Source of the DNA: Monocercomonoides exilis PA203
Lineage: Eukaryota > Protista > Preaxostyla
Direction of reading: 5' to 3'
Assembly (NCBI GenBank): GCA_001643675.2
Contig: LSRY02000017.1
Coordinates: forward strand, 372,001 to 436,000
DNA: 64,000 bases
Below, piece after piece: positions 1-64,000 of the stretch. The number at the start of each line of letters is the position of its first letter. The stretch's first letter is position 1. The position numbers were made by a program, and so were the translations under genes. The notes beneath the pieces are model-generated. The model saw only the letters and a program-made list of their open reading frames with translations. It made no database searches and was not told where the DNA came from.

Positions 1-3000
1 TGCATTGTAAGGTCTGTATAAATAGTACATGAGCGTGGTTGATATGTTTTCTGGTGCATCAGCATTGAATCCCCACAAAGTGTCTCGTGGTGTTTCTTCC
101 GTAACAAAGTTCACAAACCTTGGATTCGTAACCACCCCATCAAATAAGCAACCATCAACATAAATGTGTTTCCCAAGATTAGCATCACAATTTGTAAAGA
201 GAAGCGAAGAAAATAGATATACAACCGAAGGATCGCATTCATCTACCCCAAGATAAATGCCTCCTCCATTTCCCAAAGTGTTTTTATTTGCCACACTCGC
301 ATCAAACGTACAATCTGCAACTGTAAAGTTTCCAGGATTGGCCAAGCGGCAATGCAACGAACCTCCATGGTTGGTAAGCGCGTTGTTTGAGTTGAATGAG
401 CAGTTTTCAATGATAACATGGTTAATACGATCTCCATCAACATTACGATGTACACTTGTTGGCTCTTCATGACCAAGCCATGTATTTAAAATTGATCCAT
501 TTCCTTTCTCAGTGTTGAAATTATCGAATCTCGAAAAATTGAAAATGTGAATTTCATCAGGAAGAACGCCTCTGATAAAGCCTCCGTCTGTAAATGTTCC
601 TGTTGTGAAATTGCAGTCAGAGATGCGGATGCTGCCTCCATAGCTTGCTTCCAATATTCCAGTTGAATTTGTGCCTGCTTCCAAGATATCCTGACTATCG
701 CTGCTAATTCCAGTGGAGTTGCAGCACAAAAACGTTATGTCAGCATCATATGAAACTGTTACCAATTGTGATAAACGAACAAAGTGCAAAACGTTCAGCA
801 CAACCTCTGTAACATTCATTGAACCTCCTGTCGCAGAAAGAAGACCGCACTCAACTGTGAAATCTGGTGCGGTTGATCTTGACGAAATTGTGCAATTGAA
901 TATGTTAATGTTTCCTCCGCTTTGTTCGAAAAGTTGATGAGTTGTAGATACTCCAGGCATCCAGAAATCGATGTGCCAAAACTGAATTTTCTCTGGGGCA
1001 ACGCCAGAACGTGGGTGGTTTGTAAATTGAGTATCTGAATCAATAAGCATTTTGGAATATGAATTATTACATGTGAAATTCGTAACAATTGCTTGGAGTT
1101 CAACAGTATAATTTAATGTTGAAACATTGACTATGCGAATTTCTCGGATATTTCGAACATTTTTCACCCAATTCTCATCCAAACGCCAATGTGAATAATC
1201 AACTTTTCCACAAGGAAGGAGATCGTGTCCGCATCGAATGTGGTTTTTCTCTGAGTCATCAACATAAATTTCATTGATTGGTCGGAACAGCCAATAGAGC
1301 AATGTTGTGGAAACATTTTCGTTCGCATTTGCATTGTGACCCCAATAAGCAGGACGTGGAGTTTCTCTTGTATACGAATAATTGAACTGCAATCCCCAAA
1401 TATTGCTATCAAAGTTGAAACCTTCGATATAAATATCTGTTCCAAGTGTTGCATTACAATTACTGAACGATGTGTGATTGAATTGATAATCAACTTTGTT
1501 AAAATCATCCACAGATCCAATAATCTCATAATATATTCCACCTCCTCGGCCATTCAAGGTAGTAACTTCATAGTCTGGTGGAATAACAGCTTGATTTGAC
1601 GCTGAATGTGTAGGTGGAGTAATTGGAGCAGTGTATGCTTTGCAAGCTGTAAATATACAATTGTGAGTCTGAAATGCACTTTTCATTGAAGCCACAATAT
1701 AGATTGCACCTCCATCAAATGAATTTGATTCGCAATCACTGAAAGTTGTGTCACGGAAAATAATAGAGTGCTTAACTGTGTTTGTTTCGTTATTTAAATG
1801 ATAATTAAACACAGAGCCATTTGTTGCTGTTGCAACAATTTGAGAAAAATCGCAATTAGCAACAACAGTCTCAACAACATCTTTGTTCAAAAAGTAGCTT
1901 CCCTTTGCTGAAGTGCCTCTTGTAAATATTGAATTGGTTATCTTCATCGACGCTGCATTCGTCAGCCTTATTAATCCAGTTCCTGTAGTTTGCACATCTG
2001 ATGAACGAACATTATTCATTGACAGTTCGCACGTAGTTCCAGACATGTCAATCATGAAGTGCTCGGAAAGGAAAGTTAGCTCTTTAATTTCAACTGTCTC
2101 AAATTTAACTTTTCCTCCAGCACTTGTTACAAGTCCCAATGGAGTAGATTTGCTTGTAGTGTCATTGTGAGTGATTATGCAATTATCGAATAGTATAATC
2201 ATTCCATCCTGATCAATCATTTCTATCTTGTCAGAATCTGGCGGAAGCCGAATGCAAATCTTCGACCACTTCATCAAATTTGTGTTCGATGAGCCTGGCC
2301 TTACAACAAATTGATTGTTTGGGTCAATCACAACTGTTCCTTTTTCTGTATCATTTGTCGTAATATGAATTGCACTTCCATTATGAATAACATTGGTTAC
2401 CAGATGTGTGTACTTGTGCACAGTGGATGGCCTTGGCCAATTTGAAACACGAATCTCATTTAATTCGGATTGATAATTTGTAACATTAGTCAAACGATAA
2501 TGAGAATAATTCAGCCATTGACACGGTAGATGCCAATGCCCACATCTAATGTGGTTTGCATCATCTCCAAATACATATATACTGTCGCTTGGCCTGAATA
2601 AATAGTAAAGCAATGATGTGGAAATGTTTAGTGGTTCGGTTTCATTTCCGTTCCATCCCCACAAATTTGGTCGAAGAGTGCTTGTTGAGTAGGATCCCGT
2701 CCATCTTTCTGGCATTACACTTGTATCAAAATGGAATCCCTCAATAAAGACGTCCGGTCCGTGTCCGGCTTCATTTCCATTCCAAGATGTTCTCCAAATA
2801 TGATAATCGAATACTTTTTGAACATTCAGAAGATCCGGTTGAAAAGTCATCATTACGCATCCTCCTTTAGAAGTATTCAATGTATACCATTCTTCGAATG
2901 ATGTTTTATCTCCACTTGGTCCAAGTGCTTTGCAGAAAGAAAAATCAACATCTTCAATGTAGCAGCGTGAAGACGATGACATTGTCACGTTCAAAAAACC

Positions 3001-6000
3001 ACCTTGATCGCAAGTTGTTTCAATGTTAGAAACGTTTGACTTTGTAATTGTAAAGTTTTTTGGGTAATTAGACCAAACAACTGGATGTTTCTCCAATACA
3101 ATGTTCCGAACAGAACTTGTGGTGATGCAAACAAAAGTATTTATTGGAGAAACAACCACAGGATACTGCAGCTTTCCAGCAGCTGAAGTTCTTTGCGTTA
3201 AGATGCATGCAGTCCAGCACATTCCTCCTGTTCCCGTAATTCCAAACATTGGCCCAACATACGCTCCATCGTTCGTAGCTGAAAATGTCAAACGGAAGTA
3301 TCGAATCCATCCATTTTTCACGTGGAATATGTGATGGTCAGGTGCTGTATCATTTGAAAAATCAGCTATGATATTTGAATCTTGAGCAGTCACAGAGTAC
3401 ATCTCCAGAAAATCATTTCCAAAATCTATTGTAGTTTCTATAAAGTTTCCAGGCTCTACCAAAATTTCTGCAACTCGTGTTTCACCGCTCCATGCTGCCC
3501 TTTGCTGTGAACGTTGGGCAGCATACGTGCAAGTCGCGCATGGGGTCCATTGCCCTCCGCATTCCTGGAAGTCATTGCCGTTGTCGTGATTGTGGCGCGT
3601 TCTCCCATCTACATTTCCGTCAGGCTTTGCAACAATAATGCTGTACTGCAAATATGTGGTTGATGTTTGATCTGGAAGCAAGAACGTGTCAAGATAATTC
3701 TTATTCGCAGTAACAAAACGATTGGGCTTACTTGCTGATTTGCACGTCAGTACATTGCTCCAGTTCCAATAATTTATGCCTGCTGCATTATAATCATAAA
3801 TATCAGCTCCTCCTCCAGATCCCGCAGTGTTTTCTGCGAATTCGCAGTTTGATAAAATATTGCTTGTTTTAGCAACATCTGAATGGACTTCAATTCCACC
3901 TCCTCGAATGCCACCTTTGCATTTTGTGCAGGTTAATCTATTAACATTAAATTGGCATGCAATAGGAATTGACACTCCACCACCAAATTCGGCAAAGCAA
4001 TTCGTGAATATGTTGGTATCCATGTTCACATTTGCTCCAGTTGTGGCCTCAATATGCATTCCTCCACCGGTATTGTGAGCTGTGCTGTTAATAACCTCGC
4101 AATTTGTGATAGTCACAGTTGAAGCAGATCCTGTTTGTGTAAAATGCAAGAAACCTCCTTTATATGCTGTGCACTTCTCAGCAAAAATGCCTTTCAGCAC
4201 AAGCGATTGTCCTGTTGCCCAAATACCTCCTCCGTGAAGGCTCGTTGCTGATGTGTTTGTGGCAGCTGTTGTGCAAGATGAAAACGAGGTTGTTCCATTA
4301 ATCTCAAGATTTGTAGCTTTAGAATAAACAGCTCCACCTCCAACAGTGCCTTTTGCTGTGCATGATATAAAATTGCAATCTGTAAGGACGAGATTCGTTC
4401 CTCCTTCAATGCATATGGCTCCTCCGCCAGAAGCAAACGTTGCATTGAACGTAACAGATGAAAACTTTGCCTTTGTAGGATTCGAGCAGTAGACGCATCC
4501 TCCCAGTGCTTCTGCTCCTGTATTAGACATTGATACGCTCTGGAACTTCCCTCCATTGATTTCAATGTTTGCACCATCAAACAAAGCTATTGCTCCTCCT
4601 TTACTGATGGCATTGCTCGAGCACGTTGTGAATGTTGTATCATTCATGACAAAATTTCCTTTTGAAACACAAAATCCATACCCATTGCAACCTGATGCAA
4701 TTTGACTAAACGCAGAACTTTTTACAGTCATTGTTGTGACAGATTCTAATTTTGCGAACATCGATGGCACATTTCCAGAAAATGATTGTATTGTCAGTGA
4801 AGTAAAAGTTGCTGTTGCTTTGTTCTTCAGATGTACAACTTTGCCAGGTCTCCCATTTGAGCCAGTAATTCTACTGTTTTCGTATTTAAACGAGCCACCA
4901 ACGCTTCCGCTTTGTACTCTAAAAACGACAGATTCCTCGTTTTGGGATGATAACGAAGAAATATTCACATTAGTTAATGAAACAGCTCCTGAAGTTGCTG
5001 TATTAAAAAAATAGCTTCCTGCTGTTGTCAGTGAAAGAGAATTAATTGCACAACTATCAAACGTAGCAGGCGAAGAGGTACCTGTTTGTGAAATAAAAGA
5101 ACCAGCTTTACTGAATGTAACTGAGGAAATTTGTAATCCAGTGATTGAAAGAGTAGATGAACAGGAGAGAAAAGGTGTTTTGGTGTTGGCTGATTTAACT
5201 TCAACATCAGCGAGCGTTGCGGAGTTTGAAATCGACAAAAGAGCTTCGCTACCGTCGGCTCCATTTGGCAAAAAGGCGATATTTTGCACATTAAATGCTT
5301 TGTCTGTCTTCAAAAGCATTCCTCCGAACATTGGACGCACAATTGTATAACTTTTTGATTTTCCTTTTAAAGTTACTGTTTTTCCATTAAAATTCATTGA
5401 AGTAGTCTCCTGGTAGGTCGCATCTTCAGTTACTACGATAGAAACTGTTGTTTTTCCTGCACGTGTGGCTGTCAGTTCCGTCCAATTGAAATTTTTGCAT
5501 TGCGTTGTAGATGAGCCGCATGCCGGACTTGCAAAGCCTTTTGACTGATTAACATATATTGTAACATCATTTAATGGGTACAAATATGGTAAAAGCGGTT
5601 CACCGTAAGGGCAAATAGATGAACTGGATTGCAGCCCATAGAGATCATTTTCTGTTACAGAAGACCAGTCTCCTGGATATTTTGTTTTTACAACTGTGTT
5701 GTTAAAATTTGGTCCGGCCATGTATATTATATTTCCTTTTGGAGCTGAATTTCCTCCACCAAAGCATCCTTTGGTAAAAAGATATGAAGGAGTGCCCGTA
5801 AAAGAAAAGTAAATCGCACCTCCTGCTCCGGTTGCAGAACAAGAAGAAAAGGTAGTTCCAGAAACGGTGAGTGTTCCACCATCCGCATTTATTCCACCGC
5901 CATTTATTGCGCCTCGAGTAGATATTGTTCCACCTTGAAGATTTAAAGTTGCACTGTTAGACTTTATAAAAGAATTTCCATTTGAAGAATAAACTCCACT

Positions 6001-6607
6001 ATTCACTTGGACAGTTCCTCCATTTGCCAATACAACTTCGCGTGATGATGTACCTGTTATTCTTCCCAAACTTAGAACAAGAGTTCCGCTAGACAAAGAA
6101 AAAGCGGGGTTTGAAGTTCCAGAAAGTGCAAGGGATATGGTCTGAAATGTTATTGTGCTGGTTGAAAGAGCAAAACAACCTTGTCCAGACAAATCCAACA
6201 CAGAACTGCTTGAGCCAGTGAAAGTATATGATCTAGAAACTGTTATTCTAGTTGCAAGTTCTGTTGATGTTTGAAAGGAAAGAGCAGTAACTTGAGTTGC
6301 TGAAGAATATAACGTCCAAAACTTCTGAACTGTTAAACAAGGATTGTCGATTTCTCCGCAAGTATTTTCATCAATGCCCAACGAAGAAACGTAGCCAGTT
6401 CCAGATAAAGCATTTGCATAACGAATTTCATTTGAATTCAAGCCTAAAACAAGTAAAAAAAGGCAGCAAACAATCAATAAAAGATCAGAGAAATTTGAAA
6501 GAATTCACACCATCTTTTTCTAAAACGTTTGGAGAAAATCCATTCGGCTCGTTTATTGCTTGATAAAAAGTTACGTATGATAACAATATAAAGATGGTTG
6601 AAAACAT
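1..6607 (-). CDS. Very large secreted/surface protein with repeated right-handed parallel beta-helix (pectin-lyase/Pmp-like) modules; 3' end runs off the window
   Basis: ATG at 6607 gives MFSTIFILLSYVTFYQA (signal-peptide-like). A GT-AG intron at 6510-6444 joins it to a frame that appears open to position 1 (spot-checked, >2,100 aa) and is absent from the ORF track, consistent with no stop in the window. Recurrent GGAIYF/GGGINA/GGAIAL/GGCVYC/GGGIYL motifs and D-x-x-x-CG-x4-PC caps. Confidence 0.8.
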
Positions 6608-6693
6608 AAGCAATATTGAAGAATTGTGATTAATATCCCATATTATACTTTATCTTGCCCACAATTTACTTTTTTGAAATAAATTACTGTTTA

Positions 6694-7052
6694 ATGGAGG
6701 TATCCTGAGAGATTATTTAGATTACATCATCATAATTGTTTTTTTATTGTCTTTATCTTTTTGATAAATTGTGTAATAATAGCAAGAAAGCATTGAGCAA
6801 AAAGAACCTGCGACAGCCGCTGAATTAACCCAGTACATTCAATCTCTGTTGGTTGATATGGTATTGTACAAATATTTTTAATTTTTGTGTTGTTTGTAGT
6901 TTGAATATTTTTATGTTTAGCAACAAAAGTTTCAAGAAACAACTGAAAGTGTTTTAAAGAGATTGGATGATATGAATACAAAAATTACGTCGCTAGAAAC
7001 ATCAGTCGCTGAAATGATGGAGCAAACTGGAACATCAGAAGATAAAATTTAA
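6694..7052 (+). CDS. HSBP1: Heat shock factor binding protein 1 (71 aa, 3 exons: 6694-6699, 6783-6860, 6921-7052)
   Basis: Manual splicing gives MEQESIEQKEPATAAELTQYIQSLLVDMQQKFQETTESVLKRLDDMNTKITSLETSVAEMMEQTG..., matching the HSBP1 coiled-coil consensus (LTxxVQxLLxxMQxKFQxxSxxIIxRIDDMxxRIxxLExxIxDLM). Confidence 0.85.
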
Positions 7053-7371
7053 GATAAATTTATATATTTTTAAGTAAAAACCTTTTTCGTGTTTTCGAAA
7101 TATTTTCTGAATTTTAATTTTGACCTTGAAAGTTGAAAGGTTTCTCCGCACTGCGCTTTTGCAATGAATGTTTTAAATTTTAAAGATTGTTAAAGAATTA
7201 CCGATATTTCTGGTATAAATGAATTTTTGATTAAAAAAAAACATTAACGAAATATCAAAATTCAAAAATGCAAAATAAATCACAAAAGAGTATTATTTCA
7301 ATGTAATAAATACTGAATTTTTAATAATGATTGAAATTCATTTTTTCGTTCTCCCTTAAAATTATTTTGAA

Positions 7372-9938
7372 ATGAGAATTATCAAGACTTTATCGTTTTG
7401 TGTAATAATCACAATGTTGGTCAAATTATTGACTTTTTCAAAAAGATCCAATTATGTTCCGATATTGTTCTATTTTTTTACAAAATCAGTTTCAGGCTTA
7501 TTCGTGTGAACTTCTAAGTTTTCATAAAATATTTATTTTTTACATGTTCTTTAAAGGCATATATCTTATTAATTGCATTTGTTGCTGTAATTTCTTATTG
7601 TTGCTTGAAAAAAATTTTTAGCGATATAAATATGCGAATTGCTGTGATTAATGCTTTCGTTTTAATAAGAAATTATTACATAAGATATTATATATTTTTG
7701 GATGAAACATTTGGAGATGCTTCAAGAAATAATTTAACAACTCTTTGTTGCATGCCTTTGCTTTTACTTGCATTTACTGTACATGAACGGATAAAAAGTC
7801 TTGGAATTCAACAAAACATTACGAAATTCTTGCTTTTCAAGCATATTTGCTCATTAATTATTTGCATTGTCGAAATCATTTCCTTGCTTTCAGATTTTTC
7901 GCTTAGAAAATGGGTTTATTTTACGGATTTCATCAGACTTGATTTTATTCAGAAAGATCAAATAAGCAAAAGACAATTTTTGTTAAATTGGGATTATAAC
8001 ATTTATTTAGTTTCATGCGTATATTCATTTCTATATTTTGGATTTGATGTTGAAATTGCAACGGTTCTTAATATGTGCCTCAAGGATCTATATATTCTTG
8101 TACGTATCATTTTTACACAAGCACTTTCTCCTCAAATGATGCATAAAAAAGCAATCACAAACACGCATTGTACGCTTCACGGAAATATTAAACAAATGAT
8201 TTGTAACAATTTTACAAAATTATTAACCTTCTGTTTCTTGAAACTTCGGAATTTTATGAGTTTCATTGTCTATTGGTTAACTAACTTTCTTGATGATCCG
8301 TGCCATGAAAAGCTTTACAATAGCATTATTCCATTATTAACTAATGTCATTATTTTGCTCAATGGATATATACCATATAAAGGATGGGGCCAACAAGATA
8401 ATCCTGCAGTTATTGAATCGATTACATCTGCTGAACCATTTGTGTCATCTTCAGCAACCATCCACAACTCTGTTAACCGATTAGGTTCCCGCCAGCTTCC
8501 ACAGCCTACATTGTACACTGGGCTACCAATTATTTTTGCTTTAATCGGAGACAATGAGTATCAAGAGTTATTGAGCAGTCCAGAGGTCTTTGCCTTTTTG
8601 TGCTTGATGGTTGAGTATCTCGGGCTATTTTTGCTGTGGTTTACGAAATCTGCACGCGATTTGCTGGCGTTGAGAAAAACATTGACCAGCATCCAGCAAT
8701 TGCGTAAAAGTGGGCTCAAACCTCCAACACAACAAGAGTTTGCAGAGTTGAATGACAAGACTTGTGCGATTTGCAGACTGGAAATGGAGATGGAGAGGGA
8801 GGAAGAAGAGGGAAATGAACAGGAAATAGAAGAACAAGTTGAAAAGGAGGATGTAACATATTTAAAAGAAGAAGAAACAAAACAAGAAAATATCTCAACC
8901 AGTGCTTTCGATGCTGAAAATGAAGAATTCACAATAAATTCTGAAGAAAATGGCGAATCTTCCATTTTTGTTCCGAACATTATTTCGAGCAGTGCCAAAA
9001 TGAATGTTGACGATTATTCTTCAGAACAGAATGAAGAGCAATGCCCTGTTGAAAAAGAAAAATATGACAGAAAAGATGACAATTCAACTTTATCTGATGA
9101 AAGAATGAGCGGACAATCAAACAAAAATGAGAGTAATCACGATGATGTTATGGATAATGATAATGATGATGGAGATGCAGTTATGAGGAAAATTCAACGA
9201 TCAGACAGTTCTTTGAATGAAAAAGAAAATGAAAAGGAAATGAAAAGAGACGATAAAAGTGAAGATGGTTGCATGAATATTGAGGAAAAAGAAGAGAAAA
9301 AACATGCACTCAAAGAATCATTTGTTCGTCGCTTATGGAATAAAATCCGAAAAGCCCCTTCTTCTTCTCCTCTTCCTTCTGCTTCATCGCCATCGTCTTC
9401 ATCATCATCATCATCTTCTTCTTCTTCTTCTTCTTCTTCTTTGGTATCTCCTCCCTTGTCCTCTTCATCTGCCCGTCCTCTTCCCCAAGAAACGCCCGAA
9501 GAATATGCTTTCCGTCAGACGCTGCGGCGTGCTCCGTGTGGTCACGTCTTCCACAATTCGTGTCTGCATGACTGGATAGTGCAGTTTGACACGTGCCCAA
9601 CCTGCCGTGCTTTGCTGTCTGCGGAAGAAGATAAAAAAATCGAAAAGAAGACGCGGAGGCAGAAGCAGAAGGAGCGCCGTATGCAAAAGAAAAAAGAGCA
9701 AAAAGAAAAAATTGAGAGGGAGCGAATGATGATGGAGAGTGAAATAATTGAAAGAAGCAGAATGTTGCTGAGGGATAACTCGGGAATGCTTGCAAACAGC
9801 GAAAAGATGCAAATTCTGTTGTATAATCACAAATTGATGCTGACTGTGCACTCGTGCAATAAAAAGTTGACTTCTTATCTTTTAAAAACTCCAATCGCTT
9901 CAATTCCTTCACTTCATTTTCAACCAACACTTACAAAG

Positions 9939-10015
<77 letters not shown>

Positions 10016-10373
10016 ACCATCTTCTTCTTCCTCCTCTTCCTCCTCTTCTTCTTCTTCTTCTTCTTCTTCAAATCCTTTATTGAATCCTTCTTCCTCCTCT
10101 TCATCCTCCTCATCTTCATCCTCATCCTCATTTCCCATGTCACATTCTTCTTCAATAGAATCTTCAAACATCGCAAATAACACTTCAGTGCAGAATTCAC
10201 CACTGAGCGACTCTGAAAAGAAATCTTCTCCAATTTGGCAAACAATTGCAGATGGTGTTGAAAACTTACCCAATTCATATGTTGAAAACCTGCAACCTGA
10301 AGATTTTATGTTTGTGGCGTCTGTGCTTGTGGAAGAGATTAATTTGCTACGAACGAAAAAGATAAATTCTTGA
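7372..10373 (+). CDS. Multi-pass membrane RING-H2 E3 ubiquitin ligase (HRD1/gp78-like); exon 1 7372-7503, exon 2 7557-10373
   Basis: Hydrophobic N-terminal half, then PTQQEF...DKTCAICR and PCGHVFHNSCLHDW...TCPTCR (RING-H2 ligands). An in-phase GT-AG intron at 7504-7556 links ATG 7372 to the 922-aa ORF. Confidence 0.8.
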
Positions 10374-11360
10374 ATGGCATCCAACAATTAATTTTTAATT
10401 TGATTGAACTATTCTAAAAGTGAAATATTGAATTAGTAAAAAAAAAACATTTTTCTTCAAATGTTCAAAGAACTTATGTTATTGCAAACTAAAAATGGTT
10501 GAAACACTTCCAGAACATGAATTGCGTAGTTGTAATTTGTGATTTTTTTTTTTTTTTTTTTGAATCTGAAGATAAATCACTTTTATATTTTTAACATATT
10601 TTTTATTTGAATAGTTATGTTTATTTTTGCCTTTTCATTTTAACTGTTTCTGTTTTTAAAGATCAATAGTCTATTTATCAATTTTTCAACTTCTGTTTTT
10701 TCAACCAACTCTCTTGTTCCGACCTTTTTCAGCAAGATAACAAATTTAACTCAATCAACTGGATTTATTTAAAATGGTTTGATTTTCAAAGAAAAATATT
10801 TTTTTAAGTGTATTTCATTATTTTTATTTGTTTTAATAGAAATTGATGTTTTGAAAAAAAAATCATGGATGAAAAACTTATTTTCAAAATAGAAAAACAG
10901 TCAAAGCTGGATTAAATCACACAGTGTTTAGCACATCTTTTTGTGACAATATCATATCGTGATCACAATTGATATCACTTTACACAGAAGGAAGTGAAAA
11001 ATACTAAATTGATATTTCAATTATGTGTAATATTTTTTGCATAATTAATTTCTTCATTAATACTTGTTTTTCAATTTCCAACAAATTTCATTGTCTTGTT
11101 ATATTATTTAGTCTTATTTAATTGATTTTTGAAAAATTGAATTTTAAACTTTCAGATACAAATCCGAATTTTTTTTTGAAAAAAATGCACATGAAAATAA
11201 CAAATCAGATTATTTATGTTTTGCTGTTATATCATATCCATGGAAAATGAATGAAAAAATGACAAAAATGTTTTTGGTTAAAAATGTGATTATTAACCAA
11301 AGTGATTGCATTCTATGTGATTATATTCCATATTGACTGAATCAACGACGACAGTGACAT

Positions 11361-11625
11361 ACAGTTTGCGCAAAAAATACCGGACAAGATCGATATCTCA
11401 ATAACCACAAGAAGAAAAATTCTGTTAATTTTCCTCAAAATATACCCTATCAATGCAAACTCAATTGATATGCAAAACTTTCAAAACTTCCTCGTTTGTG
11501 CTCAGAAAATAATTATTATTAAAATCTCGGAGAAACTCAAAATACAATTTTTCCGAAATTTCAATGATAATTTTTTTCTGAGCACAAAAGTTTTGTTTTT
11601 GAGAAAATTAACATGCGCAAACTGT
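11361..11625. mobile_element. Putative MITE / fold-back element (Tc1/mariner-like CAGT termini)
   Basis: 12-bp terminal inverted repeat ACAGTTTGCGCA...TGCGCAAACTGT, plus nested internal inverted pairs (TGTGCTCAGAAAA/TTTTCTGAGCACA; TTAATTTTCCTCAAAA/TTTTGAGAAAATTAA). TA on the left flank, TTA on the right. Confidence 0.5.
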
Positions 11626-13202
11626 TACCTATGACATTGACTGATGTTATTGTTTGTTTTTCAAATTGACAAAGATGTTTTTATTGGATAGCAAAAACAG
11701 ATCTAGAAAATCAATGTTTGGTATTTCCAAAAAAATAAACATTATCAACTTTTCACAAAATTATTTCTGTCGTTCTATTTTGTCAGCATGATTGAATTTT
11801 TTTAAATCTAATTTCAATACAAATATGATATCAAATGTTTCACTTCGTTGAACTTTCAAATAAACCTGAAAGATAAACTGCACTTTTTCGAAATGATTGA
11901 CTTTTTTGTTTGTGTTAGACATTTGTTTTGGAATAAAATCAACGAAAAGTTTATTTCAACAATAACAAACATGACAGAGATGCTCAAACTATTGAAAATA
12001 TGCATATTCAATGACATGTTTGATGTGAAGGAGTTTTTGTTGTCATTTCAGTCAGAATTAATATTTCTCTTCATATTTGTCAATTTTCTTTTTTTCTTAT
12101 TTTTTTAATTCAAATCAAAAATTTCTGAAAAAGAATTGGGTATTTATTTTTGATCTCATGTTTTACCATACAAAATTTTCGGTTCTAAAAAATTTGCTTG
12201 AATATTAACAAATGAACATTGAAAAGAAAAAATGCATTTTTGAGAGTCCATCATAATCAATTAAGCTTAAACATTTGTTTTTGAAACAGTTGTGATAATT
12301 TTATCATCTGAAAACAAAAACTTTTCTCAACGACAAACAATATTTGAAAAGACAACACACCGAAAAAAGTTCTGATTTCAAAAATTATCACACAATTATT
12401 CTCTTAATCATGTTAAACAAAAAAATTATGCAGTTGTCCGTAATCAACAACCAGAATTATTTTCTGAAAAGTGAAAAAAAAATACTGGGCACACTTTTTG
12501 AATTAATGATTTATGCATTAATTTATTCAAAACTTATCCTGAAATTTTATCATAAGATGCCTAAATTTTCAATGCATATAAAAAATGTGAATATTTAAAA
12601 AATGGAATTTTTTAATAAGTACAATGTGTGGAACAAGATTAACAAAGCAAACATTTTTGTCCCATAATAAAATAAGGGAAAAAAAATTCAGAAACATTAA
12701 AATGAAAGAAGTAATTTTTGTATTTGACAGTTTGTTTGAAAAAAGTTATTATATTGAACTTGTAATTTTGAATTGATGTTTTTCGATTGATAATTATTAT
12801 GTAATTTAATGACTTCGTAATAAATAAATCAGGTCAACACCAGGAACAACTTTTATTTAAGAGTTCACAGACAACTCATGAATAACTCACAGAGATTTGA
12901 GTTATTTTTTTTCCCGCGAACGTTTAAGAATAATATTTATTCACAAAAAAAAAAAAAAAAATGCAAGTGACCGACTTCACAACAATATTTTGCAAACTTT
13001 TCTCAGACTTGTACATAATTATCAAAATAGCAAAATTCAAAAAAGATCTGAGGATGATGATTTCTTTAAATTATCCTTTATTTTTTGATAAGAAAAATAA
13101 TCTTCATATAAATTTTTTTTATCCAAAAAGAATCATCAAGACATTAAATTAAGTTCATTTTAAATCATAAAACATAATAAAAATAATATAAAGAAAATTT
13201 CC

Positions 13203-14529
13203 ATGGTAAGTCTTTGCATCGGAAATAGTTAAATATCCCATAATAACACGAAAAACAATAACAAAACAACTGAAATCATCAAAAGATTAAGGGAGAACAA
13301 TTTTTCCGTTTAATTCAGAATTGAACATAAAAGCAAATGAGCAGCTCTTCAAAAATCATACATCTTTATTGCTACATATGTGGACAAGGTTATGGGTCCG
13401 CCAGCATTAAAAATCATTTGAAAAGTATAAAAAATTATTTTTTCACTATTTTGGTTATATAATTTATCAAAAATTGTCAAATTTAAAGCATGCCCTGATA
13501 GATGGTTAAGTGATCAAGAAGTTTGCGGAACATTTATATTTTGATAAAAATATCAATATTTTCTATGATTAAAGCATGTTCCAATAAAACTAAGAGTTGG
13601 AATACCAGCAGCTCCAGCAGCAGAACTACCAACATCCCTGAAAGATCAAGCAAGTTTGCATTCATAAATATATTATCACAATGATTTTATTTTTCATCCT
13701 CTCATATTTACAAATAAATTGATGAAGAATGCAAAGCATGGAATGATGTTTGTATAACAAGTTAATAATATATACATCGTAATAAACGAATTGCACATTT
13801 TAGGAAGCATATGCTATTGCAATGGATAACCGAAATAAGTGCCCGTATTGCGAAAGAGGTTTCTTTTCAGATAAAATTGTTAGACATATAAACGTATGCC
13901 CAAAGAAACCGAAAAACGCAGATGTGGAAGCAGTTATGTATGGAACGAAAAAAACAACAGCAAAGCCATCATTTTTCATGTGTGGTATTTGTGGGCAGTA
14001 TGCATCAAAATATGATCAATTCCCAAATTAATTTTGAATAATATTTTTTTCAGGGAGTTTGGAACTGCTTCAATTACAATTCACCTTCCTCAATGCTTTG
14101 AAAGATTCAAAAGTGATCAAGCTTTAATGCCCGAATCCTGCAGACGACCTATTCCAGATCTTGATGCAATGATGGAAGAAATTGCAAAGATAAAAGAAGA
14201 TGGAATAATAACAAAAGCAGAATTTGAGGAACAGAGAGAAAATGCGATGAAAGCGTATAAAGAGTTAGTAAACACTTACCTATGTTTTTTAATTTTTGTT
14301 TTGATAATATTCATGTTTTAGTGGGTTAGCTACTTGTCCAAATTGCAACAGAACCTTCGAATCAGCTGCTCTTGAAAAGCATTTAAAGGGATGCAAAGTA
14401 CGCGAATTTAAATTTGGTCTCGTTGTCCAAGCACCAGACGATGATGAAGAGGAATCTGAAGAAGACGATGGAACCGGAACAAAAGGAGTTCCTGATCCTG
14501 AAGATTTAGCTGATTTGGATATGATTTAA
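13203..14529 (+). CDS. Multi-exon protein with four C2HC zinc fingers (ZNF474/ZC2HC-like)
   Basis: CYICGQGYGSASIKNHLK-xC, CPYCERGFFSDKIVRHINVC, CGICG-REFGTASITIHLPQC and CPNCNRTFESAALEKHLKGC, spread across short GT-AG introns; stop TAA at 14527-14529. Confidence 0.75.
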
Positions 14530-14807
14530 GTAAGTGCTCAATAAAGGTTAATAAAAATAGTATTTATTGGGGTTGTCTGTTAAATATATAAATATTATGA
14601 TTTGTCCAAAAAAAATCTTTAGAAATAGTATTCTTTTACTTTCAAAATGTTGCTTATAATTTTCATTTCAAACAACACTTTTATTATTGAACATGATTTT
14701 TGCTGTATATAACTTAGTAAGACTTGTTCACCAAAACAATTATGTTATCCCATTACAATTTTATTAAACGAAGGAAACAAGAAATAAAATTTTTCTTTTA
14801 CAATCAA

Positions 14808-17800
14808 ATGAATATTTATAATAGATGTTTGAAAGAAAATAGAAACTGTTTTTTACAACTGTTTTTCAAATATATTTTTGTTTTACACTTTTAAAGTGAA
14901 CATTTCTACGAATTCCAAAGAATTGCCTTTTGGAAGAAAAGCTAATGCTAATGATATTTTGACAAATCATGAACTTTATCTCATTTATGGATTTGAAGAG
15001 GCAATCACTGATTGGAGCATTTATTCCAGAAACCTTGAAAAAATTGAACAAATAATATTTCCATCTCTTACTCCAGTTATCATGCATTTTGATCGTGAAA
15101 CGCACCATTACATCGTCACTGAAAAACGTGAGGGAATGAATTTATCTGAATTACAAGATTTTTATGTCTCTTGGAATCTCAAAATTGATGAAATCGTTTG
15201 AAAAATTAACATTGTTATTTAATCGTAAAGTATTTTTTAATTATCTAAAAGTACCTGTGGAAAGCACTTGCATCGATATGTGTTTCATTACACATGCTTT
15301 TAAGTCTTGGAATAACTCATCATTTTTTATCAAAAGAAAATATATATATATCAGAAGGATCAAGTCAAATCGGTATTTATCTAATTTTAATATTTTTGGT
15401 GAATTCAGTAATTTCTTATTGAAAAACATGCAATTTTTGATGTGCATATAGACGAATGGTGGATGCACACTCTTTTTTCACAACCAGAACAGTCATATTC
15501 ACCAATGCAAGATCATTACGCTGATATTACAGCACTCGGTCAAGTGTTTTGGGAAATTCTCAATGCAAATAACTGCAAAGGCAAAACAATTATTGCAAAT
15601 GAAACACATAATTTCCGTGAACTTGTGAATTCAATGGCTTGTTACAATTATCTTTTCTGATATTTTTTTTAGAAAATGAAAATTGTTTTGGTCAATCGAT
15701 TTTTGATTATAACTTGAATTTTCATTTTATTCAAATTCTTTTTTTTTTAAGAAATCAAACCAGAAGCTTTCTGCTTGTCAAATATTGTATTCATCTCCAA
15801 TGATTGAAAAGTTGAATGAACTGAAAGAGTCCGATTGTGAATGCCAAACGATATACGAACATCTTTTGAAAATGAAAATGAAAGACGAAAATAAAAGAAA
15901 GAAGGTTCAATCTAAAGAAAAGGATGAAGCATTTCTTTTGGACGCTTCTTTTCCTGCAGCGACAGAGACTGTTGATTCATCATTATTAACATCAAAAGAT
16001 TCATTTTTTTCTTTACCAACTTTTTCAACTCCAGAAATTTCTATTTCAAGCCATGACAATTCATTTCGGATGGTTTGCTATTCCATTCAGATTCCATTTA
16101 AATAATTGTTGGAGTCTATTTACTTTTTATCAAATATTTTTTTCCTATTTTCAATTTTCGATTTTCTTTTTTTGTTTTTATTTTTTTATTTTCCAATTTA
16201 TTTTGCTTTCATCAACCATTCTCTTTTCAATTCCACTTTTTGTTTTGTTTTATTTCCTCTTTCTCTCTCTCTCTTTGTGACATGGGATATTTCAGCGAAG
16301 CAAACTCTTCCGAAGGCTGAGAGGAATCAGAAAGGAAGCTCTGAAAAGACATCGTCTTGAACAGTCAGATTTACTACCAATAAACAGCGCAGCAGCAATT
16401 GACAGCACAAACACTGCTCTTTGCCCTTCTTCTTCTTCTTCTTCTTTATCATCATCATCTTCATATTCATTGAATCCATCTCTCAACGAGTCCTTGTTCC
16501 GCCAAAAGCTGAAAGCTTTCAAAGAAGAAGAAAAAGCCATTGAAGATCAGCTAATTGTGATTCGAGTGGAAAGTATGAAAAACATAAGCTGTTATACTGT
16601 TGAATTTGCTGTTTTTATTTATTTTGAATTTCACATTATTTTTTGCATTATTTTTTTTTTGCAAGTTATAATCGTTTATTCCTTTTTGATTATCAATTAC
16701 ATCCTTTTTCCTTTTTCCTTTTCCTTCTTCTTCGTTAATCTCTCTACTCTCTCTCTCTCTCTCTCTCTCTACTCTACTCTACTCTACTCTACTCTACTCT
16801 ACTCTACTCTACTCTACTCTACTCTACTCTACTCTACTCTACTCTACTCTACTCTACTCTACTCTACTCTACTCTACTCTACTCTACTCTACTCTACTCT
16901 ACTCTACTCTACTCTACTCTACTCTACTCTACTCTACTCTACTCTACTCTACTCTACTCTACTCTACTCTACTCTACTCTACTCTACTCTACTCTACTCT
17001 ACTCTACTCTACTCTACTCTACTCTACTCTACTCTACTCTACTCTACTCTACTCTACTCTACTCTACTCTACTCTACTCTACTCTACTCTACTCTACTCT
17101 ACTCTACTCTACTCTACTCTACTCTACTCTACTCTACTCTACTCTACTCTACTCTACTCTACTCTACTCTACTCTACTCTACTCTACTCTACTCTCTCTC
17201 TCCCACACTCTCTCTGCTCTCTACTTTCCATCACAGAATATGCGTCTTATTTGAATTCCTGCCAAACACTTTCAGAGGCCGAGTCCCGAGTCAACCAGCT
17301 GCGCAGCCACATTCAGCTGCCTTCAACTGGCTCAGCAGAATCAGCAAGTGGAAACAAATCCAAAATGAATGACAAATCCAAATCCAAAGACAAAACAGCA
17401 GAAAAGCGCAATTCGACTACCACATCCTCACAGAAACCTGCATCACAAAACAACGATTCATCCTCCTCAGATGCTGACAGCGCCAGCAGCACAGCCCGCC
17501 AGCGGATGTTAGATCTCATTGAGCGGAAGAAGAACCTGATTGCCGAAGGCGGCGTCCTCAGCACGCTCAGCCGGCTCGTCGCTGACTGGAACGAGCGTGT
17601 GCCCATTCTCTGGTCTCCAGTCAAAGCAGCTGCTGAATTTCTGTGTGAGCTGCTGTCTGAAAAGACAGAATTTGCAGTGCGCTTTGTGAAGAACAGCATC
17701 CACACACAACTCGCACAGGCTGGGATGAAGCTGGTGAAGGCTGTTGGGAAGGAGAAAAGAGAGATTTCATTCCTCGAAGGCAATGTGGACTCGTTCACTG

Positions 17801-20800
17801 AACATAGTGGAGACAAAGAAGAAGACAAGACAGTTGTATCTGCTTCATCATCATCTTCTTCTTCTTCAATTTTATCTCCTTATGGGATTCTTTCATCTTC
17901 CTCTCCCCCTTCGCGCAGTCTTGCATCCTGTATGCGTGCGGCCAGTCTGAAAGAGAAGCAGGCACAAATCAGCCGCATTGAAGAGCAGATCAAAGGCGAA
18001 GAGAAGTCGCTGGAAGGAATCATACGCTGCCTCTACCAAATGTCGTATCTTCTTCCCACGAAGCTCATTCTGGAGTTTGCCAGTGATGATGTGCTGGAAT
18101 TCTTTGCGAGCTGTTGCTTGTCTCAGAATCGGATTAATGTGCATCATTCACTCACAGCGCTGTACAACATCGTTGCACTCACAAACGAGATCAGCTGTGC
18201 TGACTATGAAAAGGAAAAGGAAAAGCAGAAGCAAAAGAACAAAAGGGATGAAGCAGAAGAAGAGGATCATTTGCTCCATCCACCTTCATTGGAGCCTGAA
18301 AAAGAGGATAATGTCGTCGACTGCTTAACACATACAGACAGTTCTCAGCATTGTCTCTTCGATCTGTTTGAAAGAAACCGATGGACAAGCAGGATATTGT
18401 CAACACACGGTGTGGGCTGCCACAAGGAAGAGGCGTCTTCGGCAGCACTTTTATTGAGCTTTCTGCACAAACACAAAGCGATCAGCGCTTCTTTCAGGCC
18501 AGTTGTGTCGACGCTTGTGAGGATGCATGTGTCAGATGATGTGTGGCAGAGGGTGACTGCTTCACGCGCGATGAAGCTGCTGGGAACGACTGAGGGAAAC
18601 TGGAAGATATTGACGATGGTTTCTGGCGAAGATGAGTTGGCGAAGTTGTTGAGGTATGTGCCGATATTTAAAAATGTTTTTTTTTAAGAAAAAATTGGAT
18701 GATTTATTTGAATTGTGATATCTAATATTTTTTCTAAATGAAAATTACTTTCTAATAAAATTGAATCTTATCTTACTCGTCAACAGATCTCCAGATGCAG
18801 TTGATATAAACAACGCACTCTTCGGCTTGTCTTCACTGGAGCTTAGCTGTTTCAGCAATTTGTGCACCTCGTTCTCCAAACCCGGTGGTGTTTCTGCCTC
18901 GCTTCTCAATCTTCTTATTCCTGGGAACCAAAAGCTGTCCAGCCAGCTATGCTTCCACGCTTCTGGGTTTGCGCCATTTTCCTCATTCAAAATGAGCAAC
19001 GATGGCTCTGACTGGCCGCTCTATTTGCTGGACGATCTGGGAAGCGGGCTGTCTGAAGCAGAAAGCGCAGAGTTTATTGGCTTATTGACACAGAAAATGG
19101 ACATCACGGAAGAGAATTCAGCCTCTGGAGCTGCTTGTTCAGGAAATCAAACAGATTCGCAGGCAAAAGGAACTTCGAAGAAACAAACAAAAAATTTGAT
19201 TGATAACTCTTCGATTTCATCGTCAGTTGCCATTCTGAAGCTGTTGGTTGTTATTGCTTTGAACAGCACCGAAGCTTCCAGCACAATTTTAGACAGAAAA
19301 ACATCTGCACAACTCATCCAGCTTCTATTGAACTGGGGAAATGAATACTTAGGCGGTGAAGACACACTCAGCATTACAGATGAATCAGATGCTTCAACAT
19401 TTGGAGAAAAGAAAGGAGATGAACTTCACTTTGCGTTTTCTTCGAACGCTCTGATTTCTGCTTCAGCTTCTTCTGCCCCGTTGACAGATGATGAAGAAGA
19501 GTCAACAGCCACTTCTACAGAGACCGTTTCTGATGCTTCAACATTGCTTTGTGCAGCCGCCTCTGCTTTGAAGTGCTCTTCTACTGAATCTCCAACCAGT
19601 TCAAATCATTCTGTTTCAAAGACCAATCAGCATCATTCACACCAGCCACACAAACGCAGAATTGAGCTGCTTCTGTTGACTCGCTTTGTTTCTCTGTCTC
19701 TTCGCTATCTTCCTTCAAACACCAGTTTTTCTTCTCTGCTCCAGACTCTTGTGTATGTATTCCTCCGTATGGCCTCTGCCACACATAACTCGACTGATGC
19801 TGCTATTTTCGCACAGCCAGCCCTTTTGCTTCTTCGGTTCTTTTTCTCTTCGCTTTATGCCACAAACAAGCGTGTCAGTACGCTCAGACAGTCAGACGAT
19901 GATTCAGCAGAGAATTCTTCCTTTGACGAAGAGCAGTCGTGCAATCGAGAAGCAAACACATACAAAAACAGCTATTCGATGACTGGCAATTCGACTGTGC
20001 CTCTTAACCCGTCCTCTAATTCTGCGTCATCTTCGAACACATCAGCGTCTTTGGCTTCTTTCCTGGCTTCTTCTGCAGCACATTCACAGACTAATCATTT
20101 CGAGCCATTCAATTCAAAAGATAATCAAAAGATGGATTCATTTGGATCAAGCTCTCCATCAACAGAAAATTCGTCTGCTCAATCTTCATCTAATGACTCA
20201 TCCCAAACTGCTCAATTAATCATGAATTTCCCTTCTCCACTTCGCAACAGCCGCATTCCATTATTAGCAAAAACAGAGAAACAGGATCTAAAAGATAAAA
20301 AGATCTCATCATCCGATATATCTGATCGCATTGATATGAAGATAAAAATTGATAAAGATGCAAATGATTCCAACAGCAAAATAACTATTAAAGGAGCAAA
20401 TGAACAAGAAGAACTACAAAAGAATATCAAGGAGGCACAAATAGACAGAACTCATTCATTTTTTGGAGATTCCTTCGATGTTAATTGGAATAATGCACTG
20501 AAAGGGATGCTGCTGACTCGTGCTGAAGAACAAGAAATTGAGGAAAGCGGACCAGCAATCATCAGAAATGTGATGAAAGAAGATCAAAATAAAGGCAACT
20601 TGAATGCAGCATGGGCACTTTTGTTCTGCTCACAGAGTTCTGGTGTGATTTTTTTGCTTTTAAAAAGTTTTTTTGATTTATTCAGCAACTTATTTTTGAA
20701 CTTAATATTTATCGTGCCTTTTATTTTTCTGCAAACATTTTTTTCCTCTGAAAGAAACAGCAAAGTTATTAACGAAACCTCCAATTTTATCAGAGTTACT

Positions 20801-21300
20801 AAGATATGCAAAGTGTGCAATTTTTTATATTTTCATCAAAGTTTATTTTTTCAACACATTATATTTTTAAACAATCTTACCATTTATTTGTCATCTATTT
20901 CAATGCTGCGCTTCTTCATTTGTTCGACAACAGAAAAATTGACCATTCAACGACTACCACACAATTGTATCTGATGTTCGTAACTCTTCTTCTTCTCTTG
21001 CAACACAACACATCAGACGAGGAAATGCAGCCCAAAGACAAAGAAGCCCTTTTAGACATGCTGTTTGAATGGGATTTGATGCAAAACCTGGAGGAGTTCA
21101 AAGAATGGGTTATTTTTGTTGGAAACCAAAATATTAAGTTTGGATTCCATGACGATTCCAAAGACAAACCCGAAGCTGATGATTGTGGTTCGGCTTCAGG
21201 AGATTGTAAGTTTTCTGAATTTTGTTATCCGTTTCCGTTTGTCCTGAAAGCGTCTCCTTTCCTTTTTGACCTTGTGCTTCAAGTTTTGCCCCCAGTTTAG
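14808..21300 (+). CDS. Large multi-exon gene: N-terminal pseudokinase (NEK-like) followed by helical/ARM-like and low-complexity regions
   Basis: Kinase-like subdomains YIVTEKREGMNL, LWKALASICVSLHML..GITHHFLSKENIYI, SQPEQ..ADITALGQVFWEIL and FRELVNSM. In-phase splice joins were checked at 16296, 16572/17237 and 18653/18787. The start and the last exons are approximate. Confidence 0.55.
16771..17195. repeat. Perfect (ACTCT)85 pentanucleotide microsatellite inside an intron (16573-17236), flanked by (CT)n
   Basis: Directly visible tandem array. Confidence 0.97.
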
Positions 21301-21667
21301 ACAATTCTTTTTGTGTTCAAATGTTATTTTATTTTATTTTATTTTATTTTATTTTATTGTTTGATTAATTCTTTGAACAAAAATTGAGAAAATTTTTTTC
21401 AAAAACGAAAAGAATAAACAAAAAAAGCCAAAAAAAAAAAAAAATTAAATTGACAAATTCATAATTATATAACATTCTGATTTGAGTAATAGGTCTAACA
21501 ATTATTAACAGAGAATGCCGCATTCTAAAAACACGTATGCACACAATAATCCCTGGCTTTTTCTATCAATGCCATTGCACACAACTTCATTGAACCAAAT
21601 TTTAATTGGGTGCAGGTTGGGCGAATGAAAACTCGAATTAATTTAGAAGATCAAATAATTCATTATC

Positions 21668-23347
21668 TCAGACCCATGGCTTCCCAAACATAAGCTTTAT
21701 GCTGCTATCAACAATTTCTGTTGACTCTCGTGGAGCTGATTTTGATCGCCTAAGCTGTTTTTCCAGCCGGGCAAGGTACAAGCTGTGTGCCGTTTTTGGT
21801 GTTTTCATCGGAGACTGTGTTGCATCATTCACTGAGAGATTGCTCGCACCATCTTCACTTCCTGATCCCATTGCGGATCTGACTGGGGTTGAGACAAGAG
21901 AGCCTGCAATGTCAATGTGCTGTATGGAGTTAAACAGAGGATTAGAAGGAGACTCTGCAGACGACGAAGTTGATGGCAAAGCAGATAAAGATGCTTCTCC
22001 ACAAGAAGTTGAGGAAGTGGGTGTAGATATCGGATGGTCGAAGGAGGGTGCAGAAAACTGCTTTGCTGGAGTTTGAGTTGAAGAAGAAGGCAATGAAGTG
22101 TGAAGAGGTAGGTTTGGTGTGGTGGATGATCCAGTACGATAACTCACACTTGGCTGTGGAACAGTTTTGAAAGGGCCTGAGATTGCTTGGCTACGAAATG
22201 CATATGGACGTGTAAGTGAGCGCGCTTCTGTTGATAATGGCAGAGTTAGCAGAGAAGACGAATAAGATGATTTCGGGAATGAAATGGGTGTGGTGGAGGT
22301 GGTAGCATGAATGAACGGTGATGTGCCAAAGCGAGCTGTGGAGTCCAAATAAGAAGAATTATGAAACAATGATGGACGAAACATCGGAGATTGAAGATAA
22401 GGTGATCGGGGTTGAAATGCAGTTGAGAATCTTGTAAAGGCGAATGAGGAAGGGCTCTTTTGAGACTTCTCCATCAGTCTATTCATGGTCAGAGAAGACT
22501 GAAGCAGAGAAGATGTCTTTAGTGATGTGGCGAGGGGCCCTGATATGGATGTAGATATTTGAGGTGTGGGATAAACAGCTTCCAACTGTTCAAGAATTGG
22601 AGGAGGAGTTCGGCATCTTCGTCCTTTAGGATCGGGTGGGAAAAATGCCGGACAACCCAAATGATGTTGTAGTGTTGGAGTTGTACTAAGACGAGGAGAA
22701 AATAAGGGCGCGTATTGCGATGGAAAGGCAAGAGTCGTTCGGTGTTGAACTGGACTTTTCGTTGAAAGATGTAGAGAAGAAGAATTGTTCAGGGGAGGTT
22801 CCTTTTCAAAAATGGAAATTTGCTGCTCATTTAAAAGCGCAGGGAATTGCATAGGAGCTTTTTCCTTAAATTCCTGACTATACCCAATCAATTTTTGAAG
22901 TTTATCAGATATTGGACTGTTTGATAATTTATTTCTTTGAACAAGAGAATCCACGCAATTGATAAACTGTTGTTTCAATATTTGAAGATTATTCCCGCAA
23001 GTCTTTTAAACATTTTTTCAACAAAAATTCAATTCAAAAATATATCAAGCTGAAAAATAACTAACTATTAAACTGGAAAATGAGGATTCTTGCTCTGTAA
23101 GAAACTTGTCGATTTCCAGTAGCTGTTTATGCATGCGCGTAAAAGTCTGTGCTGTTAAACGAAAAGAGGCTATTCTGTCGGAATCTTTAATCAAAGCAGA
23201 AAATTCGTTTAATCAATTTAAATGAAAAATCTAACCATTTCGGAAAGTCATCATTTCAGTTATATGTTTGAGTGCCTGGCGTGTATCATTTATAAATGCT
23301 TCTTTAAGTTTTAGAATTCTTTCTGCTCTTTCAGCCAAGGTATTCAT
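21668..23347 (-). CDS. Hypothetical protein: short N-terminal coiled-coil followed by a long S/P/T-rich disordered tail (3 exons)
   Basis: ORFs 23231-23461 and 21668-22978 are linked through a small exon (~23062-23186) by GT-AG introns. The start could alternatively be 23461. Confidence 0.55.
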
Positions 23348-23489
23348 CAGCAAACAACTTGACCTGGTGAACTGCAATATATGGGTCACGATCAATCGCT
23401 TCTTTCCAAACGAAACACTTTTTTCTATAGTCGGATATTGTAGTAAAAAATGTATGCCCATGTTATAATTTTTGTGTGCTTAACAGAAA

Positions 23490-24093
23490 ATGATATATTT
23501 GTGTCAATATTCTTCCAGGGAGTCAACAACTGCGAATGTTATGTGTCAATTCTTTCGTGTAAATAGAAATCGGTCAACCGATTTAGTTTATTTGACTTGT
23601 CCGAAGGAGGTGCTCGGTTGGTGTTTTTGATGTATTCTTGCGGCGTCACGGGTTCAAGAAGCTTCCGATGACCGCTTCTGTTCCCGTTTTTTTCCAGGAG
23701 GAAGCAACGAAGCAGACGGAGGCTCATTTGGTGATTGGAATGGAAACAAGAAATGATGAAAACGTTCTCACCTCCCGCTGGACGGCTTCTGCCGTTGAAG
23801 TGGAAGAAGACGATGATTCTCATCTTGAACTTGTTTTGCATTCTTTTCTTCAAATGCAAGGTAAGTCTACAATGTTACTACTCATGGAACTTGGGCAATA
23901 TTTAGAATGCACCAAGGCTATGGTCATCGTCCCGGATCTGAAATCAGAGCATAAGGCGGACAAGTTTGCGGCAGTTCTTGCCAGCCATGGATTTCAACGG
24001 GCAAAAGATGCTGAAAAAACTCCAACTACGTTATATATGCTTTATAACTACCCACTTGCGACTTCTTCAGCTTTATCTACTGCATCATCATAA
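23490..24093 (+). CDS. OAZ: Ornithine decarboxylase antizyme, expressed by +1 programmed ribosomal frameshift (ORF1 23490-23630, ORF2 23629-24093; ~200 aa fusion)
   Basis: ORF1 (46 aa) ends GGT TGG TGT TTT TGA (G-W-C-F-stop). The +1 frame continues DVFLRRHG... into the antizyme domain: GKSTMLLLMELGQYLECTKAMVIV...KFAAVLASHGF...LYMLY. Confidence 0.85.
23619..23631 (+). other. +1 ribosomal frameshift site TGG-TGT-TTT-TGA-T
   Basis: Matches the antizyme shift-site context (vertebrate TGG TGC TCC TGA T; a UUU-UGA variant is known from nematodes). Confidence 0.85.
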
Positions 24094-24615
24094 TATACTT
24101 TAACTTAAAGCCTTCCATTTTTTTTTTTCATTCACTTTTATTTTTTTATGAAGCTTGTATACCACTTTTTTTCTGTATATTTTTATTGGTTGTCAAAAGT
24201 TTTTGCTTTTGCTTTTGCTTTTGTTTTAATTTTTTACAGAAATTCTTTATTCTTTCTTTTTCTATTGATTTTTTTTTATTGATAATTATATAAAAATGGC
24301 TTTTTTTATTAGAAGTTGAAATGACTGCGCATTCCAATTAAAATGATTTAAAAATAATTCACATTCAAATGTTGAATTTTTTTTTAAAAGTTTTTAATTT
24401 TGAAAGGAAATTTTTATTGCAAAAAAGGATCAAAATATTAAGAAAAATGAGTCATTGAAAAATGCAAACATTAGAAGTGACGAAGTGAAAATCAAATAGA
24501 TAGATATATAATATATTATCATAAATGAAGTGATGGAACCTCTTTCGAAATTGATACTTTATTAAAACAGAGAAAAGTTACGGTAGTTCGAAAACTTTTG
24601 CAAGTTATGATTTAT

Positions 24616-25571
<956 letters not shown>

Positions 25572-25790
25572 TTGTCCAAATAACCGATTGTGAATGTGAT
25601 TTCCTTACGTTATGGAAATGAATTGATCGAACAAAAATTTAGAGTAATAAATCGAAAATAATTTTCATTTCTCTTTTCACGTTCAATTTCCGTTTTTGAA
25701 AACAAAAAAAAATATTCTGCTAACGATTAAAATTTGCCCTTAATTAAAAGGAATTTTTTATTTTCTTTGCAAATACAAAGTGTGTTTGCA

Positions 25791-27308
25791 ATGACAGATA
25801 TTCAAATTCGTGTTAAAACGCTTGGGGGAGAAACAATGTATATTATTGTTAACCAAGAAATGACTATTAAGCAGCTTAAAGAAATTATCGAAGAGAAAAT
25901 GAATATTCCCATCCCTGAGCAAAGACTTATTTTTGGAGGTCGAATTCCAAAGGATGAATTAACCATAAAAGAAGCAGGCATGTACTTTTGTAAATGCTAT
26001 AATTTATTTTGTACTGATTTTTTATTTCAGATATTATTGAAGATTCTTGTGTAACTATTTTAAGATCTACAGCATCACCAAAAATTAAATCATCAGAGAA
26101 AACTGAAAGAAAAGAAGAAAGTTCGAGTCTTGATGATGAAAGTCAAGATGGTACTTCTCAATCTGACCAGAATCTTTCGGAAGCTGCACTTAATCAATAC
26201 AAAGGAATAGTTATTCCTGAGAAATATTTTGAATCGCAAAATTCGTTCAATGGTACATATTTTTACATATTAATTCGTTTTTATTTTGTTCTCAGATTTT
26301 CTTGCTTCGGATTCTTTTCAGAGTATTCTTGATACTCCTTTTATGCAGCAACTATTAGATAACGAAGAAGCTTTAGGAACAATGTTCGCTTCAAACCCTG
26401 GATTTAAACAACTTCTGGAATCTGATCCTGAAATGAGCGCAATTTTCAGAAATCCAGAAGTGATGAGACAAATGTCACAGATTATGAAAAACCCTGCCCT
26501 ATTTAAAGAAATGATCAGGCATTCAGACGCAGTTCAAAGACAATTGGAGACAACCCCAGGAGGATTCCATTATCTCGAGCAAATGTATCACGATCTACAA
26601 GAACCTGTTTTTGATTCTTTGGAGAAGCAGCAGCAATCTCTTTTTGGTGGTTTTAATTCTGAAAAGAAAGAAGACGAAGAGGAGTATGAAAGAAAACGAC
26701 AAGAAAGAATCAAGGAAAGTGAAAAAGGAGTTCCACTTGTGAATCCTTGGGGAAGCAGAAACAAAGGGAAGACAACGAGCATGGGAGGCATGGATGGTTA
26801 TTCATATCCAGACCAAGCCGCTGGGGCAGCAAAACCATATGCTTACAATCCATTTATGGGCGGATGGCCTATGATGCCATTTGCACAGCAGCCGTCTGGC
26901 AGCTCAGGCGCTGCGCCTGGGATGCAGACAGGAGCACCGTTTGGAGCACCGTTTGGAGCACCATTTGGAGCACAGTCTTTCACTTCACAGCCTGCGATGC
27001 CCTCAGCTTTTCAAGCCACTCCTTCACATGGCGGTTCTGCCCCAGCCCAGAAAGCTCCTTCTGCGCCAACACAGCCAGTTCCATCAAGTGCTCCAACTGC
27101 TCTTCCTATGATGCTCCCAACAATGAAAAATCTTACTGATGCTGAGCTAGGTGCTCTCAAGACAAAGTATGCCAAAGAGCTGGAGACTCTTCATATGCTT
27201 GGATTTGTGGACGACAGGCTTAACGTGCAAATTCTTGATGCTTCAAATGGAAGCATTTCGATTACAGTGGAAAAATTGTACTTGCTTAGTGGAGGAATGG
27301 GAATTTAA
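25791..27308 (+). CDS. Ubiquilin/Dsk2-like protein (UBL-STI1-UBA)
   Basis: N-terminal UBL (IQIRVKTLGG..TIKQLKEII..IPIPEQRLIFGG), STI1 repeats (NPEVMRQ..KNPALFKEM), LETTPGG and NPW motifs, C-terminal UBA (YAKELETLHMLGF..N..L..SNGSI..VEKL). Confidence 0.88.
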
Positions 27309-27449
27309 AAGATGAAGAAAAGATTCTAAATCTTTGTTTTTTTTAATATAGTATGGATTACGATTAATATATTTGTATATTAAAAAGTATGTAATAATGT
27401 GTAATTTTCCACCTCATATATATTCATTTCTTTCAAAATTGAGACATTC

Positions 27450-27486
<37 letters not shown>

Positions 27487-27662
27487 CCAATTCCTGTCAA
27501 AATATAAATCTATTTTAGAAAAAACATTTTTTCGGATATGAATGCAACATTACTAACTTATTGTTTTCAATTTTTCTCTAACATGTTAGCATTAATTTTG
27601 TTAACAGTAACAATTTATCTTTCAGTTATGGTTAACTGATCAACTATCTGAAAGAGAAAGAG

Positions 27663-29683
27663 ATGAAGTCTTTCGTGAAAGATCTGTATGTCATAACTTA
27701 GCATTCTTCTTTTATTTATTATTTTATTGTTTATCAACAAAATAGAAAAGGAAAGGTGATGGGATCAGAGTATGAAAAGAAAGTCATCAATGCAACGACT
27801 GATGACCGTGAAATTGTTGATTCTGAGCTTCTTCGTGACATTGCAGATGCCACAAATGATTATTCCCAATATAACATCATCATGGGAAAGATTTGGGAAC
27901 GTATTGATCAAAAGCCTCATGAATGGAAGATTGTGTACAAGGTTTGGGAGATTCAAATTATTTTCGAAGTTTTAAAAGAAACCTTGCAAATATATTTCGT
28001 TTCTTGTTGAATGAATAATACATAACGTAGGTGTTGGGTTTGCTTGAAGCTCTTATTAGAATGGGAAATGCTCGTTGTGTTGATGATATAAAAGCTAATT
28101 CTCATCGTCTTAAACAACTTGAATATTTTGACTATATAAATACAAAGCATATTGACTGTGGAGAAAATGGTTTGTTTTTGATTCAATTGTGACAAAAGAG
28201 AAAAATTATTATGTTTGCATAATTTATTTAAGTGCGAGAAAAAGCCAAGAACATCTTGCAAATACTTGAAGATGATGATCAAATTCGTGAAATGAGAGCA
28301 GATGCAGAAAGGACAAGAGGAAAGTTTCAGGGCATTGGAAGCAGTGGAGTTGGAACTTCTCGTTATGAAAGTAGATATGTTGGGCCATCATATGATACAT
28401 CTTATAGATATAGCTCAGGAGGTGAAACACCTTCAAAATATGATATGGGATCTGGCGGATCAAGTGCTCCAAGCGGAAGGTCACACTATAGCTCAGATTC
28501 GTATGACGGAGAAGGAGGATTCACTGGAGGAACCGATTCACAATCTACAGAGAATGCAATGCAAAGAGATCGCCCAGCGGGAATTAGACGAGAACCATCT
28601 CCATCTTCAGCTACACCAACATCATCAACTACAACCACAACAGCAGACAATTCATTTGCATCTTCCTGGGCTTCATTTGCACCTTCAAACACAGCTACCA
28701 CAACAACAGCAACACCTTCTCAGCCAGCATATCCTCCCGTATCGCCACAGTCCAATTCTGGCGGAGGCTTTTTCGCAGGACCAACTGCTCAACCTGCTCC
28801 AGCCGTTGCACCTTCAACAACACAGCAACCAGGATTTTTCTTTGGTTCTACAGCTACCCCTGCTGCAGCTCCAGCACCAGCTCCAGCTCCTGTTGCACAA
28901 CCAGCACCTGCACCAGTTGCCCAAACTGCCCCTGTGCAGCAAACATCGCCATACCCACAAAGTGGAGGCTTCTTCAGCTCGGCTCCTGCTCCTGCTCCTG
29001 CACCAGCCGCTACTGTTGCACCCGCTCCAGCTATGACAGCAAGCGTTGCTCAAACTTCTCAAATTAACTTTATGAATACTTCAGCACAGCCAGCTCCAGC
29101 ACCTGCACCGAAGTCCAGCGGCGTTATTGTTGCAGCACCTCCTTCTGATGATGCATTCTCAGTGTTCTTGGAATCAGCTCAAAAGGCAGAAGAGCCAGCT
29201 GGTGTGTGAAAGTTGGGAGAAAAAAAGAGAGAGAGATTTATGTGAAGCATTATTTTATTAAATCAAATAATTTTTCTTTTGATTTGCTATAGTATTTATT
29301 TTTGTGATGAACTGATTATAAATGTATTAACAAATGAATTTTTATTTTCTTCTTTGATTTCTGGATGATATTTTGTTTGTGTTTAATGAATATTTTTTAC
29401 AGAACCAAAAAGCTCTGGTCCAGATGACTTGATTGATCCATCTCTGATTGATGTGTCCAACTTGGGAGCAAAGAAGAAGGAGCCAGAAAAGAAGAAAGGA
29501 CAGTTCCTGAAAGTGTCTGTCTCATCAAGCGCCAACCAAGCTGCTGTTGGCATGCCTATGGGAACACCCGGAATGGGAATGGGAATGCAGCCAATGATGG
29601 GCGGAGGATACTACGGAGCCCCAATGAACACACCCGGATATCCACAGCCTGCTCCTGCTCAGCCCAGACCATATCAATGGTAA
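27663..29683 (+). CDS. ENTH-domain protein (epsin/epsinR-like)
   Basis: SEYEKKVINATTDD..LLRDIADAT..IMGKIWERI..EWKIVYK and DCGENVREKAKNILQILEDDDQIREMR, then a P/A/S-rich tail with FF motifs and LID. Confidence 0.88.
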
Positions 29684-31040
29684 AAAATAAGTTGCTGTAC
29701 TTATCCACTTTCTCTGCTTGCGGATTATTAAAGCAGGAATCTAATAAGGAGAGAGGAAAGGAGGGGTTCAGGTATTTTTTTATATTTATTTTAAGGACAG
29801 ACTAAAGGATGAACAGTGAGTCAAAACAATAAACATAAAAGTGTCATTGTTATTAGTCTTCTCAAAGTGGATGGTATTGTTTTCTTAGGTTTATCTGATT
29901 TTGAAAATGAAGATGTTAATATTAGCAAGTTTCTACCTTTTGGAGCTACATGTCAATTCTTAAGCTTTCTTTCTTTCGCAATTTTTTTTTTTTTTTTGTT
30001 GAGGCTCTTTCTTTCTCAACCTCTTTTTTAATTTCTGCTCTTTTTTCTGTCATTTTTGGTTTTGGTAAAATAAATGTGTATTGCTTGTTGGTTGACTTCG
30101 CTATTTGCCTCATGTCTGATCCGTTGATAAGACTTTTTCGTTTTTTTAAAGTATTATTTCTTCGTACTCTCATCTTACTCATTCAATCATTGTTATTCGC
30201 CATTTGGATTTGATCATTACAACTCATCACCAATTCAAAATACACAGATCATTCGTCTTCATGATATTTTTTTTTAATTCTTTAAAAATGAAATAATCAT
30301 TACATCTAATTTGCTCAGAATTTTAATTATTTATAAGAAGGAAGAAAAACTTCTGTGTTTTTTTTAATGTATCAATAAAGTGTTACGTTCAATTCTAATA
30401 ATAAAAAAAAATAAAAAAATTTGAGTACAATATTCTTCAAAGATTGAGTGATGAAAGGAAATAAGTTCAATGTTTTGAATGTGAAATCGTCTTGAAAAAC
30501 TGACAATTTCCTTTTGAAGTGTAATTATAATAAATTCTCCATGAATTATTCCATTGAAAATTATTTCGATAAAATAATTTTTATAAATATTCTAACCAAT
30601 ATTCTCACACATATAAAAAAATAAATTTTATATAAATGGGAAATTATTTTTGAAATCATATTTTTTCTAACAAAGATTTCTGTCAAAAAATTTCCTTTGA
30701 ATATCACTAAAAAAACACTGAAAAGAGAAAAGAATAATTAAAGACATAGTCGTTTTTAATTCTGATAAAACATTTGTCTTTAAAATTATTCTGATTGTTT
30801 TTTGCATTTTTAAACAAAATCTCTTCCCAGTAAAAAGCAACCTCGAAAAATCAACACTTCGAAAAAAGTTATGATTTCATAAATAATGACCAATTTTTTT
30901 CATTTTCGAAAAAAAAAAGGCGTAATGAAACAAGAAGCACATCAGTCATTTTTTAATAAAAAAGTAATTTTGAAGTTAATATTATAGTTTTTGATATTTA
31001 AAAGTTGAATTGAGTCATGAAAGTGAAAAATGAAATGGAT

Positions 31041-32171
31041 TTATTGAAGAGATTTCGTTCTTTTTTTCGTCATTTCTGTATCTGACCAGCCGCTTGCTTC
31101 ACTGCCGTCGTCAATAATGTCATCTTTTTCATATTCGAAATCGTTTAATGAATCTGATGATATCTCATCTCCTGAAGGATCTTGATCGATGTCATCATCT
31201 GGAAAGAATTTTCTGAGTTCTTCGTGATATTCATTTTCATTGTAATAAACCAAAATTTTCAAGAATACCAAAAAGGTTTTATCTTCATGATGCTGACACA
31301 AATGCGCATACAGATATTCATCCAGATCAGTATATTTCACTCCGAATGGAGGCATATGACGTCGTAAGTTGACCCAAGATCCTTCGATAGTGTTTGTTGA
31401 TTCTCCCATTACGTTGACAAATTCTTTTGAATGATTAACAGTGTGATGGATATATCCTAATTCAGAGAGTTTGGAATATGCTTTCCATTGATCCGAAATA
31501 ACGATGGAACCTGGCATTATTATTTTTTGGAAAAGAGAAAGAAGCACGTTTGCTGATCGCCTTCCCACAAAAAAAGCTACCATTAAATGTATTGATCAAA
31601 TTGATTTTTGATGTTCAATTGCCCCGAAAAGCCAAATTAGTTTCTTATTTTAACCTGGAACAATTTTTTGAAATTATGAGAAAATATGTGAATAAATCAA
31701 ACCTCTTTTATATTTCCTTCTCCGCCTAGCCGATTCATCAATTTCCACCTCAACGCCAGGACCTCCTATCGTTCTTGGATTTTTGAATAAAAACATCGAA
31801 CAAGCTCTTCTGAATATACTGTTAAATGCACCAACAGAATGGACTTCAACACCTGATATTAATGAAACTTTAGTGTTACTGATATAAATCCAATAACAAT
31901 ATGCCAATATTAATATAGTAGAAATTTTCAATGGCGATCGAGAAAAAATAGTTCCAGTGCGGATTGACATTCTTTTTTTGCATGTCGAACATGAATAATA
32001 AGATTTGCATCCATGTTCAGAAACAATTGAAATGTTTGAATGACAATTTTTGCATTTTTGGGGTTTGACAAGAATTTCATTCTCGAAAAGAAAGTCTATT
32101 GCACTGCTTTCAAATAAAAACCTCTGGAAAATGGAGTGTAATTGTTTGAAAGATTCTGAAATGTATGACAT
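31041..32171 (-). pseudogene. Merlin (IS1595/ISXO2-like) DDE transposase, copy A, with one intron and two in-frame stops
   Basis: CxxC..CxxC zinc ribbon, IGGPGVEVEIDES, WLFGAIE, GSIVISDQWKAY, HHTVNHSKEFV, STNTIEGSW. After the intron the frame contains TAA and TGA (~31600-31655). Confidence 0.85.
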
Positions 32172-33630
32172 TCGAGCAATAGTGAAAAATGTCGAACAAA
32201 TTCTTTATGATCATTCCATTATTCATGAGATAAACTAGATTTTCTTTATTTTTCATCGGTTGAAATCCTTTCGTTTCTAATGAAAAAACCTTCAATTATT
32301 CAATAATATAACAAAAGAAAAAGGAATAAGTGATAATCTCGAATTTCCATTGATGTCCTTTTGGTTTCAGTATGCCAAAAATAATATTCATGACAATACA
32401 TGGGGGAAAATATGTGAATTCCTGTTTTTTCATTGAAAAAAAATGCACTTTTTTTGTATATTTGTGATCAAAAAACATGAAAAAAATGGGTTCATTTTTT
32501 GAAAGACGTGGGAGAATACAAAACATTATGTTGTAATGTCAATAATACATGTTTATGGATATGAGAATCCTATCTTTTTTGAAATCTGAGAGAGTTTAGG
32601 AAAGTTATGAGATAAACAATTATTTTGTCCTTTGTTCAAAAAAAAAAAAAGAATGATAATTCATATTTTCCCTTATATCATATTGTTGAGAAAAACGAAT
32701 TGAAATAAAACATAAAATAATTTTTATCCAAGATGAAAAGAAAATATTCTCACATATCCATTTTATATTTGGGTGATAATTATTGTAGTCATATCTTTTT
32801 TCGAAGTGTTGATTTTTTCGAAGTTTTATCACTTTTTATAAAATTTTATCATTAAAAAGAAAAAAACTAGGTGAAATGTTTTAATAAATGATTATTGGGA
32901 CAATTTTCTAGAAAAATTCATTTAAATAAAAAGAAATGATTTCTCAGCGTTCATTTATCAAAATTCAAAGAGTTTTTCTCAAACCGAATCCTTTGAATGA
33001 AAAAATATGGGTTCAAAAACAATCTCCAATTTTTATGAGAAAAAGTATTTTGAATAAAGATCTCTTTCGATATTAAAGTAATATTATAATGACATTGTAT
33101 TTTTCGAAGTAATGAGCTGCAACAGTCATATGTCAATTTTTTTGTTAAGTTCATTTTGTTCAAATTCCTATAAAAAAATAGTTGAATATTTGGGTGATTA
33201 TTTATGTAATCATATTTTTTCTGTTAATATATTCAGTACAAAAATTTCCTTTGCGTTAAAATAAGTGGCATAGGTCTGAATTGTACCATTTTTTCTGCTT
33301 TGTTTTGGAAATTTTTAATTAGAAATTGTGAAATATTATAATTTTTTATTGCCAAAATCGATCGGAATAATAAAAATTGCTTCACTTTATTTTTTCGATT
33401 TTTTAGTATTGATCACATATCCCATAATAATGTTGTTATTTTTCAAGATATTTTGATCAAAACCATAAAATATATTTAATTTTCCGATATTTCACAATTT
33501 GATTTGTTTTTTGAAAAACGCAACAAACTTCGATATATTTTCAACAGTTTGTTAGTTTTCTTTTTTATCTTTAAGTATTTTATGAATTTTTGTTGTTTTT
33601 GGTAAAAAAGGACTTGTATCATATACATAA

Positions 33631-36600
33631 TTGATTAAGATTTTGCATCAATTTACTAATCAATATTCTGAAGAATCAAAAGAAGAAGTTCCGACTGTTC
33701 TTTCTTCAAAATCAGACATTGCACAACAATCAGCATCAGTTACCAGAAAAGCAAATGAATCAAATGAAACCACACAAAAGGAGAATCCATTTACAACTGA
33801 AGCTATAATCAACTCGTCTTCTTGATGGTTATGCTATCGTTTAACCTCCTTCTCCTTCTCCTCCTTCTCCGCCTTCTTTCACCACTGATTTAACTTCTCA
33901 AATTCAACCCAATCTTTTCTTTCTTTTGCACACTGCTCAAAGAAGCTTTCTTTTCAGCTCTGTCTTTTTCTACAATCGCCATGCTAGTGATTTGCTTCTG
34001 ATTGTTTGTCTTCATTTAACATCAATTCAAAACAAGGCTCCATCCTGAACTGCTTCGTGCGCAATGATATCGTTCTTTTAAGCTCAATCACATGTTACAC
34101 CCGAACTCGACTCCTCGTTTTTCTTTGATTCCTCTCCGTCTTCGCAGCTCATTCCGCTTGTGTCTGCCTCTCTTTGCATCCTCACGACACTTTTGACTAC
34201 TGCTGAGTCCACAAGAGCAGTTGCCACGACTCTCACGCGCCTTATCATGGACAATCCTGTTAATTGTATTCATTTCTTTGTGTTTGAAGAACAACTACTG
34301 GGTGTGGGGAAGGAGAAAAAGATAGAGGAAAGCGAATAATGCTTACCAAAAGAGAATGCTTATTCGCTAAATCCGTCTGCAACTCCTGCTTTATCGCCAC
34401 TTGTGCCATCGCCTATGTGTGAGACAACCAAAAAGGCTTCTCCATTCTCCCTCTCTTTCCTCTCAGATATTCCTTCGCTTGAGCCGCCTTCCTCATCCTC
34501 TGCTTCTTCTCTGCTTCTTCTAATGTTCGGCTCTTCCTTTGTGCGATGCTGCTTCTCCCTCTTGTTCTCCACGTTTCCTAACAAAGATCTCCATTCGTTC
34601 TGCATTGAGCTTGCTCTAACGACTCTTTGTCATTTGCATTTTGGTTCACCGACACTCACTCAACTTTTGTTGTTCTCTTCGCTGCCAATGATCCTCACTC
34701 TCAAAGGAAGTTTTTCACAATGGGACAATTTGTATCTGGAGGAGTGCAAGCACTCAATGAAGCCTGACTGTGCATCGATGGTTTCGTCGTCTATTCAAAG
34801 CACTCTGAAAGAAAAGCCAGCAAAGCCGACAGAGCTAACAGAAAATCAGATGTTAAACAAGAAAGTTGCACATCCATTGATTAGCATCCCATCTCTAGAC
34901 ATCATTGTGCCATCATCTGTGTCTTCGTTTATACCAATTATTGCCTTGCAGGCTTCAAATGTGAATCGATATCTTCAAACATTTCTGGTGTCTGTTGAAC
35001 CCAGTTTATCTGTTCAGCATTCGACTTTGTCATCACAATCGTCATCGTCCTCTTATTACAACTGAACTGGAGAGATGTTGATTCCCACGCTGTACTTCTT
35101 ATTTTCTTCGTTCTGTTTCCATTCTGTGTTGTTCTATCCGGTCCAATCAACAACTTCTGATCTTCTCACTACGTTTTCCACAATCGATATACAAGTGCTT
35201 TCTGCCTATCTATTTTACGCTCTTCTCTCGCCTTTACTTTCTCCCCTCAATTTGTTCCACTCGTTACCTGCTCAGTCATCTCCTTCAAACCCTGCTGTCA
35301 TGAAGATGTTCCATCGGCAGTTGGTTGAACAAGAACTCAGAAAAAGGAAGAGGGCTGTAATGGAAGAGCGAGACAGACTGAATCAGCTGGACGACGACAG
35401 CGACGATGAGGCTGAAGAGGAAGAGGAAGAAGAAGAGACAGATAAAGGATCGACAGGAAAGCATCTTGTTCTTGCAATGCAGAATATGATTGGGGGGATT
35501 GCTGATTTGGCAACTGATGCGTTATCGGCAGTGGCAAACAAATCTGCAAAGTTCACATCAGCTATCAGGGGCATGTTTTCCTTTCTCGGTGAAAAAAAGT
35601 GAAAAGATGATAAAGACACAGACGATGAGTCAGATGATTGAAGCGAAGAAGAAAGAAAAGAAAATGAAGCTGAAGCCAAAGGAAAAGAACACAAAAGGCA
35701 TGAAAAATCAGGAAATCAATCAACAGCCAACGAAGATCAGGAATCACATGAGGCAAATGAATCTTCAAGTGATTAACAGATTGTTGCTTCCAATAATTCT
35801 TCACAATCCACTTCAAGCACATCTCAATCCATTCCAAAATCTCCCTCAAAAGTTAAGAATGCATCTTCTTCTTCCTCCTCTCTTTCTCTTTCTGCTTCTT
35901 TGCCATTATTCCTCCATCCTTCCTTCGTTTATCGTGCAGATGGCATTGTTGTCCTCTGTATTCATCTGCTCACTCGAATAGCTTCTGTTGATTTAAGCCT
36001 GCTTCCACAGTCTCCTTCAATAAAAATGCATTCACATTGTTCACGTAGCGATGATAGCTCGTTAAGTCTTGTTCACAAAGTGCTCATTGCAAAAACCTCT
36101 GCTCATTCTTTTTCGTCTTGTCAACAGATTTCGTGTGAAACTACTTCTGGGCAATCAGATCAGCTCAATAACCAAAAGCTTTCGTTCACTTATCCAAAAG
36201 CAGTCAGAAATTCGAAGAGATCAACATCTTCAAGTTCTCTTGCTCCTCTGAAGGATGCTGTTCCTCTAGTTCTGTCTGCAAAGGAAATAAACACAAGAAG
36301 ATGATGTGAAAAAGAAAATATGAATGATTCCACAATTGTTTATTAGAATGAAGATTGTCCTTCTAATTTATTCACAACCCGAACTTATCAATCAAACAAC
36401 ACTTCCCTAAATCCATTTAGTGAATTGAATTTTTTGGGAGCATCTTCACTTGTCCAAGTTGTCCAAAAGCTTTTCAATCCACCTCTTTCTTTTTCCCCCA
36501 TCACATTCATCACATCCTGTCCATTCAACCCGGCAGGCCAGCTAACTCTGCAACAGAATGTGTTGCTATGGTCAGCCACCATCGACTTCCTCATTTCGCT

Positions 36601-37000
36601 CGATAAGAGCATTCTCAGCAGCTCCACGCTGGGAATGTCGCAGCACACATACGTTGTCACAAAGCTTGCTGTCAACGAGGAAGCAAACTGATGCGGCTCG
36701 CAGTTCTGCTCTGAAGAGACGTGTGTTGAATTGGAGAAGATGAATGTACTGTCTGCATTTGCATAAATGCCTCCTTTGACTGCACTGTCTCTGCGTCTCC
36801 TCAGTAGTGTTGCTTTCATTTTGGAAGGAAATCCCCAAAATTTCCTTTCTCTTTTATTATATCATATGAGCTGCAAACAATAAAATCTTTGTATTTCTTC
36901 CTTTGGAAAACTGCGTTGACGAAAACTTGGATAGTGCCTTTTCGATGAGCAATGACGAACTTCTTCAGCAAAATCGCTAAATAATATGAATCACTCATCA
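33631..37000 (+). pseudogene. Decayed host-like gene fragment carried as cargo inside Merlin B
   Basis: Coding-like composition continuing through ORFs 34403-35065, 35075-35602, 35900-36304 and 36425-36691, interrupted by scattered in-frame stops and a frameshift. Confidence 0.55.
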
Positions 37001-37174
37001 ATTTTCGATTATTTTTGAAAAAATCTTTATCATTATTATCAAAATATTCAAAAATTGAAATGGATGTTAATTGAGTTAAATACTCAGCGAATTGAAAAAG
37101 ATTTCTATATGGCGAAGTGAAAACAAAATAAGCAAGTTGTGATTGATGATTTTTTTCAACTTTAGTGGGTTCTG

Positions 37175-37777
37175 TTACGGAAGAGTTATTGGCTTATTTG
37201 ATGAACCAATTGTTTTATTCTTCATCCCGCTCCTGAGAAGTTTCAATTGAGAAAATTGTTTTATTTGCATCAATTTTTTTTGAAACTTTTTTTCTAAAGC
37301 CTTTTGACGTTGTTGAACATAATATTGAGTCCATTCTTTATATAACTCTGATCCTTCGGTTTGAACATGTCTTGTTATCAAATAGTTATACACGTTCCTC
37401 TTTGTTGTTTGTGATTGTTCTTTCATTTCTTTCCTTTTCATCTTTTGATCCTCGGATATTTCATCTGCTTTTTGGTGATTGGACTTTCCTTCAAACTTCT
37501 TATGTTCATCTTCTTCAACTTGTTCATTTTCTTCGTGCTGATAATCATTATGTCCATTATATTCGTGCAGGTTGTCGTTCAGGTCATTCATTTTCTTTTT
37601 TGAAGCGTTGTATACATCATTCGTTGAAGACAAATAACAAAGATCATCAGACGAACTATCCTCTTCAAAGAATTCATATGACGAAGGTGAATCTTCTTCT
37701 TCATTTTCATCAATGGAACATTTTTCATAATTGCTATCAGTGTTATTTGTTTCTTCTGTTTCTTTTTCATTAATTCT

Positions 37778-37825
<48 letters not shown>

Positions 37826-38219
37826 GTAATTTATCAAGATCATCCGTATTATATAAAACACATTCTTGATTTGATTTTTCTTCTTCCATTTTTTTCATCT
37901 CGTATAATTCATTCATCTTCTTCTTTTCATCTTTTTGAATAGTTTCAATCTCTTTTTCACAATCTTCGAAAGTCTTCAAAAATGTATTCAGTTCTTTGAC
38001 ATTTACTGTTGATAAATCGCTTAGAAATTTTTGTTGACTTTTGTGAATATTGAATCTATATATGAATTCATATATATATTCCTTTTTTTTTGTAAATGAT
38101 CTTCCCCTTTTTGGTATATTTTCTTTCAAGTGAGACCACATACACTCAATTGTTTGAGTATGTATTGTGTGATCGTGTTCATCTTTAAATCGTTCCGAGT
38201 GGTTGACACTTTTGAGTTC
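37175..38219 (-). pseudogene. C-terminal part of the Merlin B transposase plus acidic tail
   Basis: ELKSVNHSERFKD..IHTQTIECMWSHLK..YIYEFIYR (third catalytic region). A ~45-nt A run on the coding strand separates it from the 37175 ORF. Confidence 0.85.
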
Positions 38220-38999
38220 ATATGGGTGATTTTTTTTGACATCATAAAAAAAGATCAAAAATCGAAAATATAAATTCTATTGTGGTATTAATTGATCAAA
38301 GAGTTAAATTGTTTTTTTGCAAGCATTTAGCATTAATTTCTGTAATATAAATTTGTTTTATTCCCCCCCCCCCCCCCCCCAAAAGACATACCTTTTTCAC
38401 TTTTTTTTGTGGAAAAGAATTTTTTTGATCAAGTTTTATAAATATTTACTAAAACAAACGAATAAAACTTCAAAAAAAATTGCAAATTCATAATTGGAAA
38501 AAACAAAACATTGAAAAGAAAAAATTAAAAATAAGAACAGAAAAGAAGAAAACAAAATTATTGAAACCAATTTATTATTAAGAGTTATTTTTCTTTTTAT
38601 TTTTTCTTCACCTTTGCACAGCCAACAAATCTCCATTCCTTTTATTCTTTTCATCAACTTCATCAAACGTTAAACAAAATCGTGGAACATTGGATAAATC
38701 CGATTTCAACAATGGAACTGATGTCGATGTCTGTGGAAGATAAGGACAGATACCATGTGCCACAATCGAGTATTCCCTCACTGGCTTCATTTTCCTCCTC
38801 CAAGACTCCTCCCTCACCCTCCTCAGCTCAACATTTGTTCCTCTTCAAACACTCACCTTCAGCGCAGCTGATGCAAAAATCATTGATAACAATTGACATT
38901 TTCTAATTTCATTAAAATTTCTTCCATTCATTAATTTTTTAAATTTTCCATATCATCGAAAAATCTTTGTGCCTTCATTGCTTTTTCAACAAGAGCATA

Positions 39000-41900
39000 T
39001 ATCATCACTAATTATTCGAGAAGTTTAACTAAGTTCCGAAAAAAATCTAACTTTGCCATTTTCCATTTGATTTGGCTTCTTCATCAAATGAAAATAAAGC
39101 TCGTTGCTTAAGGAATCATCTATTTCTTCTCTTCAAATAGCATTTCTTCAATCAAATCAGAAAGATTTTCAAAAACATTTATTTCCTCAACTTTCCGATT
39201 TCAACTTTTTCGTATCCAATTAGAGCAAGTGTCTCATATAATTTCTCTTCAAATATGTCTTTTCCTCTCAATTCCTTTTCTTCCTCGCTTCATTTGCAAC
39301 AATTCGCCTTGGTTTCGCTGCTGTGAAATCTTCCGAAGGCTATTTAGGAGCCCATCCATTTCATAAAACAATAGCTTCAATGTTCTTTCTGTTTTCACTG
39401 CAAATGCTTCAGCTTCCAAATAAAAATGGCAAAATCTTCCTCCTTTTCTGATTGTACTCCATCAGATACGCTTTTCTTGGATCAACGAAACACTGTCTTC
39501 TTTATCACATAATTTCTGCTGATATTCTGTGTTAGAATAAATAATTATCTGTGCTTCTGAATAGAAATGAAAGATGAGGCCTGACGATGAATTCGAGGGG
39601 AGTTGAATGAAAGAAAAGAAGAAGAAGAAGTTAAGGCAGGAAGTGATAGCGGAAGTGGGGTTGGAATAGCTGAATTAGAAGAAGAAAGAAGTTTTGCTTG
39701 GAATTGCAGTGAAGGAGATTAAGATGTTCTGAGAGAAGGAGAAGATAGTTGTTGGATGTTCATAAACAAGGACGAATTGACAAGTGATGAAGTACAATGA
39801 GAAAGAGGATGAAGAGCAATGTTTGGACTTGCAGCAAGATCAGCAGCTGAATTAAAAGGCGCTACCAAATTGAGTGAAGGATATTCTTCATCGAATCCGC
39901 CGCAGTTGAATTCTGCAAAGCGGAGAAAGATACCAATTTTGAGAATGAAAGCGCATCTCTTCTTCCAGGCACGTTGTTCTAGCTGAATGTTCTTATCCCT
40001 TTCTCCTTCTGAAACAGTTGCGGTTATCTTTTCCCTTCTCCTTTCCTTCCCTTTCTGTGTGTCACTTATGCTTCCTCTTTGCAGTTCCGCACGTCTTTGC
40101 TTAAGAACGATCTTCAGCGCACTCATTAGATCCAGTCTTGTTCTCGTCTGCCTCGCGTCGACTGCTGCACACACAGGCAATTTTCGCATCTTCCACACAA
40201 ATTGCCTGTTTTTTTTCGCTTTTGATACGCACATAACGGCGGGGCACATCCAATTCATCGCTCAAATCTTCAAAGACAGAATAAGCTTAATCATTCAGCG
40301 TGCAGTCCAATTTCCGCTCTCTTGTCAAAGATGGCGTTTGGCTTTCTTTCGCCTCTTGTTGGGCCTCGCTGGACATTTTGTTCTCTTTCTGGTTGGTCGG
40401 CGTGCCTGTCTCAAGATGTGGTTATAATACTCCTTGGATACTGCTAAACAGATTTTTGTCTCTTTCCTTTATCTTCTTCGCCATTTTCTCCATTTTTCTT
40501 CGCTCTTGCTCTTCTTTCTCCTTTTTCTTCTTCTGCATCTCCTGCAGTTTCATCAGCCGAAGCAGTTTTTCTCTCTGATCATCTGATTCCAATGAATTAA
40601 ACGTGATTTTCGCCTCTTCATCGTCCACTTTCCCTTTCTCATTCTGAAACTCATCTTGCATCACTCTTGTCACTTCTTTGTTCAAATCTTTCATCCCCAT
40701 CACACCCAACGTCGCCCCTCCTCCTCCTCCTCCAATTCCTCCTCCACCTCCACCTCCTCCAACGGTATGTGACAGCTGCGTTGTTGGTGCACAAACAGCT
40801 CCTCTCACCATTTCCATCTCTTGGCTGTACACAATCAACGCTCTCCCTCCAACTCCTCTCCATCCTCCGTCCATTCGCTTCCCTCGCGTAAAGTGTATCG
40901 TTCCAAAGGCGCCTCGTCCTGAAGTATATTGCTTAGGCTGTGGAGAAGGTGATGGTGTTGGAGAGGTATTTGCTGTTGTGTTCTGTTGTTGTGGTTGTTG
41001 CTGCTGTTTCTGCTGAGCTTGCGATGAAAGAGGCTCTGGCTTTGGCTCATCTGAATGCGTTTCGTCTTTTTTGCCGTTTTGAATTGACACTTTCGCTTTT
41101 GCATTCTTTTCTGCTTCTGTTTGATAGTCTTTCTTTTGAAGTCTTTCAACACTTTCCTGAGCTTCATTGTTTTCATTTCCTTTCTTTTTCATCGAAGCAC
41201 TTTGTTTTGTTTCAGTATCATTTGCATCATCATCATATGCTCCTTCCTTTTCACTCGCATCGCTCTCCAAACTATCAGTTGATTCGTCATCTGATAGAAT
41301 TCCCCCAACATTCACCACATTCTCATAGCTCATCAGCTTCAGAATACTCTCATCGTCTGCATTGTCCTCTTCATACAGCCATCCATCCCCTGAGCTTATT
41401 CCCCACCAGTCGTCGTTGTCAAACTCTTCTTCTCTTCTTCGGAACGCTGTCAGAATCTCCCGCAGCTTCTTCTCTCGAATGTCGTCTTCTTCGTCTTCGT
41501 TTATTCCAGTCAAGTTGCAAGCTTCTGTTTTCTTCTTATTCTTCATTTTGTTATAATTATTTTTGGATTTTGATAAATGTTTTATTTTCTTTTCTTTTGA
41601 AACAACTGATTTGGGTTTGTTCATTGAATCCTCCAAAATCACTTCTTCGTTTTCGTCGTTGTTCGAGTCATCATCATCTTCTTCTTCCTCATCTTTCGTG
41701 CTATCTTCATCGCCTTCAACTTCTTCTTTGTTTCCATTTTCATTCAAAGAATTAATCACTTCTTTCTCTTCTTTTCCGTCTTCTTTGCCATCCCCCTCAC
41801 TTTTTGTAGCATTCACACTCATTCCTGGTCTTTTTATCGATTCATCAATCGGCGTCGGAGAAAGCAGAAGGTTTGGTCTGACCTTCAAAAGCACTTCATT

Positions 41901-44900
41901 CACAACAGAATCTCGTTGAAGCTCAAGCGCCTGGTAATACCTTCGCATCAGCCTCTGTTTCTCTCTCTGCTTGTGACACTTCTCTCTTCGCTCTTCTTCA
42001 TCACTGATGATGGAGCTGTCGGAAAGGAATTCACTTTCTTCATTTTTTTATGTTTTCTTCAGAGAATTTCTTCTAATCAATGATATACTCTCGTTTTCTT
42101 CTGCTTTTGCTTTATATTCATTTTCATTGAAGCTATTATCCCTATCACTTGCATGCTTTAATTCCTTCCTCAACTTTATTTTTTCTCTTTTTCTTCTCTC
42201 CTCTCTCCTCTCGTTCCTTGCTTCTCTCTTTCGCTCTCTCTCTTTCTCTCTTCCTCTTCTCCAGATTCTCTGCATATCGCTCCATCATCCGAAACTCTGC
42301 AAACAGCTGTATTGCATCAAATACATCGGGAGGGAGAACAAAATATTGTCTTTTCCTTCTTCCTCTGAGCTGTTGCTTCATCCTCTTTATCTGCTGCTCT
42401 TCGCTTGTCAGAAATCTGTTTCTGGAAGAGCAAAGCAACGAGGAGGAAGAAGTAGATTAAGAAGAGCACGGTGGACATGAAGCAGAAGCAACTTGTGCAC
42501 AGCGGTTGAGATAGCTCCGGTGGAGTAGACAGTGCATTGTTCTTATGCGGCTCATCATGGCAATCTCAGAACGATGAGGTGGTTTGGGATGGAGAGAGAG
42601 GTCAGTTACTGCTGGAGAAGATGAGGAAGATGAAGGAGAGGGAGAAGAAGATGATTGAGGAAGAGAAAGAAAAGATTCATTGGGTAATGAAGAAGGAGAT
42701 GTGCCTGTGCCTGTGCCAATGCCAGCAATTGAATGAGTCAAAAATGTTTGTGTTGAATTCTGATTGCTTTTTCTTTGTCTTTGTCTTCGAGGCACATAAG
42801 ATGGATTCAGATCGCATCTGACTGAAAAACGGACAATTCTCTGCTCGAAATGAGGCTGTTTGCAAGCGAACCGAATCTTCTTCGCAGAATGCCATCTCCG
42901 TTGTTCAGCACTTGCTCAAAGAGGAAATCGTCAATGAGATTGGTTGCATAGCCAGGAAAGCCAAATGTGTTGATTGTGTTAAAGGATGAGTAGTTTTCGA
43001 GTGTCAATGGATTGACTCCACATTCATCGACTGCCTCGTCTGTGTCAAGATGCTCTACCCAATCGCCTAACAGTCTAAAACCAGGAAATTTCTCTCGTTT
43101 CTCTTTCTCTTTTCCTTTCCCTCTTTCTCTCTCTTTGAGTTTTTCCTTCCACTTCTCCTTCTCTCTCTCCCTCATTGCTGTTATTCGTGTTATTCCTCTC
43201 ACAGCATTTTCTCTTTTTCCCTTTCCATCTTTCCCACCATTCCCATTCTCATACATTCCAGTGAAAATAGCCATCATCCTCTGCTCTTTGTTCGACATCT
43301 GTTTGTTTTTCTGCCCCCATCTCAGTCTGTTCTGTCTCAATTGAAGTTTTCTTGCGCGAATGTTTGAAAATTCGTTGTCTTCATCAAAAAGAGGCAGCGG
43401 AGGAGGAGGAAAATCAGGTGAAGTTGAATGAGAAAGAAGCTATTGAGTGAGAAAAGAATGAAGGAGAGAAGGGATGTGTGAGAGAGAAGAGAGAGAAGGG
43501 AAAGAAGGGAAAGAAGGAGAAAGTGAAGAAAGGGAAGACGATAAAGAAGAAGTGGAGATGGAAGGAGTTGATAAAGAACGAATAACAGAAGAGAAAGAAG
43601 AAGGTTTGAGGGATGTTTTGAAGCTAAGTTGTGGTTGTTGATTAAGATGCTGATGTTGATGACGAGAACGAGAAATGAAAAAGAACATGAATAAGAAAAA
43701 TTAAAAGAAGAAGAAGTGCACGATGTGTTAAATGAGTAAATGTACGTTGGACACAGATGATGAATAGAGGTAGAAGAAGGAGAAAAGAGTTGAGTGGCGA
43801 AATGGAAATTGAAAGAAGATGAAAGATGAGAAAGAGGAGAATATTGAAGAGCTAATGAAGAAGGAACAAGGGAAGATCTGTTGGTTGAGAGAAGGCGGTG
43901 AATGAAAGGTGTATTGAATGAAAGAAAAGGATTAGGAGGAAGAAAAGGATGAGGTGGAGAAAGAGAAAAAAACAAGAAGAAATTGTATGATATGTTATTG
44001 ATATATATGATAAAGAAGAAAAAGAAGATGATGAATAAATGGCATGAGATGATTAATTGTTGGAAATAAAGAAGATGAGTGTCAATTCACATCAACTGAG
44101 AAATTCAATAAAATTCTCTTCTTCAGGATTTTGTTTTTTTCTGGCAAATAATAGCCTCTGAATCCTTTTCACTTTCAGCTCAATCCTCTTTCTCTCTCTC
44201 AAACTAAAAATACAAAGCATGCGTCAATCTCTTTTTGATTTCATCTTTCAAGCTTTCAATTCCCCTTCTTTCACAAAAAATCATCTTTTCTCAAAAACTA
44301 TTCTTCGCCAAAGCCCAATTCCAGGCATCTTCGAAATTTCTTGAATTTCATTTGTTCGTCTTTATTTGTTCTTCCCCACTTTTCTTCTTCTTCTTCAAAG
44401 CCATATAATCCTTCGCTTTTTCAACATCCTGAATGAAAAAATAATAATCACTTCAAAAAATATTCAACAAACCTTCTAAACATTTTTATATGGAATTTTC
44501 TGTTTTATATTCCATTGCACACTGTTTCCCTCCAATAAAAATTCTTTATTCCTTCCATTTTCAAATATTTCTTTTCTGATTTTCTAATCGTCCTTTCCGG
44601 AAGTCATTTTCCCATCAAATGCATCGATTTCCCTCTCTTCTGAAAAATGTGAAACTTATGTATTTTCTTCAATTTCATCTTTCTCATTGAAAAATATCCT
44701 TGTTTCTCGTCTGAAAATATCATTCCAAATTCCTTCCCAATCCCTTCACCCTGGGCACTTTCCATATGAATTCGCTCTCCCAACTTTATGGTCACCCTGC
44801 ACAACGAGATATCCCGCCTTCATTCATTTTCATTCATTTCTGCCTCCTGCCCTGAAAGAAAGAATAAAAACGGTCAATAAAAAATAATCATATATAGAAA

Positions 44901-44958
44901 TAATAAATAAATACCAAACTTCCTTCTCTGCCTTTTATTAGCAATTATTCTTTGGCAT
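39000..44958 (-). pseudogene. Decayed large low-complexity gene (left arm cargo, pointing outward)
   Basis: Collinear minus-strand ORF pieces (42807-43340, 42457-42795, 42145-42438, 40422-41948, 39719-40258) separated by single stops. Its 5' end lies in the 1,249-bp repeat. Confidence 0.55.
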
Positions 44959-45477
44959 ATCAATCATATAAATATTTTCATTAAAAACAAAAGAAAGAAC
45001 ACCTATTGATTGTCTATGAAAAGATTTGTTTAAAAACATGTGTTTTCCTCATATGATAACAAATAACAAACCTCGATGCAACGTCAATGTGAGAAAAATT
45101 GTTGAAAGAACATTTTGAAATAAAGTTATGGAATTTTTTCTCATTGAAAAAAGTTCTAAACACACATTTTTTTTAATCATTTTTAATGAATATTGTTGTT
45201 TTAATAATTATGAAGCGTATGAACACTAATAGAATATAAGCATTTTCTCGTTCTTGAAAGAACAAAAAAGCGAAAAATTTTCATAGATTTTTGATCTGAA
45301 AATTTGAGATACATTTTTCGAAAAAGAGGTCACACCTTGGTACCCCTTTTTTTGACATATTTCACACACAGTCATTCTAACAAATCGATTCATGCGAAAA
45401 AAATGCCACCCAAGGTGTGACCCTCGTGGGATACCTTAAAAATATTTTTTCCTTATGATCAGATCCATAATTATTTG
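44229..45477. repeat. Left copy of a 1,249-bp inverted repeat
   Basis: Reverse complement of 51301-52549. Identical 66-aa ORF pairs in the track (44604/51974, 44687/51891) and equal lengths. Confidence 0.95.
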
Positions 45478-46301
45478 AATATGCATAAAATTGTCTGACT
45501 TTTGTGTTGTGAGACGATTATTCTCCATTTGTTATTTGCACAAAATTTTAACATTCTGACATTATTTTGTGTAGTATTTTGTTGTTTAGTCGTTTTTATG
45601 GATGAAATTTTTATATTTGTGATGTTGAAAGTTTTTGAAATGAATTTCTTTTTCTTTTTTAAGAATCTTCAAATTCAAAAAATAATAAATATAAAAAATA
45701 AAGAATAAATGATCTTAAGTAGTTTCCCAAAAGTTTAATAATTGAATAAAAAATGTTTCATCATTATTGTTCAAATAAAATTATTTCCGCATTTAATTTT
45801 GAACGAATAAATCGAAAAAATATATAATTTCTTCAAGGTTGTATTTGTAAAAAAATATTTTAATCTGTAATTCAAAATATTTTAATTAGTCATCCATTCA
45901 TATATTAACAATTTTGTCCATTTAGTAAAAATAAAAAAATCAAAATGTTTTACTAAACTTTCATCTCTGATTAAATTTTTTTTTGAAAAAACATATTTTA
46001 TGCTGAAATAAAACAACTCAATATTTATTTTAAAAAAGAAAAGAAAATCAGTTTGACATTTAATATTGTTGATTATCAAATTTTTGTATTTATTTATTTA
46101 TTTATTTATTTTTTATGATTTTATGATTTCATTAATGAGCTTTTTGGATTGCTATGTGTCTTTTGAGAAAATTAAATTGTGAGAAAGAAAAAAAGAATTT
46201 CAATAAATAAAAATAATAATAAAAAAACAGTGAATGACTTCGGAATTTTTATGATTTTTTCATACTGAAAATACCATTATAAATTAAATATTTCTCAAAA
46301 A

Positions 46302-48826
46302 ATGTCTTTTTTGAAACCTCAATCAACTCTTAATTCTAGATCGAAAATTCTTTGGAAAGAAATTGAACGCATCGGTGGAGATGATATTGATTCATTGCTT
46401 GTCTATCTATTTTACAACTACAGGCAATCATCTTCAGTAATTAACGATTTGTTGAAGTCAATAAACGGTTTGATTATTTTTTAGTTAAGTTTTATATTGT
46501 AAAATTTATGGACTGTCATTGTTGTCATTTTCTTATTTATTTGCTAATTATTTTTATTTATAAACAGAATATCATATAAAGCTGCTGGAAGACCTGTCTG
46601 TGGTGTACAACAACGCTCCGTTGCACACTCAGACAACAATGCTGCAAGCGCTTTCCCGCAACACATCATTGTCCGATTTACTGGACTACGGATATGATGT
46701 CACAGAGGGAAAATTTATTTACGCGAAGCAAACACTGAAGAAAAACCAAGGATTTATTATTCCGCCTCAAAAACCTCATCTTCCGTCTTGCAAAAGTGGT
46801 TTGTATTTATTTAAATTATTTTAAATAATGTTCTCTTTTTTCCTAAGGCTTAAATGAACAGGATTGGGAAAAGGGCAACAACTGGATGTTGGCCCATTCA
46901 ACTGAAGCTTCAACTTCGCTTCAGTCAGCAAAAAAAAAGCAGCGAGCTGAGCCAGATTACTCAAGATTTATTGACGAAGCAGCGTGGGATGAAGAAATAA
47001 TTACGGAAAATTCTTCTTCAAATAAAAAACAATCTTCTTCTTCTTCAACATCATCTCAACAAAATAAAAAATCGAATCCCATTTCAGAAAATAATTCTCC
47101 ATCTTCAAATTCAACTTCTTCTCAAGCTGTTGATGCTCCAATCAGTACTCCAATTAGGAGAGAAAGGGGTTCAACAAAAATAAAAACAAATAAATCACAG
47201 CATAAACGTCATTCATCTCCTTCACCAATTCCAATTCACAAACTTTTCAAAACAAAAAAATCAACATATTCCTCTTCTTCCTCTTCTTCCTCTTCTTCCT
47301 CTTCTTCCTCTTCTTCCTCTTCTTCCTCTTCTTCCTCTTCTTCCTCTTCTTCCTCATCCTCCTCATCCTCCTCATCCCCCTCATCCCCCTCATCCTCCTC
47401 ATCCTCCTCATCTTCCAAAAAGCAACAAGAAGAATCAAAAAATTCTTCTCACATCGAAAAATCTTCAACATCCTTTCGCAACGATGATGTGTGGGTGAGT
47501 GATCAATTAGTCGAATATGCCACTTCACCCACTCTTATTCCTCCTCAAGCATTCCAAAATCTTCTTTCGTTATTTTCAAAAGAAATCAACACTTCATCTT
47601 CTCAACATAATACACAAACAGATGATAGTGATTTATCGCTTTGTGATAATTTTGCACAAACCATGTCAAACAGCAATGCAATGGATGTTCTTCCTGCAAT
47701 TCAATCTCCTTTCATCTCTCTGTCTTCTTCTCATTCTTATGATTCTTCAAAAACATTATCAAAACTGTCAAAAGGATTACCGAATTTGGGAAACACCTGC
47801 TATTTTGCTTCTCTTCTTCAATGCTTCTCTTCTGTAATGTCACAAAAACCATCTTTATTCAAAAAACGATCAACAACAAAGAGCATATCTTCTCGTGTTT
47901 TAAGTGTATGCAATCAACTATCCAAAGATGGAAATGAAATTCGTTCGTGGGTCCCATCGCTTATTAATAAATGGGAAAAATATTGCAACTATGGCTGCAG
48001 GCAGCAACAGAATGTGATAGAAGCATTTGAAAATCTTCATCAACTTCTTCAAATTAATAAGATATTAGAAAAGGATACCTTCAATCCTGTGCTCATTACT
48101 CATTTCAAATGTCAAAAATGTCAAAAAGTTTCTAATCATTTCAATGAAGCCTGCAGTAATGTTATCATTAATTCATCATCTCCTCATAAAGGTCTATCTT
48201 CTATCTTTTCAACTGAGATATTGAACGGAAAAAATGCTGTCTATTGCAACGATTGCAAAGAGAAATGCTGTGCTGCGAGATGGGAGGAAATGGCTGCATT
48301 TCCAGACGTGCTGGCCCTCTGTCACGAATGCACTGATTCTGCTAGCTCTGCTCCTTCGCGAACTCTTCTGATTGAAACAGATCGTGTTTACAAGCGAACA
48401 TTTATCAAAGGGTTTTTAACAGAAAGTATTCAACATCTCCAAAAGAACAATAATGAAATCATCATATATCATCTTGTTGGGCAAATTCTTTTTCAGCGTC
48501 TGGATCAACAAAATGGGCATTACATTGCAGTTGTGAAAAGGAAGGCAGGAAGAGAGGCACTGTGGAATATTTGCAACGATTCTGATGTACTTGAATTGGA
48601 CAAAGAAAACTGGACAAAGGAATGGAAGGATCTTTATGCTCAAGGTTTCACTCCTTCGCTCTCATTCTATATCAAAGAAAAAACCAAACCAACTTTTTCA
48701 TCAATTCAATTTGGTGGTTCTTTTTCTTCTTCTTCAGAAACATTAGATTTAAACTATTTAAATAACACATCATCATCAACAACAACAACATCGTCGTCTT
48801 CGTCATCATCATCATCATCATCATCA

Positions 48827-48862
<36 letters not shown>

Positions 48863-50236
48863 TCGTCTCCATTCATCACTCCACCTCATCGTTCAACTTT
48901 CATTCCTCCACTTTCTTCGTCAATTTCAACAAGATATGGATTGGAAGCTTTGAAAGATAAAAGAAAGAAAACGGGCATCTTTTCTCCCAATGAAAAGAGA
49001 TTAATCTTCAAGCCCAAGACGAAATTATGGAGTGAGTTCACAGAAGAAACAAACATCAAAGTTTCTCTGTCACATTTCTACAAACTCACTACTAACTTCT
49101 CGAAAGCGAAAAGGCGCACAGATCTCTGTGGCATGTGTGAGAAACTCAACTATCTGGAAAACAAATTAAAGTCATCTCAAAACAAAAATGGACTTTCTTC
49201 TGCTGAGTTTCATACACTAAAATTACTTCGTCAACATCGACTTGTTGCAGAAATGCAACGAAAACATTATCAATCAACTGTCGACAATCTGAAAGAGGGA
49301 GAAGCAGTCTTCGTCTTCGACTTCAAAGAGAAATGGAAACTCCCTATCGGAAAGAACCAACTTCAACAGGAATTCTTTAATTACCAACAAGTCTCTCAAT
49401 TCACAATCATTTCTCTTCAAAAAATAAATAATCAACAAATTAAAAGAACTTTCAACTTCTTCTCCGACTGCCTTTCAAATGATCACAGATTTGTTATTGA
49501 GTGTCTGGAATCTGTGATCAAAAGACACTTCTTCTCAGACACTCATACTTTTAAGTTCTTCTGCGATTCTGGTCCACACAACCGAAATCGCTTCCTTCTT
49601 CACTTCATCCTATCCAAACAATCAAAACTTTTGAAAAAGAAAAACACTCAACTCAACTTCTTCGCTGAGCACCATGGAAAAAATATTTGCGATAGTGAAT
49701 TTGGTGCACTTGTGAACACAATCAACAACAACATATCAACTGAACACATCACCACACTTCATGACTTAATCAACTTCTTCGACAACAATATGAATGTTTC
49801 AACATCTGCTTCTTCGACATCACAACAAGACATTTTTGAATCATCCTCAACCAATTCTTCTCCATCAACATCAACTGTCAATAACTCTGTGCATGAGAGG
49901 TACTTTGAAGAGTATGTACCATCTCAGCAAATTTCATGGCCATCTCTGTCAGTCCCTCACATGAAGGACTACTTGTATTTTGAGCGCAAGGGCTCATTTG
50001 TCTGTGCTTCAGCTGTTGGATATCTTCCTCAACGCTCTCTGGTTGCCCTCGAATCTTCGACAATTAAAGAAAAAGTGCAACGTTCAAGAAAGACCTTCAA
50101 CTCTGGTAACACATCATCTAACTCTTCTCTTCTTTCTCAATCTTCTCAAGATCTTCTTTCAAGGAGATTTGAGCTTCTTCTTGACTCTTCTTCTTTTAAT
50201 GAATCTCAAAATTGTATTAATGGTGTTCCCTATTAA
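46302..50236 (+). CDS. Sola2-like DDD transposase with an inserted ubiquitin-specific protease (C19/USP) domain; 3 exons (46302-46467, 46568-46798, 46848-50236), 1,261 aa
   Basis: USP Cys box GLPNLGNTCYFASLLQC, QQNVIE, two CxxC fingers, His box GHYIAVVK..WNICNDSDV. Transposase features: TDLCGMCE, H..AEMQR, VFDFKE, QQEFF, FCDSGPHNRN, FFAEHHGKNICDSEFG. Both introns splice in phase. Confidence 0.85.
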
Positions 50237-51300
50237 GAAACTAGTTGTTGTGTATGCTCAGCTGGCACTCGATCGGAAGGGTGCTGGACATGACTGTTCG
50301 TATTAGATATTGCAGCCTTCGGGCTGCTTTATCCGGACCTGGATACGACGAACAGCCTCCCAGGTACACAATAGTTAGAATCCGATTGTTTTCTTTTGGT
50401 TATTGTCCCAATATTGTCCCTATTTATTTCTTGGTTATTGTCCCGCTTATATATGTATTTATCGAGATTCATTAATAGAGAGTGTTGTGAAGGAATTCAT
50501 TGATCTTTGACTGAGGTTTTTGGAAGGGAGAGTTGTTGAAAGTGTGAAATGTTGGCTTATCATTGTGTCTGTCTTTTTTCAATGTTGGATTTGATCTTTT
50601 GAGTCAAAGTGAGAGAAATATCAGAAAGTGCAGAGTGGATGGAAAACAGAGGGAAAATAGACAAGTTAGTTTTTGAACTTTTTGTATAAGTTTTCTTTTT
50701 GTTAGGAATTGTCTTTGATACCATGAATTTGTTGATATAGTAATGCTTTTTATTGAATCTTTTTTGTTCAGAATTTTTGGTTATTTGATAATGATGAGTG
50801 AGAATTTCGAGAGAATGAAATTGAAAGTGAATAAGTTTGTGTTAGCTTGAATGAACAAGACGTTAATATTGTTTATTTTGTTTATCGTTTGATGTTGCGA
50901 AAAGTTTTTGAAATTGTTTTTATTTGTTTTGTTTTGTTTTTCAAGTGTTTCAGTTTTTATGTTTGTTTGTTGTTGTTTCAAAGAACCAACTCATTTATTT
51001 CGAAATATTTTTAACATTGTGCACAGCGAACTAATTTTATTATTTGAAATGTTTTTGTTAACAATAATGAACAACAATAATGTGAAAAAATCAAATCAAC
51101 TGATTTCATCAAGGATTTGAAAAAACAATGAAAAAATTTATATTGCAATTAAGAGTGAATATACAGCTAAGAATTCTTATCCATTAAAAATAAACGAAAC
51201 GAAAAATTATCATCTCATCAACGAACAGATTAAATTAAAAAATATATATATAAAACACAAAAATTTCTTAAAAAAAAAAAAAGGAAATTTCATGCAAATC

Positions 51301-52549
51301 CAAATAATTATGGATCTGATCATAAGGAAAAAATATTTTTAAGGTATCCCACGAGGGTCACACCTTGGGTGGCATTTTTTTCGCATGAATCGATTTGTTA
51401 GAATGACTGTGTGTGAAATATGTCAAAAAAAGGGGTACCAAGGTGTGACCTCTTTTTCGAAAAATGTATCTCAAATTTTCAGATCAAAAATCTATGAAAA
51501 TTTTTCGCTTTTTTGTTCTTTCAAGAACGAGAAAATGCTTATATTCTATTAGTGTTCATACGCTTCATAATTATTAAAACAACAATATTCATTAAAAATG
51601 ATTAAAAAAAATGTGTGTTTAGAACTTTTTTCAATGAGAAAAAATTCCATAACTTTATTTCAAAATGTTCTTTCAACAATTTTTCTCACATTGACGTTGC
51701 ATCGAGGTTTGTTATTTGTTATCATATGAGGAAAACACATGTTTTTAAACAAATCTTTTCATAGACAATCAATAGGTGTTCTTTCTTTTGTTTTTAATGA
51801 AAATATTTATATGATTGATATGCCAAAGAATAATTGCTAATAAAAGGCAGAGAAGGAAGTTTGGTATTTATTTATTATTTCTATATATGATTATTTTTTA
51901 TTGACCGTTTTTATTCTTTCTTTCAGGGCAGGAGGCAGAAATGAATGAAAATGAATGAAGGCGGGATATCTCGTTGTGCAGGGTGACCATAAAGTTGGGA
52001 GAGCGAATTCATATGGAAAGTGCCCAGGGTGAAGGGATTGGGAAGGAATTTGGAATGATATTTTCAGACGAGAAACAAGGATATTTTTCAATGAGAAAGA
52101 TGAAATTGAAGAAAATACATAAGTTTCACATTTTTCAGAAGAGAGGGAAATCGATGCATTTGATGGGAAAATGACTTCCGGAAAGGACGATTAGAAAATC
52201 AGAAAAGAAATATTTGAAAATGGAAGGAATAAAGAATTTTTATTGGAGGGAAACAGTGTGCAATGGAATATAAAACAGAAAATTCCATATAAAAATGTTT
52301 AGAAGGTTTGTTGAATATTTTTTGAAGTGATTATTATTTTTTCATTCAGGATGTTGAAAAAGCGAAGGATTATATGGCTTTGAAGAAGAAGAAGAAAAGT
52401 GGGGAAGAACAAATAAAGACGAACAAATGAAATTCAAGAAATTTCGAAGATGCCTGGAATTGGGCTTTGGCGAAGAATAGTTTTTGAGAAAAGATGATTT
52501 TTTGTGAAAGAAGGGGAATTGAAAGCTTGAAAGATGAAATCAAAAAGAG
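51301..52549. repeat. Right copy of the 1,249-bp inverted repeat
   Basis: Mirror of 44229-45477 (paired positions sum to 96,778). Confidence 0.95.
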
Positions 52550-55500
52550 GAAAAAAGGAATTGTCACATGTTTATTATTTGCATCAGCGAGAGAAAGAAG
52601 ATAAAGAAGAATTAATGATGAATTTGGTGAACAGTGTTACAAGAAGAACAAAAAAAATGGAAGAAGAAAAAAAGAATTATCATTTCATTGAATTTCTCCA
52701 TTAATTATAATTTGCATTAATCTTCAAAATCTTCGATCTTCAAAAACCTCATAATTACACTTCTCCTTTTTCAACAGACGAGGCAAAACCACATCACATG
52801 CCTTCTCCTTCTTCCTTATCTTCTTCTTCTTCTTCTTCTTCTTCTTCTTCTTCTTCTTCTTCTTCTTCTTCTTCTTCTTCTTCTTCTTCTTCTTCTTCAC
52901 CTTCTTCCTCTTCCTCTTCCTCCTCTTCTTCTTCTTCTTCTTCTTCTTCTTCTCCCAATGATAATCATAATTCTTCTTCTTCTTCTTCTTCTTCTTCTTC
53001 TTCTTCTTCTTCTTCTTCTTCTTCTTCTTCTTCTTCTTCTTCTTCTTCTTCTTCTTCTTCTTCTTCTTCTTCTTCTTCTTCTTCTTCTTCTTCTTCTTCT
53101 TCTTCTTCTTCTTCTTCTTCTTCTTCTTCTTCTTCTTCTTCTTCTTCTTCTTCTTCTTCTTCTTCTTCTTCTTCTTCTTCTTCTTCCAAATCCACCACCG
53201 ACTCTCGGTCAGAAGCGATGAGCGTGATGAAGAAGGAGCCGGAGATGAGCTTCGATTCGACTTCTCATTTTTCCTCCGAATGTTTCATGAACGGAGTGGT
53301 TGTTGGCATCCTTGAAGGCATCGTGGCAGTGGGAAAGCACGGCATCTTTCAGAACAAGCAGCAGTGAAGAGAAATGGCAGGGAAACAGATGAGAAGAGCG
53401 AGAAAAGAGAAAAGAGAAGAAAAAGAGGGAGATGGAAATGGAGAGGAAGAGGAGGAAGATAGAGGGAGATGAGATAAATATTAAGAGGAAGAAGGAGTAA
53501 TGGGTGATTCAGAACCCAAAAAGCGAAGATACGAAGAAAGTGCAAAACGGAAGATATAGAAAGAAGAGAAGGAAGAACTGGGCAAGCTGCAAAAAGATAA
53601 TTTTTACGAGTGTGAATCGAGCCACTTTCGAGAGCAGGTGATCAAAGACACTGTGGAAAATAGGCTTAATGATGAAAGAGAACAAAATACCGAAAAGAAG
53701 GCAAAGCAAAAGGAGCACAAACAGAATTCGTCACGAGCGCAGGACATAGATACAAGAAATCATCGGAATACACCATCATTATCTTCTTCTTTTTCTCCAC
53801 ACAGCAATTCTCACAATCGATCTTCTTATTCAGTCTCCTTCTTCGAAGTGAGCGAAGATGAAAAAGACGAAGGAAACAACGAAGCAAACGACACTACAGA
53901 TGGCTCAGATTATCCATAACATGCAAGGAAATCAGCAGAACGAGATGTTCGAATGGATTTTGGCTCATCCTGCGTCTTCAGAGCGAATCAAGTGCGACAA
54001 GCGCTGATGATGCAGCCAAGTGAGTTTGCAATATACAACTTTGTGGTATGTGCTTCGCAGATTGGATATGTTCCGTATGGAGAGGAAGAGGAAGAGACGG
54101 AGAAGAAGGAGATAGAGAGGAGGAAAATGAAGGAAAAACAGAAAAAGGACTGACTTGTCGAACTCCAAAGGGAGCACAAGGGATGAGAATGCAAAAAAAA
54201 CAGAGAGTGCCTTTTTATCACAAAATATACAACAAAAGATGTACGTCAACATCATCATCACTTGCAAGTTTCGATAAATCTGACACAAATAAAAGCGAAA
54301 AATCTTCTTTTTCGTATTCTTATTCTTCATCCAGCGAAGTGATCTATACAGCCTGTTCTCCACACACATATTTTACCACAAATGACTTGGCGCGTCTGCT
54401 CTCTTCATTCAGCAACCATCCCAAACGATTCTATCACAGCATAAACATTTTGGGAGGAGCTGTTTCTTCGATAAGGAGAACACATCACCAATTGATGGAA
54501 GATGATTCTGAAGTATCTTCATTTAATGAAAGCGTTGAAGAAGAAAAGAACAAAGAATTAGAATCATCTCAAAATCCAAAAAAAAACATTCACACAAATC
54601 TCAAAATCATACTTTTTCTTCTTCTTCTTCTTCTCATTCTCTTTCTTCTCCTCCTCATTATGCAGACCATCGTCTTCGTCTGATCAACCGACTTGCGTAT
54701 GTGATGAGTGTGCGGACGCTGCATGTGGTCGAGCAGTAAAACTTGACACGTTTTGTGCACTGGTTAAAAGAGCTGGTGAGATGTGAACTTGTGGAGAATA
54801 ATAATGAGCAGGCAGACGTGGAGCAGGAGTAGGAGAAAGCAACATGGCGGAACAGAACGCGTTTTGAAGAAGGAGATGCAAAGAACAGGTGAAAGAGGAG
54901 AAGATGCTGAGCGCAGAAGAAATAGCTTCCTCTTTTGATAATTTTATTTCAAAAGTTAAATGCGATGGAGAAACGAATGGGATGAGTCAGCTTGGCAACT
55001 TGAGTGATAACAATAAACTTGATTCTGCGACTCAATCAGAAGAATTCAGCAACTTTCAGATAGTGCTTGGCAGGAAAGGCGACTTTGCTCAGCCTCCAGA
55101 AGTTCATTTTGCCTCTTCTGCTATTCTCAACTGCAACTCCGTATTCATTCACAGGCACAGAATAAACAGCAACATACTCATTCTTCTTCTCTTCCTCCTT
55201 CCTCTGCTTTTCCACTTGGTTTGCTTTCTTCCTATTCTACATGTCTTCATCCACACAGAAGAAGGGCTGGCCATCAGATGAAGAGTTCTGTTGAGCCAGA
55301 GGCAAAAGGGAAAAATGAATTTTTTTTTTATCAAAAGAATACTGATTCATTTTGTTGAGTGCTCAGATTGAAAGGGACAGAAAGAGGAGAAAATGAAGAG
55401 GTGAAATGATGATTTGGAAGATGAAGGAGGTCGAGGAAATGAGGGAGATTGAGGTGAATTGCCATCAAAGCAGATGAAAGGAGGTTATAAAAGGAAATTA

Positions 55501-58420
55501 GAAAAGAAATTAACAAAGAACTTGTAAAAGTCAGAAAAGAAAACGAAGAAGAAGAGAGTGAGAGTGAAAGAGAAGGAAGAAGATGCTGAGAAGGATACGC
55601 AAACACGAAAACCTCAGAATCTTTAGAAGGACCATTTGATGACCAAATTTATTCGTCCAAATCTGATTAATTTGAAGGAGCGGCTGCTGAAAGAACGGAG
55701 CAGCAAAAATTTTGTCTTCTTTTATATCATCTTCCTTCTAATCGTCATCACGGCCAGTTGATTGTGAGGCAACTGAATGTTGCTATGTCCAAATATCTTG
55801 CTCTTTTGCTACCTCTTCTTCGGATGTGGAGAAAGAAGCAGAAGATGAAACATGTTCAAATGCAACTTCGATCACTTTCATTACAAATGCTCTTTTGACT
55901 GCCACCAATCTTTTTCTTCTTCTTCTTCTTCTTCTTCTTCATCGTCCTCCTCCTCTTCCTCCTCTTCTGTTTCTTCTTCTTCATAATCTTCATAATCTTC
56001 TACTTCTTCCTCTTCTTCCTCTTCTTTTTCTTTTTCTTCTCATTCTTCTCTCGCTTCTTCCTCTTCTTTTTCATGCACTTAAACATCATATCACATTGCT
56101 TTATCATTGTCAGCACATATTTCATATGATTGGATTTCTTCTTTTTTTTTCCTCATCTTTATATGGGATGATTACAGAAAGAAAGAAGAAGGGTATTTCT
56201 GAAGAAAAAAAAACAGTTGAAAATGAGAAGAAGATTGAAAAGTCAATGAAGAGAATAAAGATGAAGAGATAGAAGAATTCGTTTTGACAGGATATGATGA
56301 ATGGAAATTGGTAAGTGAAAATTGCTGAGATTTTAAAAAATGAGGAAGTCAAATGGAAATGGGGAGAAGTTGGAGGAGAAGAAGATGATGAACCAGAACA
56401 AGAAACAATGTGTCAGGAAGGAATACGTTGAATATCTGAATCATTCTATCTGTTGCTTCTTTTTCATGAGCGTTATGGAGCGCAGATACGAAGAATGTGG
56501 AAGTGCGCTGAGATGTGATACAGTTGAGGGAACATTCGCGGCTGAGAAGCCACGAGGAGGTGCGGGAGAGCATGCCATTACCTCTCCAGGGAAAGGCAAT
56601 AATGAGAGAACAGCGAGAAGGAGGTGAAGTTTTAGCAAGCGGATTAATTATTTGGGAAGACGGGGCTATTAGTGAACTTACAGCAGTTGATACAAGCACG
56701 TGTTTCTGTGGAGACTATGTTCGGCTGTTCTTCTTTTGTAATGAATCAGAAAGGCTCTTCATTCACAGACACTTTCTTATGAATCAGATACAGTGTCCAA
56801 TTGATACTTGTTGTAGCTGCCGAGTGAATCCATTTATTGAGCATGTCTCGAGTACAGCTAAAGATCAATGGATAAACGCGACTGCGCTCCCAAAGGATGT
56901 AGAAGTTCCGTTTTGGAGAATGGTGCAGTTTGAGATACACTAAAGCCATGCTGCTGTTTCAGTCATAAATGTTGCTGATAAGGTTTCCAATCAAGATGGA
57001 AGTTAAGACGGAGTGCATCAAGCTGAAGGGACTTTCTGATATTTCAATTCCAAAAAGATAAATAAGAACAATTATACTGCTTTCAATTGCGATATACGTT
57101 GAGATAAGATGATGTACTGAACTATTGGATTCATCATCAAAAGCGAATTCGATTGAAGCAGCGTTTTGTGCAGAGATGTTGATGTTGGAGAGAAAGACGC
57201 AGGAATTGGGAAGAGCACGAAGATCTGATTGGAAGAGGCTCAGATATCCTCTTCAAGCACAAAGAAGTATGTGGTTGAGGTGAAGATGCTTGTCGGAAGG
57301 AGAAAGGAGAGAGGAGGACACAGCAAAAGATTCGTTGAAAAGGCAGAAAAATGAAGACTGGAAATACACGAAGAATTAATGGAAGGAGATGTGGCAGTAT
57401 GAAAGGGTGCAAAAGTTGCGAAATGCAACAACAATGAGATGGTGGTGACGAAGTGAACAGGAACAAGACTTCACAAGATAGATCCAACTCCTATGTTGGA
57501 AAGGCAATTCTGGCTGTCATTTTCAATCACTGTTGTGAAGATGAAGGAACAGGGTGAAAGCGGGGAGCTGTAATGGTGCGCAGAGGAGCCGATGTCTTGA
57601 TTGACAAATATATGGTAGGCGTTGTTGAATATGATGAAGGTGACTTTGTTGAAGTCGAGATCGGGGTTGGGGTCTGTGTGGGAGAAGTCAAACTCGCAGA
57701 TTGACGTGTTTCAAGCGAAAGAATGCTGAGTGAAGCCGAAGGAAAAGAGGGACTCGTTGATTTGGGCGGGGATGGTGGAGTGTCGGAGAAAGAGGTTCTT
57801 TCCCATGAATACATTATTCAAGACGAAGCAGAAGTTGAGGATGCCTTCGGACAAGTGCGGCTACGACTTCTCGCAGTTGAGGAACACTATTGCAACTCTG
57901 CCCTCGGAAGACTCTTCGCTCACATAACTGGTGAACACGTACGCCTCAGAAGCGCAGTCAAAGGCACATCACCTTACCAAATTAACACAAGAGCTGCTCA
58001 GTTGGATGAGCGCACAATGTTGGTATTATTGGAGGAGTGAAAACCGATTATTGTACTTTGATCTGGGGCAGACAAGCCAGCCAGAGAAGCGGAGCCATCC
58101 AGAGCAGATGGGCAGATAGCCACGAGGGAATTGCTAGGGAGCCAAGAGGTTGAGACTGAGAGGAATTCAAGTTTAGCTGAAGTGGATGCAGAAAAGGATG
58201 CGATAATGATGAAGAGGCGAGGGAGTAGCTTTCGAGAGACGTACGCTCTTCTGCTACATCAACCATTGCATTCGAAAAGCTTTTTTGTTAAGCCCGTATG
58301 GAAAAGGAGCGTCGCGACAAAAGGAGAGGAGCATCAGGTGTGGATATCTGGATGAAGGATAAGAGACGAGGAAGAAATGTGGAGAATCAACGGAGAAACG
58401 AAGGAAGGAAAATAAAATGA
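51820..58420 (+). pseudogene. Decayed large low-complexity gene (right arm cargo, pointing outward), paralogous at its 5' end to the left-arm gene
   Basis: Chain of plus-strand ORF fragments (52798-53367, 53638-53919, 53953-54153, 54889-55281, 56515-56943, 57723-58040) broken by stops. Confidence 0.5.
52818..53186. repeat. (TCT)n poly-Ser trinucleotide tracts
   Basis: Two visible long TCT arrays. Confidence 0.95.
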
Positions 58421-59033
58421 AGATGTTCGTGTGACAAAAGCATTTTTAGTGTTAAAAACAAATATAAACAAATTTCTATTCAATTTTTATTATTCTCTTT
58501 GTTATTTTTCTATATCTTTGTTTGATCAATTTATAAGAATAACTAATTTAAAGAATTTTTTGTTTCTAAACAAAAACAAACCAAACCGTTGTATATCTGA
58601 TAAATATAATGTGTTTCTATTTTGTTTTTCCATTTGTGTTTTTGATATTGTAAATTTTTAACAAATGTTTTAAGATCTTCAATATCAATTTGAAATTTTT
58701 TTTGTAATAACATCATAAAACTAATTTTTATAAGAAATTGATAAATTACGTATTGTTCTAATTATTATCATGTTTTAATAACGTTTGAACGAGTATTTTG
58801 TTCTGTTTGCTTCAGTTTTGATATTTTTTGAATTAGAATTATATGTTTTTTTCTAAATTTGTAATAAAAATAATGAGAAACAAATTTTTATCAACAAACA
58901 AATAATAATTATTATTTTTAAAGCAATCAATTATCATGATCATCATTTTCAATTTTCCAATCAACCCCACCCTTAATGAAAAAATATTTTGATCAAACTT
59001 CGTAAATTTTTATGATATCAAAAAAAATCACCC

Positions 59034-59714
59034 ATATCCTTCTTTTTCTATTCCGCTATATGCTGACCATTTATCAGATTTTAGTTTCGATGTTTTGTCC
59101 ACGTGCTTTTTCACACATTTCACTATTGTCTCTTCTGTTCTATCCGGAATAAATTCAACTTTCATTTTCTGATCCTTTTCTTTTTCTTTTCTTTCAACGA
59201 TTCCCCAGAGCCATTGTTGCTCTCTTATTCTTCCAATTCCGTTCTTGCTTTTTGCAATTAATGTTTCGTCAAGTTCTACGTTTCTTTCAATTCCTAATTT
59301 TTCATTTCGATTCATTTCAATAAATATGCAAATTCTTCTCATCAGTTCGTTGAATTTTAATACAGAAAATTTCGAAGTATTTGTTTCTTTAACTGTTTCT
59401 TCCACAGAGTGCCTATACCAAAAATGGTAGATAAGGCACATAATATTAAAAGGACTGAGTTTTATTATTTCAAAGATTGAATTTTTATTCCAATAGTACT
59501 CTTTTTGACATTTCAAACATCTGTACGAATAATTATTCTTCGCTTTCCTCCATTTTTTTAATTTCATTTTTCTTTTGCACAGTGGGCAAGAAATTTCTTC
59601 TCTAATTAATCCTAACTCCTTTAAAGTGCGCAACGCATAATCATCATTTCCTCCAGAAGCAATAAGAAATTCAGTGAATGTTATCAATGAAGATTTTCCT
59701 TTTTCAGAAATCAT
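59034..59714 (-). pseudogene. N-terminal part of the Merlin B transposase
   Basis: CPLC..YRCLKC zinc ribbon, LGIERNVELDETLI, GR..QQWLWGIVER, IPDRTEET, LKSDKWSAY. The ATG is ~30 bp inside the right TIR. Confidence 0.9.
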
Positions 59715-61145
59715 TTCCACCGAAATAATTAATTGAAAAAAATTTGAAAAATAATAATAATATTATGGGATATGTGATCAATACAAAAAAAATCGAAAAA
59801 ATAAAGTGAAGCAATTTTTATTATTCCGATCGATTTTGGCAATAAAAAATTATAATCTTTCACAATTTTTAATTAAAAATTTCCAAAACAAAGCAGAAAA
59901 AATGGTACAATTCAGACCTATGCCAAATAAGTGATCACTGAAGAGTGAAAAGACTCAATAAAGACATTTGAATATTGATTTCAGCTGATTCACTTTATCT
60001 CAAAACAGTTGTGATAAATAAAGCATATTAATTCAAAAGCTCTTTTCAATGACAAGCAAATTTTGACAAATCTGCAACCCGAAAAAAGTTATGATTTCAA
60101 AAATAATCACCCATTTTCATCAAATTTTCATTCAAACTCACCAAATGTCACCAGCATGAAAACAAATATATGACGCTGTTATTATTTCTATGCTGGTATA
60201 TTTTGATGAGTTAATTTGAAAGTTTAATGAAAATTTACAATCTTCATTTTCACCTGAAAATATAACAACTGAAACTTATCAAAAAAAATTTTATTTGATA
60301 TTTATTTTTTGAACTTTTGTATGAAAAAACTGAGGACAATAAACATCTCAAATAGTGCAGTGTTTCATGGGTTTATCTTTTTGTTTTTCTTGACATGAAT
60401 TTTTGAGAAATTTTTTGATAGAAGAATTTGATAACAAAAAATTTCAACATGATGATATCAAAAATTATTCCAATAATCACAGAATCATTTCATCAATGAG
60501 TTCAATGAAAAATTGAAAAGTTTTTTTCATTTTCATTCTTGAAAAAGATCATTTAAGAACACAAAAAATGTTCTCATTCTTCTCATAAATGAAATGAAAG
60601 AAAAAAAATTGAAATAGATAAAAACAAAAAGATATTTGTGACTTTCCTAAAAAGTTTTTTCCCAAAGAAACGTGATAATTTCAAATTGATAAAAAAAACT
60701 CACTTTTATTGACTTTAAAAATTATCATGTTTCAACAAGATATATTTTCTTCAATATTTTTATCGAGTATAATTGATATTCTTTTCTGTTTGTTTTCCTA
60801 TGTTTAATTCTGATTATCTATTAATCTATTTTTTATTTTATTTTTTTAATTAACATTAAGTCTTTCATTTATAAATAAATCCAAAAATATAATAACGCAA
60901 GATAAACAGTGTTTTTAAGACGCAAAGAAGTGAAAATGAGGAATGAAACAAACACACACAAATCTCTTCTCTTTCTTTTTTGTGCACATTTTTTAAAATA
61001 ATCAAAAGTAATGCACTTTTACATCAATACACAAAATATGTTAATTATTTGGAGCAATCCACCTATTAACCAGTTCATTTTGCACAAGTAATATGACAAA
61101 TAATTATTCACAAGTCACTCTTATAATCAATCTTTGTACAGAGTT

Positions 61146-62602
61146 TTATAACTCTTCTGCATTGTATTCAACAAAGTGTTCTGTATCAACTGGTTTATAT
61201 TCAATCTTTGGACGTGTAAAATCTTCCTCGTTTGCTTTGTGTTGGCGAATCTTCAGTTTTCTTTCAGCATCTTCATCCAACAGCCTGCAGAACTCACGCT
61301 CGTCCTCCATAAATGGATAGAACGTACGCTTGGCAAAGTCTTCCCACTCAAAGATATCATCGCCAATAAAGATGTTGTCAAAGATGGTTCCTGCTTTCAC
61401 CTGCCACAAGTCAAATCCAACATATCGGATGTTCTTTGTCCAATACAATTCATTGGCAAATCTCCAGTTCGGATTCGGAATCGTCGGAGGAACCCATGGG
61501 CCTTTATAATTCGGATTAGGGATTTTCCTGCCAACCCATTTTCCTTTGTAGTTGGGGTTGGGAATCAGCGGAGGCTTCCAAATATGAGGATCATCTTCGT
61601 CTGTCTTGAAGGGAGACATTACACCGCTGAATTCGGGCTTCCGACTACGAGAATTCAGCCAATCAAGATGCTCCTGGTGTCTCAATTCATCTTGAAGCTC
61701 ATCCCAATTGTCTGGCTTTACAGCATTTTCATCGCGTATAAGCGGACGATCATCCCAGTCATCAGGCTTTTGAGGTGCATTTGGATCGTCTATTTCTGGT
61801 CTATCATCCCAATCGTCAGGCTTTACTGCATCTGGATCAGAAATCTTTTCATTCAAAAATAAATGTGTAAAAATGAAAAAAAATTGACAATTTTTTCAAC
61901 AAAAGCACAAACCAATCTTGGTCCAAGTACATCAAACTCATCGCGAAGAAGGCCTGTATAGTTTAATTTCCCATCAATGCGAATTTCAAATGTGTTGCTT
62001 GGCTTTATGATGAGGGTATACATGTGAGTGTAGTTATCATGAACCGTCTCCATCATTGTACGTGTCTGAAATGTATAGTTACCAAATTTCATGATGAAGT
62101 GGAGAGGAGTACTAACATCTGATCTATAATCCGCACCAAACATAATTTCATATGGATCTGATTCACAGAATTTTTTTTGATCAATTTCATCAGACAACAA
62201 TTTAATATATGCACCAGTCATATTTGCTCGTTCTTCCATTTTGACTGTATATGAAATGATTAATAATTTACCCCTATTATCAATGTTTTGGCCAATATCA
62301 GCTGTGAGATGATAAAACTTTTTGTTATCAAGCGTTTTCATTCCAACTTGAACATCCCAATTTCCAAAGAATGTCCCAGCATCCCATCCGACTCTTCCTC
62401 TCATATTATCAGTCTTATGTGCATCAGATTCAACCCATCTTTTTCGCCAATTTTCTGATGTTAACATTAAATATAAGGCAATTCCAAGATTATAAAGTTT
62501 AAATCAAAACATAAAACATATCAAATTCACACTATTAAATTCTTCGGAAAACCAAATCTTCGAGTAAGTTAACGAAAATAACAGGAAAACCACCAGCCCC
62601 AT
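61146..62602 (-). CDS. Calreticulin-family ER chaperone (3 exons)
   Basis: Signal peptide + IWFSEEF, W..RWVES, GAYIKL, YEIMFG, THMYTLIIKP, P-domain (DPDAVKPDDWD; WKPPLIPNPNYKG), GFDLWQVKAGTIFDNI, C-terminal AEEL. Confidence 0.92.
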
Positions 62603-62649
62603 TTTGATTCAACGCGATAATGGAAATGATCATATACCCATAAAATTTC

Positions 62650-64000
62650 ATGGAAGCTCTTGAGAGAGCCGAATCATCCCGTAATGCGGGGCCTGGAGGG
62701 GTCCAGCAATTCTCAGTAAGAATTTGCGTTATAGAATGCAGAGATTTAAAGGCTAAGTGCGTTTTATTTTGATTTTTTTATAACTTTATTCAATTATCAA
62801 ACATAACTATTGTATTAGAAACAAAAATATGATGTCTGATCCGGTGTGCTATATACGCACTTGTGGAGAATCTCAGCACACTACCATAAAGAAGAAAACA
62901 CTTTCGCCATATTGGGAAGAAATGTTTTTCTTTGATGTGAAAGTTACCAGGCAACAATTTAATGATGCAAAGATACAGTTCCAGGTATTTAATGCGAATA
63001 CATTTAAAAGAAACGAACTCATTGGAGCGTTCGAATTTGATTTGGTATGCTTGATTGAATTTTTTGAAATTTAGAATAAAAATCACTTCGAAAAAATTTC
63101 TTATAGTCTCGTGTATATGGTGAAGAAAATCACGAAGTGTGGAGAAAGTGGGTGGGATTGTATAACAATGATGCAGGTGCTGATTTGCAAGGTTATCTGC
63201 GCATTTGCATCACTGTTCTTGGACCCGGAGATATTCCTCCAAATCATGACGATGACGAAGATGATGAAGAGGTCGAAGGAGATGACCTTCAAAAAATGGT
63301 TTTGCTCCCTCCTCAGATTGAAAGGATCGGATATGAACTGCTTGTTCGCGCATATAGAGCTGAAAAATTACCAAAAATGGATACATGTTTGCAAAAAATT
63401 TCCTTGAAGATTTATAAGCAGATTTTTTAATGATGTTTTTTTTTTCATTATTGAAACAAATATGACTTACAGTTGGAAAGGTTGATTGCTTTATCCAAGC
63501 ACAATTTGCAGCAGAAAAGAATGAGACAGATGTGGTGAAAGAAAACTACAATCCAATTTGGAACACCGAGCTCCGTGTGCCTGTGTATGTCCCTGCAATG
63601 ACTGACCGTGTGATGATCCGAACTATGGACTGGGAGAAGCTCGGCGATCCACGTCCGATAGCTACAATGAATTTCAAGTGGTCCTCTATTGTGTTGGATC
63701 ATTTTGGGCCGGCTTGGGTTAACACGTTTGTGTTGTTCATTATTTTAAGCTAAAATAAAAGTTATGTTCTTCTTAAATGATTTGATGCTTCTTTCTCAAT
63801 TAACAAAAAATCTTGGATGATAAATATTTTCATTTATTCCTCATACTCTTTTTTTTCACCTCTTCACACTTGACTTTCATACACAATTTCGACCTCCTTC
63901 AATAACATCCACTTGATTAGATATGGCGCCTACCCCGTCTCAATGCGTGACAAAGCACAGTTCGCAAAGGCCATCACTGCCATTGCGCGAATCAATGCAG
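62650..64000 (+). CDS. Ferlin-family multi-C2 protein, 5' part (runs off the window)
   Basis: C2 domain FSVRICVIECRDL..DPVC..T..K..PYWEEMFFF..IGAFEFDL, KWVGL..GYLRICITVLGPGD, FerI-like VLLPP, RAEKLPKMD, and a second C2 YNPIWNTEL. Confidence 0.85.

Follow-up and report, generated by a model that had tools for sequence, protein, structure and literature searches.

Can a short open reading frame (ORF) of the oxymonad Monocercomonoides exilis, which stops at TGG TGT TTT TGA, be the beginning of an antizyme gene whose product is completed by a programmed +1 frameshift into the ORF that follows? The locus lies on the forward strand of a 64,000-nucleotide stretch of the genome (contig LSRY02000017.1, positions 372,001 to 436,000), henceforth the window, to which all coordinates refer unless another contig is named. 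An earlier note, made from the letters of the window, had read it in this way. Among cases of cellular recoding, antizyme frameshifting is the textbook example. Taking together the transcript, the related genes, the predicted fold and the polyamine metabolism of the organism, we conclude that the locus is most probably an expressed two-exon gene for a very divergent antizyme homolog that is made by programmed +1 frameshifting.

Transcript structure and a start codon split by an intron

Contigs from public sequencing runs were aligned to positions 23300-24300 of the window, with 24194-24300 skipped as repeats. RNA contigs from two runs of a 2024 metatranscriptome study cover 23519-24193 colinearly, with 0 differences and 0 gaps, and a further contig, from a 2016 run whose type is not recorded (it is listed as “DNA?”), agrees with the window over 23524-24193. 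In both RNA runs (X4 and X6), contigs join position 23451 to 23519, removing a 67-nt GT..AG intron (23452-23518) that lies inside the start codon. Hence, the first exon, in the extent supported by the run X4 contig that begins at 23411, consists of a 5' untranslated region (UTR) and the AT of the start codon (23411-23451). The codon itself is made up of A23450 and T23451 joined to G23519, and 23411-23449 contains no further ATG. The remainder of ORF1 (23519-23630), supported by the RNA contigs and by frame-specific codon differences, comprises the G of the ATG, 36 sense codons, and UGA, giving 37 codons in total (M-ESTTANV...LGWCF). The earlier note had held that no intron was needed and had placed the start at the ATG at 23490; this is wrong at the 5' end, as that ATG and the residues MIYLCQYSSR are intronic and ORF1 has 37 codons rather than 46.

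The 3' part of the earlier reading is borne out by the sequence and the RNA. ORF1 ends, as described, at TGG TGT TTT TGA (23619-23630) within a recoding site that extends through the following T (23619-23631), with UUU at 23625-23627 as the predicted P-site codon and UGA at 23628-23630 as the stop. Skipping T23628 gives GAT GTA TTC TTG CGG... and leads into ORF2 (23629-24093), a +1-frame ORF of 154 codons that ends with the TAA at 24091-24093 and is supported by its open frame and by codon differences. No splice crosses 23600-23640, the UGA stop and its T5 run being present in the RNA contigs of both libraries. A further candidate intron, at the GTAAGT at 23860 within ORF2, was ruled out, as the RNA contigs are colinear there. 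The contigs end at 24193, which delimits a 3' UTR (24094-24193) in its contig-supported extent; they are uninformative on transcript ends, expression level, and protein, and the support for expression consists of presence in RNA libraries together with the splice. The predicted trans-frame product has 37 + 154 = 191 residues, with an antizyme/GNAT-like alpha-beta domain predicted at 23677-24060 (ORF2 residues about 17-144).

The AT|GT...AG|G layout of the start-codon intron is readable in the M. exilis paralog (L004) and in the related genes L005, L006, L008, L009, and L011 described below, which make up most of the family; their ORF1 after splicing starts with M followed by E, D, Q, A, or S. 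One relative, L014, has an intact ATG GAG and appears to be a copy that is intronless or has been spliced. Both M. exilis copies possess an ATG within the start-codon intron in frame with ORF1 (23490 in the window; 2078-2080 on the minus strand in L004), so that intron retention would still yield ORF1 with another N-terminus, MIYLCQYSSRE... in the window and MRIISRE... in the paralog.

A few other features of the locus and its surroundings were observed. Just past the 3' UTR, within 24194-24300, long T-runs accompany a GCTTTT microsatellite at about 24204-24225. A contig from run X9 (depth 3.4, labelled as another organism) matches 23684-24065 without substitutions and lacks one base at 24014, possibly through an error or because it comes from another, closely related strain whose copy is broken. 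Long ORFs elsewhere in the window, at 7605-10373, 26286-27308, and 46886-50236, encode a RING finger, a ubiquilin-like domain, and a UCH deubiquitinase; the presence of these ubiquitin-system domains in the neighborhood is probably a coincidence.

A family of genes with a conserved shift site

Homology searches with ORF2 recovered one small family and no other matches. Its members include a paralog on M. exilis contig 67 with TGG TGC TTT TGA and ORF2 in the +1 frame. From its internal Met onwards, ORF2 of the paralog is identical to MONOS_3452 of M. exilis, an “uncharacterized protein,” which confirms the metamonad host (an oxymonad; Metamonada, Preaxostyla) that the earlier note had suspected. 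The suspicion that gene callers would misannotate such genes was also justified: the public models begin at the internal ORF2 Met and are named “uncharacterized protein.” The combination of TGG TG(T/C) TTT TGA with a conserved ORF2 in +1 is found in 9 of the 11 distinct family genes, namely, the window gene, the paralog, L006/7, L008, L010, L011, L012/13, and L015 from metagenome contigs, and L014 from a Logan assembly of a public run; some of the shift-requiring relatives are oxymonad-like sequences from gut metagenomes. With the stop kept in RNA and ORF2 in +1, this shared layout upholds the claim that a +1 shift at UUU-UGA is needed. Two proteins, P0008 and P0009, that had the appearance of in-frame fusions were rejected as such, because their DNA shows ORF2-frame ORFs that are open upstream by chance, with UUU-UGA at both loci.

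The 12-mer at the site is expected 0.16 times per window by chance and by itself proves nothing; it is the comparative evidence that puts the finding above chance. This evidence comes from codon differences counted among seven family genes. Over the 84 nt that precede the site, 213 synonymous and 188 non-synonymous differences were counted in the ORF1 frame; the corresponding figures for the two remaining frames are 48/375 and 19/403. In the 84 nt downstream, it is the ORF2 frame that shows this pattern, with 212 synonymous and 238 non-synonymous differences, as against 27/418 and 23/419. Judged by these substitution patterns, UUU-UGA is the exact point at which the frame under purifying selection for protein sequence changes. 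UGG-UG(U/C)-UUU-UGA is without exception among the shift-requiring genes, and the constraint that keeps UGG-UG(U/C) invariant may act on the RNA or on the encoded Trp-Cys residues.

The nearest parallels are the antizymes (PF02100) of the Caenorhabditis elegans clade, Agaricomycetes, and four protozoans, in which UUU-UGA serves as the shift site (Ivanov and Atkins 2007, PMC1874602). Like the M. exilis genes, these have a short ORF1 with a +1 shift before UGA, UGG-UG(C/U) directly 5' of UUU-UGA, and an ORF2 of ~150 codons with an antizyme/GNAT-like domain, and both are missed by gene callers. Further, UGG-UGC-UCC-UGA is kept from human to Schizosaccharomyces pombe and has been interpreted as a remnant of the original design (PMC1874602). 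The match of the M. exilis site to this UGG-UGC-xxx-UGA design points to an antizyme rather than an acetyltransferase. The M. exilis family nevertheless differs from the known UUU-UGA antizymes in several respects: it is far more divergent, such that Pfam sees three members, all below the cut-off; its ORF1 has only 37 codons and a start codon split by an intron; and it has neither a detected 3' pseudoknot or stem-loop nor an ODC (ornithine decarboxylase) in the genome.

Stimulatory elements and the ORF1 peptide

The earlier note had proposed folding the region 3' of the site for a stimulatory structure, and folding found none. The window sequence 3' of the site has a folding z-score of -0.67 versus shuffles, and the consensus fold of 8 sequences, at -0.57 kcal/mol with 3 pairs, gives no conserved 3' RNA structure. 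In L010, an intron lies within ORF2 at about 516-577, 8 codons past the shift site (…YG | FKKLP…), such that any 3' stimulator of that gene would have to extend across an exon junction in the mRNA. On the 5' side, synonymous changes reach right up to TGG TGY, and so outside these six bases no element acting as RNA can be demonstrated. The ORF1 peptide (...CQFFRVN..RSTD..YLTC.KEVL.WCF) is itself conserved as protein and is retained in the in-frame genes too. By analogy with Agaricomycete antizymes, for which a nascent-peptide stimulator has been shown (PMC4505036), it might act as a nascent-peptide stimulator; equally, it might have a role in the mature protein.

Family members with ORF1 and ORF2 in a single frame

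Two family genes are in frame at the site, with TGG TG(T/C) TTT GAT in place of the stop, and read ...WCF-DVFL..., which is the junction predicted for the frameshift product. One of these, L005 (630-641), comes from a Logan contig (run SRR13490892), with the in-frame protein found on 2 contigs; the other, L009 (3292-3303), belongs to Blattamonas nauphoetae (JARBJD010000164.1). In both, one T of the run is absent, which places ORF1 and ORF2 in a single frame. In a maximum-likelihood tree, L005 falls in a clade (support 97/97) together with L006 and L008, both of which require the shift, and the Blattamonas gene sits on a separate long branch. As the two are not sisters in the tree, their in-frame states would be independent losses of one T. 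The B. nauphoetae assembly is Nanopore based and polished with Pilon, and an assembly error is accordingly possible for its in-frame form. A precedent for both genes is the antizyme of Tetrahymena thermophila, which is expressed without frameshifting (PMC1874602); it differs in having no equivalent of ORF1, whereas L005 and L009 keep ORF1, fused through the loss of one T. If real, these variants offer a ready comparison of regulated and constitutive expression.

Relationship of ORF2 to antizymes and to the GNAT fold

The sequence relationship of ORF2 to known antizymes is at the edge of detection. With Pfam scanned over ORF1 and ORF2 separately rather than over the joined product, ORF2 of the window, its paralog, and their closest relatives have no match to the antizyme profile ODC_AZ (PF02100) at E ≤ 10. 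The sole sub-threshold match of the window's ORF1 and ORF2 was to HyaE and was taken as chance. Likewise, a whole-genome six-frame scan with PF02100 did not pick up the locus; the two loci that it did return (L001 and L002, E 0.3-0.65) have internal stops and were taken as chance. More distant members fare differently: ODC_AZ is the only Pfam match of ORF2 of the Blattamonas gene (E 0.022) and of the related proteins P0007 (0.035) and P0011 (0.17). The three matches are co-linear, lie within profile positions 25-97 of 114, and score 12-15 bits against a cut-off of 24.2; as they come from related proteins, they are not independent. None of the 13 sequences scanned has an Acetyltransf_* match at E ≤ 10. 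Profiles of the family had no match at E ≤ 10 among PDB sequences, and when 1.84 billion representatives were searched exhaustively by profile, family members alone were returned, with no bridge to canonical antizymes; the same was true of a word-indexed search with a wider alignment at E ≤ 10.

The predicted models show both the fold of the antizyme C-terminal domain and the GNAT fold. In a Foldseek search of 350,542 chains, human antizyme (4zgy_B) ranked first and 5bwa_B third for both AlphaFold models, among GNAT-fold chains. ODC_AZ clusters are also among the closest folds in the ESM Atlas, and a language-model feature search of the same resource gave unrelated low-score clusters only. GNAT enzymes bind acetyl-CoA through a loop with the motif Q/R-x-x-G-x-G/A. 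At the corresponding position (beta4-alpha3), most family members have QGKS, and others have QGRS, HGKN, INRS (Blattamonas), or SGQS (L012); the loop Gly is not invariant, and 0 of the 20 invariant columns of the family fall in the loop. Compared with GNAT N-acetyltransferases, including those acting on spermidine/spermine, the family has neither a Pfam acetyltransferase match nor the acetyl-CoA pyrophosphate-loop motif and lacks the N-terminal beta1-alpha1 part, and GNAT genes are not recoded. The earlier identification as an antizyme therefore stands in part: it is favored by the sub-cut-off ODC_AZ matches of three relatives and by the top Foldseek rank, and the profile search that it proposed gave no ODC_AZ match for the window's own ORF2. 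We consider it probable, with moderate confidence, that ORF2 belongs to the antizyme lineage by homology.

Absence of ornithine decarboxylase and of spermidine synthesis

The earlier note had placed the product in a circuit that targets ODC for degradation. The genome does not support this, as domains of ODC/ADC, of bacterial ODC, and of spermidine synthase were all searched for without a match. In six frames, the N-terminal (PF02784) and C-terminal (PF00278) domains of ODC/ADC had no match at E ≤ 10, and bacterial ODC/LDC (PF01276) and spermidine synthase (PF01564) had none at E ≤ 0.001. Eukaryotic SAM decarboxylase (PF01536) likewise had no match, which carries no weight, as the control genomes were uninformative. 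Deoxyhypusine synthase (PF01916), on the other hand, was recovered from contig 12 (1555051-1556123), where its gene has three exons, which indicates that the six-frame method works across introns; its presence also implies that the cell needs spermidine, despite the lack of detected synthesis genes. In agreement with this, no pathway for making spermidine was found in a metabolic analysis of M. exilis, which suggested that it is taken up from bacteria; the organism cannot as yet be cultured free of bacteria, the presumed source of its spermidine (PMC12308965).

There being no ODC in the genome, “targets ODC” does not apply here, and with spermidine synthase lacking as well, the effector arm would instead work on the uptake or export of polyamines, or on some other partner. 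A parallel is provided by filarial nematodes, which are without functional ODC and ODC-made putrescine and keep an antizyme for which a role in polyamine uptake was proposed (cited in Atkins et al. 2016, PMC5009743). M. exilis differs from these in belonging to Metamonada, in having two paralogs, and in that ODC and spermidine synthase domains are both undetected. Hence, by analogy, we propose that the M. exilis antizyme homolog probably controls the uptake of polyamines, and not ODC. Antizymes are also known to control polyamine transport. The assignment made here is accordingly to the antizyme family, and ODC regulation forms no part of it, the ODC target being absent from the genome.

Proposed mechanism and alternative explanations

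In the scheme that best accounts for these findings, ribosomes would start at the AUG made by splicing (AT|G) and translate the conserved 37-codon ORF1. We infer that a fraction of them, which would set the efficiency of frameshifting, slips by +1 when UUU occupies the P site and UGA the A site, the tRNA-Phe re-pairing on the overlapping UUU (23626-23628). Reading would then resume at GAU (23629-23631) into ORF2. The resulting protein would have about 191 residues, of which the C-terminal 130 are predicted to adopt the antizyme/GNAT-like fold. To judge by every antizyme that has been studied, polyamines may stimulate the slip, such that the gene would be both sensor and effector. A comparable event occurs in bacterial prfB (RF2), where autoregulatory +1 slippage at a sense codon followed by UGA (CUU-UGA) also involves re-pairing of the P-site tRNA; however, prfB is prokaryotic, encodes an unrelated protein, and uses a Shine-Dalgarno-like stimulator, with RF2 as the sensor.

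The alternatives part from this scheme at different steps. The +1 shift might be real and the protein a lineage-specific member of the GNAT fold that is not an antizyme by descent and acquired UUU-UGA independently. Such an origin would be in keeping with the want of any above-threshold ODC_AZ match, with a fold that fits GNAT enzymes as well as antizyme, and with there being no ODC to regulate. We regard it as unlikely, given that no member matches an acetyltransferase profile and three match ODC_AZ alone, that the family does not conserve the acetyl-CoA loop motif, and that a handful of antizyme chains twice outranked the far more numerous GNAT chains in Foldseek. It would also need a series of coincidences: a short ORF1, a shift codon before UGA, UGG-UGY upstream of it, and a domain of ~150 residues downstream. 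Distinctly less probable is that no frameshift occurs at all and that ORF1 is a regulatory upstream ORF, with ORF2 translated from the AUG at 23668. Upstream ORF control is common among polyamine genes, and the public annotations (P0001 and P0002, the latter being MONOS_3452) start at precisely this Met. Yet the 13 codons between the stop and this first ORF2 Met encode the same protein in both M. exilis copies, with 7 synonymous changes, and are conserved across the family, and the Met itself is replaced by Leu or Ile in five homologs (L005, L006, L008, L011, and L012), which together make independent initiation of ORF2 unlikely. In several homologs, the first ORF2 Met lies 38 residues in, within the conserved domain, and so independent initiation would truncate it. 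The two natural genes that fuse ORF1 with ORF2, and the change of frame in selection at UUU-UGA, are likewise at odds with separate translation.

Least probable is that the T-run contains an assembly or sequencing indel, or that the locus is a decaying pseudogene, a suspicion that could draw on the long-read assembly suggested by 82 Mb in 101 contigs and on the two relatives that differ by exactly one T. Against it, the contigs of the 2016 and 2024 runs, from two studies, match the window base for base, and the stop is common to nine genes from different organisms or samples. The run is T5 in some copies and T4 in others, since the Cys codon varies, and a single recurrent homopolymer error cannot explain the layout. 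Decay would, moreover, be hard to reconcile with purifying selection on both ORFs and with the coverage of 23519-24193 by two RNA runs.

Implications for oxymonads and for the antizyme family

A divergent antizyme homolog made by +1 frameshifting is a recoding type that is already known; two features of this case stand out, the missing target and the natural in-frame variants. A literature search found no paper linking antizyme frameshifting to Metamonada, and its documented range among protists is thin; a conserved oxymonad antizyme clade extends this recoding circuit to a deep eukaryotic lineage. At a practical level, the finding corrects two M. exilis gene models, one of which is MONOS_3452, that are truncated and designated “uncharacterized.” As ODC and spermidine synthase are lacking, the polyamine-transport activity of antizyme, of which less is understood, would here be isolated from ODC degradation. 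We tentatively suggest, at slightly less than an even chance, that oxymonads keep a polyamine-sensing +1 switch without polyamine synthesis and that the homolog purely governs the import of polyamines from bacterial prey or acts on another partner. There may be practical relevance in the dependence of M. exilis cultures on bacteria (PMC12308965). If the suggestion is true, the in-frame genes of Blattamonas and of the organism that carries L005 would be two independent natural experiments in which the sensor has been switched off, and the presence of the antizyme recoding circuit in Metamonada would move it towards the last eukaryotic common ancestor.

Follow-up and report, generated by a model that had tools for sequence, protein, structure and literature searches.

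The locus is shown to be an apparently intact Sola2 cut-and-paste transposon of Monocercomonoides exilis. In the most probable explanation, which is held with good confidence, the gene considered here is the transposase gene of this intact-looking 20.8-kb transposon, and the USP domain inside it would be an active deubiquitinase that aids transposition. Evidence for this explanation comes from the ends and copies of the element, from the domains of the transposase, and from the retention of the USP across several diverged Sola2 lineages.

The transposon and its transposase gene

The boundaries and the other contents of the element within the window, which is the whole stretch of 64,000 nucleotides analysed, are displayed below.

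38224-59033, + strand: full Sola2 element, 20.8 kb, ends set by comparison of copies
38220-38223, no strand: left TSD, ATAT; the homology of many copies begins at about 38220
38224-38250, + strand: left 27-nt TIR (GGGTGATTTTTTTTGACATCATAAAAA), from a pattern search of window and genome
59007-59033, - strand: right 27-nt TIR, from a pattern search
59034-59037, no strand: right TSD, ATAT; copies cease matching at about 59037
44229-45508, no strand: left arm of an internal 1.28-kb inverted repeat, flanking the gene
51270-52549, no strand: right arm of the same internal 1.28-kb inverted repeat, flanking the gene
50237-50395, + strand: 160-nt block directly 3' of the stop codon, nearly invariant between copies

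The TIRs of this copy agree at 26 of 27 positions, and the TIR pattern was matched twice in the window against an expectation of 0. Throughout the 82-Mb genome 415 matches were found (199 forward, 216 reverse), compared to 0 for a control pattern. The termini of other copies were followed through search tables, as were the giant UCH frames and lineages C and D of Sola2; in these tables, 189 perfect termini have an all-A/T flank, and of the 100 flanks listed almost every one is AWWT. The TSDs vary from site to site, and 6 non-palindromic left/right pairs are exact reverse complements. Another copy, C14, is 99-100% identical across the parts compared, and the match ends at the TIRs. Elements of the family measure 17-29 kb, and the same ends delimit shorter derivatives, 4-7 kb and 12-13 kb long. 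The family comprises roughly 200 copies and has been recently mobile; among at least 108 copies scored, about 49 of 108 are free of stops over a frame of 1,000 aa or more. The initial annotation had described the gene as the only undamaged one among decayed genes, a description that has to be given up: the surrounding 20.8 kb form a single transposon, and the gene is its transposase.

Ten other open frames of the element gave no Pfam match and included nothing Fanzor- or TnpB-like. The arms of the internal inverted repeat are 99.8% identical in this copy and 84-94% identical between copies. A multi-branch RNA fold is predicted for the 160-nt 3' block, and a search of Rfam gave no match at E 0.01 or better.

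The transposase gene is located on the + strand, with the following parts.

46302-46467, + strand: exon 1, with a start ATG common to all subfamilies (alignment)
46468-46567, + strand: intron 1 (19-copy DNA alignment)
46568-46798, + strand: exon 2, conserved N-terminal Sola2 domain (hhalign)
46799-46847, + strand: intron 2 (19-copy DNA alignment)
46848-50236, + strand: exon 3, with linker, USP, linker, DDD core, C-terminal tail and stop codon
47267-47416, + strand: poly-Ser linker 1, length differs between copies
47774-48685, + strand: USP (peptidase C19) domain, from Pfam UCH, PDB matches and kept catalytic residues
47798-47800, + strand: catalytic Cys305, in the GLPNLGNTCY Cys box (starts at 47774)
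48518-48520, + strand: His545, in GHYIAVVK (starts at 48515)
48578-48580, + strand: Asp565, in CNDS (starts at 48572)
about 48767-48868, + strand: poly-Ser/Thr linker 2, from the sequence
48995-49765, + strand: Sola2 DDD catalytic core, from homologues, an AlphaFold2 model and BLASTP to Sola2_PPa
48995, + strand: KRLIF motif
49121, + strand: DLCGMC, with the CxxC motif (C748, C751) at 49127-49138
49319, + strand: DFKE with Asp812
49562, + strand: CDSG, with Asp894 at 49565
49673-49693, + strand: HGKNICDS, HGK-x3-Asp936 (H930-G-K)

When joined, the 3 exons total 1,261 codons, the length claimed for the spliced frame in the initial annotation; the exons were used separately as search queries, and for the spliced product only this length was computed. 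The motifs which that annotation had quoted, from the Cys box to HGKNICDS, all lie where it placed them. A stop-free frame of 1,116 aa occupies 46886-50236 (+), and residue numbers such as Cys305 count along this frame. The two upstream introns are supported by comparison of copies as predicted from their sequence: in a 19-copy DNA alignment the introns keep GT..AG while their lengths differ through indels, and the substitutions in exons fall mainly at third codon positions. An identical exon 2/exon 3 junction (..CKS-G-LNEQ..) is present in the public model MONOS_8902 (P0155). Public gene models are fragmentary; one of them, MONOS_12024 (P0153), contains USP and core within a single protein. 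The resulting domain order is an N-terminal domain, a USP/C19 domain bracketed by two poly-Ser linkers, as had been proposed, and a DDD core with an RNase-H fold.

The identification of the C-terminal part as a Sola2 DDD transposase has passed direct tests by homology, by an RNase-H model and by the AWWT TSDs, in agreement with the Sola2-like character first assigned to it. With the core as query, phmmer returned about 700 relatives among 1.8 billion proteins. One of them, P0125 (PPL_04538), contains six stretches identical to the published Sola2_PPa-1 transposase sequence and is matched by the core at E 2e-15 in phmmer and E 4e-23 in BLASTP (28% identity over 259 aa). D812, D894, D936, C748, C751 and H930-G-K show no variation among 43-58 homologues or among 20 copies. 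The structure prediction that had been proposed as a check gave an AlphaFold2 core model of pLDDT 83 with the RNase-H order b1-b2-b3-a-b4-a-b5-a, and VIA-align related this model to integrases, Mos1, SETMAR, TnsB and IstA at Z 9-11.3. Pfam, which is without any Sola2 model, gave only a weak DUF7869 signal.

The USP domain and its position

The domain search proposed together with that structure prediction identified the USP as Pfam UCH (PF00443) at E 5.5e-12, with 46.3 bits against a cut-off of 23.9 and coverage of model positions 2-242 of 254. Against the PDB, the single USP sequence matched USP36 (E 8e-7) and a profile of copies matched USP12 (E 1.4e-27); the matches of both queries were USPs without exception. 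C305, H545 and D565 align with the catalytic positions of USP36 and USP12, the Cys box is the canonical USP motif, and zinc-ribbon CxxC pairs are present. Of the 19 family-A copies examined, almost all retain the three residues, as does the USP of family B, which is merely 33% identical. As initially proposed from its motifs, this UCH domain appears to have a complete catalytic set, none of the Cys, His and Asp positions being altered. Its His box is non-canonical, with F-Q-R replacing the non-catalytic H-x-G upstream of GHY. The AlphaFold2 model of the USP, built on a shallow alignment of 17 rows, is of low confidence, with a pLDDT of 47.9.

Word-based searches of 5.8 billion proteins, in which only near relatives within a length window are visible, found no close cellular relative of the USP; their only hits were pieces of M. 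exilis copies and a single weak metagenomic USP. Because such searches detect only near relatives in that window, the source may still be a cellular USP. The nearest protein-language-model neighbours of the USP are compact giant-virus UCH clusters, an observation that is a lead and not evidence.

The initial annotation had also placed the USP inside the transposase, and this placement is borne out because exon 2 matches the N-terminal domain of relatives that have no USP. Compared with the N-termini of 11 USP-less homologues, exon 2 gave an hhalign probability of 97.9% (E 5.4e-13); significance was reached in this profile comparison alone, which used closer relatives, and pairwise BLASTP against the N-terminus of P0125 was not significant. 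The exon 2 domain presumably binds DNA. The distance from N-terminal domain to core is roughly 60-110 residues in USP-less homologues and about 700 here, and no USP was found in 149 homologues from other organisms. As judged from these alignments, the USP is shown to be inserted in the linker that joins the N-terminal domain and the DDD core of ordinary Sola2 transposases.

Conservation and role of the USP

Across 18 copies, dN/dS is 0.19 for the USP (dS 0.83) and 0.045 for the core, values which in transposon copies reflect both the selection that acts on active lineages and the neutral decay that follows insertion. At non-synonymous sites the USP changes about four times faster than the core, and between families A and B identity is 33% for the USP and 55% for the core. 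In family B the domains follow in the same order, and poly-Ser linkers are lacking. In at least 3 further diverged Sola2 lineages of the genome, UCH lies directly upstream of the transposase in one open frame, and the continuous frames of other lineages reach 992 aa and 914-926 aa. Overall, an in-frame USP is retained in at least 4 lineages, whose transposases are 37-57% identical; the USP-bearing lineages with available sequence (A, B and that of P0002) group as a single clade (SH-aLRT 98). Two further checks had been proposed, on dN/dS and on copies with and without the USP: the low ratio came together with retained catalytic residues, and 0 of 20 sampled copies were USP-deleted. By these sequence comparisons the USP is under purifying selection, and the fusion is shown to be old, common to several diverged Sola2 lineages of the genome and kept by selection.

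In the proposed mechanism, the active USP would travel with the transposase to the transposon ends. It may strip ubiquitin off the transposase itself, leading to less proteasomal turnover, and this option is slightly favoured; alternatively, the ubiquitin may be stripped from chromatin or from repair proteins where excision or integration takes place. The initial annotation had suggested similar options, namely protection of the transposase from degradation or the stripping of histones, PCNA or repair factors. Deubiquitination by either route would result in greater transposition success. The evidence fits both self-protection and a chromatin or repair target. A stronger version, in which the transpososome cannot do without the active USP, which would determine the success of excision and integration by acting on the transposase or on chromatin or repair factors at the break, and in which the 3' RNA block may be a second module, is put forward tentatively, at somewhat less than even chances.

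Several other readings of the fusion can be considered. Pseudo-deubiquitinases that merely bind ubiquitin exist, and the USP could likewise be catalytically dead, or a ubiquitin-binding module steering the transposase to ubiquitinated chromatin or to a partner. A His box that departs from the canonical form and the rapid divergence of the domain (33% identity between A and B against 55% in the core) would agree with this. However, all sampled lineages retain the Cys box together with the three catalytic positions, and a pure binding module is disfavoured because binding alone needs no catalytic residues; such a role is quite unlikely. The USP and the transposase might also act as separate proteins, through alternative splicing, internal initiation or cleavage of a linker, so that the fusion exists at the gene level only. 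The long poly-Ser linkers on either side of the USP and the fragmentary public models suit this possibility, but about 49 copies have an open frame all through USP, linker and core, other lineages have a continuous one as well (992 aa, 914-926 aa), MONOS_12024 (P0153) unites USP and core, and family B shows the same domain order without the linkers. Separate action is therefore considered unlikely.

Since the capture of host gene fragments is frequent in transposons, and the other open frames of the element are without a recognisable family, the USP could be imagined as a passenger, a piece of a captured host gene that is neutrally carried and has no role. Such a passenger would hardly be expected to show a dN/dS of 0.19 at a dS of 0.83, retained catalytic residues, in-frame persistence in at least 4 lineages with transposases 37-57% identical, and no deleted copy among 20, and this origin is very improbable. 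Even more improbable is a domesticated multi-copy host gene family rather than a mobile element. Many intact frames and a low dN/dS would be seen in such a family too, yet the 27-nt TIR occurs 415 times in the genome, the 4-bp TSDs vary by site, homology between copies ends exactly at the TIRs, and the shorter derivatives (4-7 kb and 12-13 kb) have these ends too. An active deubiquitinase within a Sola2 transposase is the preferred explanation.

To our knowledge, no role has been established for any of the ubiquitin/SUMO-deconjugation proteases (Ulp1, OTU, UCH) borne by transposons. Transposons have recruited such proteases repeatedly, and a role becomes testable in a family whose transposase physically contains the deubiquitinase. 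The family is abundant and of recent age, its ends are clear and many of its copies look intact, so that point mutants should be assayable for both deubiquitination and transposition. If the USP were obligatory in the transpososome, this would be the first cut-and-paste transposase equipped with an enzyme of its own to counter the ubiquitin system of the host, and the nearly invariant 160-nt 3' RNA block, if functional, would be a second, hitherto unrecognised module of the element. Unusually large (17-29 kb) Sola2 elements are also documented in a metamonad. In the published repeat analysis, 35% of the M. exilis assembly consisted of 'unclassified repeats' (PMC8767320), and the M. exilis genome papers make no mention of transposon families or deubiquitinases. 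Dozens of public 'uncharacterized protein' models are explained by the present family, and their annotation can be corrected.

Comparison with known systems

Ulp1/C48 proteases are borne by MULE, CACTA, Zisupton and Ginger transposons, and OTU proteases by Helitron2/Helentron (partly from the introduction of PMC11417382). These elements share with the present one the recruitment of a cysteine protease from the ubiquitin or ubiquitin-like deconjugation system; their proteases, however, belong to another clan and fold and are appended or separately encoded, compared to the embedded C19 USP here. Closer in protease type are the Helitron-like HLE2 elements, for which HELIANO reported a stably carried Pfam UCH (PMC11417382). 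As in M. exilis, a DNA transposon lineage of eukaryotes has a C19/UCH domain whose placement with respect to the transposition enzyme is conserved, but HLE2 is a rolling-circle RepHel and not a DDE/DDD cut-and-paste element, and PMC11417382 is without catalytic-residue or selection evidence. The initial annotation had considered a C19 USP embedded in a transposase to be without known precedent. This holds in that none was found in a cut-and-paste DDE/DDD transposase, literature searches yielding no USP, UCH or deubiquitinase there; it does not hold for transposons in general, given the UCH of HLE2. Thus, the combination of USP and cut-and-paste transposase was not found described before, and UCH in transposons is already known.

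Among solved structures the best matches of the USP are cellular USPs (USP12/USP46, USP34, USP36, USP15), with identity of about 20-27%. Common to them and the present domain are the Cys box, a QQ-x-EAF-like motif, the two CxxC pairs of the zinc ribbon in the fingers, GHY and (N)D. The domain is compact by comparison, at about 300 aa.

For the transposon as a whole, the counterparts are the dictyostelid Sola2 elements of Dictyostelium fasciculatum (DFa-2) and Polysphondylium pallidum (PPa-1, -4, -5), which encode a homologous DDD transposase (PMC3627910). The motifs CxxC, DFKE(N), WxDxGxHF and HGKSxCD are present in both, as are short TIRs and 4-bp AWWT TSDs (ATAT, AAAT, ATTT), the latter being a published criterion of Sola2 elements (PMC3627910). 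Both are large and contain extra DNA, with sizes of 12.9-15.3 kb in dictyostelids and 17-29 kb in M. exilis. A separate Fanzor1 gene is part of the dictyostelid elements, for which no protease is reported, whereas the M. exilis element has a USP inside its transposase and no Fanzor-like frame; unlike theirs, its host is a metamonad (oxymonad).

Gene structure and the transposase core

The reading of this locus as a Sola2 transposon whose transposase acquired an internal USP domain (Pfam UCH, PF00443) was right, and the finding is real. Every motif quoted in the initial annotation was located at its coordinates by a motif check of the window. The ORF listing of the window contains a single stop-free frame of 1,116 aa at 46886-50236 (+), whose residue numbers are used here. 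The exon model is based on an alignment of the 5' region across 19 genomic copies, in which the ATG at 46302 is kept in all subfamilies. Two introns interrupt the gene:

46468-46567 (+), intron 1, GT...AG, with indels between copies that are not multiples of three
46799-46847 (+), intron 2, GT...AG, with indels between copies that are not multiples of three

In the exons beside both introns, substitutions fall chiefly at third codon positions of the same alignment, and the public gene model MONOS_8902 (P0155) has an identical exon 2/exon 3 junction. The three exons sum to 1,261 codons, the length originally given for the spliced product; sequence searches were run exon by exon, and for the joined protein the length alone was computed. 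A short motif, TTCCATAATAAATT, at about 46275-46301 and approximately 25 nt 5' of the start ATG, is also kept in all subfamilies, beyond which the upstream sequence is unrelated between subfamilies. It may serve the transposase gene as a core promoter or initiator.

The C-terminal domain is a Sola2 DDD transposase, as had been proposed. An exhaustive phmmer search with the core against 1.84 billion representatives gave 697 matches at E <= 0.001, and D746, C748, C751, D812, D894, H930-G-K and D936 are invariant in alignments of 43-58 homologues. The Pfam scan returned no model for the family of the core, with weak DUF7869 signals only. Two bona fide Sola2 transposase sequences are printed in the supplement of PMC3627910, and six exact strings of one, Sola2_PPa-1, were found inside the dictyostelid protein PPL_04538 (P0125, Heterostelium/Polysphondylium). 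This protein matches the core with a BLASTP E of 4e-23, in an alignment spanning all three Asp. AlphaFold2 modelled the core with pLDDT 83 and pTM 0.77; its strands and helices follow the RNase-H order, and the three Asp lie on b1, past b4 and on the helix that follows b5. Foldseek against PDB placed Hermes and IstA at the top; VIA-align gave Z of 9-11.3 to retroviral integrase cores, Mos1, SETMAR, TnsB and IstA, with integrases or transposases making up all 50 matches listed. The AWWT target-site duplications of the family, described below, agree with this assignment.

The USP domain, its spread and selection on it

Pfam UCH covers residues 297-575 of the frame (E 5.5e-12; 46 bits, with a cut-off of 24). 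Only USPs were matched by phmmer in PDB, the top one being USP36 (E 8e-7), and GLPNLGNTC, GHY and NDS fall on catalytic positions in that alignment. A profile of the copies matched USP12 in PDB at E 1.4e-27, although one cellular USP row in the profile may inflate this score. The Cys box has the canonical pattern and both zinc-ribbon CxxC pairs are present; the non-catalytic H-x-G preceding GHY in the His box is not conserved. The AlphaFold2 model of the domain, built from a shallow alignment, was of low confidence (pLDDT 48). The Pfam and PDB matches and the placement of the Cys, His and Asp motifs bear out the description of a USP with intact catalytic motifs.

The peptide of exon 2 has counterparts at the N-terminus of 11 USP-less homologues, each time upstream of the core, and was aligned by hhalign to a profile of such regions with a probability of 97.9% (E 5.4e-13). 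The N-terminal domain and the core are separated by about 60-110 residues in USP-less homologues, whereas here the USP and its two linkers put about 700 residues between them. As judged from these alignments, the USP has been inserted into the transposase, in agreement with the internal position first assigned to it.

The USP region is present in all 19 copies examined of family A, the window gene's own family. The Cys box is present in 18 of these, L013 being truncated there, and almost every copy retains the catalytic Cys, His and Asp (GHF replaces GHY in one). By the Nei-Gojobori method in 18 copies, dN/dS was 0.19 for the USP (dS 0.83), 0.045 for the core (dS 0.49) and 0.46 upstream of the USP, all values being raised by neutral decay after insertion; that of the USP indicates purifying selection. 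Family B, a second and diverged Sola2 family, has a transposase 55% identical to that of family A and the same exon structure. Its USP is 33% identical, with NLGNTCY, GHY and ND motifs retained and the poly-Ser linkers absent. Genome scans with PF00443 and P0002, a protein of a third lineage, revealed further lineages in which one open frame holds a UCH match and, immediately 3' of it, the transposase match:

Contigs 91 and 9, lineage with 992-aa UCH-transposase frames: C91:627736-630138, C9:392289-394691
Contigs 13, 14, 21 and 43, lineage with 914-926-aa UCH-transposase frames: C13:1535617-1537854, C14:2062818-2065052, C43:525021-527246
Contig 91, another UCH-transposase lineage: C91:1920492-1922990

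The presence of UCH in these diverged lineages, whose transposases are 37-58% identical, makes the fusion a feature of an entire clade of Sola2 elements in M. exilis. In a quick maximum-likelihood tree containing long branches, the P0002 lineage groups in one clade with families A and B and one metagenomic fragment (SH-aLRT 98), and the Blattamonas and Streblomastix homologues fall outside. No USP was found by phmmer in 149 transposase homologues from other organisms, nor Pfam UCH in the 57 scanned. The fusion is old and has been kept by selection.

The strongest Pfam UCH matches of the genome (126-161 bits) come from at least 13 loci with giant frames, free of stops, that span 3,250 to 10,690 aa (including C18:971861-973780, C69:1943494-1944951, C2:942835-944391 and C36:2171498-2173009). 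The transposon's USP could derive from these frames, which may otherwise be a separate family of interest.

The element, its ends and its copies

The transposon around the gene is 20.8 kb long. Homology among many copies begins at about 38220 and ends at about 59037, and the ends carry terminal inverted repeats (TIRs):

38224-38250 and 59007-59033 (inverted), TIR pair of 27 nt, 26/27 positions matching
Both sides of the TIR pair, flanking ATAT

The 27-mer has 415 genomic matches at <=2 mismatches, compared with 0 for a control pattern. An all-A/T 4-mer flanks 189 perfect termini, and among the 100 flanks listed almost every one has the form AWWT. Six left/right pairs have non-palindromic flanks (ATTT with AAAT), each the reverse complement of its partner, which demonstrates a true 4-bp duplication; a 4-bp AWWT duplication is a published hallmark of Sola2 (PMC3627910). 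Facing TIR pairs with a gene copy inside are 17-29 kb apart. Others, with the same perfect TIR and matching duplications, are 4.4-6.9 kb and 12-13 kb apart (C1:2516291-2521606, C8:623776-628233, C17:958322-963828, C7:1458081-1470859), and are probably non-autonomous deletion derivatives.

A six-frame search of the genome (82.3 Mb, 101 contigs) with the core scored at least 108 matches among 444 candidates, most of them 88-100% identical, in a family of about 200 copies. By the search table, about 49 of the 108 scored copies have a frame of 1,000 aa or more with no stop, a length that must take in the USP. Some apparent frameshifts fall in homopolymer runs, where nanopore errors could explain them. 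The contig-14 copy matches at 99-100% identity over the element parts compared, up to the TIRs, where the match stops; it is thus the product of recent transposition and not of segmental duplication. Near-identical database proteins come from M. exilis, where they are annotated only as "uncharacterized protein"; the public model MONOS_12024 contains both USP and core. The nanopore assembly paper (PMC8767320), which names no transposon family, left repeats covering 35% of the assembly unclassified.

Several other features were observed. Immediately 3' of the transposase stop codon, a block of some 160 nt (50237-50395, +) shows 96-100% identity across at least 40 scored copies from all family-A subfamilies, conservation far above that of coding DNA. 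It has a predicted multi-branch fold (RNAalifold, -54.4 kcal/mol, 51 pairs), better on the + than on the - strand, with three standard pair types at each of two pairs, none broken, and a variable hairpin loop. It had no Rfam match and was not found in family-B loci by blastn. Internal inverted repeats flank the gene (44229-45508 and 51270-52549; also loci L013-L023), and are missing from other subfamilies. Their 1.26-1.43 kb arms are 97-100% identical within a copy and 84-94% between copies, indicating concerted evolution. In L015 (contig 11, ~772570) the central gene segment has the opposite orientation with respect to the outer arms, so the segment is inverted by recombination between them. 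A 508-aa open frame at 40422-41948 (-) is acidic, Lys-rich and of low complexity with a Gly run; neither it nor nine other element frames of 130-212 aa had a Pfam match. A different repeat begins exactly at the element's end (59034-59926), with copies on contigs 13, 45, 15 and 9 (83-93% identity); the element is thus located in or beside another repeat. At L029, a family-A TIR (6771-6797; contig 9:353451-353477) lies directly past the 3' end of a family-B transposase gene, which suggests insertion of one Sola2 element into another.

Possible role and precedent

The USP and the transposase share one gene, with catalytic motifs intact and under purifying selection, and the family is mobile. The USP would be active and would work while tethered to the transposase. 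It might shield the transposase from ubiquitin-dependent turnover, a role slightly favoured here; alternatively, its targets might be chromatin or repair factors at the site of the break.

The initial annotation did not count a C19 USP within a transposase among known transposon-borne proteases. In the literature searched, no USP/UCH was found in a cut-and-paste transposase; HELIANO was the sole report found of a transposon with a C19/UCH domain. The USP-bearing Sola2 well merits the attention of transposon biologists, though it is not categorically new: according to HELIANO, Helitron-like elements stably carry 20 domains that include Pfam UCH, which is enriched in two HLE2 subgroups.
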